Assembly: GCF_964355755.1 (NCBI RefSeq)
Contig: NC_092673.1
Span: 8,060,001 to 8,124,000, forward strand
Source of the DNA: Antedon mediterranea
Lineage: Eukaryota; Animalia; Echinodermata
Length of the DNA: 64,000 nt
Reading direction: 5' to 3'
This document shows, one piece after another, positions 1 through 64,000 of this stretch (positions are counted from its first letter, which is position 1; each line of letters starts with the position of its first letter). Made by a program: the position numbers and the translations under genes. The notes under the pieces were generated by a model. The model made no database searches, was not told the DNA's origin, and was given only the letters and a program-made list of their open reading frames with translations.

Positions 1-16
1 TTCTTCCTTTTCCTAG

Positions 17-550
17 AAATATCTGACAAATCTTTTAACAAAATTTTAACATGTTTTTCAACCTGGTATGATGAGCGGCCTCTCATCAGGAAACTAAAAG
101 TTTTGTATCATCGTTATATCGCAGAAGCTGAATTATACAATGCCACTAAAACGATGGACTTACTGAATCAATTAATTGATTCTGGACATCTAAGTTCTAA
201 AGATCCCACTATTATGTATGATACCATAAAGGTCACTGAACAGTTTGGCATTGTAGACGAACTTCAAAATCACATACCATCCATTCCAAATGTTAAAGAT
301 GTTATAATTTCAAAATTCAGCCATCATCAACTACACATTCTGGATTTAGGAAATGTACTAAGACAACAGGATGTGATAAAAATTGATGGGTTATACAATA
401 AACCACCAAAGAATTACCAAGATGCATGGGGACTTCTTATAGATCTACAATATGAATAAATCATTTGTAATCAAAGGGAAAAGATGGATGCATTTATTGA
501 CAACTTAAATGTTCTTAAACTACATCGACCTGTGCAAACTCTTACTAAAG
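17..550 (+). pseudogene. Tandem death-effector-domain-like exon of copy A (premature stop)
   Basis: Same 534-nt length as B exon 29588-30121. ORFs 103-459 and 484-729 are its two halves either side of TAA; donor AAAG|GTATG at 550/551. Confidence 0.8.
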
Positions 551-1045
551 GTATGTTTTTCATAGAACAGCATTCTGCATTTTATACATTGCATATGCAA
601 GACAAATGGTATCTTTTGACCACCACGGTCATTTCTGCTGCCATGTTTGAAGCGCCCAAATTCATGATGTTCTCAATTCACATGGAACTTTCCCAAATAA
701 TGATTGCAGTAAAAAAACTTTTTATTTGAAAAATCCTACATTTACTATACCTATGTAATCTAGCTAGTAGCAATTATTATCATAATTTTAAACCCAAGCC
801 TATCATAAAAATTTGTAAAACGACGGCACTCAACATACAAATTGTTTATGTATAAAATAACTCGCGTACCCTATTTAGTGCCAACGGATGGTTCTCTAAA
901 ATATAACGTTTCTACGTACAGCGCACTCCACATACAATACAGAGATGATAGAATGGTAGTTGAATATAATTGTGCCCATAAATATATGAACCCACTTTCT
1001 AACTATTGAGAAAAAGGTTACGTGCGATTTACTGCAATTTGTAGC

Positions 1046-1275
1046 GAACGCTAGTATTTATTCGTAAACAAAACCTATCCCACCTCTGCAGTCACAGATT
1101 TAAAACTGGATCTCTGGATACTGGTGTACTGGTATTTGTTGGGCATTGATTTATTGTATAGAGGGCGAGCGAACGCTAGTATTATTCGTAATCAAAACCT
1201 ATCCCACCTCTGCAGTCACAGATTTAAAACTGGATCTCTGGATACTGGTGTACTGGTATTTGTTGGGCATTGATT
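1046..1275 (+). repeat. Direct tandem duplication (~123-bp period) inside a degenerate Helitron-family remnant
   Basis: GAACGCTAGTATT...AAAACCTATCCCACCTCTGCAGTCACAGATTTAAAACTGGATCTCTGG...GGGCATTGATTTATT occurs twice. The following ~1280-1500 resembles 38510-38770. Confidence 0.8.
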
Positions 1276-1610
1276 TATTACGCCTGAGGGAATTGACACA
1301 CACAAAGAAAAATTGTAATGTTCCATTCATCGGCAAGCAATGTTTGTATAAACGTATTTTACTATTTAAAATAGTATTTTTTAAATAATCTTGACCTGTC
1401 TTCCACATTATAATGCTGTTTTGAGGAATGAAAAACATTTTTTGTACAAGAAGATAGGTAAATGCCAAGCATTCTCACAGTATTTTTCAGCATCGACGGG
1501 TGTAATAATAAGAAAACAGGTTTACATTATGTGTTAAAAATCACTACCGAAAATATGTACCAACTTACTATACAATTGAGTACACATTCTATTTCTTTTT
1601 ATTATTACAG

Positions 1611-2391
1611 AGGTTACGATACCCGTAAATCTGAAACGCAAAATAACAGAATCTGAGCCGAATCTTGCACCTCAAAAAAGACCTTGCGGTGAATCTATGA
1701 AAAAAACATCTTAATGAAAAACTAAAATCGTTTCAAAGGACTGTTGATGAAATTCTACAATCTTTACAAACTGTCACTTATGATGGGCCATCACCAATAC
1801 TAAGAGATATTAATCAAAATCTACAATCTTTACAACCTAGTACTCTTATTGGCAATGTATCATCGGTACTAACTATTGAGAAGAATCTGTTATCATTACA
1901 AAGAACTGTTAACGAAAATCTGCAATCATTACAAAGTGGACCTACTCTCGCTAAAAGTAGCTCTGAACAAATGTGTATTGATGAAAAACTTCGATCATTA
2001 CAGCGTTTTCTGATAGAACTTCAACAGAATTTGGCAATGTTTCCACCAAGCATTTGCTATTTCATAGGAAAACTTTACAAAGGTGAGGACACTGTGACAA
2101 TAACTGATGAGAACAACTTATTTTTGATAGTGGAACGTCTTGTTGTTTTCTGCCGAAACTATGGATGCGAACTAAGAAAACTAGAACACAAATGTATAAT
2201 ATTTCATTTGGCTGTGCTTGATCCTATTGCGTTGGTGAATCTAAAGCAAATGGATCAAAGTGGAGAGCTTCTTATAAGATTATCAGAAATATTTGTGGAG
2301 GAGGAGCACCGGCAGATATTTCAAATAGAATGGACAACCTACATTGACAAAAACAAATACGAAGAAGCTCTTGGTTTACTTGAAAAAGAAG
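1611..2391 (+). pseudogene. Coiled-coil + TRADD-N-like exon of copy A (frameshifted)
   Basis: Acceptor TTACAG|; donor GAAG|GTGAG. Translates LKRKITESEPNLAPQKRPC, LQSLQ repeats and GCELRKLEHKCIIFHLAVLDPIALVNLKQMDQSGELL; homologous to 32306-33115. Confidence 0.75.
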
Positions 2392-5082
2392 GTGAGAACA
2401 TTATTTATTTTGCAATATTTCCTAAAATTATGCCTGATAACAAAAAAAGGCAATTTATTTTATAATTGCATTCTTCAGCCAAAACCTAAAGATGTTAATG
2501 GTATGTTAAATTTACAATAACAGTTTTTCAACAACAAGTAGGCCCTGTTTCTGCAGCTACTGCTGCTGCAAAAAAAATTAAATTTAGATAAAACATTTCA
2601 ATGAGAAATTGTTGCAGTAAAGATTGAAAGAAAATATTGTAAACTAATCTTGCTTGCTTGAGATATGTATGTACACTGTATTATTAACCAATCTTGAAGG
2701 TTTTTTTTAAAGTGATGATCGATTGATTTTATTGTTATCTTGCTATATGTACTCACAGTAGTAGAACCAGTGGATTTACACCATAGTGCACCAACTGAAA
2801 TATTAAATTTATTTATTATTATTTATTAATTTTATTATTTCCAGTAAAATTTAAAAATATAAACGTATTAGATTCACATAATAATTTCTTGTTTTGTTTG
2901 TTTTTGTTATATTTTTTTTATTTATGATATCTCATTCATAGCCATGGGTTTAATGTCATTCATTATAAGGTATTGGAAATTCATACACAAATATATCCTT
3001 CCTCTACTATTATAGAGACCACTGATAGTGCTTCTAGCTTAGGTGCTACATCAGCAAGCGGGTTTTTTTTCTGAATCCTTCAAACCCCCTCAGCACACGG
3101 TCCTGTCAATAATTATTGAAGAGGAACGTGGAGAAGGTGAACTTGTTGAATCAAAAATAGGTCAGTTTCATAATTGTAATTATTTTCATAATATTATATA
3201 AATACGAATGCTATGTTTTTAACATATCGCATCTAGAGTAGGTAACATATATTTTAAGAAAGTACATCTTGACAAAAATATTTTATTTAAAGATTTGCTT
3301 GAGGGATAAGCGGACTCAATGTGAATCAATGGGGGATACATACCTTATTACCTGTCTCAAACCTGCAACGGACTTAACTGTTATTATTGATTCAAACAAA
3401 CAAAACTTGTATTAGCATGTAACAGTACAACTTTGTTGCATTGCATTTTTTTTTTAAGTACTGAAATAATTCATAATGGTCTATCATTACTTATATTGTT
3501 TGTTTCAATTTAGTTTTCTTCAAAAATCATTGCATCTTATTGCGCCATAATCAATTGCAATAATTTTCAATGAAATCAAATCAAGTATTTGATACATGGT
3601 AACGTATAGAATAATGTAGCGCGTAAAACAAAAAAAAAACACTATAGAAAACACTCACGTTGTAGGGTAAGATAGACTTTCTACCATAAGTTTCTACCAA
3701 TTAGCTGGCTATAAATATTCGGATAATTTGTATGGGCCCTCCCGATTCATGTTGTTTTTATGTTTATGTATGTTTTATGTTTCTGTATCTAAATACAAAT
3801 GTTTCGCATGTTTATGTGTAAGTCTATAGTTTCCTGTGTGTTCAGTATTTGTTCACAGTCAGGAATGTAAAATAGTTTAAAAATGTAATCAACGAATGTT
3901 CATATCACACAAATAAAATACCCTAATAATATAATAACTCTTTCCCGAAAGTATTATGATGATCTAAAGTGTCCTTTAATTTTTTATAAAATTAATAAAA
4001 TAAATCACATTAGGCCTACTTTAATTTACTTTTATAACAAAAACAAAAAAGGAAAGTGCAAAAACCAGATGAGCAGGTACTGCAACTTGTTCAAAAAGGT
4101 CTTGCACTATTTTGTAAAACTCCATGACAAATTCAAAAATTCTTAAGCAAGAAATAATTATATTATGGCATTAATGAATCATAAATGAATACCAAGTTAT
4201 ATTTTCTTTCTTTATATTTCTTTCTTTGATAGAGTATTTACAGGAAAGAATCAGAACAGTTAGGTTAACAGGTGAGTTAATTTAGTTAATTTAGTTAATT
4301 TTTAGTTAATTGTATTTCATTGTAAAGCGATAAAACTATTATACCACTTTAAATAGATACAATGGAGTCATAAATATATAGTCTACATGTCAATTATAAT
4401 TGTAATAATACAAGATGGAATTCAACTTGTCCTGAGTAGTACATGCTGTTGTTACTTTACAGGTAATGTACACAGACTCATGGGTGTTCTACTTTTAATT
4501 GCATACACAATCATATTCTATTCTATTCTATACAGGTTTTTATATAACGCCCTACAAAGAACAGAGCGCCTAACAATACTTAGTAATTAATTAAAAAGAA
4601 AAGGTTTAAGTTGACGTTTAAATAGAGGTGCCGAATTCGCTCCTCTCAAATCGACGGGTAGCGCGTTCCAGATCCGCGGAGCAGCAACAGAAAAAGCATT
4701 GTCACCAGCTTTCCGATTAGATCGTGGAACTAAAAGTCGGGTGGGATCATTAAAGGAGCCGCGAAGTCGACACCTGTAATTAAATAAAATCTGGTCACGG
4801 TTAAATTTAATTAAATCAAAAATGTACAAAGGAACAACAGAGTAAATACATTTATAAACAAAAACAATAACTTTGTACAAAATTATTTTTTTTTTATATG
4901 AAGCCAATGGAGATCTTTCAATAAACCATGCGAGGGCTTATCCCGTCTACACGCAAAGACCAGCTGCCGCCTTGTTCTGCAATCGCTGTAATCGTTTAAG
5001 ATCAACTTCGCGGGCATCAAGCAAGAGCGAATTAGCATAGTCAAGGCGGGACAGGATTAGTCCCCTGACTGCATTGTGGCAT

Positions 5083-7870
5083 TTTTATTTTATTTTTTTT
5101 TTATTCAATTTCCAGGTAACATACAAAAATCATAAACAAGGTACGGCATCATTCAACAAAACAGAACAAAAGTACTATCAGCACCTGCGGGTAACCAAAA
5201 GTGGATTAGTTCAAAAGAACTGCACTGTCGAGTGGCCTTCCCAACTAATAGTACGAAAAACGCAATAGACATAAAAACACAGTGATAGTCTAGATGAATT
5301 CGATATCAGTAATACATTTTTTCAAATCCCTTCTAAACCCCCCAAAGTTAAACAGGACTTTGTTACGAACTTCATGCGGGATACATTCCCATATTCGAGG
5401 GAAATTAACAAACAGGGAGTTTTTAAATGCATTAGTTCTAGCATACATGTGTTTAAAGGTGAGGAACTCTGGATACCGAGAATTAATTGTAAGGTATTCA
5501 AATATATCAAAATCAATTAAATTATGCAAACACTTAACTACAAAAATTATACTATGAAATTTCATTCTTTGAACCATATCTGGTAAATTTAGTATCTTAA
5601 GCCTGTCAGTGAAATCGCCTTCAACACACAATTTAGTAACCCGTCTTAATGACTTGTTAATAGCTATATTATGTTGTTTTTGATGTGGATCCCACACAGG
5701 AGCACCATATTCAATAACAGGTCGACATAGTGCATTAAAAAGTCGTAGTAAAATGTCGGTGTCATTGAAAACCTACAAACCGTTTGATAAACCCAAGCAT
5801 TCTCATAGATTTCATCGATACATCATTAACGTGAGCAGACCATGTTAAATCACGTGAGAAGTTAATACCAAGATATTTATGTGAATTAATTAACAGCTTC
5901 AAGGGGATTGGATTCGATTGTATAAATAAAATGAGGGATATAATTACGTTTCCTAGTTATGTGCATGACTTTACACTTCTTTGCATTTAATTTCATTTTA
6001 TTATCCTCACACCATTTGGAAATTTTACAAAGATCCTGTTGTAAGGTAAGTGCATCATGACGACTGAATACAGGTTTATAAATTACTGTATCGTCTGCAT
6101 ACTGCTTCATAACAGAAGAGGTATTTAGAGGTAGGTCATAAACAAAGAGATTAAATAGAAGCGTGCCTAACACTGATCCCTGAGGAACACCCGAGCCCAC
6201 TCTATCCCAATCAGAATGCTCCTTATTAAGAACAACACGTTGGAATCTGTCACTGAGAAAGGAGTGAAGACACTTTAGGAGAGATCCACATACTCCCATG
6301 TTGTGCAGTTTCTTGATTACTAAATCATGGGGAACACGGTCAAAGGCCTTCTCCCAATCAAGGAATATTGCATCAATTACAGGAGGTTGTCTAACATCCA
6401 TTGTTTGTGACCAATCATGATATAACGCTGAGGCCTGTGTAATACACGATCTACCTGGATAAAACCCGTGTTGCGTGGGACTTATAAATCCAAAAATTGA
6501 AGATGAAAAAGAATGTTATCTGCTATAATACGTTCAAAAACCTTACCTATAATAGAACATAGCGATATGGGTCGATAATTATTAACATCGTTACGATTAC
6601 CTGACTTAAAAATAGGAGTGACATTCGCGAGTTTCCAATCTTTTGGTACAAAGCCATCCGTTAAGAACTTGTTAAACATTTTGCACAACACTGGGGCAAT
6701 AATTGGAGCTGACATGGATAACATTTTAGGTGTAATCCCGTCTGGTCCAGGGGATTTGTTGGGTTTCAATGACAATAGAGCCTCGAAAATAGTTTTTTCA
6801 GTAATATTAATGTTATTAAGGGGAACAATATCTGGGTGAACACAATTACAGATCTCATGGTTAACATTGAAATTACGATTAGGTTCGTTAAAGTTTGACG
6901 CAAAGAATGTGGAAAATGCATTTACCGCATCGATATCGGAAACCAAGGGTATACAGTTAAAAACAAAGTTTTTGACTTGTCCAGTCTTACGCCTAGTCTT
7001 AACATAACTAAAAAAACGTTTGGAGTCAACATTTACACAGGCGACACTTAATTTCCTAATATATTGTAAATGAGCTTTTTTTGTTAGGTTTCTTAATTTA
7101 TTACTAAACTTTCTATATTTGTCCATCTTACTTGGGTTATGAGGATGACGATAAGCCTCTTTTAGCATTCGTTTCTTTTTACGAGCCATGATAACCATTT
7201 CTTGAGTTATCCAAGCTGGCCTGTTTCCTTTTTTACTTTTGACTTTAGGGATACAATCGTTGATAGTGGCGAGAAAGAGGTCTTTAAAATTTTCCCACAT
7301 TTCCTCACAGTCTGATTGTTCCAGGCACAGTCCCCAAGGAACCGCCCCCAACGTTGTAAAAAGATCGTCATGGTCACATTTACTATATTGATAATAATAT
7401 CTATCTACAGGTTTAACTTTACTGCATCTAGCGTTAATATTAAAATAAACCCCAAGGTGGTCATTTGTACTGAGACCGGGATGACTTCTGAAATTACATA
7501 CAATGTCAGGGTTATTGCACAAGACCAGATCAATAATGCTACTTTTGGTGTCAGATACACGAGTAAAAAAATCAACAAATTGTATAGTATCAAGTGGAGC
7601 AATAATTTCTTTAAATTTCTTATAAACTAAGGGACTATCAACACCGTAATCATAATTAAAATCACCAGTTAAAATTATACCACAGTACTTATGTAAAATA
7701 GATAGGATAAAATCAACGACATCATGGAATTGATTGAGCCAATCGTCATTTGAACTCGGTGGCCTATAAACAGCACATATTAAAACGTTAAAATTGTTAT
7801 TTACAGTTATTCAATAATTTTGACCTCAATGTTAGTAGGAAAGTCAACAATAGAGGATTTAAATGCGTTC

Positions 7871-7904
<34 letters not shown>

Positions 7905-9145
7905 GTAACATTTATTTCTCTTGTCTTTCATAGAAAATAAAAATCAAAGCTAACAGAACACCACCACCGTGTCTTGAACGGTCTTTTCTGTACACAACGA
8001 ATGAGTCTGGAAACAGTTCCGTACTATCAATAGAGGAGTCCAGCCACGTTTCTGTGACAATCAAGATGTCCAATTCATCAATTGCGATACGCGCATGGAA
8101 TTCTTCGATCTTATTCACCACACTTCTGGCGTTAAATAAAGCAACTTTAATAAGGTTAGTTTCAAAGATGGAAGAATCAGTTGATGTATTGCTGGATGCA
8201 AGTGACAATATACTGTTGTTGTTGTTCAATGAGTTGTAAAATGAATCCGATAGTTGTGGTAGGGAGCAGATGTTACACGCCCATGGATTATCTTGATAAA
8301 ACACATAACTATCGCTGCTCATAGGTATGCACTTGATATGAAATATGTGATGACATTCACAGCAAATCAGACATTTTTTATTGCGTCTCGTCGTTTTAGC
8401 GCAAGATTCACATGAATTCTTCGTACTATTACCGTTTCCAATATGCTGGCTCTTGTTCCTATGCATCAGCTCTGGGCCTGGGCGAGGATGAATGTCGCCA
8501 CTAACCAACAAACATAGGTTAAAAGTCGAATAATGATTGGCGTAATATCTCACAGGCCTACTTATATATCGTTTTCTTGTGGTGTTATTAATGCTAGCAC
8601 ATGTATGCAAAAAAAAGAGAACATGACTCACCGACACGGATGTTATAGTGAACATTTTCGTTATGATAGCTGAGTTGACGAACCAGACAATCAAATGAAC
8701 CTGGTTGAAATATGATTGATCTCAGAAATAATGTGCAGAGTAATGTCATCAAACAACTAAATAGAGCCATTATGTTGTTAAATAAGGCAATTCAAATAGG
8801 TCCAGATATGTGTTTGTTGTACCGGTACAGCTAATCAACTAGCGAGCCAGTGTACTACACCGTACTACAGCAGCTGGTTTGGCGCGAAATGCAAATCACG
8901 GCGTGATCCGGAATTCCTTAGTTCCGATGGCACAAATACATCAAAAAACATCTAAAATTCACGAAATTGGACCACAGATCAAACATAAATACCATCAAGA
9001 ATGTTCACAAGTGAAATAATAACGACTGGATACATCCAAAACACCAAAGCAAAGTCAAATTCACTAGGAAAAACTGAATTCCAAACACACTGAGGAGCAC
9101 GATTAAAAACACGTCCGTGTCGTTCGAGTATTGAGAAATCCAAAA
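5083..9145 (-). mobile_element. CR1-group LINE, ~4.06 kb, degenerate single PHD-APE-RT ORF
   Basis: PHD Cys/His pattern; APE motifs (FNARS, VTETWL, DRSRHGGGV); RT motifs KSPGPDG, NYRPISL, FLDWEKAFDRV, GVPQGSVLG, YADD. Poly-A tail at 5083-5102; TSD GGCAT at 5078-5082 and 9146-9150. Frameshifts and stops break the ORF. Confidence 0.92.
7876..7943 (-). mobile_element. Tiny 5'-truncated retroposon tail with (TTGA)n inserted in the APE domain
   Basis: AATAAA followed by (TTGA)n on the minus strand, flanked by TCAA; removing it restores GGGVLLAL-KNAF. Confidence 0.7.
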
Positions 9146-11570
9146 GGCATGCATCCTTAGTTATACATTTACGTATGCGCCACAAGTTACGAAGTTGGTA
9201 ATTCAATGACTTGCATAAAGTATTTACTTAAGAGGACATATTTAAAGAGCTATCAAATATCACACCTAAGTTTTTAATACTTTTTGAAGGATGAATAATA
9301 ATAATATTGTTATCTACAGTAATTTTAATTCAAGATCTGGTAGCGTGACACGATTATTTGCAAAACAAAAGAACTCGATTTTCTCCTGATTAACTGTAAC
9401 ATATTTCTAATCATTCATTCATTAATTTTGAATATGCAGGAAGTCAAATTTTTAAGTACATTTTGATAATCATTAACCATTTTTGGGTCAAATTCCATAT
9501 ACAACTGTATATCATCGGTTTATTCGTGAAAATAGACGTTACGATTACGAATGATATCACCGAAGGGAGAAGTATATAAGATAAAACCCAACGGTCTAAC
9601 AATTAAACCTTGTGGTAATGAATAAAAAAAACATGTTCTTTAGAAAAATTGTTATTAATTAAGACTCTGGTACTACGATCTTTAAGGTATGTACTATACG
9701 AAGATTTAACCAAAACGTTGATCTAACCTTTGCAAAAATAAACCATGATCAACGGTGTCGAAAGCGGTGGACATGTCAAGCAAGACGAGGACAGCCTTGT
9801 TTTTATTAAGGGATCTTAAGATATCGTTTCTTATCTTTAAAAGGGCAGTTTTCGTACTATGATATCTGTTATAATGCGCTATGTAGGCCTACACTCGCTC
9901 ATGTAGCTACTTCAAAGACAAAAGATTTTGCTCGTAAATTAACTATCGTGCAGATATTCATAGGATGCTAGTCAAGTCGCAACATTTTCCATTCGCACAG
10001 TTGCCTTACTGTGCGAACAACTGACTTGCATTCCTCTCTCTCTCATGTTTAAAAAGTGAAGGAACATAGAGGAAGATAATGTATTTTTAATGCATGAAAT
10101 AACTGATTATCATTACAGTAGGTGGACGTTAAGGCATTCTTTGAATTTAAAATCGATAGAGGTTACAACTTTATTTTTTTATAGGGAAATCAGAAGATGT
10201 ACCCCATAGAGTATTGGAAGAAGTATTAAGTAGATTGATAGTTGGTGAGTTATACTACAGTTTCGTTTATTAAAAACTATTTCAATGTAAACAAATTTAA
10301 ATTGTTTCCTGACTATTACAATGTGAATTAATCTGTAATACATTTAAGAAAATATTATATTCATTGGATTGAATTGTTTTTAACTTATTAATAGAGGAAT
10401 CAGAAGATTTATCTTATAGAAAAACACAATTGCAGGGAAAAAGACATTAGTAGATGGTGAGTATGTATAAACTTTGTTATTTCCATTAAAATTAAATTTA
10501 TTGAAAGCTTAAAAAAAATTGATAACAACTCCAATAGAATACTTAACACTGCCTTCAAAAAAACGTAAATATCAGTTTTAGTAAATACGACAATTTGCTA
10601 TTATAAAAATTATAAAATTTAGTAAAGAATAAAATAAAACCAAATATTGTAAATTACAATTATTATATTATACACTATTATTTACACATCTTACCTTCAC
10701 AATCTTGTTTTATTGCCAGTTTAAAAAGTTTAAAAATTACTAATTGGTTTTCTTCTTTAAATTGTGATAGGAAATTTGAATTCTTACAATAATTTCACCA
10801 ATTAAACTTTGAATTATTTCTTGTCTTATAATTGACACCCGCCTTACTTTTTGTTTGTGCCTCTGTCATTTACCTGCCAACCACTTGTTGAGTCCGAGGT
10901 TTAATGTTCTGTAAACAATTGTAGCATCTCATTCATGTTTATTTTATTTATTTATCATATTTATTCCATGTGATATCTCACCTATAAGAAATACTACATT
11001 TTTTTTATACTCAAAGGTTTTGAAACATAAACATTTGCATCACTACTAAAGTTATTTCAGTAGGGCCTACTATATACATACACTTCAGATCATTTGATAA
11101 GAAATGCCCGAATCCCTCCCGTATATTTCACCGCACTAACCATGGTTTTTATATAATCATTAGTGTCACTTTAATGTAACTGAATCCTCCAGATAAAGAG
11201 TTGCAATCTTTGATATTTATTTATTTTCTCAGTCATAGTGCTATGGTGATATTAACAATACCTGTATTTTTTATTAGGTGATCTAAGAGAATATGTCAGA
11301 ACGAAGTGTAAACAAAAACAGATTACACGTATGTATGGTGCAGGTGGGTATAAATAAAATCAAAACTGTGTATGGTTTCAAAGTGTACTTTTATGTTATT
11401 CACTTAACTAAATAATGTGATTTGTTACTTGTTTACTCTTCTCTTTTTCAAACAAAAAACGTATTTACCAGATGCCCAGTAAGGCCAAACTATAATTGCA
11501 GCTGCCTATGTTCTTGTACAACAATGTTGTTATAAAGAATAATAGTATAATTATAATTTACATTTCAAAG

Positions 11571-12355
11571 GTACAATTATGCCAGATGAAGCTTGCATAG
11601 ATGAAATATGTACAACGTTGAGGAGATGTTACAGAATGTCTGATAAGAGTGTATTTACAGATACTGATGTCATACAGTCATTAAGAAGGCGTGACACCTT
11701 TGAATTGTGTCAGAGGATTAACAGTCAATCAGAAAGAACAGAAGATATGGGTAGAATGTTGGCTCACTGTTTAATAATAACAGAAGATGAACATTCCTTG
11801 TTACCACAGGTTTCTGAATTATGCAATGATCATGTTGTACTAGGTATATCTAGTGAATTACACAAATTTACTTTCCAATACAATATTAAACGATTTTCTT
11901 TATTTAAGCGTATCACTTCATCATTTTTAATTCATCTACTAAGAAATGCACCAAAGCTTCAGATGCTTAATTTAAGATTTTGTTTGACAAGTGATACTTT
12001 AATGAATACTGTTACTAATCTATCAACCGATAAAGTTGTGTTGGAATTAGATTATTTTGATATCAGAGACAATGATCTCAGTAATATCAAGGGTAGCTCA
12101 TTTACCATCTTACTGGCTATTGCCCCTAAACTAACACACCTTGAAATCTCTGATTGCTGTTTATCAGGTGCTATTGTGGAGTCCATGATCGATGAGTGTG
12201 TTACAAGAAAACTAGTTTTGGAATTAAAACATCTTGTTATCGAAGGCAATGATCTCAGTAATATCAAAGGTAGCTCACTTAATAAATTGCTGTCTATTGC
12301 CCCTAAACTTACATACCTTAACATGACAGATTGCAAACTACATGGTGATATATAG
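11571..12355 (+). pseudogene. Terminal LRR exon of copy A
   Basis: RI-like LRRs (LQMLNLRFC, LTHLEISDCCLS, LKHLVIEGNDLS); strongly similar to 41047-41942. Confidence 0.8.
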
Positions 12356-14122
12356 TTGATAGTATGACAAAACACTTCGCTAGTTTAAGAGGTTTGTTTT
12401 GGTATTAGAAGTATTGTAAACTGCATCTACGTTGTATTCTTCAAATGTGAATTGTGTTTCATTGTTTTAGATTTATATTAATATAGATATTCTTGTTGCT
12501 ATTTCAATTAAAACACTGCTAACAGCACCAATTGATTTATGGTAACATTTTAAACACTGTAATACAATGCCAAATCAACCAAAGATATAATGAACAATTG
12601 TTATGTGTTTTTAGTAGGATATGTAAGAGTTTCAAGTTGGGTATACAAAAGGTGATTCAACTCCTGTAATGTCTCGCTGGTAATGCTAGCTCAGAAGTAT
12701 GTATAAATAATAATAGTAGTGTAACGGCGTAGAAGTGTGTGTTTCATCCAAATTTTGTTTTTACACAGTAAGATCCAGACACAATACTTTGGCTATCAAT
12801 GTTATCAATAAGAGTAGGCCTATAAAACCAATAGATGCACTGATTATGTTTAATGTATAAAACGTATTCCAATTAATGAGTTAACGTTTCGATCTTTATT
12901 TGATCATCATCAGGAATACACAACAATTCAAAGTCAATACTTTAGTTATCAATGTTTATAATGTGTAATAAGAGAGTAGGCCTATAAACCAATACTTCCA
13001 AAGAGAGACAATTATAACTACGGTACTATGTACACGTATGTAAATGCGATATAAACAATTAGCCATACAGGGTTCTTTGAGAAATAAATGGCACCGACCA
13101 TTGGAGCTGTCAATTATTTTATGTTTGGAGTTTATTATTATTAGGCCTATCTATAATTGGTCTAGAGAGCCTTAAGATATTTATCCAAATTGTATTAGCA
13201 ATCCGTCTAAGCCATTCCATGACACGTGTTTACGAATATTATTAATATTTCGGTTTTTATTAATATCATTCGATATTTAAAACTCATGTCAAGAAAATTA
13301 ATACATTCAATTTGTTTAATAGTAGTTCATTTATTTATGTTGACGTGTCAAATAAAATAAGCCATTACACACATGTATTAAGTAAGGGTGACAAAAATTA
13401 AGATGTTCCAAAATTACTTTGAAATCAGTTGGTTTAGCAAGCACTAAAGTTAGTAGGCTATCATCCACAAACCGGGCATTAAACTTAATGACATTATTGA
13501 TTTCTAGGTGTGCCTTTAGTTTCTGAATTGCTTTTATTTATACATTGTATTATTTATGTAATGATAGAAATGTGATATTAAAAAATATACGGTACAGGTA
13601 GGCCTATATATCAAGGTTATTAAGGTGTAATAGTAGGGGTCTATAGTGGTTTTACAGTGCAGTTGGTTGCCAATTAATAACATATGCAATAATATACTGA
13701 TAATTATTACATGAACCTATCCATTGAAGTTAATAAGTTTACAATTTGTACTTGTGTAACTAACTTCTAGTAACCAAAAGCCTTATCAAGAAATAATTGG
13801 GTTTATTATTGAGTTATTGGTCACTATCTTTATATAACATACGGTATTCGTATTGTTGTTTATTGTAATTAATTATTAATGTAGTATGAATTAATATATA
13901 CTAAAAATTATTGTTTATAACCTCAATCTGAATCTATGCTTGTTATTTTTCCTATCAACTGTATTCTAAAATATGAAAAAGGAATGTAAGGTAACAGAAT
14001 CCAAACACTATTAAATAAATTCATCTTCTTCAAACTACTGTTTGAAGAAGTTGACAGCATGTCAACGAAACGTCACTAAGGTATTTATACCAGTTGTGTA
14101 TGTATTTTTAACAAATTGAAAA

Positions 14123-14954
14123 TATGGAACGCCGTTTACGCAACATTTCGATGATATGAATTTTATGACGCGATATGTGAATGAAATGCATCGATATGAA
14201 TTGAATGGCGTGATATATGAATGAAATGTTTTGAATTGAATGCTTTGAATTGAATGTTTTGAATAAAATGTTTTGAATGAAATGTTTTGAATTGAATGTT
14301 TTGAATAAAATGTTTTGAATGAAATGTTTTGAATGAAATGTTTTGAATGAAATGTTTTGAATGAAATTTGAATTGAATTGAAAAGTCAAACTATTGGCGG
14401 CGTATGTCATTCCCGCTCGCGATTTTTTGTCAACCTCTTAATAGGCCTAAGCATGGGTACCCTCATCTCCTTTCAACGCTGTCATCAATATGAATCCTTT
14501 ACAGAGAGACTCCCTAACAGACCTGAAACATTGGAATACATATTTCCGAACCCAGGTATGTTAGGATTCTCTGTAAAGGCAGCGTGGAAGAAAGGAGATG
14601 AGGGTACCCAGGCTTAGGCCTAAGAGGTTGAGAAAATAATCGCGAGCGAGAATGACATACGCCACCAATAGTTTGACTTTTCAATTCAATTCAAACATTT
14701 CATTCAAAACATTTCATTCAAAACATTTCATTCAAAACATTTCATTCAAAACATTTCATTCAAACATTTCATTCAAAACATTTCATTCAAAACATTTCAT
14801 TCAAAACATTTCATTCAAAATATTCAATTCAAAGCATTCAATTCAAAACATTTCATTCATATATCGCACCATTTAATTCATATCGATGCATTTCATTCAC
14901 ATATCGCGTCATAAAATTCATATCATCGAAATGTTGCGTAAACGGCGTTCCATA
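14123..14954. mobile_element. Fold-back MITE with TATGG..CCATA ends and 6-bp TSD (IS3EU-like)
   Basis: Near-perfect long TIRs containing (GAATGAAATGTTTT)n 14-mers; TSD TGAAAA at 14117-14122 and 14955-14960; inner arms are also inverted. Confidence 0.85.
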
Positions 14955-15469
14955 TGAAAATGTTCCAGTTAAGAATCCAAACAGCTTTATCTCCTACATA
15001 ATGTAGGGATGTGAAAGTAATAAAGATTTAAACAAATTAAAAATACCAGTATTTTGCATTATACGCGCTTTTCGTTCAATATACTGTTAATTGAAGTGTT
15101 ACAAATTGTCCATTTGACTAAAAGCACAAGATAGTTGCCATAGCATAGCACATTTTAAACAATATTTTATATTAAATCCATGTTTTGTTATCCATACTAA
15201 TGTATTATTACCAAATTTTTACACAATTAAAAAAATAATTGTTTTAATTATATTACTACAGTATGCCTAAATTAAATTAAAACATTAAATCATAAATATG
15301 CATATTAAATAAATTTGCCATTTATTGTTACATTATCTTGCCAGACTCTTGGGTTATCTTTAAAAATGTTTCCCTGAACATTTGTTAGACTTTCCAAGTA
15401 AAAGGGCCGAACAAAAAGAGCCACAGAAGGCAGTAGCGGCGTTCCATACTCCTGAACAGGGCGGAAAAA

Positions 15470-15590
15470 AAAGGGGAAATTCCGCATACACCATCAAGGC
15501 TGGGCTGGGTGGGGCCGGCCGGGGAGGGAGAGAGAGTGTGAGTGTTGTCAAAGTATAAAACGTACGTTAGAAGAACATCTTGGTAAGTAA
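15470..15590 (+). promoter_or_regulatory. Candidate promoter and non-coding first exon of copy B, with a consensus NF-kB site
   Basis: GGGAAATTCC at 15474-15483; GC-rich tract; strong donor TTG|GTAAGT at ~15583; CTAG/AGGCCT-rich tract downstream, as also seen in the CISD3 5' region. Confidence 0.4.
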
Positions 15591-15629
15591 AATGAGGAAG
15601 ATTTCGAGTTAGATAGCATTTGAATGTTG

Positions 15630-15720
15630 CCAGGCCGAGTTGACTTGCTTGAGGCCGACTTGACGTGGGGCCGACTTGACTTTGGCCGAGACGGTTTGGG
15701 GCCGACTTGACCTGCACCCC
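15630..15720. repeat. Short GGCCGACTTGAC tandem motifs (MITE subterminal remnant)
   Basis: Four to five copies of GGCCGA(G/C)TTGAC. Confidence 0.5.
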
Positions 15721-16499
15721 CATTAACTTCATAAATACTAGGCTATAATAAGTAAAGTAATGTTTTTTGTAGGCGGCCTCCGCTTCCTACTTATAATAGC
15801 TAGGCCTAGGCGCGGCTAGGGCCTACTCCTAGCTAGCTAGGCTAGGCCTAGGCCTATATAGCTAGGCCTAGGCCTATATAGCTAGGCCTAGGTCCCATAG
15901 CTAGTAGTAGTACTACTACTATCCTATTAGAGAGAGCCTGACCTAGCTAGTATAGCTAGGCTACTACTACTAGTAGTAGTAGTAGGCCTAGTAGTATCTA
16001 GAGGCTTACTGTAGGCTATACTAGCATAGTAGTCGTTCTCGGATTTATCTCCTTGAAAATGCTAGCGCAGGGATAGTTTCGCACTTGTTCTTGTATTTTA
16101 CTGTATTTTCGCACCTAACTTGAAACTCCAATTTAAAAACATTTAAAAACAAGATCCAAGGCAAGTGATATATTGACCAATCACAAGAGATGGATTATTC
16201 AAACTATTGCTTGTCATTGTATTGGTGAATTTTTGCCTCATTGCGTTGCATTCTTCCCACTAGGATACAATTTTTTGAACGTCTTAGTGGTAATTAAGCT
16301 CTACAGTGTGCCCAGAGATCTTGATTGAGTGGTTTGATGCGAAATTAGGAGTCAAAATACAGATACAGGTGCGAAAGACTAGCGCTAAAAAGTGTATTGT
16401 TGGTTCATTCAATAGGGCCTAGTAATACCTAAGAACACATGTAGGACTTTATAAACTTCAACTTCAATGTGCAACTTCAATTATGAGCACATACAGTGT

Positions 16500-19100
16500 C
16501 CAACCAAACTCGCTTTTGGCGTACCACAAGGTTTGGTAATTGTCAGACGACAGATATGGTCCGGGGCCAAAATCGATCTTCCTTTAATTTTAATTAAATT
16601 ACTAGGCCTACGATATGTTTTAAGTTGTTTATGGCTATAAAAATATCCCTGATATTTATAAGTTATCTTATGAATATATCTATATAAATACTAGAAATAA
16701 ATAAATGTATTTTAACTATAAAAACATGACTGTTCAGTCAGATTCAGCCTGTCGCACACCCACATGAACGGCTATGGAATGCTGATATTGCCAGGCGGAT
16801 TTTATTTTATGATTGAGGCTTTTTCATTCCTCGGCCTAATCAATATTGGTATAATTGTTTTATAATAATTGCATTGAATTTATTTATTGTTTGATTAACC
16901 CTAAATAAATGAACTATATTTTTAACATCATGGGGAAACGAAAAAAAAAGAACAGTATTGATTAAAAATAGACAAATATTGTACACAAAAAGCCTAACAA
17001 TTGGTACTAATTATTGATGAGTTGCTACTAATTAATAATGATAATTTAAAACCAGGCTTAATTAATAATAAAATAACAAATAAAACCCAGTAGTTTTCAA
17101 TATAATTTTTTTGAATGATAATAGATTATGACTAATTTTGCACACCATATATTTGTAAGACTGGACCATATTTGGCAGCCAAAAACAGTCCTACTGTAGC
17201 TTCCCAGACCAATTTTATCCACGCAGTTTTGGCAGCCAAAATTGGTCCGCTGCAACGGTTTTGGCCCGGACCAATTTTGGTATGTACAGCACCACTACAG
17301 GATATTATTGCACCTCATGACATCCAATTCATGGTCCATGCTGATGTTGTATTTACCTTTCCATCCTGAAAACTGCTGTACTGTATGTAAATCCAATCTG
17401 CACTGACCCTCCCACACGTGAAGAAACAGCAGAAGCTATCACAGCTATGAAAACAAACAAAGCAGCTGGCCTCGATTGTGCTATTACGGCAGGAGCCCTC
17501 CAAGGAGGTGGTGACCAGATGATTAATACCATCCATGCCTTTAGCTCGGAGGTGTACTCAAATATGTCGCCTCCTAAACAGTGGCTGACAAATGTCATCA
17601 TCCCACTGCCAAAGAAAGGTGATCTGTCAATTATGACAAACTACAGGGGCATCTCTCTCATGTCGATAGCTGCGAAGGTTTACAACAGAATCCTTCTAAA
17701 CCGCATTTGGCCTACATTGATCCGCTGCTCCGGAAGAATCAGGCAGGCTTTCGCCCAGGCCGCAGCTGTGCTCAGCAAATACACATCTTGAGAAGAATTA
17801 TGGAAGGCTTCAGAGACTACCAACTTCCGTTAATAGTCACCTTTTTGATTTCAAGAAAGCCTTCGACTCGATCAATAGGTCAGTGATGTTTACAGTCCTA
17901 CGTCACTATGGCATTCCAGAACCCTTGGTAAATGCTATCCAGGTACTGTATACCAATTCTAGCAGTAGAGTCATGGTTGATGGCAGCATCTCAAACTCCT
18001 TTAGTGTAACAACTGGAGTACTTCAAGGTGATATTATCTTGGTGGATTATCTGCTGCTCCGGTCATCAGAATGCGACTCAGGAGTTGTGACTTGCCCACG
18101 AAAATCAAGAAGGTATCCAGCGAAAGTCTTAAATGATTTAGACTTTGCAGATGACATCGCCCTGCTTGAGTCTTCAATACCTCGTGCCCAATCACAGCTA
18201 ACCAGAACTGCCAATGCTGCCGCTGACCTAGGGCTTATCATTAGTGCCCCTAAAACGGAGTATATGGTATTCAACTGCTGTTCACAGCCCCCACTTGAAG
18301 TTTATGGAAATGCAATCAATCATGCAACCAACTTCAAATACCTCGGCTCCATGATGGCATCTAGCAGTGGGGATTTTAAAAGAAGAAAGGGTCTTGCCTG
18401 AACAGCATTTTGGAAGCTAGAACGTTTGTGGAGATGTTTTAACATCCCAATCTCCACCAAAGTAAAGCTGTACAATACAACCTGTGTTACTGTCCTTGTG
18501 TATGGCTGCGAGTCTTGGGTCCTCTCTAAGGCGATGGAAAGTGAAATCAACGTGTTTGGCACTTCATGCTATAGAATCATGCTAAATATCAAGAGAACAG
18601 ATAGGGTGCCAAATGCTTCTATCTATGACCTAACCAAGACCAGACCGCTAGTGGAAAATATTAGATCCCGTCAATTAAAGTTCCTGGGTCACACGCTTCG
18701 AATGCCTGATGACGAACCATGCAAAGAGTACGCTCTGTATGTTCCTCAACATGGGAAAAGAAAACGAGGAAGGCAGAAAACCAACTTTCTGAGATACATC
18801 CAACAGCTTTTAGGGGATGAAGGAGGCATGATTACAACTGATAAGCTGTCAGAGTTAGCCAAGGACCGTTGTGGCTGGAGAAAGCTTGTAGTCGCCTGCT
18901 CCGCAGCCGACTGATGATGATGATGATGTAAATTGGAAGCCTGTATTGCTGACATCAGATTATGGTGCAAGATTAACATGATTGTACTAAATGATGCTAA
19001 GACCGAGCTTGTTTATTTTTCATCTCGTTTCCATCATGTCAACTGGGTACCTTCCTGTGAAGATTGGAATGCATCAATACAACCATCACATGTCACTCTA
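16500..19100 (+). mobile_element. Old L2-like RT fragment interrupted by two insertions
   Basis: FGVPQG at ~16515; TAPLQDIIAPHDIQFMVHAD at 17285-17345; KLEACIADIRLWCKINMIVLNDAKTELVYF from ~18930. Confidence 0.65.
17393..18925 (+). mobile_element. 5'-truncated RTE-clade LINE
   Basis: KAAGLD, NYRGISL, DFKKAFDS, GVLQGD, DFADDIALL, FKYLGS, LVYGCESW; (TGA)n tail; TSD ATGTAAAT at 17385-17392 and 18926-18933; frameshifts and stops. Confidence 0.92.
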
Positions 19101-19639
19101 CACTTAGTACTGTATTTCACATAAAGTAGACAACATATGCAAACACAGGAGCCTAAGCTTAAGGGATGAGCAGTGATGAAACGACCTGTCATACTGTACT
19201 AAAAAAATGGCAGTACAGGTATCTATGCTTACATAGTGTACAGTACAAACAATTCAAGATAATAGTTTTAACAGTCCAAGATTCTGCAGATTTCCAAAGT
19301 CAGTATAATGTCCACTGCACTGTTCAGTGTAATCCGTATATTAAGTTTTTCCTTTCCACAATGCAAAACGCTCAGTTCCTTGTCTCTTGGCACCCTGATC
19401 ATCCCTATGGTTGTGACTGTACTTCAGACTTGTGTCATAATCTGATCCGTTGAAGTTTGTTTTATCCTCTCTTCACAGTACCTATCCTTCCTGTTTTCCT
19501 ACAATATTTTAATAATACTTTTCAACAATTTGCATTACAAATAGCTCGACAATTTGCATACAAATACAGCTTGACACTTGTACATCAGCAATATACAATA
19601 TGTATGGCAATGGTATATGGCATAAAATACAGGCATTAT

Positions 19640-20460
19640 TATTTATTTATTTATTTCATTTCCCAACCAACAGTGAACTCATGGTTCACCACTTACAGGA
19701 GGGAACACAGACAAACACGTACACATACAATAAAAAATATTAAACTAAACTACTAACAATGTTATGAAAATCACAGATATTATTACTAAAAATATTTAAC
19801 TCAGGGTTTCTTAAAGTAAAAGAATTAGAAGTTTGACTTAATCTACTAATAAAACCATTTTTTAAAACATTTACTCTACTAAAAGGAATATGAAAAGTAG
19901 GATTTCTTCTAAGACGACGAAAAGGGACTCTAAGATAAAAATTACTAACTAAGTTACAGTCAAATAAAGAATTAACACATTTATACAAAAAAACAAGATC
20001 AAAAAAGAAATTGGATGGATAATTGAATAATAAAGGTGGATTTTTGTTTGCCTGTCAAAATGTTTACAATTACGCCACATCAGCCCAAGCAGTCTATTGC
20101 ACCAAGATAATCAATATGAAAAGAAAAACAAAGGGAACTATCAATAAAAACACCAAGATCTTTTTGCGATTGCACCCTGTTAATGGGATTGTCATGAATT
20201 AAATAATAATGAAATAAAATTTTCTTTTTCAAAGTAAGGGTATGTCCCTCAATCCGGTAACTTAACTATTACTAATAGTTAAGTTACCGGATTGAGGGAC
20301 ATACCCCATAAAGCTGCCAAAGAACATAATTTGTCCAAGTCCACCTGAAGCTTGTCGGCATCCTCAACACTACCAATAATTTTGTATAACTTAACATCAT
20401 CAGCAAACATAAGACATCTGGAGTGGGTAAAGAGTTTTGTATTATGTAGTTAATATACAG
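19640..20460 (-). mobile_element. Degraded CR1-like LINE 3' fragment
   Basis: Minus-strand MFADDVKLYK...LQVDLDKL, KDLGVFID, YKCVNSLFDC...FSRVNVLKNGFISRL; (TAAA)n tail at ~19640. Confidence 0.7.
20238..20306. repeat. Perfect 69-bp palindrome (34-bp arms)
   Basis: GGGTATGTCCCTCAATCCGGTAACTTAACTATTA-C-TAATAGTTAAGTTACCGGATTGAGGGACATACCC. Confidence 0.95.
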
Positions 20461-20726
20461 TATCACATTCATTTCAAATCATTATTACAGATGAGCTTTT
20501 AAAATATAAAATAACCTGTCCAGTAATTTGCTTTTAAAATGAGATTAATTTTATAATAAAGTTTATTTCTTCCAATTTGTTTGAAAAATGTTGTTTAAAT
20601 GTTATAGTGCAATAAATGCCAGGCCCATCCCTAGGCTGCTAGGCAATTGTTTCCTAATGATCTGGTATATATATTTTTTATTTTCAGAAATGAAATATTG
20701 ATAGAAACTAAGTACTGGTTGACAAC

Positions 20727-23700
20727 ATGGCAGAATCAGGTACATGTGGACCTTAATATTTTTAATGTCTTATATTTTGAAAATCAAAAGATTTTTAGTT
20801 TTCAAATTTCAATACTCATAAGACAAACTACCCAAAATGGAAAACGAATAGGTTAAGAAACTATAGTATTCTTGTTAATGAATAAACATAAAAATGTGCT
20901 TGCTTTGACTACTTTTTCTGTGTTTTAACTGAAACATTTCCACAAACAAACCTACTTAGTACAGGCAATCTATGAAAAAAAAGGGGATAACCCAAAACAA
21001 ATTGCAATAGTTTTTAAACCTTTTTTATCTGATTCAGTACCTAATAGGACACTTTCTTTTCAAAATCTACCATATAATATATAATTTAGGGGTCATTTGA
21101 GGTCAAATAGGTCAAATTTGGTATTAATCAGTTTTTTTCGATATAACTTATGACTGGTATAACATATTTTATCAATTGAAGTATCATATAATAGCTATTT
21201 TAATAATCTATCTAATGATAGCAAACTTGATATGTTTACATGCAAACATGGTATAGTTTTTGGGTGAAAATTGTATTTTTTAACAATTTTTATCAAAAAT
21301 TAAATTTTTTCAATAATTGTTTTTTTAGTAAAAATGTAACTTAATGACATATTTTTTAATCAACGTTTTACAAATATTTTGCCTATAATATAGTTATGTA
21401 AAATTTACAATATTAAAACTGAAACGTAATTTGGTACGGAATTACAGGCATTTAAATAGAAACACTCAAAATTTGAGGTCAAATAGGTCAAATTTGCTAT
21501 TAATCACTTTTTTAGATATAAATATGACTGATGTAACATATTTTATCAAATAAAGTATCACATAATAGCTATTCTAATTATTTATCTAATGATACCAAAC
21601 ATTCACATGCAAAAATTGTAAGTTTTTGGGTGAAAATTGTAATTTTTTACTTTTTTATCCAAAATGACAATTTTTCAAGAACTATATTTTTAGTAAAATG
21701 GAACTTAATGACATTTTTTAATACACATTTTTACCAATATTTTGCCTATAATATAGTCATGTTAAAGGGGGGTTCCGGGTTTAAAATGAATAGTAAACAA
21801 TGTAAAATATATTTGTTTGTCTCTTGAACGGTAAAAGTTTCAATTTATATAAGCGCCCAGTGAAGCAGAACGAAGGCTGTGAAATGAGGCCAGATCACAA
21901 GTGCAGCTACGGCAAAATCACACTGTGGTTACAGAATAGGAAATTCGTGAAATGATCAATCTTCCGACGACTCGTTATCATTAACCATATCAATTACTTT
22001 TGTAAAATTATACTTATCTGATGTAATTTTAGTCGGTCTTCCCATTTATAAAGTCAATTTTCTATGAAAATCCATCAAAACAGTGAAAATTTAGATAAGT
22101 TTGCACTTTACGTTTGCCGATTTTTGCACTGACTTAGGGAAAGCCTTCAAAATCAATGAAGCGTAACGTATACATTCCTGCTGAGCGAGGAGAGCGAGAC
22201 GACGATACACGTGCTCTCTCTGCCCATGCCTGGCATCGTCACGTGATAAGCAGATACAGTATACAATACCAAACTGGTCGGGTCGAGTATACCCCGTCTA
22301 TAATCACAACATGAACGATGTACAGTATTTGATTGAAGGTCGACTCAACCTACCGGAATGGTATAGATAATATAGCTCGAATGAGAGAGTTGGAATATTT
22401 GTAAACATAAGTACAGTATTGCTAATTTTAACAAGTGTAGCCTAAGTAAAAGGCCTGGTAGTATCAATTCGCATAGGGTCTACTACACTAGCTAGCTCAA
22501 TTTTTAACTGGGCCGGATCGGCTAGGCTAGGCTAGGTCTCGGGCCTTCCTACTACCGGTCTACTTGCTTGATGCAGTATCCGCTTTTTTGGAGAGTAAAC
22601 TAGGCCTACTTATTAGACGATCGGGACACCTTACGTGCGGACGGCGATCGGACCTTGTTTTGCCTCAATATTTACAGCCGATTTTTGTAGAACGTTTTAG
22701 GTTTAGATTGTTTAGGAGTTTGGTTGATAATGATAGGATGGGTTTGGAATCCACTGAGTTTTGTTATTTATGGGCCAATCGTTTAGTAATACTAATAGGC
22801 TAGCTAGGCACATGAATGATGGCCCCAATGTTTTAACGTAGCCATCGTGGCATGGAATCCCTAGTCAGAAATGGCTCTCACCCCGGCATGAATAAAATGA
22901 TTTAGGCTAGGCCTAGCCTAGTACGTGAAGCCGATATACGATCTGTACTATTAATTCGAGGTATAAAAATAGTATAATTTATGACTTCGTAAATATATGC
23001 TACTACTGTTATTATTACACTTTAGGCCTAGCTCAGCAAATCTACAAAAAATGTATTTCACAATGATCGGGTGGTCGTCGTTTGACAGAGGAGGGAGAAC
23101 ACAACGTATAAGCTTGACGTCGCGAGTTTGGAATCCACTGATGACGTGATTTTGTGAATATCTCATGAATATTAATGAGCTTCCCTAAGCTGCTGAAAAA
23201 CAGATTTTCCATGAATTTACCCTAAAATGTATATGAAATTTAATTTTTTTAATTTCTCGTTATTACTTCTTCATTCTGACATGTCTATATTGTTATAATA
23301 TTTTTTATTTAATAAATAAACGACATTTAAAAGCAATTTTGAACCCAGAATCCCCCTTTAAATTTACAATATCCAAACTGAAACGCAATTTGGTACGGAA
23401 TTACAGGAATTTAAATAGAAACACTAACAAAATTTGAAGTCAAATGTTACAATGGTCCAAACCAGGACAAAACTGCGATTTTTTCTGTCTAAGTTTTCTC
23501 AATGGATTTTCCACTCGGAATTTTCCACTCGGAATTTTCATCCAAATACTATACATAATCTTTGGAGCCACGCTTACTTTTCCCCCAAGTCTAAGATGGC
23601 GTCCAAAATTCAAAATGGCTGCACAAATTGTATAAACTGAATTCATAATGGCTATAAAATGTTCTTTCCCCACTTTTTAAAGTGGATACGCCATCCTCAG

Positions 23701-26700
23701 CATGTATCTTTTAATTTAAAATGTCCTCCAACATTCAAGATGGCCACCAACATTTTAAATGGCTGCTAAATTGACTTTTAATTGACATTTAATTTTGCCT
23801 ATTAAATTGGCTTTCTAAACTTTTTAGATGGTTATGTCATCCTCAGGCATGTCATATTAAAATTAGCATGAGATTCAAAATCTAAAATGGCTGCCAAATT
23901 CCAAAATAATTCCACCATATTCATGAATTGTGTTGGGTAATGAAGAAAAAAAAAAAAATCTCAAAAACACAAGGTTCCACCTACAGTACCTAGTTAACAC
24001 AATGTTGAGAATTGTTAGTTGGAGGTCTCCATTTCCATTCAAGATTTATAAAAAAAAAACAGAGACCGCCATCTAGAACACAATATTGTGTAGGGCTTTT
24101 ACAATTCATCGCAGGCAGAGACGAGACCTCTCCCTCTAGAACACACTAGAAAAATGTTAATGGCGTCTTTGCCCTGAAGAAATCTTGAGAGAGAGACTAC
24201 AGTATCCTACTGTAGGTTCTATGCTGGTTTCCCCTGAACATTTGAAGAAAAACCAGTAGTAGATGTCCAGGTGAACAATTTACTTGTGAAAAATGTCCAT
24301 GGGAAAATGTGCAAGGAAAAATGTCCCTGTTCCCAGCCTGTTTCCCTTACTGTACTAAATAAATGACATAATATTGACAGTTTAGTTTAGTTTTATGTTT
24401 TTAAGTAATATTGAAAACAAAAGGCTCCATCTAAAACACAAAATTGAGAATGTTTAGTAGGAGTCTCTGTTTTCATAATTTCACAGTAACACCACCCTCT
24501 TGAACATAATATTGTGAACTTTTTTTAGGGAGAGGTCTCTATTTTCAAAAACCCGAAAACAGAGACCCGATATAGAATACAATATTAAGAAAAATTTTTA
24601 TTAGAAATATCTGTTTTGGAGATTTCTTGAAAAGAGAGACCACAGTGAAACTTTTCAATATTGTGTTAGGTTGTTCCCTGTTTTTAAGGTATCTCAAAAC
24701 CCCTACTGTGTTTTACTGACAAAAACAAAAAACACCATAAAATATAACATTGAAAACTTTTAGTGGCAGTCTCTGTTTTTGAAAACCGGAAAACAGAGAC
24801 CCAGTATGAATACAATTTTTAGTGGGGATCTACGTTTTCAGGAAGTCCTGACAATAGCGACCGCCCTATTAAGCTCTGTCAACACTATCAAACTTTATGT
24901 GACAAATAAATGTGATGTGCCCAAATATTGACATGATGATGTCATATCACTACCATATTTGGGCACATCAAATTTTTTGTCACATAAAGTTTGATAGTGT
25001 AGACAGTGCTTAAAGGGGGGTTCCGGGTTTAAAATGAATAGTAAAAAATGTAAAATATATTTGTTTTTCTCTTGAACGGTGAAAGTTTCAATTTATATAA
25101 GCGCCCAGTGAAGCAGAACGAAGGCTGTGAAATCAGGCCAGATTACAAGTGCAGCTACGGCAAAATCACACTGTGGTTACAAAATAGGAAATTCGTGAAA
25201 TGGTCCATCTTCCGACGACTCGTTATCATAAACCATATCAATTACTTTTGTAAAATTATACTTATCTGATGTAATTTTAGTCGGTCTTCCCATTTATAAA
25301 GTCAATTTTTTTATGAAAATTCATCAAAACAGTGAAAAATTAGATATGTTTGCACTTTACGTTTGCCGATTTTCGCACCGACTTAGGGAAAAATCAAAAT
25401 CAATGAAGCGTAACGTATACTGTACATTCCTGCTGAGGATCGAGCGAGACGAAAATACACGTGCTCTCTCTGCTGCCCATGCCTGGCATCGTCACGTGAT
25501 AAGCAGATACAACAATACCAAACTGGTCGGGTCGAGTATACCCCGTCTATAATCACAACATGAACGATGTACAGTATTTGATTGAAGGTCGACTTGACCT
25601 ACCGGAATGGTATAGATAATATAGCTCGAATGAGAGAGTTGGAATATTTGTGTAGTGCAGCCTATATAGTTAAAAGGCCTGGTAGTATCAATTCGCATAG
25701 GGTCTACTACACTAGCTAGCTCAATTTTTAACTGGGCCGGATCGGCTAGGTCTCCTTCCTACCTACTACCTGGTCTACTTGCTTGATGCATGAGTATCCG
25801 CTTTTTTGGAGAGTAAACTAAGCCTATTTTATTTTAGGCCTACTTAGACGATCGGGACACCATACGTGTGGACGGCGATCGGACCTTGTTTTGCTTCAAT
25901 ATTTACAGCCGATTTTGTAGAACGTTTTAGGTTTAGATTGTTTAGGAGTTTGGTTGATAGGATGGGTTTTGTTATTTATGGGCCAATCGTCTAGTAGTAG
26001 GCTAGCTAGGCCCATGGGCCCCATTGTTTTAACGTAGCCATCGTGGCATGAAATCCCTAGTCAGAATGGCTCTCGCCCATATTATTATTAGGCTAGGCCT
26101 AGAGTAGTATTGTACGTGAAGCCGATAATACGATCTGTACTATAGAGGTATAAAAATAGTATAATTTATGACTCCGTATCTGTACTAAATTTTGTATTTC
26201 ATTAAATGTCAAATAAATATATGCTACTACTGTTATTATTACACTTTAGGCCTAGCTTAGAAAATCTACAAAAAATGTATTTCACAATGATCGGGTAGTC
26301 GTCGTTTGACAGGGGAGAGAGATGTAAATTAGTTGACAAACACAACGTACATGACGTCGCGAGTTTGGAATCCACTGGTGACGTGATTTTGTGAATATCT
26401 CATGAATATTAATGAGCTTCCCTAAGCTGCTGAAAAACAGACTTTCCATGAATTTACCCTAAATGTATATGAAATTTAATTTTTTTAATTTCTCGTTATT
26501 ACTTCTTCATTCTGACATGTCTATATTGTTATAATATTTTTTATTTAATAAATAAACGATATTTAAAACCAATTTTAAACCCAGAATCCCCCTTTAACAC
26601 AATATTGAGAGTTTCTAGTCGTGCCTCTGTATTTGTAAAGATTTCTTGAAAATAGAGACCACAATATTGAGAAGCCCAATGGCCCAATATGTGTTTTTGA

Positions 26701-29700
26701 GATTTCTTAAAAACAGAGACCACGTTACTATATATACCCATATTAAATATTTCAATGTTTTATTTTAAAAGGTGGTCTTGTTTATCAAGATTTCTTAAAA
26801 TCAGAAACATTTGCTAAAGAACACAATATCGAAATGTTTATTGATGTTCTCTTATTTTACAAAAATTTCTCGGACGGACCCAAGAACATAAGATTGAGAA
26901 GTCTTAGTGAGATCTCTGTTTTTATGGGGAGTCTGTGTTTCGAGATATCTTATGGTCTCTGTTTTTTAAATTTATATATAAAACAAGCACGAATGTGCGA
27001 TACTCGGTACAGCAAAAGAACCTGTATAATGACGTCATAAGACAGGATGTAACGTCACATACACATCAATAACCTAGCTACCAAATACGGCTATATTCCG
27101 AAAAGTTACGTCACATAACCGGAAATGGCATAATTACGGTAAATTATGAAATCTCGAACTGATTTTTTGCTATTTCCAGGAGCAGAAGTGACGTCACAAT
27201 ATCATAAATAGGTTTTACTGTATATATTCTTATTCTCCAAGTCAAGCAAGAATTTATTTTCGATGAAATAAGAGTACGTTTCAGGCAATTTTAAGCGTTT
27301 ACAAAATTGCCATGAGTGCGCATATTTTTGCGCGCGCACTACGCGTTAAATGTTATTGCGCACTCTTTTTGCCCGATTTCTGTTTTCTTTACTTACTTTT
27401 CAACTCGAAATTACGTTATACGAGCACGTCAAAAGTGACAGGCTACGCACGTGTAAATTAAAAAAATATAAATGTTTTTAACCATTTCAATATGTTCAGT
27501 AATTTCGGTCAGTTTAGTTCACTATGTCGGTCGGTCTGTCTGTCGGCCTGTCTGTCGGTCTGTCTGTCGGTCTGTCTGTCGGTCCGGTATCACTATGCAT
27601 TGTAGCACGCGACTTAATGGCTGTTGGCCTTGTTCTAACTAATTCTACAATTCAAATCATGGTTTTATGTAAAATCATCTAAATTAAAACAAAAATTGAC
27701 ATCATAGATTTTGCTTAAATTTGGTACAAAAAGAGCCCCTAAGCTAAGACTTCAGAATTCCGACGTTTTGAACTTGAATTTTTAACCACAGCCTCCATTT
27801 TTTTTGGGCATTTCACGGAAATTTATTACTGTAAATGATTCAAGAAATGGTATTGGTCTAGTGGCTTTAATCGTTAGTACCTTATGTTTTTACTGGAGTG
27901 AAGTCTATTATCATCTCTTTGGTTTTAGTAATATTAACCCTTTGAAGACGCGAGGTTTCTACCCCAAATAAGGTATTAATAGGTTTAGGAAAAATTGAAA
28001 AAACATTTTATGACTGTAACTTTCTGCAATTGTTATGTGAGATGTTTTGGCCTTCAGAAAAAATGCATTTTTTTTTGCCCTTAGGTCAAATGCTCAAAAA
28101 GCTTGCTTTCTGTCGCAAAGAAAGCCACTAATTACAGTATTATCAGTTTAACAATATTGCAATTTTTACTTAACATTTTAAATCCTTTATTCTGCCCTGT
28201 TCGGTACCATTTGGTATCTATATATAAATTTACGTAAGGGCAAAAATCGGTAAATCGTGCGTTATTTCTAGAATGTTTACTCGATGGTATATAAAGTTGG
28301 TTCGTACTTTCGGTACTGATTTTAACCACCTGATGTAACCCTGTTTACTAATTAAATTGAGTTCGATAATTAGTTATTGACGATTAAAACGAATTTAGGT
28401 TCAACGATTTGCCCCAAATAGGGGTGTTTTCTGATCGTGGTATACACTGTCTAATGGATGTCAATTTGAAAAATACACGCACACAATAATACGAGGACAC
28501 TTCGCATTTTCCTATCTCCTCCTACGATAATTGTTTTTAATAGCTGAAAACCAGTTGAACAGTTCGAGTACAGCATCATAATGTTGAAGACAGGCCGACT
28601 TTCTTTTAAAAATGCTATTTTGATACATGTAATATACGTTTTTACAAATGTATTGATTTGTGATGAATGGAACATTCCAAATTATTTGGTTTAACCATAG
28701 AGGTATAGATTTAGATTTATGGGCCCCCTTGGAGAATAAACATAAATAGTATTGCAATGCTGTACAATACTATTAAGGTATTAACCACTTTTGATCGCAA
28801 TTTGAATCGCAAATTTCTTACTGTGAGTGTTGGTACTGTTAGATATAATATAAACAAATATACAAATAAACTTTATTACTGTGAATGTGGGTAGGCCCTA
28901 CTGTTAGATTATAAACATATAATATACAAATAAATAAACGTTATTACTGACAGTTGCTTCTCAACGTTTGTATTAATTAATAATTTAAAAATATATAAAC
29001 GTACGTAGTGGTGTATCGTTACATGTACTTTACTATTTCAATCGACTATGACAGTGAGAGTTTTAACAAAGTATTAAATCGTAAATGTTTTATTGTATTT
29101 AGTGGTATATTATTTATAGGCCTATAAAACATTAAAAACAATATTTCGTTACTGAGTGGATAAGAATATATTTTAAAATGTTTCCTCTTTGTACCTATCT
29201 TCTTCCCCCATCCCTCAACCCTTAATGTTACATACAAAACACAAATTGGGTTTGTTTAAATGAGTCCAAATAAAAAAATTTGACTCATTTTGTTTCTCTC
29301 TCGGAAGTAATTCCCAGGGTGCTAATTTTAGCTGACTACATAAATCATCGTGTATATTTATTCGTTTCTGTAAACGACAATGTATTATAGTCCTGCAGTA
29401 CGTACATTTGAAATCTCCATTTTTTTTCTCGCTGGAAAATACTGTGTATTCGAGAACCATCTGTGGACACGACCTAGATGGTACGCGAGCGAAGCGAGCG
29501 TGCCATCTAGTGTAAATAATTATTTTAATTTTTTGAAAGAATCAACTGGGTTTCTAATATGCATTTTTGTTTTTTCCTTTTTGCTAGGAGAATCTGACAA
29601 GTCTTTCAACAAAATGTTAGTATGTTTTTCAACTTGGTATGATAAACACAACCTTGTTAGGAAACTAAAGGTTTTGTATCATGACTATATTGCAGAAGCA

Positions 29701-32700
29701 GACTTAGACGAAGCCACTAATACAATGGACTTACTGAATCAATTAACTAGTTCTGGAGATCTAAGTTCTACAAAACTCACAATTATTTATGATACCATAA
29801 AGGCCACAAAACAGTTTGGTATTTTAGACAAAATTAAAGTTTACATCCCATCCATTCCTAATGTTAAGGACATTATTATTACAACATTCACTCTTCATCA
29901 ACTAAAGATTCTGAAGTTTGGAAATGTACTAAGAAAAGAGGATGTGGATAAAATTGCTAATGTGTACAATGACACACCCAAGAAGTACACAGATGGGTGG
30001 GGTCTGATTATAGATCTACAATATCGGCAAATAATTTGTGAAGACACCAGAAAAATGGATGCATTTATTGAGGACTTGAAAGATCTTGAACTACATCAAC
30101 CTATGCAAACTCTTACTAAAGGTATGTTGATGTAATACATGCATGTATTAAAACCTATTTAAATGTGTAATCATTAATGAATTCTGATGCTCACATAAAT
30201 TGCTTTACTTTAACCATAACAACATTTATTTTAAAAAGTCATCAAATCAGAAAATGCAAATAAAATCGTACATTTAAATGATAAATAAGGTAAATAATAC
30301 AGACTACTTTTTTTAGGAATCCAATTAGAAGTAAAAATACTTGTATCATAAGATCTCTAAATAAACATAATCAAAAGCAAAAGCAACAACACCTACTAAC
30401 AATTTGAATTTTCCATTTTAACTAATCTTTTACACAAGAATATTTCTTTTATAACAGTATTGATCAAATTAGTGAATGGCAATAAGATTTAAAAGAATAA
30501 AAACTGATACTGACACTAAACAAGACCTTCATAATTAAAAGTACAGTAATATCAGTCTTTAATCTTTTCTTAAAAACATAAAATAAATGACTCTTTTTTA
30601 TTCCATAACTTTGGTCCATTATAGGTAATTAAAAATTGAGATTTTCTAAGTCTGACAAAAGGAATATTGAGTTTTCTTACATTTCTTTAATTATGGCCTC
30701 TTTGATCACACCAACAAAACATGTTCATAATGGGGGTCGGCAATGTATTATTAAAAAACTTAAAAATAAGAGAGTATTTGTATTGTATGAAGATCGTAAA
30801 TGGAGGTTCTGAATGAGACAAATAATGTGAAAAGCAAATAAATCTAACTACTGTATATGTAATTAGTTATTGACGATTAAAACGAATTTAGGTTCAACGA
30901 TTTGCCCCAAATAGGGGTGTTTTCCGATCGTGGTATACACTGTCTAATGGATGTCCATCTTGAAAAATACCCGCCACAAAAATACGAGGAGGCTTCGCAT
31001 TTTCCTATCTCCTCCTACGATAATTGTTTTTAATGGCTGAAAACCGGTTGAACAGCTCGAGTACAGCATCATAATGTTGAAGACAGGCCGATTTTCTTTA
31101 AAAAATACTATTTTGATAGATTTAATATACGTTTATATAAATGTATTGATTTGCGATGAATGGAACATTCCAATCTCTGTTACACAATCGTCTATTCCCT
31201 CAGGCGTCGTAAAGGCAAGTACTGTAGCCTATACTCATAACAGAAATTCGATCCATTTTTTTTCCAATCTGTTCTGCAGAGGTTGGATATAATTTTTTTT
31301 AAACGGATAATGAGCTAGCGTTTTCAGTCGCCGTATATTATGTACAAATCTTTATTATTGCATTTAAACCACCCACATCATCACCCTTCCCTCATCACTG
31401 GCATGAGTAGCGTTGTAAAGCCAGTAGAGGATAAGCCTATACGGTGCATCACATGCCCTAAACGCAGAACAACTTTGGTGGGTAGGGTAGGAACCAACTT
31501 AATTATGAATTGGCTCTAAGAAACAATTGAAAACCATTAGGCCTACTAATTAAGTTGAGTTAGATAATTTAATATTTATTGACGATTAAATCGAATTTAT
31601 GATTTTCCCCGAATAGAGGTGGTTTTCACAAATTGTTTAACATTATATATAAACATACGTCATAGTGTATCGTTACATGTACTGTACTATTTCAATCGAC
31701 TACGACGGTGATAGTTTCAACAAAGTATTACATCGCAATGTTTTACTGTGTTTAGTGGTATATTATTTGTAAAACATAAAAACAATTAATATTTTGTTAC
31801 AAAATAAAGAATATATTTAAAAATTGTTCCTCTTTGCACCCATTCTCTTCCCCATCCCTCAACCATAATGTTACATATAAAACACAAAATAAGTTTGTTT
31901 AAATCTGACTTTTAAAACAATTGGTCTCATTTTGTGACAAGTTTCTCTTTCGGAAGTAATTCCCATGGTGCTAATTTTAGTTGAGTACATAAATCACACT
32001 GTCTATTTATTCGTTCCTGTAAACGACATGTATTATTGTCCTGCATTATTTTTTGACGCTGAAATCATTATGTATTCGAGAACCATCTGTGGGCACGACC
32101 TAGATGGTACGCGAGCGAAGCGAGCGTACCATCTAGTTCTTTGTAATTTGTTATTTAAAGTTCTGTAAGTCATCAATGTTTTTGTTTGAGTAGAATAATG
32201 TGGTATCATCGGCAAAGGAGAAAACACTAAGGGTATCACTAACATGAGTTAAATCATTTACATATAACTACAAAGGTTCTAATCTTTAAAAAAAATTTAT
32301 TACAGAGATTACATTATCCGTATATCTGAAACGTAAGGCATCTGTGTGTGAAGATCATCTACCTCCAAAAAAAACCTTGAATGACATTCCGTCATCTTTA
32401 CAAAGTACTACTACTGAATATGGTTCATCTGTACAAAGAAACCTTGATAAAAAACTTCAATCATTTCAAAGAACTGTTGATGAAATTCTGCAATCTTTGC
32501 AAACTGTATCTGAAGCATCGCCAATACTAAGAGATATTGATGGAAATCTACAATCTTTACAAATTAGTACCCTTAGTGGCAATAAATCAACTGTACTGAC
32601 AACTATTGAGAACAATCTGCTATCATTACAAAGAACTATTAATGACAATCTGCAATCATTACAAAGTACTATCACTGAAGATAGGTCTGTACCAAAACGT

Positions 32701-35700
32701 GTTGACAAAAAACTGCGATCACTACGACGTTTTCTTAAAAGAGGTCAACGAAACTTGTCAAAATATTCACCAAGCATTTGTGATTTTATAGTAAAACTTT
32801 ACAGATCTGAGGACACTGTGACGAATGATGATGAGTACATATTATTTCAGATAGTACAACTTGTTGTTGATCTATGCCGAGGTTATGGCTGTGAATTAAA
32901 GAAACTAGAACACAAATGTATAATATTTCATTTGGTTGTTCTTGATCCCATGGCTCTTGTGAATCTGAAGAAAATGGATCAACGTGGAGAGCTTCTTATA
33001 AGATTATCAGAAATATTAGTAGCAAAGGAGCACCAGCAGACATTCCAATTGGACTGGATAACACAAATTGATGATAAAAAATACGAAGAAGCTCTTTGTT
33101 TGCTTGAAGAAGAAGGTGAGTAGGAATTATTTTTTAGAGGTATTAATTTATTTTACAATCAAAGGATGTATTTTATTATTCTTATTATTTCCAGTCAAAA
33201 AGTGTGGTGTAAAAAAGATGAAAGTAGCAGAATGAAAAGATTTACAGAATGTTTTAAGGTTTTTTTAGATTGTATTTAAAATCTGCATATCCATGGCATA
33301 ATAATGGCATTCATTACAAGGTATTGGAAATTCATACAAAATATGTATTATCTTTCTCTACTAATAGAGGTTAATGATACTTGATAGCGCTTCTATCTTA
33401 GGTGCTACCGGTGTGAATCAGTGAGTCGTATGCACTCTAAGTCTCAAACCTGCAACAAACTATATTATTGATGTCAGACAGGTGGATAAAAAAATTGTTT
33501 TAAGAACAAAATGTAATGTTATGTGTATGAGACTAAAAAAAAAACCTTTAGAGTGAATGCACATGAGCATTTATTTATGAAATGCCAATGCTTTAGTGAA
33601 CATTCAAATAGCATCGAACAAAACTGTAAATAAAGAAATGAAGAAGATTTACACTACAGTCTAGATATGCTCCTTATTTTTAGTGTATACAATGTACAAA
33701 ACAATGTTATATTATGTAATAACATAATCTCATTCATATCATTTGTTGTAATAGAATAAACACATACACACCGGATTCTATCTTTTTATAGAGCAATCGG
33801 ATGTTGTAACCCATGCACCAACTGAAAGATTTCCAATCAATCCAATCAGTGCCATGCGCTGGGCTTTTGGTAAGGTTTTTACTTCTGGAGCACAAACTAG
33901 TGCTGCAGCAGCAGCAGGTGGGGGTTCTTCCAAACACCCTCAGGGCACGGACCTGACTATGAACATCCAAGAGGATACACAAGGTGAAATTGTTGAATCA
34001 AATTCAGGTAAGTTATTACAGTTCTTTCATAAATCTAAACAATTTTAACATACTATTAAACGATCGTTTAATAGTACATACTATTGCACACCATGTGACC
34101 AACAATCGTCCAATCAAATGACTTAGGTGCATTTATTTAAGTGCATAATATTTAATATTCTACTATTGTGTTGTTTGTCAATGATTAATCACAAGGGCAC
34201 ATGTTTTAATTTAATCAGCAACTTATCATTATAGTATGGTTCCACAATCAGGAAAATCCTGGCACCACCACTGTGTTTCCATAACACATTTTAGCAAAAA
34301 ACCTTCAAGTTCAAATGAAAATTGATGAAACGGTGTTGTATATACCATATGACATTTATTAAATTAAAAATGAATACAGAAAAAATTACATAATTACAAA
34401 AATCTTTTCTTTTTCAAAAAAATAGAGAAATCAGAGAGTGTATCCTGGTGGAGGAGAAAATGGCGTTCTATATTTAAGCGAGGTGATGCAAGTAATCAAG
34501 CTTTTGGAGCATGTGAGTTTATTACAGTTTTGTGACTATAAAAACTTGTATTTGTTTGCATCAAATCAATTAAATAGAATAGTACAAATATAAATGTATT
34601 TCATCACAAAGTGTGCACTTTTTCTGCAAAAGGACAATCCACACTTGATTGTAAATTGTACTCATTTACATGGTGTTGTACTGTTTTTTGTGACCTAGTT
34701 TTATTTGTTTGTACCACCTGTAATTACTAAAACAAATCTGGTTTTAAAAATGCCTTCAATAACAATTTTTATTTAATTTCCTTTCTTGTTTCTCTTTATA
34801 TTTTGAGATGATGATCACATAATTGTGATCAGTTATATTAGTTTCCATACTTTTATCCATTACAAAAAGACCAGATGCGATGCCTTTTTATTGCATACAT
34901 TACAAAATGAAGTGTCTCATTAACTGCATTGAAGCCTAAATAATATTTTGGTTTTCATGCTGTGTTTTAACTATTAATGATTTCTGACAAATACTACAGT
35001 AAGTTACACATTATATACAGTAGGTTTCATTTTGTTACATGTCTTTGAATTATCTGTTTTGCTTACTTTAAGCCACCATTGCAAAAACCAAAAAATTGCC
35101 AGTCAGTGTTGAATTAGAAACAGGTGAGTAGTATAGTTTTGTTTGTATTGTACTAGCATTTACCCATCCAATGGACAGGCATCCTCTTTAATCTAATAAA
35201 TAGATAATAGACTAATATACACAAATCTATAAATGGATATAATATAGTGTAGAGAGACATTATTTATATTAGAAGGAAGATAAAGTTAATAGGCATACTC
35301 ATGTATTCTTCTTTATATTTCAGTGTCTATTTGTTTTAATTCTAAAAGCAAGCAAGTATGTTATACTGTATACAGTACATCTGTATCTTATCTAATATAT
35401 TAAAATAATAGACGTTTTTTAAATTATTGATTAATATAAGTATGTCAGTTATTTTCCGTCCTCTTGGTATAGGACATAGTACTGCATTTCATATGATTGT
35501 CTGGTAAATTGGTGGTTTGTCTTTAAGATAACAACAATGTATGTTTTCTGGTGGTGTAGGCCTAATTAGAAAGAAGTAAATATGATTGCAACTTCATCCT
35601 CCTTGTTTGTACCTACTTGTAGACATACATCCATTGGAAATAAATTACATAAAATGAACTTTTAAAAATTCCCAAAAAATAAAAAAACATAATGTTAGCA

Positions 35701-38700
35701 TAATGTACTTCACTATATTTCAAACCATAAAAACCTACTGGGACCTAATGTAATTAGAAGCCACTCTTAGTCAGACATGATATTGGCCTAAAAGTGGGCC
35801 GATTTGTCCAGTCACACCTGGGCCAAATCATCCCGCATTCAGCTATGCCTACTGTATAGAAGCTTGAATATTAATTAGTAAGACACATAACCTAGCCTAG
35901 TGTTATCACTGCATTTGGTGCTTGGAAAAATGGTAAAAGGGTGCTCAATCTTATGTTTGGCATTGAGGTAGAAACATGAGCAAGAATACAGTTTTGTACT
36001 TTCCGCCTGTTTTATTTGAAATGGCGCACGACAGCACTGCAACGATACTATAACTGCAGCTGCGCAGATCACATGTGCTGTCTCGATATTGCTTATGGCC
36101 CGAGTGACCAAATTGTGCCGTAGAAAAATGGCCCAGAATTGCCAAAAGCGCCATTCGGCAGTTGCAAAGAAATTGGTCTAAAAAACACATTTTTATACAA
36201 ATGTGGCGTTCTACTTACTATAGACTAATTAAATGTATAGAGGAGAATTGAAAGGTGCCCCAGCTCGAATGGTGCTAATATCGGACTTGCGGTTTAAGAG
36301 GAAATAGAGGAACAAATTTTGGCTTAGTGCTATTAATATATTATAGATATATAATAGCAATAATATCAAATTACAGAAGTCTGACTAAATGCATTTAAGA
36401 AGATGGCATTAATTGAATTCAAAGTTGATAACAAGTTTTGTTTTCTTCATTTTAATAGAGGAATTTGAAGATTTTTCCTATAAGCTTAGAATGAGAAAAT
36501 TTCAGTTTGACGGGTCAATTTAAATTCAAATAAATTTAAATTGTATTTCATCTTGTAAAAAGTGATAAAATTACCAGTAAATTAGATACTATACATGACT
36601 TATTTTAAGTATACTTTTTTAGTAAATAATATAGTCCAGACATATTGTACTGCATATCATATTATCGTTGTAATAATATAAAGATGAAGTAATCTTTAAA
36701 GTAGTAATTTATAAACTATCATGCTGATATTCATCTAAAGTAACAAATGATGCTAGACAAGATTCCTCTTTTCAAAATCGCCCCATTCAAAGATGATGTG
36801 ATTCATAGATTCAAGATGTAAGACCGAACCCATTCCATGCACTATGTCTTTGATGTTCTTAGGAGTGGCAGACTCTTTCTGTCCATCACCTCTCGTACAA
36901 ACAGAGCACTAAATGTTAGAGAATGATGTGTCATGTTTTTGTCTGTTTGTTTATATTGTATTGTGCTGTAGTAATACTACTATAGCAATACTATTTCTAT
37001 GCAAATTATATAATTAATAGAATAGAATTGAATTGAAAGTTCCCTTCAAAATCGCCTCTTTTCAAATTTTCCCTTTGTTCAAGGCAACTAAAATAGTTTA
37101 ATCTCAATAGCAAACAACTGACCACTGATGTACTTAAGCTTTGAAATTATAGACTATTGTCTCTGTCACATAAATACAAAATAAACTACAGTGCATGTAA
37201 ATTGGAACTGGCAGAAATTAGTTTCATTATTAATATGGTAGATATTAATTAATTCATTGAAAATAAAAATTCATACAAATTTCTAATTTATTTTTATAGG
37301 GAAATCAGAAGATGTATCCTATAGGGTAATGGAAGAATTGCCAAGTACATTGATAGGTGGTGAGTTATAGTAAAGATTAAAAACTAGTACTACAAATTTA
37401 AATTGTTTCCTAACTTATTGTTTATTAATATTACATGTATCTAGCAATGTCAAAAGAGACTATGAAAAAGGCACATTGCTGACAACAAAGATGTCATTAA
37501 GTGAGTTTTTGGATAAAAGGTGAAATTATGTAACCAGTATACATTATTGATAATTATGTAGACTAGATGGTACGCTCGCTTCGCTCGCGTACCATCTAGG
37601 TCGTGCCCACAGATGGTTCTCGAATACATAATAATTTCAGCGTTAAAAAACTGGCGATTTCAAATGTACGTACAATAATACATGTCGTTTACAGGAACGA
37701 ATAAATAGACACTGATTTATGATGTACTCAACTAAAATTAGCACCCTGAGAATTACTTCCGAAAGAGAAACTTGTCACAAAATGAGACCAATTGTTTAAG
37801 TCAAATTTAAACAAACTTAATTTGTGTTTTGTATGTAACATTAGGGGTGAGGGATGGGGAAGAGGATGGGTGCAAAGAGGAACAATTTTTAAATAAATTA
37901 AATATATTCTTTATCCATTTAGTAACGAAATATTAATTGTTTTCATGTTTTACAAATAATATATCACTAAACACAGTAAAACATTGCTATGTAATACTTT
38001 GTTGAAACTATCACCGTCCTAGTCGATTGAAATAGTACAACACATGTAACGATACATCACTACGACGTGTATGTTTATATAATGTAAAACAATTTGTGAA
38101 AACCACCTCTATTCGGGGAAAATCATAAAATCGATTTAATCGTCAATAAAAATTAAATTATCTAACTCAACTTTATTAGTAGGCCTAATGGTTTTCAATT
38201 GTTTCTTAGAGCCAATTCATACTTAAGTTGGTTCCTACCCTACCCACCAAAGTTGTTCTGCGTTTAGGGGATTTGATGCACCGTAGGCCTATCCTCTACT
38301 GGCTTTACAACGCTACTCATGCCAGTGAGGGAAGGGTGATGATGTGGGTGGTTTAAATGCAATAATAAAGATTTGTACATAATATACGGCGACTGAAAAC
38401 GCTAGCTCATTATCCGTTTAAAAAAAAATTATATCCAACCTCTGCAACACAGATTGAAAAAAAATGGATCGAATTTCTGTTATGAGTATACAATACTTGC
38501 CTTTACGACGCCTGAGGGAATAGACACTTGTGGAACAGAGATTGGAATGTTCCATTCATCGCAAATCAATACATTTGTATAAACGTATATTAAATCTATC
38601 AAAATAGTATTTTTTAAAGAAAAGCGGCCTGTCTTCAACATTATGATGCTGTACTCGAGCTGTTCAACCGGTTTTCAGCCATTAAAAACAATTATCGTAG

Positions 38701-41700
38701 GAGGAGATAGGAAAATGCGAAGCATCCTCGTATTATTGTCTGTGGGTATTTTTCAAGACGGACATCCATTAAACAGTGTATACCACGATCGAAAAACACC
38801 CCTATTTGGGGCAAATCGTTGAACCTAAATTCGTTTTAATTGTCAATAACTAATTATCTAACTCAATTTAATTAGTAAACAGGGTTACATCAGGTGGTTA
38901 AAATCAGTACCGAGATTCTAACCAACTTTATATACCATCGAGTAAACATTCTAGAAAAAACGCGCGATTTACCGAATTTTGCCCTTACGTAAATTTATAT
39001 ATAGATATAAGCATTCACTGAAATGAAAATGTATGCAAAGTTGTTTATTTTAATAGAGAAATCAGAAGTTGTATCCTATGAAAAAAAGCAAATTATACAC
39101 TGTTAAATTATTAGCTACTTTTTGACACCCAATATAAGAAATTGTAAAATCCAAATTAAATTGACTTCTTTTTCTATGACTCAAATATCTAACAATAAAC
39201 ACTGAAACTTTTTTTTCTTTCTATATACTTCTCTATATTGCTCAATTAAACTTTGACTTTTTTTTGTAATCTATGGCATGCAAATCATTCTCTACATTTA
39301 CTGAAGAAGGATCAACTAAATCAGTTGAATCAGGTGAGCTAGCATGACATTCATCATGTCACATTATAGCTGTTTCACAAGCACCACTAGACTAGTACTG
39401 TACATATCAAATATACCTAGGTGGCATGTTGTAAAAACAAAATGTCACTATTAGGCAAAAATGATAAACTAACGATTATAGAACAAAATATCTCAGAATT
39501 ATACTAGTACTGCACTGCATTAACCCCGGTTTTCATACAATCGGTATGTGAACCTGATAGCACACTCTTAAAATTGTGCTTTTGCAGGTGAAGAGTTCAA
39601 ATCTAGTTTATTGTTTTATTAGGGTTTTTCAGTCACACTTTTTTGGTGATATTAACAAATAGCTGAATTGTTTAGATAACCTAAGAGAATATGTCAGAAT
39701 GAAATGGAAACAAAAACAAGAAAAACTGGCAGAAGCAATGGAACACAGGTTGCAGATTACAAGTAGAGGTGGGTATAGAAATTGTCCATATCACTGAAAT
39801 GTTTACAGTTTAGTTTGTACAGTTATATGACGTAAATTTTTGGCATCTAAATCAGTAATAGGTCTTTCTGAATCATAGATCAAAACAGACATGTAGCTAC
39901 TTTACTTCGAAGGCAAATGGAAAATGAATTTGGTTTTTGAAAAAAATTGAGAAATATTTAAAAATGTAAAATTTGAATGAATAAATAAATGTTTTCAAAT
40001 AATGTTAATGTCTGCAAAATGTTAAAGAAATTGGCTTTTTAAATTTACTTATTATTTTTGGATCTGGAAAAGTCTTGGAAAAGTTATGTTAATTGTTTTC
40101 ACTCAAAGTAGTGTGAGGTATAAAGGTTTTTGGATAAGTAAAATTATCAAACCAGTTTACAGTATTAATAATTATGTAGTTATTAAATCATTCACTGAAA
40201 TGAAATTTATACCAAGTATTATTTTAATAGAAAAATCAGAAGATGTACTCTATGGAAAGACATCATTAGGAGGTTAGTCTAGCTGCATAGACTACTTTAT
40301 TATTTCCATTCAAATTTTAATTTATTGAAAGCTTGTAATAATTGATAAATTATCCCAGTATAACTGAAGGATGCTTCATTTTATTAGATATCATTTTAAA
40401 TTCATACAGAATTAACAATTACCTTTTAGTAAATAATATATTTTATCATAAAATTGTTTTTTTCTTTAATATGTGTCTATATAGACATTTGAATTTTAAT
40501 ATAATTATTTTTTTATACTAATTCATTTTTCTGAATTGTCACTCCTCACCCTCCTTGCTGTCGAAGATGTCTTAAGAAATTGTGACACTTGAAGGGGGAA
40601 AATTTGATCAAAGATTGTTATTATTGTTTTGTGTGATTTTAACTATTTACAGAGAATAAATAGTATGTAATAGATGAAATAAACATGAAGTGGTAATAAT
40701 TTAAATTAATGAAAAACTTGATGAGGAACTTCCTGATGAAAATAATTCAACATAATTTAGACATTGTGGTTGCCAAAATTGTCACATTTGCTGGACCATT
40801 AAGACAACTATCCCTATGCCAAGTTAATTGTCCTTATAGGATGTTGCCTGGGTGGTAGTTGTGTAGTACGTGTGGTGGATAATGAAATATCATCAATTAC
40901 TTAACTAATACAAATGTTATTACATATTACATTATAGACTGTTTCATAAAGGAGAATATAACTCATCAAGTGCTATTAGTAATATGAAGTATAATTCACA
41001 TAATTGAGGTGTATGTATTTTTTAAATTTTTAATTCCCTTTTAAAGGTATTGGTGATAGTCAGGACTTCAGCTCACATCCAAAGGTACCAAGTACAATGC
41101 CAGATGAAGATTGCATAGATGAAATATGTACAACTTTGAGGAGATGCTACAATTACAGAATGTATGATAAGAGTGCATTTACAGATACTGATATCATACA
41201 GTCATTAAGAAGGAGTGACGCCATTGAATTTTTTCACAGGATTATTGGTCAATCAGAAAGAACAGAAGATATGGGTAGAGTGTTGGCTCACTGTTTAATA
41301 ATAACAGAAGATGAACATTTCTTTTTAGTACATGTTTATTTATATGATTTGTGTGTAGATGATGATGTTGTAAAAGGTCTATCTAGTGAATTACACAGAT
41401 TTAATTTCCAATACAATATTGAAAGGTTTTCTTCAATATTTGGGCCTATTACAGCATTATTTTTAATTCATCTACTAAGTAATGCACCAATGCTTCAGAC
41501 GCTTGATTTACAAGATGCTTTAACAAGTGATACTTTGATGAATACTGTTAATACTCTATCTACAAACAAAGTTTTGTTGGAATTAGATCATCTTGATATG
41601 CAGAGCAATGATCTAAGTAATATCAAGGGTAGCTCACTCGGTGTGTTACTGTCTATTGCCCCTAAACTAACATACTTTGCCATCTCTTGTTGCTGTTTAT

Positions 41701-41942
41701 CAGGTGTTATTGTGGATTCCATGATCGATGAGTGTGTTACTAGGAAACTAGTGTTAGAATTAGAAAAGCTTGATATCGAAGGCAATGATCTCAGTAATAT
41801 CAAAGGTAGCTCACTTAATAAATTGCTGTCTATTGCCCCTAAATTAAGATACCTTAACATGGGAGGATGCAATGTACCTGATGATGTAGTTGATAATATG
41901 AGAAAACACTTCACTAGTGTAAGAGGTTTCTTTAACCATTAG
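20727..41942 (+). CDS. Paralogue B: tandem-DED / coiled-coil / TRADD-N-like / LRR protein (NLR-like but NACHT-less), ~933 aa
   Basis: Proposed exons 20727-20739 (ATG GCA GAA TCA G|GT, tentative), 29588-30121, 32306-33115, 33792-34007, 34426-34512, 35073-35123, 37300-37359, 39676-39768, 40231-40272, 41047-41942. All junctions are phase 1; the total is 2802 nt with no internal stop. Confidence 0.8.
21095..23445 (+). repeat. ~375-bp tandem duplication whose second unit is interrupted by a MITE
   Basis: TTTGAGGTCAAATAGGTCAAATTTG...GGTACGGAATTACAGG..AGAAACACT is repeated; unit 2 resumes at 23362. Confidence 0.8.
21766..23357. mobile_element. Non-autonomous DNA transposon, TTAA TSD, Kolobok-like (copy 1)
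   Basis: TTAA|AGGGGGGTTCCGGGTT ... AACCCAGAATCCCCCT|TTAA; highly similar to 25014-26593. Confidence 0.88.
24873..25009. mobile_element. 137-bp palindromic MITE flanked by TTAA
   Basis: GCTCTGTCAACACTATCAAACTTTATGTGAC..GTCACATAAAGTTTGATAGTGTAGACAGTGC; a half copy lies at ~45482-45545. Confidence 0.85.
25014..26593. mobile_element. Kolobok-like non-autonomous element (copy 2)
   Basis: Same termini and TTAA TSD as copy 1. Confidence 0.88.
26982..27633. mobile_element. Helentron/HINE-like repeat(s) with (GTCTGTCG)n microsatellite
   Basis: Microsatellite at 27525-27585 followed by GCACGCGACTTAATGGCTGTTGGCCTTGTT; AACAAG..CTTGTT ends. Confidence 0.5.
28217..29510 (+). mobile_element. Non-autonomous Helitron (copy X)
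   Basis: A|TC 5' end; 3' hairpin GATGGTACGCGAGCGAAGCGAGCGTGCCATCTAG|T; no TSD. Confidence 0.8.
29588..30121 (+). CDS. Tandem DED-like exon of copy B
   Basis: SFNKMLVCFSTWYD..LKVLYHDYI..MDLLNQLTSSGDLS and FTLHQLKILKFGNVLRKEDVDKI..WGLIIDLQYRQII; CTAG| acceptor, G|GTATG donor. Confidence 0.85.
30861..32136 (+). mobile_element. Non-autonomous Helitron (copy Y, 5'-truncated)
   Basis: Same family as X; ends ...GCGAAGCGAGCGTACCATCTAG|T. Confidence 0.8.
32306..33115 (+). CDS. Coiled-coil + TRADD-N-like exon of copy B
   Basis: Open 810-nt exon with LQSLQ repeats, then GCELKKLEHKCIIFHLVVLDPMALVNLKKMDQRGELLIRLSEILV. Confidence 0.85.
36790..37037 (+). mobile_element. Short LINE 3' remnant (Rex1-like)
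   Basis: HYVFDVLRSGRLFLSITSRTNR-like peptide; (AGAAT/TTGAA)n tail. Confidence 0.4.
37563..39005 (-). mobile_element. Non-autonomous Helitron (copy Z, full length, inverted)
   Basis: Reverse complement of X/Y with both termini present. Confidence 0.82.
41047..41942 (+). CDS. Terminal helical + RI-like LRR exon of copy B
   Basis: ORF 41097-41942 extends to the acceptor TTAAAG|; five LxxLxLxxN/C repeats. Confidence 0.88.
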
Positions 41943-42364
41943 CTATATCATGTAGCAACAGAATAAGTCCATGGCTGTATTATGGTTGTAAACTTCACCC
42001 ACATGTTGGTCTTCAAATGTTAAATCCTTATTGTTTTTTAATTTCGTTGAATGTAATACACACCTCATTCAAGATTTAAGATTCATATCACATTAATATA
42101 GATATGTATCCTTATAATATTGAAATACTGTACTATTTCAAATGTAACACTGTTAAAAGCTACTACAGTACTTTATTCATTGCCTTAAACCATAATGATA
42201 ACGAATGACCAATTTTATTTTAAACTGCTGTGTTTAAGTGGTAATGGATGTGCTTATATCCAAACCCAGTACTGTACTTATTCCTTGTATAATGTGCAAT
42301 AGTATATCTGAAGCATTGTTTTCATTACATTGTTATTTTATGTTATTTATTAAACTTTGTTTAA

Positions 42365-42699
42365 AGATGTATTGTTCCCCTGAAAAAATATTTTTTTATT
42401 TTTTTGTTGTTGAATATGCCATTTTAATGTCACATAATAGTTATCCACTTTGACCAAAAATTGGATCCAAACAAATTTAATTACCTGAAAAAATTGTAAT
42501 TTAAAGCAAAAAATGGTCAAATTGGCAGCCAGCTAATGAATTTTTGGTTGAATTTTACCATTTATTATGTTATTTTATAAAGTGAAAACATTATTTTTTT
42601 CTGTTTTTTTCTACGGAAGTGATTATCTTTATTAAAACTGCAAAATGGCCTATTTATTTATTAATCTTCATTTTTCATGCTTTTGGGGGACAATACATC
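42365..42699. mobile_element. Small TTAA-flanked MITE (Kolobok-like); further copies at ~50433-50730 (inverted) and ~50877-51070
   Basis: TTAA|AGATGTATTGTTCCCC ... GGGGACAATACATCT|TTAA; shared internal GTCACATAATAGTTA and TTACCTGAAAAAA. Confidence 0.7.
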
Positions 42700-45600
42700 T
42701 TTAATGAGGATGACTCAAAACAGTCTGACATGCAGGGAGGCCTTCAACACTTACTTACTTACAAATATGAAAATCGAGAAATAGAATAACAAAAAGGAAA
42801 AAAATAGGCTAATAGGGTGTACAAAATATTATGTATTTAATGATGGAAATAATATTATATCATTTGAAATTTAAAACCGAAATATATTTACCGATATAAT
42901 GATTACATTTTGTAAGACTGATTGTCAACAAAGAAAAGTGTTTTTATTTACTGAAAATATGTTAATATCTGTAAAAAAATATACAAATAATAATGATTTT
43001 ATCCATAATTCATTGTGGGTTGAAGTAAAACAAGTGTAAAATACTAATGCATAATAACTCCTAGAATGTTGGCCTATACTCTTCTTATTTTAACTAATAG
43101 TCAAAGGATGGGTTTTTTTATTGTTTAGTTATTGGTAATCATTGTATAGCATATGATAATATGGTATTGTCTGTTGTATGTAGACCTACGTCACACGTTT
43201 GAATAATGTTGTCACATTTTTTAATAGCCTATCACACGGTTATTATAAAGTAAAAGTACCGTACATTGTTTGTGTAATAATCGTTGCACTTAATCGTAAC
43301 GAACCTATTGACACAGTACTTTTTCTACTATTTTGACCGTTTCAGCAAAGTATTAACTGGGCGTGTACTGAATCGTTCTACATTTATAAATTTTATAATA
43401 GAATTTGACTTTCGGTCCCATTTTTTCTGTAATTTGCATAACCGTATTTTAGCGAGATTTATAAATATATATGCATTTTTGAATGGATGTTGCAATAATA
43501 AACACAATTCGTTTATTTTTTTTCTCACTAAATTCCACCGAGCCTTGCGTTCATTTTAACAATTTTCAGTTATTTACACGCCAAAACGTAGTCGAGACCA
43601 CTCTTTTTTACATGAGGGTACTCGAGCAAAGATGACGGACCTTGCGTAGGGCTACATTACAATGTTAAAAGATGACAACTCCTTAAAATTGACTCTCATT
43701 ATGAAAATCTCTCAGGTTTTACATAAGGAAAAATATATTAGAAAAACAAGAGTAATTTAAAAAAATATTCTGATAATTATACGATCTCCAATACAAGTAA
43801 AAACCCCAACTTTCATGTTTATTATCTTTGGCAGTGTAAGACGTATTTATTATATATGTATTAGACCTATGTATTATGATGTTTATTGTAATGTACAATG
43901 ATATTAGTTGAATATTATCTGTAGACTATTGTCTTCTTTGCTCTTCCTTAAAATAATTTGTTCATAATTTATCATATCTGAACTTTCTGTATTATCAGTT
44001 TAGCCAGTAATTCAAGTTACAACGCGTACATAGCAATGGTTAAAGTATTAATATGTTCCTTAGTTTACCTTGTGTTATTTGTACATTCCAGAAAAGCAAT
44101 ATTTTTATTACAAAATAAAGGTAGTCAGATTTTTCATTTTCTGTTTTTTTTTTAATAAATGGAAAAAGCATTCGATATCTTACAAGTCGTTACGAACACC
44201 GTTATTATAACACGAGATATATTGTAACACATATTTCTCACGTAAAGGTGGAACATGGATTATTAGCCATAATTACTGGGCAGGAAACCGATAGACCAAA
44301 GAGATAATAGCTTAATCATGGGTGTTTCGAAATAGTATTATCGAGCGGTTCAATTACCTGCCTTTACTCCGATTCATTGGTTTTTGTTAATTTACATACT
44401 TTATAACAGGTTTAGATTTTTCTTTTGTTAAGAAACTATTGTTCAAGTGACAAAAGCAAATAAGAAGGGAGTTTACTATTCACAACAAACCCTTATCATT
44501 TTATATTAACTACATTGTCCTGTCAATTATCAGATTTATGAATTAATGAAAATAATATATGTAATAGAGTAAAAAGACATTTTATTATTATGCGCTACCT
44601 TTAATTATGTATAATTTGTTTAATATTAGTGTGATAATCCTGTTTGTACCTACCTACTTTGTATGGTGTATTGATTTTGTGTTTGTTATATATTTTGTTG
44701 TTTTATATTTATTTATTTGAACAGGGAGTTGTCTAATAACAACTCCCTGATTTGAATAATAATAATGTAGGCCCCGGTAATAAATGTTTATATCTAGGGA
44801 TTCTCAATCATGGGCTGTTCTCTTGGGCCACGATAGCCTCTTTAAGAAGTAAAAAATGTTAATAAATGAATCAATAAATTACTGTTAGTTGTAATTCTAA
44901 AAATAACCAAACTTTTAGAAATCAATATTCTAAACTAACAATTCCAATTAATATCTTTATACAGGAATTAGAGTATTGCAAGCTTATCGTAATTGCTTTA
45001 AGAAGTCGAACTATATTAAGTACGACAATTAACATAATTATTCTAATTAACATTTTGTTTCTAATTTGGCCCTGAGATAAAATACACCCTTATGCATTTT
45101 AGAAGATGAAATAATTATACAAATAAATGTTAATGAGTTGAATGGTGAGAATATTTCATGATGATTAACTGTCCCATAGCGAGGCAATTAAAGTGGAATA
45201 GTCAATCTTCCAACAAATACAAACATTCATTTTTTGTTTTATGTATACACGTACTAAGAATTATAGTAACAACGCTTTTTTTTAGGCCAGGCCGGCTTTC
45301 TGCCTTCCTTCTTACTGTAGCTATACGAACAATTACAAGCGAAAATGATCTATAGACTGACACGACTATCGCATTTTACCCTGAAAAAGGCCGGCCTGCG
45401 ATTTTGTTCGTGTGCAAAGAAAGAGGGGAAATTGTTTTTATAAAAGCTGAACGTGCATTAGAACCATTATTTATCATCATTACTCCGTCTACACTATTAA
45501 AACTAGTTTGACAAAAAAGTGTGATGTGCCCAAATATGGCAGTGCATTTCAATCAAATAAAGTAGAACCCGTATTAATGGTACACCTTCGGGCCCAACAA

Positions 45601-46458
45601 ATGTTCCCCTTATGAGTGTTCCCTGAATAGGATTACCCCTATTCACTGGACTCTAACTAAAAAACTGAAATATTCTTCCTAATATTGGTTTTCGCGGGAA
45701 AAGCATAAAACAAATAAACCAACAATAATAACTAAACTCAAGATTGAGGATTGAAATTTAGTAGGCAACGTTTCAATATCAAAACTATCAAGCCAGAGAA
45801 ACTATCATTGTTATTATGGTATCCATTTTAATATAAATATAACAATATAAATTAATACAATTTGTTGATGTTTTTTCATAAGTAGTTATATTGATTATTA
45901 AAAAAACAGAAGACCATAATGAGTTATATACATATATTTTATCAATAAAATAATACACATGGAATAAATTATCACCATAGAAAACAGTAACACATGTATA
46001 GTTGGGCAGTGTTACAACTTTCTTTTTATTTATGATACAGGTAGGTCGTATCAATTTTGATGTATGCTCCATCTACGTCGTTTATATAAATATCATTGTT
46101 ATACGAAAAGACTTTAATATTTACTATATAGCCTATAATAAAATAATGTCAATAATAATAAAAATTACAATAATTTCATGTATACATTTGTTTATATACA
46201 CTATAAACATTTAACAAAACCAAACCAATGAATTTTCAAACATTGGGGGAAAACAGCAACTCGGTTTGTTGATCAACTTGACACGTAAAATAATCAACAT
46301 ACATACAGACATCGTCTGCCATTTTTCAAAAGTCGGTAGGCCTAGATATTTATTTCCTGTAATAACAAGAGAGGGACCACTGCAAATAATCACTCATTGT
46401 GCTAACCATCAATAATTAAAACTATGATTATTGTTTTGGCTGTCTGAGAATACTGTCC

Positions 46459-48071
46459 TTAGGCTAATTGTCGTTTGTGCTCTTTCACAAATCGTCTGCA
46501 CTGTCGTTTGTCCTCTTTGTTTTCCATCCGTTTGCAGGAATCCATCTCATCTGTAAGACTCTGGTGCCACAGACAACATTTTTTTAACATCATTCGAGAT
46601 GACTTTGAAGGATAACAACTCTCCACCTTTTCTATCAGGTCATGTTGTTCAGTCAGTAGTTTATTGAACTTCTTTCTGCGATGAGCTTTGTCAATTTTTT
46701 CTCCCGCTACCAGCATTAAGTCGATGTTACAGAACATTAATTCATCCGCAACATTTTTGCCAACTCTACAGCACTTCTTTAGATTGTATCTTTTACTTTT
46801 GGTTTTAGAAACTTCTTCAAATGTGTCATGTTCTATTTTATTTATGATAGCTTCGGCATCGACGTTTATCAACCTATTGGTCTTGCTATCGTCAAACTCA
46901 ATTAATTCGTTTACCACAACTACTGTAAATAATAATAATGAATGCAGGATGAATTTTAATTATTAGACTTACTTACAGTTGGTTATATGATGGTAATTTT
47001 CAGTAATTTTAAGAGATTTTAACAGAAAGAAACGTTTGTGCAACAATATTTCCAATATAACTTGTTTTTTTTTCCTATAGTCATTAATGAATTTAATTTT
47101 ATTTTTTATTTTATGTCTTTAGGCAATGTGGCCAAGGATTAATTAAGAATTAATCACTGTCCTATCAGATAGGTGGTAATCCCCCTGATACAGGGGCTAT
47201 TGTGTGAACCAGTTCACCGGGGTAACCCCCTACTCTTTTTCGTAAAATGAACTGGGTTCTTTAAAGTACACACAGGTTATAACTGTGTACACTGGACCTA
47301 CGGTTTATAGTCCTTATCCGAGAAGACTTGTTCCACCACCAGAACTAGGAGCGAGTCGGCCTCGAACCCTTGCCGATGTTGTTGTTGGCTCTTTAGGTAC
47401 GGTAAACGGCGCCCCTGCCTTAACCGCTCGGCCATGACTCGAATGTGTAATGTCTTATTTTGTGCAAACAAAGTAAGTAAATGCTAGAAAGCGTATGAAT
47501 AAATGAATTATAATTCTCTGTATCATCAATTCGAACAATGACGACGTCATTACGACATTACGTACGGTAATAAAATAATACTAAACGAGGTTCATTATAG
47601 CTCATTACGGGGAATATGTTAACATTACTAATGCTTCTCTTATTATTAATTTTTATTTGCATCGCTGGTATACTTAGTAGTTATCGTTAATACAGTAGTC
47701 TTTAAATAACTGATTTATAGTTTTCAAGAAAAAGATTTTAAGCCACGCCATAATTATTATGAAAAGTTCTATTTTGAAAAAAACCTATTTGTGTTGCTAA
47801 TTATAAAATACTCAACCAAATAGTATCGGATTAACAGCACAGTATACTAAAACAATGTTCACATGTTATAGTAGAAAATACTATTACAATTTTTTAACAG
47901 ATTTATATTAGATTTCTTCCACTTAATTAAAAAAAACAAGTTTATAAAATATAAAATATGTTATTTTTTCAATATCAACAAGTAGGCCTAGATATATGAC
48001 TTACCACTCGAAATAGATGACACGCCAAATGTTAGAACAATCACTATCAGAATTACAGTAGACCGGTTCAT
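46459..48071 (-). CDS. Secreted Cys-rich precursor protein (~176 aa) with an anaphylatoxin-like CC..C..C..CC pattern
   Basis: Exon 1 48071-48005 encodes the signal peptide MNRSTVILIVIVLTFGVSSISS (G|GTAAG). Exon 2 46922-46459 (TTTACAG|) is in frame: acidic pro-region, KSKR, then a basic Cys-rich domain. Confidence 0.8.
47140..47441 (-). mobile_element. tRNA-derived SINE with Deu/Nin-type core (intronic)
   Basis: A box TGGCCGAGCGG and B box GGTTCGAGGCC, then GGATAAGGACTATAAACCGTAGGTCC..TTAAAGAACCC..AAGAGTAGGGG..CCCCGGTG. Confidence 0.8.
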
Positions 48072-48159
48072 CTTCTAAGTTTGTAATAATTATAGTCTAG
48101 ACGTTCAATTCTTGGTTTCGTGATCTCCTGGCTTGTGTTCGTCTAACTGCGGGTCTTGT

Positions 48160-48170
48160 TCCTTTATAAT
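48160..48170 (-). promoter_or_regulatory. TATA box of the secreted-protein gene
   Basis: TATAAAGG on the minus strand ~90 bp upstream of the ATG. Confidence 0.45.
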
Positions 48171-49254
48171 ACGTGACACTTTATAAGTACCACTTTCTAT
48201 ACGTGCTATTATTGAAATAGTAAAATAGAAATCGTAACCGACCAATCAAATGAGCCAGCTAAAAACAAGGGAGTTGTGTAACAATACGGATAAGACAGGT
48301 TAACAATAATAAAAAGAACTATGATGGGATTTGTGGTAAACACCTATAGAATAATTACACCTTAATTAAACACACTGATTTTCTGAGTCAATTGATCTTT
48401 TTAGTTTGTGTGGGAAATTTGACATGTTATTGACACATCTTGGAAATTAGAAATGTGTGTAACATCTGTTGCATTTCTGTTGCTCTTGTAAAATTACTAG
48501 AACAAAACAATTTCAGAGTTAACATTAGGGCCCAATGAATGTGTTTGAACACATTAGATAACATTTCTACATTATTATCGTATATCGTAAAAATTAGAGT
48601 ATTCATGGGCTTCTCTGGAACTATTTATATTTGTTTAATTTTTAACAAAGCAATCTGAAATTGCAAGACAAGTCAAAAGCGTTAATCAAGACTTTTTGAC
48701 AGTCAGATAATATGTAGGCCTATATTTAATTATGGATGTTGAAAAAGTTAAGGAATGGCTATTTTTGTGGGAAACCACTTTAAATTCGAAATCAGTACCT
48801 ATTTTTAATTGGTTTAAGCTTTTTGGTTAGGCCCTATTATTATTTATTCTTTCTTGAAATCACATGGCAACACATAGAAACCAGCTGTGTTAATAATTTA
48901 ATCCGACTCTTTTAGACCTCAATTCATTAAATCGGATAGCTCTCACTCCACCCTAAGTTCCTAGCTTCAATGCTAACGTTTGTTTTGAATTTCAATAGGG
49001 CTAGCCTATATCAACTGGACACACCCACCATAAAAAAAACCTTCTTTCTTACAAAAAAAAAGTTTACTTAGGCATACACACATTTATCTTACTAAAATGC
49101 AGGCCTATTTTGACCTAATATTTTAATAAAGATAACAAATCATTTAACTATACCTGATTTTGATATGACAATTTAGAATCATTTTCGGATATTAGTTATT
49201 ATCAATAAGAAAGGTTTTACTTATTTTATCCGTAGCGTAGCATTATCTAATAAT

Positions 49255-50432
49255 AATTAGTTACAGTCTGATAACTCATGTTTCCTTTTTTTCTCTTTTC
49301 TTTAGTATATTCTTTCTGTAATTTTTGTGTATCGCGTATCTCTAAAACCTGTCAACATAACTATGTAAAGATATGTACATCATTTACGTGAAGTTGTGCA
49401 CCTCCTATTGAAATGACGTCAGAGTTGCGCAACATGACTTACGCGCGATTTTTATGAATTGGTAAAGGTATAATTTATATCAGAGGCCAACTTTTTGTAA
49501 AATAAAAATGACATGTTTTACAAAAAATTAAAGCGTACACGCGCATTTAAAATTTGAAAATGAGCAAAATTTATTTTTATATCACTTTCTAAAAAAATTC
49601 CCACGCACGCGCACTTTTTATGCGTACGGAATGTAAAAAGCATGTTTTTTTCACTTGAATTATATTTTTCCTGCCTTTTCTAGTTATTTTGAAAAAATAT
49701 TGAAATCACGCCTTACGAACACGTTGAATTAGAAAATTATTTGCTCGCGTTTTAGTTTTCTGAAAAAGTTGTCAAAATTAAAAAATATTATCAAGGTGAT
49801 AAAGGTGACCCCCAATTTTTTTAACTTATTATGAAATGAATTCATGCAAAATTGTTACCTCTCGGATGTTATGACGTCGAATATAAAAAAAATAGGATGT
49901 TTGTCTCTTTCGTCATAGCTGCTTATCTCGCTTATTAGCTGTTGAATTGTAAATGTGAATTCATGTAAAAATTTGCCTTCGGATGTTGTGACGTCATTAT
50001 ATGGCCAGTTGAAGCAAAAAGGTCGAATTTTCATCTTTTGCGTCACAATTAAAAGAGCGCGCATTTTCTACGTATTCGAATCTCTTCAACATGTTAATTT
50101 ATTGTTACCAGAGAGGTATATACAATTTTTGGTTGTTACTCAGACAATTTTCTTCCGAAATTGCTATCGTTGTGTTACATTTTGATGACGTCATCATGTT
50201 AAAAATTAGAATAAAAGGCGTTTCTCGTAATTTCACCTATGCTATGTAGTATGTATACTATATAGGGCCTATAGTATAACTGTAATACTCAGACACAAAA
50301 CATATATTTTATTTTCATCAGGTCATAATGGCGTGCATAATCTTTTTCTGTGCGCAATATACTAACGTATGTGTGCACGTGGCGTTTGTCGTGCGGATAA
50401 CTAACTCGTCAAAGTGACGAGTTCAAATCTAA
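49255..50432. mobile_element. Probable Helentron-like non-autonomous element
   Basis: Subterminal hairpin AACTCGTCAAAGTGACGAGTT; internal TGACGTCA-containing duplications. Confidence 0.4.
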
Positions 50433-51299
50433 TTAAAGTCATATTGTCCCGCTCCCCTAAACATGAAAAGTAAAGATTATTAAATTTATATTTTTGAGGC
50501 CATTTTGTAGTTTTAAAAGTTAATCACTTTAAAAGAAAAAAAGATTAAAACAATTCGTTCACTTATAAAAAGATAAATAAATTCACTCTATTGCTTTAAA
50601 TTACAGTTTTTTTCGGGTAAATAATTTTTTATTTTCCGATATAGGTTTTGATAGTGAATACTAACTATTATGTGACATTAAAATTGCCTATTCAACAAAA
50701 AAATGTTTTCAGGGGGACAATAATCTTTAAGTAGTGTATAGCCTACAGATATGGGTGTGCTTATTGTTGGAAATAATATAAAACATTATAACAAATTTGT
50801 AATCTATATAAATAAACACTATTAAACAAGAAATATTTCTTACAAAAAACGCTGCTCGCTTATTGACGTAACAGTTTTAAAGATATATTGTCCCTCTGAA
50901 AAATATTTAATGTGTCATTTTATTGTCACATAATAGTTATTTTACCTGAAAAAATGTAATTTAATGCAAAAAATACTTAAATTGTCTGTCAGACAATGGT
51001 TTTTGAGTTATAATTAAACGTTTATTTTCTTTTTTTTTATATTATGTGAACAAATACTATTTTTTTGTTAAAGAGTCTGTGTTTCATATCTGTCACTTCA
51101 GTTTATTTTACTCATAAATACCACAAATGCTTTGGGATTTGTCATTAAACCGTAGACTCTTTCCCAGACGTTTTTTGGTGTTACCTATAAATTACAGTTG
51201 AGTGTACATTTTAGCAAAACTGCAACCATAGATATTATAACTGCTGCTTTACTTTCGGTCATCCTCCTTGGACGAAGCGGGCTAAAGCAGCAGCGTGAA

Positions 51300-51800
51300 A
51301 ACATGTGCACATTTTGTTGTGTACTCTAGAAATTAATGTGCTCAGCTCCTGCGGTTGAATTTCATTGGTTGGTTTTCCAGGAATTGTGAAAACGCCACCA
51401 TCGTGAGCCGTAATAAAGTGACTGTTCACGACAACCAATTATCACGTGAAATCACGAAATCACTGTACATTTTTCGGGAAGGGGAGGGAAAGCCTGTTTC
51501 TTTAATATTAATTACATACTAGGATAGGCCCTACTCCTAGCCTAGGCTAAATTAATACGGCGTGTATACTAGATTCCGGCAGAATGGACGCTTAGGCTAA
51601 CAAAGAGTAAGACTAACTAAGAGTACTTACTTAGCTAGGCTAGGTCATGGCAGGGCCTCTGTCTGTGTAGCCTAGTACTAGTAGAATTATGCTAGGCCTC
51701 TAGGCCAAATATTGACACAACAACGAACGAGGGCCAGGCCTATTGATATAGGCTACTAGAGTAATAATACTAGCTAGGCTAGGCTACCACACTCACTACA
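51300..51800 (+). promoter_or_regulatory. Probable promoter / 5' region of the CISD3-like gene
   Basis: CCAAT boxes, E-box TCACGTGA (51442), raised CpG content, CTAG-rich tract downstream. Confidence 0.4.
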
Positions 51801-52573
51801 CTGACATGCCCATTAATTAATTCCACTCACTGGAAGATTGTCTGTTGCTGCTGCTGACTGGTACACTGATCAATAATAGCGGTTAATAATATAAAATATT
51901 GGCTGGGTTAGAATAGATAGATCCAAGGCCACATTTAAGGAGGTCTACTTACTAACTACTACAGGCCTTTTCTTTTGAGGTGAGCGAGTGCGATAACTCA
52001 CCTAACACACTCCTAAACTGCCCTTGAGGAGTGTGATTTACAACACACTACTTAAATTTAGTAAACTTCTACACACCAAAATACAAACGGCACACCTACA
52101 GCACCCCTGAATGTAATGAGGAGTGCAATTTGTAGCACACCTACAATTTTAAAATGACAAGGCCTTCTACTACTAGTAGTAGTAGTAGTAGTAGTAGTGC
52201 TACTACCACAGTCTATATAGTCAGGACAACGCTTTAACGATCATATGATGAATGGATACTAGATGCCAAACATACAATTTCAGTTATATTATAAAGGAAT
52301 TTAAAAGATAGCAGTGACCTCGGTGACCATTCCATATTAAGTGTAATCTTAGACAAACATTTATTAGTTAGGCATTCAGAGTTCAGCATCATTGATGCAG
52401 GCTGAGTCCTCAAAGAAACAGCAAAGTCATTGTTTACACACTACAAACAGCATGATCGTTAAACCCTTTGTTATATGCCTAGAAAATTAATAAGAACTTT
52501 GTAAAATGCTGACTCTTATTATTGTGTTTTATTGCAGGCTACCATGAACTGAATCATTTATTATATTATTTAA

Positions 52574-53578
52574 ATGGCTGAAGAAGGCAAATCAGAGACT
52601 CCTAAGCGATACCCTGCAGTATATCAGGTATATAATAATCAAATTATGGAGGCCTAGCTTTATTATTATTATTGATATTATTTATATTTAGGCCTAGGTA
52701 TTTAATCTTTGGTAATAACAAATATTGCAGAGTAAGGTAAGCCTTTTCTGACTTATGTTTTATACGGTAGCTTTTCTCTTGGAAACTGATTTTTAGTTAT
52801 ACAGTACAACAACCACAGAATGTTTGTAACTTAATTGTCGCTTCTTGTTTTCCTTTGTTTTTTTGTGGTTTCACATCTCCAATATCTATATGCTACCTAT
52901 TTATTTTATTTTTTATATATTATTATAATATGTATTGTAATACGCACGCACTTATCGATTTTGCTATAGACAATTTTTAACTAAATGCACAGTTGACCGT
53001 ACAGATAGCCTCTATAGTGCGAGTGTGTCTCGTTAAATCATAGTTTGCTAACATTTCAGTATGGACCACATACCGTTAGAGGATTAAAACCTGGTGAGAA
53101 GAAAAAATGGTGTACTTGTGGACTGAGTAAAAAAGATCCATGGTGTGATGGTAACTAAATCATTTATTCTACACATTTCAAATACTGCTATACTGCTATG
53201 CTTTAACTAATATCTCTTCGTGCTGCTTTTGTTTTATTTATCTATCCGAACTTTTATTCTTCGTCTTTTTAATATTCATTTCATCATACAGTAGTAAATA
53301 AATTAATGGCATATATTCTTACACCTTTCATTTCACTATTATCAGATTCTCACAAAGGCACAGGCTTTGTACCCTTGCTTTGGACTGTCCCTGACAAACC
53401 ACAAACGCTTTATCAAATATGCTCATGCAAGTACACAACGAAGCCACCATATTGTGATGGAACTCACATCAATCTTCCGTGTGACGTTCTTGATCGTCAG
53501 AGAGATTGTAAGAAAAATAAAGAACATAGTAACTGTAGAAAGCTTTGTACAAATTGTGGGTACGTTCCTGACTTTTGA
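52574..53578 (+). CDS. CISD3: CDGSH iron-sulfur domain protein 3-like (MiNT/NEET), isoform a, 125 aa
   Basis: Exons 52574-52627, 53060-53150, 53346-53578. Motifs CTCGLSKKDPWCDDSH and CSCKYTTKPPYCDGTH; C-terminal C..H..C..LC..CG; AATAAA at ~53583 and ~53664. Confidence 0.88.
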
Positions 53579-54444
53579 ATGAAATAAAATGGCAAAAAGG
53601 CAAGTTAAAAAAAAACATATTTCCTTTCCCTATAAAAAAATCCTCATTCATACTTGACTGTCAATAAACTCTTCTGATCATTATAATATTTAATTAATTG
53701 TTCAGTAAAACGTGTGCTTTGGTAAGTTAACTGAAGAAAGGAATTTGCAAGTTTAGTTTGAAAAAGATGTTCAAAAGAGGCTTTTCTTGCATGTATGAGG
53801 TGAACAGATCAGAATCCAAACCTCATTTAAGTAGTAACAAAACCCTTAAACAAATTGGATTTATTTGCTAAAACATGAACATGACCTTGGCTTTCTGCAT
53901 TCCTTTTTTAAAGTTCAGCCATGTTCTCTGTGTGATTGTTCTGTGTATTCTTTGGTGGTTAGTATAATTATTCTATAAAAAATCTGCATATTGTGTTTTT
54001 GAAAGAAGTTTTAGTAAGGTCACAATGTATTGCTTCATCCAATTTTTAAAGGCAAGCTCCAGTCAAAATAATGTCTAAGAGTTGGTTAATCTGGTTTGCG
54101 TACACTACTTTTGGGAACAGTAGTCCATGCCCATGAAGTGTAAAGTCCAGTTTGATTGTGGCTTTAGACTAAAAACCAATTTCATAATTTGTTCAATTAA
54201 TCTGTGGTGAATTGTAAAATTCATGTACTCTGTATAATTGTGAAGTTGTGTTTGTAAACCAAATCATGGCTCTCCCCCAAAGTTCAACACACACGCAAAT
54301 ATTCCCTACGTTTTTTAGATCTATTTTAAGATCACAAACTATATTTAATGTAAAAATAATACTATATGGTCCTATTGCGATAACTTTTTTCGTCTTTAAT
54401 AAATGATTAAAAATGTGAAAAATAAGTCGATTCTAATAATTATA

Positions 54445-54780
54445 GCGGCTATAAATCCCAAAATGCATTGTGAGCGGATTGGTATTTCTGTTTTTCTTCT
54501 GTAATTCACTTCGATCGATCATGAGGCCAAAACAAATGGAAGACTCCTAACTTTTCAGCTAAAATACCGAGTTTTCCCCAATTTGTATCAACGGAGTCTG
54601 GCAAAAATAGAAAGACAATTAATGCAGCAACTATACAACGTCAGGCTAGGTATATAGCTAGCGTACGATGTTCGTACGTTACCGATGTTTACCAGCTAGG
54701 CCTACAAAACTAAGCCTAGCTAGGCTAGGCCTAAAGACCGTCCACGAGAGGTCAGTCGCCGCGAGCTACTTAGGTAGTGC
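54445..54780 (+). promoter_or_regulatory. Promoter-like island between CISD3 exons 3a and 3b
   Basis: ZNF143/Staf-like CTATAAATCCCAAAATGCATTG (~54449), reverse CCAAT, CTAG-rich tract, donor-like sites at 54649 and ~54772. Confidence 0.4.
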
Positions 54781-54966
54781 ATTGTTTCTCACTTTTTATC
54801 ATAATTTACCATAAAACGTACATTTAAGACAAGGAATGACCTGGTTTAATGTTTTTAAAGTAATATATATGTATTATTTTTACAAAACGTCACAAATTGT
54901 AGGGAAGGTGTCTTTAAACTTCTATATATATTTTTATATATATTATATTATTAATTTATTATTCAG

Positions 54967-55202
54967 GAGCACACAAGAGGACGGGATTTCATTCACTAAA
55001 GTGGATCGTTCCAGAAAATCCTGATGCAAGCTATGATATATGTGGTTGCAAACATACCAAGAATGCCCCATACTGTGATGGTACATGCCGAGAAAGGGAT
55101 CTGGAGAGTGAGGTTAAAGAAAGGCAAGAGAAATGCTTAAACAAGGAAAAACATCCATCATGTTCAAAGATGTGTACATCATGTGGTTGGGTAGATTTCT
55201 GA
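54967..55202 (+). CDS. CISD3: Duplicated alternative last exon (3b) of the CISD3-like gene, isoform b ~126 aa
   Basis: TTCAG| acceptor in the same phase as exon 3a; open frame GAHKRTGF...CGCKHTKNAPYCDGTC...CSKMCTSCGWVDF*. Missed by the ORF track because it has no ATG. Confidence 0.82.
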
Positions 55203-56313
55203 TGTGTCATGTAGATCAGTTTTAAAACTCAAATTATAGAATTCAATGGGAATATCTATTTCTCACCTGTACGTGAAATAGCAGTCTTAAACCTTGATCG
55301 CACTGCTTTTAATTTGGTCAAATTAACTGCTGGCCAAGTTGACAAAAATAAAAAATTCAATCTGAATGCAGGATTTCTAACCCTAACCAAAAACAACATT
55401 TTACATTTCTGCCCAGTAGAACCAGTAAACCTAACCAAATCCAATTAAATCATCATCATGTGCATGGTGCCATCTTGGACACCATCTACTATGATTTTCC
55501 ACACAAGATGTTGTGAAGCTCCATTTCTTAAGTCATCTCTGCATTTGATTCTCTGTTTACTCTTGGGCCTTCAATTGTGCCCAGTTGAGATATAATTGCC
55601 ATGTTTTCTGCACTACCACGAAGCATGGCTGCATAATGCATCTTCTTTTCATATTGTATTTATTTAATTAATATATTTTAATATATTAATCAACGGGCAC
55701 CTAACAAATTCTAAACTGCCCAGTAATATACTGAAAATTAATTAATTTAAAACGATAAAGACAAGGAAATCTGTGAGAATGATTAAAAAAAAGCCACCCC
55801 AATCAAGATTTAAACTGTAAACCTTGATGCCCAAGCCATTAGACCACTTGGGATTTTATGGTATTTCACAATTCAATTGGAATTGGAAATGTGAGGTTTT
55901 TTTAATGCTTAAATTTTTGTTAAAATGTTGGTAAAACTAAATGAATTTTTTCAGATGATGGTCAAAAGTACCCATGTCCCCATTACTGTTGTTGAATTTA
56001 GTCAATAAAACTTAAATTATGGTGATGCGTTGGTTGTATTATTCTATATCAGGCATTATGCTGTGTTTCCAAAAAAAAGTTTCTGCTTGCTGAAAGAGAC
56101 GGGCAGTAATTCCAATCATGATTTAAATACAGCAAAGATAGAGTGAATTACCGAACATTGCTTGGTTCGGGATGTTTTTACTTCAAAACTATCCAATGCT
56201 ACTGACCGATATACCCCTTGAAAATGAAAATTGATTGGTGGTGATGATGCTGGATCATCAAGATTTGCAAGAATATGAACCAAGAGAGCCATGATGTTAT
56301 CGAGAAGAGCTTG

Positions 56314-58233
56314 CAGGCCCGTAGCCAGGGGGGTTTTTTGGGGTTCGGGCGAACCCCCCCTTTTGCGCGAACCCCCCTTTTACCAGCGAACCCCCCTTGA
56401 AAAACAAAGGCCCCACTTCCAAAATCGTGCAATTAATTATCAATTATAGCAGATTTTTTGGTCATTTTACTTCTATTGACTATGTTTAAATCGATCGAAT
56501 ATACAGATTGTCCGATGTCAAAGTCACTGCTGAGCGTGAGATCGAGAGATTGTTGAGAGATGATGGTTATAAATATGACAGAAAAATGGACTGACCAATC
56601 GCGTGCTTCGGCCGGGCTTCGGAACGCACAAGATCACGTTCAGTTCAGTTCAATCTTTTTGGGGATTTTTATTTTTTTCCTGGAAATATTTTTCATTAAA
56701 CCAAAGAATTTCACTGTTTAAACTTGAATAAAAATGATGCTGAGTTAAATTGGTACGTGTACGTAGGCCTACCGTATATTTCGGTGTACAAGACGCACTT
56801 TTGACACGCAAATTTGACCTCTAAATGTAACCCTAATTAATTTAATTACCTACTAATACTTAAATTAATTAAAAATAGTGTAGGCCTACTACTCTGCAAT
56901 GTAGGCCTAGCTAGTTACTCACTCCTGTCTAACCACAGTGTGGTAACAAGTTTATTGAATTTTTAGTTAAGGTAAATTGTCATCCTCGACTGTATTAATT
57001 AATATTACAGTACGCATTAGATATTCTACCCAGGCCGCGCCTAGCAATACTCTCTGAACTCGCGGGTGTGTATTCTAGCAGCATGCAGCATCATCACAGC
57101 GCAACACATTTATGGAAGAGTCCATTAATTACGGTGGTGTCACATTTTATTTACACAATAACTATTTCCCTTGATCACGGTGGTTTATTTTTATTACATC
57201 TCTATGTCAACAATCACATAATTTTATAATCATGTAGTCAATAGTTCGTATGTCAAGCGATATCTAAAAGAGTGTGTTGTTATTGTGTTAAGTAGCTTCC
57301 CCTAATCTTATAGTGTATATGGCCAACACTGCTGGCCACCAGGCAAGGAGCACATGGTTAGTGCTCTCTCCTCATATTGCTGTAATGCATGCATGGAAAT
57401 AGGAAAGATTTTCATATAGGCCTACCCAACATGATATTCCTGGTTCATTATCAGCCCAAAAAACTGAACATCATTTGGATTGATTTTATAATGGTCATAC
57501 ACACAATAAGAAGGTATATATTTAAATAATATGAAATTAAAGTTACTTAAATAGACTTAGGCTAGCCCTACCCACACAGTGCATCGTAACTGAAACAATA
57601 TGGGGATTTCCCTTTTCATTGAACGTTCAGTTGAAGTAGAGACTGATTACGATGTAATAAAGGCAATCAAACAAAATTATATCATTTCATTCTAATATGT
57701 CTCAAATATCGTTATTTTATTATTAAAATACCATTGTTTTGATTGTAAAATGTTTAAATTTCGGCCTAGAAATAAGTGCGTCTTATGCATCGACTACATA
57801 AAAAATACTAATATTTCAGTCTCCGTTATGGGTGCGTCTTATACACAGGTGCGACTTGTACACCGAAATATACGGTACTATTTGTTTTTTATGTTTATAG
57901 GATAAGAAATTACTTAAGGGCCTAATATAATATACCTCTTTGCAACAATAAAGCTGTATTTCATGATCAGTACTACTAACTTCCATACTGTAGGCCTACT
58001 ATATAATTTCTCTGCATAACCCAGATTTTAGTAGGTAAAAAATGTCTCTGTAAGCTTATTAAAACAACCAAAATTGCTCTGAGAGCCAAAGCTTCCAGGG
58101 GGCTTCGCCCCCTGGACCCCGACCGGGGGCCCTTGGCGTCCCCCCTGGCCCCCAGCCTACAGTTGCTCGCTGCGCTCGCAAAATACTTGGTGTCAAGAAA
58201 ACCCCCCTCTGATGCATTCTGGCTACGGGCCTG
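56314..58233. mobile_element. hAT-like TIR element (CAGGCCCGTAGCCAG ends)
   Basis: 15-bp perfect TIRs; GAACCCCCC subterminal repeats; no clear 8-bp TSD. Confidence 0.65.
56772..57875. mobile_element. Tc1/mariner(pogo)-like MITE nested in the hAT-like element
   Basis: TA|CCGTATATTTCGGTGTACAAG ... CTTGTACACCGAAATATACGG|TA. Confidence 0.85.
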
Positions 58234-59155
58234 GCCTGGCCCTCAAAATGGTCCACCCTCATGCACAGAGGTGGACCGTTTTAATATTAGACCTTTATAA
58301 ATTTGCCTATCAGATGTCGTCAAGACATAGTGACCAGCTCGGAATTTAAAAAGTATGCCTAGGATTTATCTCAGCTGAAAGCTTGTATTCGATTCTTATG
58401 CTCGTAATTTCTTTATCAAAATGTAATACTTTTTGCTCAGACAATTGTTATATCAATGGCTATGTAGTTAGCCATTGCCTTAATTTTTCTATGGCAACAG
58501 TTTTTTTATTTGCTTTTTAAGTATTGCTTTCAATATTGAGGCTTCTTTCAAGCTAGCTAGTAGCGATTTATAATATTATAATTCAATATCTGCTTTTGGT
58601 TTATTCATGGAGTTTACTCCATGGTTTATTATAATAATAATCGTCACGCTTCACTAGTTCGCCCTCTATTGCTTTATATTATGTCTTATTTTTTATTTTT
58701 TAGGAAATTCCCCCGGTTATTCCATCCTGAATCATGATCATATTATAAATCTCGAATAACACAAAATCAAGAGGTTATAACAAAAAAGCAGCTGAAAAGT
58801 GTAACTTTAGAGACGTTCGTTGTCGTCCTGAGTCTCAGTTGTTAAAAAAGCAAACATTTCGGATTCAGCTACTACTAAAGGCTAGATACTGTATAACTTA
58901 CATTTTTAGGCCTACCAGAAACCTCACATATATAATTATAAGGGAAGGTAGGGATTTTTGTTTCAGAATACAAATTAATTGTTATTTATCAAAATTTCTG
59001 TGTATAGGCTATTAAAATATTATAACATTCTCGACCAAAACATAGTTAGTGTCTGGTTTTCCCCATTTTTTTTTTGTAGGTGATTGGGAATCCACCCAAT
59101 ATTAATATATAATAAGTAATGGCACTGCCTCATACGTAAGGTCACAGTGCATATC

Positions 59156-61528
59156 GGCCGCCAGTCATTTCGGCCGCCGGTTATGGAACGCCTAAAATCA
59201 TGAAACGCCAAAAAGGACAAAATATGTATTGTTCATTTCGGCCGCCAATCGTCAATATTGTTAATGTATGGCACGCCTCAATTATAAAAAATGGTGTATA
59301 CATGTGCCTATCGCCTGAATAGACGTGCGTATTCAAACAGCAAGCAGCAATCAACAAAAACGATCATACTTTTTGATTTGTATAGAGTTGCGCTATTTTA
59401 TTGTCATTCGCCGGCTTCTTCCTGACTGAGCCCTACAACCTCTCAGCCCCCCCCCCCCCACAACAACCACTGTGTTAGTGTTAGTTAAAACTACTAAACT
59501 AATGATTTACACGGTTTTTTGATGATATCGGTCGCGTTTGAAATCGGTCGCCCTATTTTGTATGGAGCGGGATGCATGCTAGCGGGATATACATTTTCTT
59601 CATTTATATAGATTTAGGCCTAATTGATATTTTTTAGGGGCTAGATTATTTATGTGGATATTTTTTAGGGGCTAGATTATTTATGTGGATATTTTTTATT
59701 TGGTTATCAATCATTATTAATTTTAAATGTATTTCACAGGTATCTTTCCAAAATAGTCATTTCTAAACACGTTTAAATATTAAATTAGGTAAATATTATA
59801 TCAGGCATATAATAATTTACCTCCAGTTATAATATGTACTGTAATTAATATATTATATAGAGAATATACGTCTGTCCTTTATTATGCAAACAATTACGTA
59901 AAAGAGAACAATTTATTTAAAAACAATAATTGTTACAATGTATAGCCCGTAAAGCCAGCGTATCCATTGTTATACTTATGCATACTGTGGCAGATTATAT
60001 CATGTCGTTAACAACATACTATTCGATCACATAATTTTTATTTTTTTATTTTATTTACATACTTTATGTAGGATAATATTATTAAGTGTACAATAATAAT
60101 TGTTGAGACAAATCACGTGTATACTTTTATTTCTAATGTTTAAAATAGTTGTTAGTAAAAATGATCATCATATGCGGATGGTTAAAAGGCGAGTTACTGA
60201 AATAAACCCCCAAATAAGCCATATTGGGGGAGATGCGCCTTCTATGATCGTGCAGCTGTTTCCTCTAACAATGCGTTATTTTGCTGACGGGGTTTCCCCT
60301 TTTTAAAAAGCACGCACTTGTTAGTGTGTCAAATCATGGACAAAACACGTACGATCGTTGTCCATGGCCAGGTAAAGATGACGTCTATTACTAATAACCA
60401 TACTTTTAAAACGTCTATAGGCCTCCTGCACGTGTTTTTGTGAAACGATGTATATAATTTACGTATACTGTACGTCGATACTATAGATTTTAATTTGAAA
60501 AATATCTTTTATTTCTTTATTTACAATAACCAGTTAATGTAAATAATTAAGTAAGTAGTCTCACATAACATCCATACGACGTTCGTAAATCTAAATGTTT
60601 AAATATCAGTAGGCCTACCTCTTTGAGAATCGTGTCCACCTTTATTATCCATACATTATTCTCACATCTATCATTGTACATCATAGACATACTGTAGGGC
60701 TGGTAGATTGATTTATAACGGAATATTATCTATATATTTATTATTATCCTAAACCATGCTCACGTCAGAGTGGCGGATATCGAATGCAAAAATCATCATC
60801 ATGCATCAAATTCCTTTATTGCATAAACCTCATTGAGCTGGTATCCACTTGCAGGTATAGAACGAGTTTCGTAATTAACTGTGATTAAAAATACGCAATA
60901 GGCGCGTCTACTTGTTTCACTATTAAATTATTATTTATTTTCAAAACCTTAAACAACGGCATGCTAAAAGAACACATTACAATTCATTAAAACCTGTAAG
61001 ATAAAATGGAAACACAAATTATTTATAAATAATGAGATAAATATTAATATTTACTGTACTTAAAAAATAACGATCGAGGTTTAAAAAAATGTCAAACAGT
61101 ATTATTAGAAATTCCAATATTCACAATTAACTAAAAACATAATGACCGTTTTCATTAAAAATGTATCTAATGCGCCATATACAAATTAGCGCGACCAAAA
61201 TAAAACGCGACCGATATCAAACGTAACTAATAGGATAAAAAGCGTATCTAGCGGCGCTCCATACAAAATACCGGATGTTTATTTTATCGCGACCGATTTC
61301 AAACGCGATCGATTTCAAGCGCGACCGATTTCATCTGACACTATTTACACACGTCTATTCAGGCGATAGGCACATGTATACACCCTTTTTGACAAGTAAG
61401 TAAGTAACAATACGTTATTAACAATATTGACGATTCTGGCGGCCGAAATGAACAATACATATTTTGTCTTTTTTGGCGTTTCATGATTTTGGGCGTTCCA
61501 TAACCGGCGGCCGAAATGACTGGCGGCT
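59156..61528. mobile_element. 2.4-kb element with ~170-bp inverted termini and a second inner inverted repeat
   Basis: GCCGCCAGTCATTTCGGCCGCCGGTTATGGAACGCC... is mirrored at 61345-61528; inner ATCGGTCGCGTTTGAAATCGG (59527) is mirrored at 61190-61340. Confidence 0.75.
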
Positions 61529-61576
61529 ATAATTCCGTTTCGCACCTGCCATTTATTTCGACTTGAAATGTGTTAA

Positions 61577-62098
61577 GTAACTTTATCGTGAGTACCACAC
61601 CTTAGCATTAGGCCTCAAAATACTTTTTTACGAAGGAGATCACACAAAAAGTAACAAATACATTCTTTAAATTGATGAATTTGCAAACGTGTTTCTCGCA
61701 CATCGGTTCGTGAATCTCGCATACTCCATGTTCAATGTTGTTGTTTCTATGGAGCGCCAAAAGAGCAATCATAATAGAGGGCTAAAAACTCAGTATAATG
61801 CGTATATTTAATGCATTTATTGGTTAAAATTACGTTCACTTTTAACATATTTTGTCATTGTCAATGCAACAAAAATGTTACTGTTGATACTGGTTTTCGC
61901 AGTTTTCGTTAACTTTTAAGAATTAAAATCAACAAATCGAAAATATTGAACTTCGAGTATGCTAAACTCGCGAACTGTATGCTAGAAACATGTCTGTAAA
62001 ATCATCAATTTAAAGGATTTATTTGTTACTTTTTATGTGATTCTTCTTAAATGTACTCTGAGGCCCAATTTTAAGGTGTGGTATTCACAATAAGTTAC
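61577..62098. mobile_element. ~520-bp fold-back MITE
   Basis: GTAACTTTATCGTGAGTACCACACC ... GGTGTGGTATTCACAATAAGTTAC; ~150-bp imperfect arms. Confidence 0.75.
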
Positions 62099-62224
62099 TA
62101 AACAAGTTTGGAGTCAAAAGGAAGTCGAAATAAAAACTGAAGTCGAAATAAAAACTGAAGTCGAAACGGAACTATAGCGCCCCCGTTACTACGGACGAAA
62201 ACGCCGACGCGACTTTCAAAAAGG

Positions 62225-62630
62225 GGACATCTCCTTAAAACAGACCATACATCGTTATAGCGACCACCTCTCATAAGGGTGCTTCTCATAATCGACCACA
62301 ACCTCCCGTAACGGATCACCTCTCGTAACGATCACCTCTCGTAAGTGACCACCTCTATTGAACGACCACCTCTTTTAAAAGACCACCTTTCGTAAGCGAC
62401 CACACCTCTCGTAAGTGACGACCTCTTTTAAAGGACCACCACCCCCCTTAAGAGACCGCTTCTCATAATCGACCATCTTCCGTAACAACGACGTCTCTTA
62501 ACGACCCCACCTCTCGTCGAGAGAGAGGTTGTGGTCCTTTTAAAGAGATGGTCACTTACGAGAGGTGTGGTCGTTAAGAGGTGTGGTCACTTACGAGAGG
62601 TGTGGTCGCTTACGAGATGTGGTCGATTAT
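62225..62630. repeat. GACCACCTCTCGTAAG tandem motifs in both orientations (MITE remnant)
   Basis: Many copies forward to ~62515, then inverted. Confidence 0.7.
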
Positions 62631-63190
62631 GTATCCCTCCAACTAAGGGCCGCTTTACTGACGCCACGAATGATCGCCTGTCTATTATTGTAATAGGTGC
62701 TCCCAAATAACCATTCTGAATTTAATCCTCTAAATAGTGTAATTTAGTTAGAAAGTTAAAGTTAGAGAGTTAGAGACCAAATCTGCCAAAAACTACTAAA
62801 CATGCGTCCCAAAAGTGGTCCTTATATTCGAGGAAGACTAGACCAACCTGTTTTTTTCTTCCACGGTTTCGTATGACCATATCGTCTTGATCATTTAAAA
62901 AAAATGTATCAGTATATATAAATTATATTCCTGTCTCTTCATATATTAATTATATTAAAATTATTTTCTTTTGTGGTGACCAGTTATTGTTTGGATGCTG
63001 TTGCTATTGTATGCTGGTACTACCACGGAAACATCGTTGCATACTTTGTGTAGCCTTAACGATCAAATGTGCCTTCATATATTCCTCTCTATTCACTAAA
63101 GGATAAATTAAATAAAAACGAAAAAAAAAGTACACGCTGTATAAAGAGTTGGGAACCAGAAAACTGGTTTCATAGTGCAAGAAACACAAC

Positions 63191-64000
63191 ATGGCTGAAC
63201 TGGAAAAGAGCCCGATAGTGACGTTTGTAGAAAATCTTACCGACTGTCCCATGTGCTTCGATGAAATGGAGCAACCTAAGTTACTTCATTGTGGACATTC
63301 ATTTTGCTTAAAATGTCTACGTAATCAATGTGAAGCCAATAATGAGAATGACAACCCAAGTAATATTAAATGTGCTTTGTGTAGAAGTTCAGGCGAAATT
63401 CCAATCACTGGATTAGAAGGACTTCCTTCGTCTTTTGTGATCGAAGATGCAAAGCAATGCTTACGAAAAGTCGGTAGAACAAGGGTTAAACTTCCTGTAT
63501 GTGACAAAGCTGGCCACAATCAAGTTTTAAACGTGTGGTGCGAAACATGTAATAAACTAATATGTATTGTTTGCCGTGATCATCATTTACATGACGATCA
63601 CAGTGTGTGTCCTGCGACTCCTGCGAAGTCATTTGAAGAATACTGTAAACAAACGTACAGAAATGAAAAGAAAATAGCAGAACTAGAACTCGCCAATGCA
63701 AATATAGTATTGGAACATTCTCAATGTCAAACAAAAGCAGACTCATTGAGTGGTGAGATTAAAGATTTAAATACAGACAAAAATAAAATGATAAAACTTG
63801 CAAAAACAAAACAGGAACAACTTGTAAATATTACTAAAAGGCATGAAACTGAAATGGATAAAGTAAGATCTGAACATTATGAGTTACAGTATGCACTCCA
63901 AGTGCAAATTGAATCATTGGTTGATGAAATTGGAAGCTTAAATGTAGAAAATACTCAAAATGCAGAACGTTTGCGCAGAGACAAGCAAGAACATGAAAAT
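63191..64000 (+). CDS. TRIM (RING - B-box - coiled-coil) E3 ubiquitin ligase, 5' part, runs off window
   Basis: CAACATGG start. RING CPMCFDEMEQPKLLHCGHSFCLKC..CALCR; B-box CDKAGH..WCETCNKLICIVC..H..H; coiled coil. Absent from the ORF track because no stop lies in the window. Confidence 0.92.
   Translation, partial: MAELEKSPIVTFVENLTDCPMCFDEMEQPKLLHCGHSFCLKCLRNQCEANNENDNPSNIKCALCRSSGEIPITGLEGLPSSFVIEDAKQCLRKVGRTRVKLPVCDKAGHNQVLNVWCETCNKLICIVCRDHHLHDDHSVCPATPAKSFEEYCKQTYRNEKKIAELELANANIVLEHSQCQTKADSLSGEIKDLNTDKNKMIKLAKTKQEQLVNITKRHETEMDKVRSEHYELQYALQVQIESLVDEIGSLNVENTQNAERLRRDKQEHEN

What the first reader, a model, noticed from the sequence alone, without database searches (positions are those of the whole stretch)
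52574..55202. NEET/CISD3 gene with duplicated last exons that switch [2Fe-2S] ligation from 3Cys-1His to 4Cys
Seen: exon 2 ends in the middle of CDGSH motif 1 (..PWCD|) and can join, in phase, either of two paralogous open terminal exons. Exon 3a gives CDDSH + CDGTH; exon 3b gives CDGAH + CDGTC (His CAC at 53465 vs Cys TGC at 55086, a two-base difference, so unlikely to be a single read error). Known: the His ligand makes NEET clusters labile and transferable, and engineered His-to-Cys mutants (mitoNEET H87C, NAF-1 H114C) stabilise the cluster, lower its redox potential and impair transfer. Inference: alternative last-exon or poly(A) choice could give a natural cluster-donor isoform and a cluster-locked isoform, a splicing-controlled Fe-S chemistry switch.
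Basis: partly seen in the sequence, partly recalled or inferred. Interest (0 to 1): 0.85.

Follow-up and report, generated by a model that had tools for sequence, protein, structure and literature searches.

The report
Splicing swaps an iron-sulfur ligand
A feather-star gene for a two-cluster iron-sulfur (CDGSH/NEET-type) protein includes or skips a duplicated exon, so its two transcripts encode histidine or cysteine at the same cluster-binding position, which likely makes one form a natural version of the cluster-stabilising mutant that biochemists engineer.

Summary
Both junctions (exon 2>3a, exon 2>3b) occur in spliced contigs of two runs from two studies. Exon 3a is not a last exon. It is a stop-bearing cassette spliced through a GC-AG intron (53600-54966) onto 3b, which then serves as 3' UTR. 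RefSeq holds both proteins for Antedon mediterranea and for Anneissia japonica, another crinoid family; both keep CDDSH+CDGTH versus CDG[AS]H+CDGTC. The 3b motif PYCDGTCR is identical to the engineered H113C site of human MiNT (PDB 6AVJ). Limits: only cluster 2 changes and His51 stays; the exons differ at about half their residues; the protein lacks a mitochondrial presequence and has a Cys/His tail, so it is not plainly CISD3; natural His-to-Cys CDGSH motifs were reported in 2011 (PMC3174974). No biochemistry or regulation was tested. What looks new is the splice-controlled ligand swap within one gene. New variant of a known kind; interest 0.6.

The parts
51528..51606 (+). 5' non-coding exon (3' end 51606, donor GTAAGA; true start unknown, 51528 is only the extent of the contig side)
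   Evidence: joint 51606>52538, GT..AG, 79 letters on the short side, run X9 only; donor
52538..52627 (+). Exon 1; ATG at 52574 preceded directly by in-frame TAA, so no N-terminal extension; acidic N-terminus without presequence features
53060..53150 (+). Exon 2: CDGSH motif 1 up to C47-D48 (C36 at 53111), ends in phase 1; intron position is ancestral
   Evidence: same phase-1 intron after CD in metagenome locus L005
53346..53599 (+). Exon 3a, cassette exon: completes motif 1 as CDDSH, motif 2 = CDGTH, Cys/His tail, stop ending 53578, 21 nt before its GC donor
   Evidence: joints 53150>53346 and 53599>54967 in X5 and X9; RefSeq XP_071947310.1
53465..53467 (+). His89 codon CAC, fourth-ligand position of motif 2 in the 3a form
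53600..54966 (+). GC-AG intron (donor AAG|GCAAGT), containing high-copy repeat DNA at about 54170-54900
54967..55895 (+). Exon 3b, last exon of both transcripts: coding (CDGAH completion, CDGTC, 2-residue insertion, tail; stop ends 55202) when 3a is skipped, 3' UTR when 3a is included; 3' end at least 55895
   Evidence: joint 53150>54967 and contig 54966-55895 in X5; RefSeq XP_071947309.1
55086..55088 (+). Cys89 codon TGC, fourth-ligand position of motif 2 in the 3b form

Best explanation
One crinoid tandem-CDGSH gene makes two proteins by including or skipping a duplicated, stop-bearing exon, and skipping puts Cys where His sits in motif 2, which likely turns the second [2Fe-2S] site from 3Cys-1His into a stabler, lower-potential 4Cys site. 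Shown: the ancestral third exon was duplicated before Antedon and Anneissia split; the upstream copy (3a) is spliced in through a GC donor onto the downstream copy (3b), ending translation in 3a; skipping 3a makes 3b coding; both forms are transcribed; both exons are conserved. From established knowledge: a stop 21 nt before the last junction should escape the 50-nt nonsense-mediated decay rule, and His-to-Cys in NEET proteins stabilises the cluster and lowers its potential by about 300 mV. Inferred: Cys89 ligates iron; the 3b form is a mixed protein with one labile (His51) and one fixed cluster, suited to electron transfer or acid/oxidant resistance more than to cluster donation from site 2; the 3a form keeps two His sites, with site 1 retuned by Gly49 to Asp; both are likely cytosolic. 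Regulation of the ratio by tissue or stress is untested.
For: Junctions in two studies. Consensus GC donor, and stop 21 nt upstream of it. Both isoforms in RefSeq for two crinoid families with the same motif pairs. Orthologous exon identity 51/77 (3b) and 58/76 (3a) versus paralogous 33-38 of 75-76; each orthologous pair groups in the tree. Cys89 is at +4 from Cys85, the His17 position; PYCDGTCR aligns without gap to the H113C site of 6AVJ. AlphaFold2 models of both forms are confident (mean pLDDT 87.3 and 91.2) and match 6AVJ and 3TBN (Foldseek E 1e-9 to 3e-8, rmsd 1.0-1.8 A). Of 140 tail-bearing relatives, 136 have His; the only intact motif-2 Cys cases are the two crinoid 3b forms. Effects of His-to-Cys: passages of PMC6006223 and PMC10937110.
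Against: No cluster was modelled or measured. 3a and 3b differ at about half their residues and 3b has a 2-residue insertion and has lost the family H-x-x-L-P, so selection may act on other features. MAFFT aligns the Cys inside the insertion, so the history of the change is ambiguous. His51 remains, so 3b is not fully locked. Only two species carry the Cys in named records, and the Anneissia gene structure could not be read. Contigs cannot give isoform levels or tissue specificity. No peptide evidence.
Confidence: 0.65

Rival explanations
1. Both isoforms are functional, but the difference that matters is not cluster lability: site 2 of 3b binds zinc or no cluster, or Cys89 serves the tail or a disulfide, and the exon swap mainly changes partner surfaces and the position of the Cys/His tail.
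For: About half the residues differ between 3a and 3b. The ligand-to-tail spacing is 16 in both 3b forms against 14 in 137 of 140 relatives. The tail offers further Cys/His residues. Lin 2011 says only that natural Cys motifs 'may still' bind a cluster.
Against: Cys is in exact ligand register and the same local sequence holds a [2Fe-2S] cluster in 6AVJ. The other three motif-2 cysteines are intact, and the tail's own four invariant residues are all present in 3b.
Confidence: 0.2
2. Exon 3a works mainly as a regulatory (poison-like) cassette: its inclusion stops translation early relative to the last exon and lowers output of the 3b protein, and only one isoform matters as protein.
For: Stop-bearing cassette with a GC donor and a longer 3' UTR. 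The 3a form has Asp at the Gly that Lin 2011 lists as universally conserved; Asp is in only 3 of 105 two-motif relatives.
Against: 3a encodes a complete domain and is the better conserved exon (58/76 between families), closer to the family consensus. Its stop lies inside the 50-nt window. Non-Gly residues occur at that position in 14 of 105 relatives. Its contig depth is of the same order as the skip junction (293 vs 205; 32 vs 42, a rough figure only).
Confidence: 0.08
3. One reading: alternative last exons chosen by poly(A) site, giving a donor and a fully locked isoform.
For: AATAAA at 53583, just after the 3a stop; contigs drop rare variants and cannot show RNA ends, so a minor proximal poly(A) form is not excluded.
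Against: The only listed 3a contig in each of X5 and X9 continues into 3b. Motif 1 keeps His in the 3b form.
Confidence: 0.05
4. Remnant of a second gene, or an assembly artefact.
For: High-copy repeats lie between 3a and 3b and no single contig spans the whole stretch.
Against: No second motif-1 exon in six frames of the window. Spliced contigs link exon 2, 3a and 3b. Anneissia isoforms share one N-terminus and one contig length.
Confidence: 0.02

Closest known systems
Human CISD3/MiNT/Miner2 and its engineered H75C/H113C mutant (PDB 6AVJ)
   Same: Tandem CDGSH monomer fold (Foldseek E 8e-9, 40% identity); 3b motif 2 reads PYCDGTCR as in the H113C site.
   Different: Here the Cys is natural, at one site only, and chosen by splicing; no mitochondrial presequence; extra C-terminal Cys/His tail; the Atlas lists the tail-bearing cluster apart from the chordate CISD3 cluster.
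Natural His-to-Cys type 5/6 CISDs (Lin et al. 2011, PMC3174974)
   Same: One of two motifs has Cys for His; the paper reports 17% of type 5/6 proteins with a degenerate motif, about half of them His-to-Cys. 10 of 148 tail-less tandem proteins retrieved here have it too.
   Different: Those are fixed per gene. Here His and Cys versions are isoforms of one gene.
Tandem duplicated exon substitutions (PMC9741552)
   Same: Homologous exons used in a mutually exclusive way in the coding sequence; C-terminal swaps are common (77 of 236 human events).
   Different: That study finds ligand-binding residues under-represented and more conserved in such exons. Here a cofactor ligand itself is exchanged, and exclusivity comes from a stop in the upstream copy while the downstream copy becomes UTR.
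Tail-bearing CISD3-like subfamily (database name 'CISD3, mitochondrial-like'; echinoderms, hemichordates, lancelets, molluscs, annelids, cnidarians, early-branching fungi)
   Same: Same domain layout and C-x(n)-H-x(n)-C-x2-C tail; same motif-1 intron.
   Different: Other members retrieved have His in motif 2; no second copy of the exon was seen in the one non-crinoid locus read (L005).

Membership tests
Type 6 / class II CDGSH protein | Two 17-residue CDGSH motifs about 20 residues apart | tested here: met
   C36-C38-C47-H51 and C74-C76-C85-H/C89; PF09360 hits on each exon piece, below the curated cut-off as fragments, and precomputed on the whole proteins
Type 6 / class II CDGSH protein | Full consensus C-x-C-x2-S/T-x3-P-x-C-D-G-S/A/T-H in both motifs | tested here: not met
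   3a form: Asp for Gly in motif 1. 3b form: Cys for His in motif 2. Degenerate motifs are counted within types 5/6 by Lin 2011, so this marks a variant
Type 6 / class II CDGSH protein | Monomeric pseudo-symmetric beta-sandwich fold | tested here: met
   Predicted models match 6AVJ and 3TBN; prediction only, oligomeric state not tested
Type 6 / class II CDGSH protein | Type-specific Gln (motif 1, position 10) and Lys (motif 2, position 5) | tested here: inconclusive
   Antedon has Asp44 and Lys77; Anneissia has Gln, and Lys in 3a but Cys in 3b
Type 6 / class II CDGSH protein | Binds two [2Fe-2S] clusters | not testable with these tools
   Needs spectroscopy
CISD3/MiNT orthologue | Mitochondrial matrix presequence | tested here: not met
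   In-frame TAA directly before the ATG; acidic N-terminus; judged by eye, no targeting predictor run
CISD3/MiNT orthologue | Groups with vertebrate CISD3 in a tree | not tested
   No vertebrate CISD3 in the tree; separate Atlas clusters are only a hint
NEET cluster donor | His-dependent cluster transfer to an apo-acceptor | not testable with these tools
   Known for human proteins; unknown for this subfamily
Tandem duplicated exon substitution | Adjacent homologous exons, one coding per transcript | tested here: met
Tandem duplicated exon substitution | Both copies conserved across species | tested here: met
   Anneissia X1/X2; two named species only
Alternative last exon / alternative poly(A) | Upstream exon ends the transcript | tested here: not met
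   3a is spliced to 3b in X5 and X9; a minor proximal poly(A) form cannot be excluded with contigs

The most novel reading that the evidence does not exclude
Crinoids use regulated inclusion of one exon as an iron-sulfur chemistry switch: the included form is a two-His cluster donor or sensor, and the skipped form is a natural half-locked, low-potential protein that holds its second cluster, transfers electrons or antagonises the donor form, with the ratio set by tissue, iron or redox state. It would be a natural single-site H-to-C control for the open question of whether NEET proteins act in vivo by cluster transfer or by electron transfer.
Probability: 0.3. Interest if true: 0.8.

Novelty: new variant of a known kind. 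Interest (0 to 1): 0.6.

Why it matters
Whether NEET proteins work in cells by giving away clusters or by passing electrons is still debated (PMC11138216, passage), and the His-to-Cys mutant is the main tool for the question. This gene keeps both versions as splice isoforms, conserved across two crinoid families, with an identical N-terminal part. That gives a natural pair for assay and a rare case of splicing exchanging a cofactor ligand. It also points to a widespread tail-bearing CDGSH subfamily that databases label 'mitochondrial CISD3-like' although this member has no presequence.

Tried and rejected
No whole genome is held, so a separate canonical CISD3 gene in this species could not be sought. 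The run search listed no holder on record as RNA; X5 and X9 are judged RNA only from their spliced joints. X1 may be the assembly's own sample and is not independent support. X10, X12 and X14 gave single near-identical contigs at depth under 5; they are not counted as further species. X9 differences in 3a and 3b coding parts (3a: 1 non-synonymous, 2 synonymous; 3b: 2 synonymous) are too few for dN/dS, and the 3a rows come from a cut table. The exon-3 tree (31 rows, 76 columns, bootstrap not settled) does not resolve whether the duplication is crinoid-specific. The tail alone gave no Atlas hit; the VIA-align structure search was never run, so the tail's fold is unassigned. The ligand tally was off by one position and was redone. 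The metagenome scan gave 5 loci of 376 pattern matches, none resembling the crinoid arrangement. Earlier findings of this scan: nothing in 3 look-ups. No complex was predicted, since a ligand cannot be scored as partner. The MiNT structure paper is not held, so single-site mutant behaviour was not checked.

Full report
Observation. Exon 1 CDS is 52574-52627 and exon 2 is 53060-53150, ending in phase 1 inside CDGSH motif 1. Exon 3a from 53346 gives a 125-aa protein with CDDSH and CDGTH (His CAC at 53465). Exon 3b from 54967 gives a 126-aa protein with CDGAH and CDGTC (Cys TGC at 55086). A six-frame scan of the window finds only three motif pieces, in exon 2, 3a and 3b, so 3b has no exon 2 of its own.

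Organism and annotation. The 3b product matches RefSeq XP_071947309.1 (isoform X1) of the feather star Antedon mediterranea at 100%, and the 3a product is XP_071947310.1 (isoform X2). Both isoforms are therefore already annotated, as uncharacterised proteins.

Transcripts. I laid 4 of the 24 listed runs on 51500-56500. X5 (organism A) and X9 (organism B, another study) show spliced joints 52627>53060, 53150>53346 and 53150>54967; X9 also shows 51606>52538. X1 is unspliced and X11 covers none of the coding exons. Both spliced runs also show 53597>54965 with three letters fitting either side. Read two places right, this is an intron 53600-54966 with ends GC..AG and the consensus donor AAG|GCAAGT. 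One search confirms it: the loose end before 3b in X9 is the 3' end of exon 3a. So 3a is a cassette exon with its own stop, 21 nt before the donor, and 3b is the last exon of both transcripts. By the usual 50-nt rule (established knowledge, not tested here) the 3a form should escape nonsense-mediated decay. Contig depths are of the same order for inclusion and skipping (293 vs 205 in X5, 32 vs 42 in X9), but contig depth is a poor measure and says nothing on regulation. An AATAAA at 53583 leaves a minor proximal poly(A) form possible.

Conservation. Anneissia japonica (Comatulidae by the listing; Antedon is Antedonidae) has the same pair: XP_033108390-393 with CDGSH+CDGTC and XP_033108396.1 with CDDSH+CDGTH, with one shared N-terminus. 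Identity is 51/77 between the 3b parts, 58/76 between the 3a parts, 37/47 in the shared part and 33-38 of 75-76 between paralogues. Each orthologous pair groups in a 31-row tree (95/88 and 94/99; bootstrap not settled, backbone open). The duplication therefore predates the split of the two families, and its age beyond that is unresolved. The intron inside motif 1 is old: an unnamed eukaryotic locus has it in the same phase, with no second exon copy seen (L005).

Family. The protein belongs to a subfamily of tandem-CDGSH proteins with a C-terminal tail holding invariant Cys, His, Cys, Cys (C105, H111, C118, C121), found by name in echinoderms, hemichordates, lancelets, molluscs, annelids, cnidarians and early-branching fungi. 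Of 303 retrieved proteins, 299 have a motif and 140 have the tail by my pattern (redundant set). 136 of the 140 have His in the last motif; of the 4 with Cys, 2 are the crinoid 3b forms and 2 (P0205, P0232) are cases where the pattern did not catch an intact motif 2. One further relative, P0182, has Cys in motif 1. The ligand-to-tail spacing is 14 in 137 of 140 and 16 in both 3b forms. An in-frame TAA precedes the ATG and the N-terminus is acidic, so the 'mitochondrial CISD3' label is doubtful; cytosolic location is my inference.

Is the Cys a ligand? It is four residues after Cys85, the position of His17 of the motif. PYCDGTCR aligns without a gap to the H113C site of human MiNT in 6AVJ, which PMC10937110 describes as the H75C/H113C structure with clusters (passages). 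AlphaFold2 models (89-row alignments) have mean pLDDT 87.3 for 3b and 91.2 for 3a and match 6AVJ and 3TBN best. No cluster was modelled, so ligation is inferred. PMC6006223 (passages) reports that His-to-Cys stabilises NEET clusters and shifts the potential from about +30 mV to about -300 mV; PMC10937110 says it abolishes transfer in CISD3.

Against a simple donor/locked reading. Only site 2 changes and His51 stays. The 3a form has its own conserved deviation, Asp for the Gly that Lin 2011 lists as universally conserved, created by the split codon; Asp occurs there in 3 of 105 two-motif relatives and any non-Gly in 14. About half the residues of the exon differ. Each isoform thus has one canonical and one altered motif, and the selected difference need not be lability.

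What is known. Lin et al. 2011 (PMC3174974; parts 1-3 of 6 read; supplementary File S5 not seen and may list the cases) report that 17% of type 5/6 proteins have a degenerate motif, about half with His replaced by Cys. Here 10 of 148 tail-less tandem proteins have Cys in the last motif. Tandem duplicated exon substitution is a known class; PMC9741552 (passages) finds C-terminal swaps enriched and ligand-binding residues conserved in them. PMC5859297 (part 1 of 6), PMC5311916 (part 2 of 4) and PMC11138216 (passages) did not mention, in what I read, the tail or splice variants of the ligand. Ten full-text searches (listings only apart from the papers named) returned nothing on a CDGSH ligand switched by splicing or on this gene in crinoids; the library lacks most subscription papers.

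Verdict. A real, expressed and conserved feature. The parts are known kinds (natural Cys-for-His CDGSH motif; duplicated-exon substitution), while their combination, a cofactor ligand exchanged by exon skipping in one gene, appears unreported. Confidence that the ligand set really differs between two made proteins is 0.65; that it is a regulated functional switch, 0.3. Interest 0.6.

Noticed in passing
window 55128-55202 and 53501-53578 (approximate; last ~25 codons of 3b and 3a): Conserved C-terminal tail with invariant Cys, His, Cys-x2-Cys followed by G-W/Y/F, shared by invertebrates and early-branching fungi; no Pfam family or Atlas hit covers it. It may be a third metal site and marks a subfamily distinct from vertebrate CISD3.
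   Followed up: partly
window 53150/53346: The split codon makes Gly49 an Asp in the 3a form (CDDSH) in both crinoids, so splicing also alters motif 1.
   Followed up: partly
window 46459-46959, - strand: 166-aa open frame with a hydrophobic start and two KKCC motifs; only a weak Pfam hit (DUF4252, E 0.27). Possibly a secreted Cys-rich helical protein.
   Followed up: partly
window about 51990-52160, 54170-54900 and 55680-55840: High-copy repeats by contig depth; a loose end at 55782 looks like a tRNA-derived SINE by eye.
   Followed up: no
window 51584-51595 and 52544-52552: Two very short upstream ATG-stop frames in the 5' UTR exons.
   Followed up: no
proteins P0116, P0117, P0119, P0120, P0123, P0135; P0109, P0128, P0136, P0140, P0244; PDB 6z1p_AV: Other natural His-less second motifs: a CFG[NT]C group (one named member bacterial) and a group with Cys one residue later (CDxxxC), which includes a Tetrahymena mitoribosomal protein.
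   Followed up: no
proteins P0017, P0019, P0020 (Patiria miniata): RefSeq isoforms lacking eight residues of motif 1, including the third Cys, just before the same intron; possibly an alternative donor that disables cluster 1.
   Followed up: no
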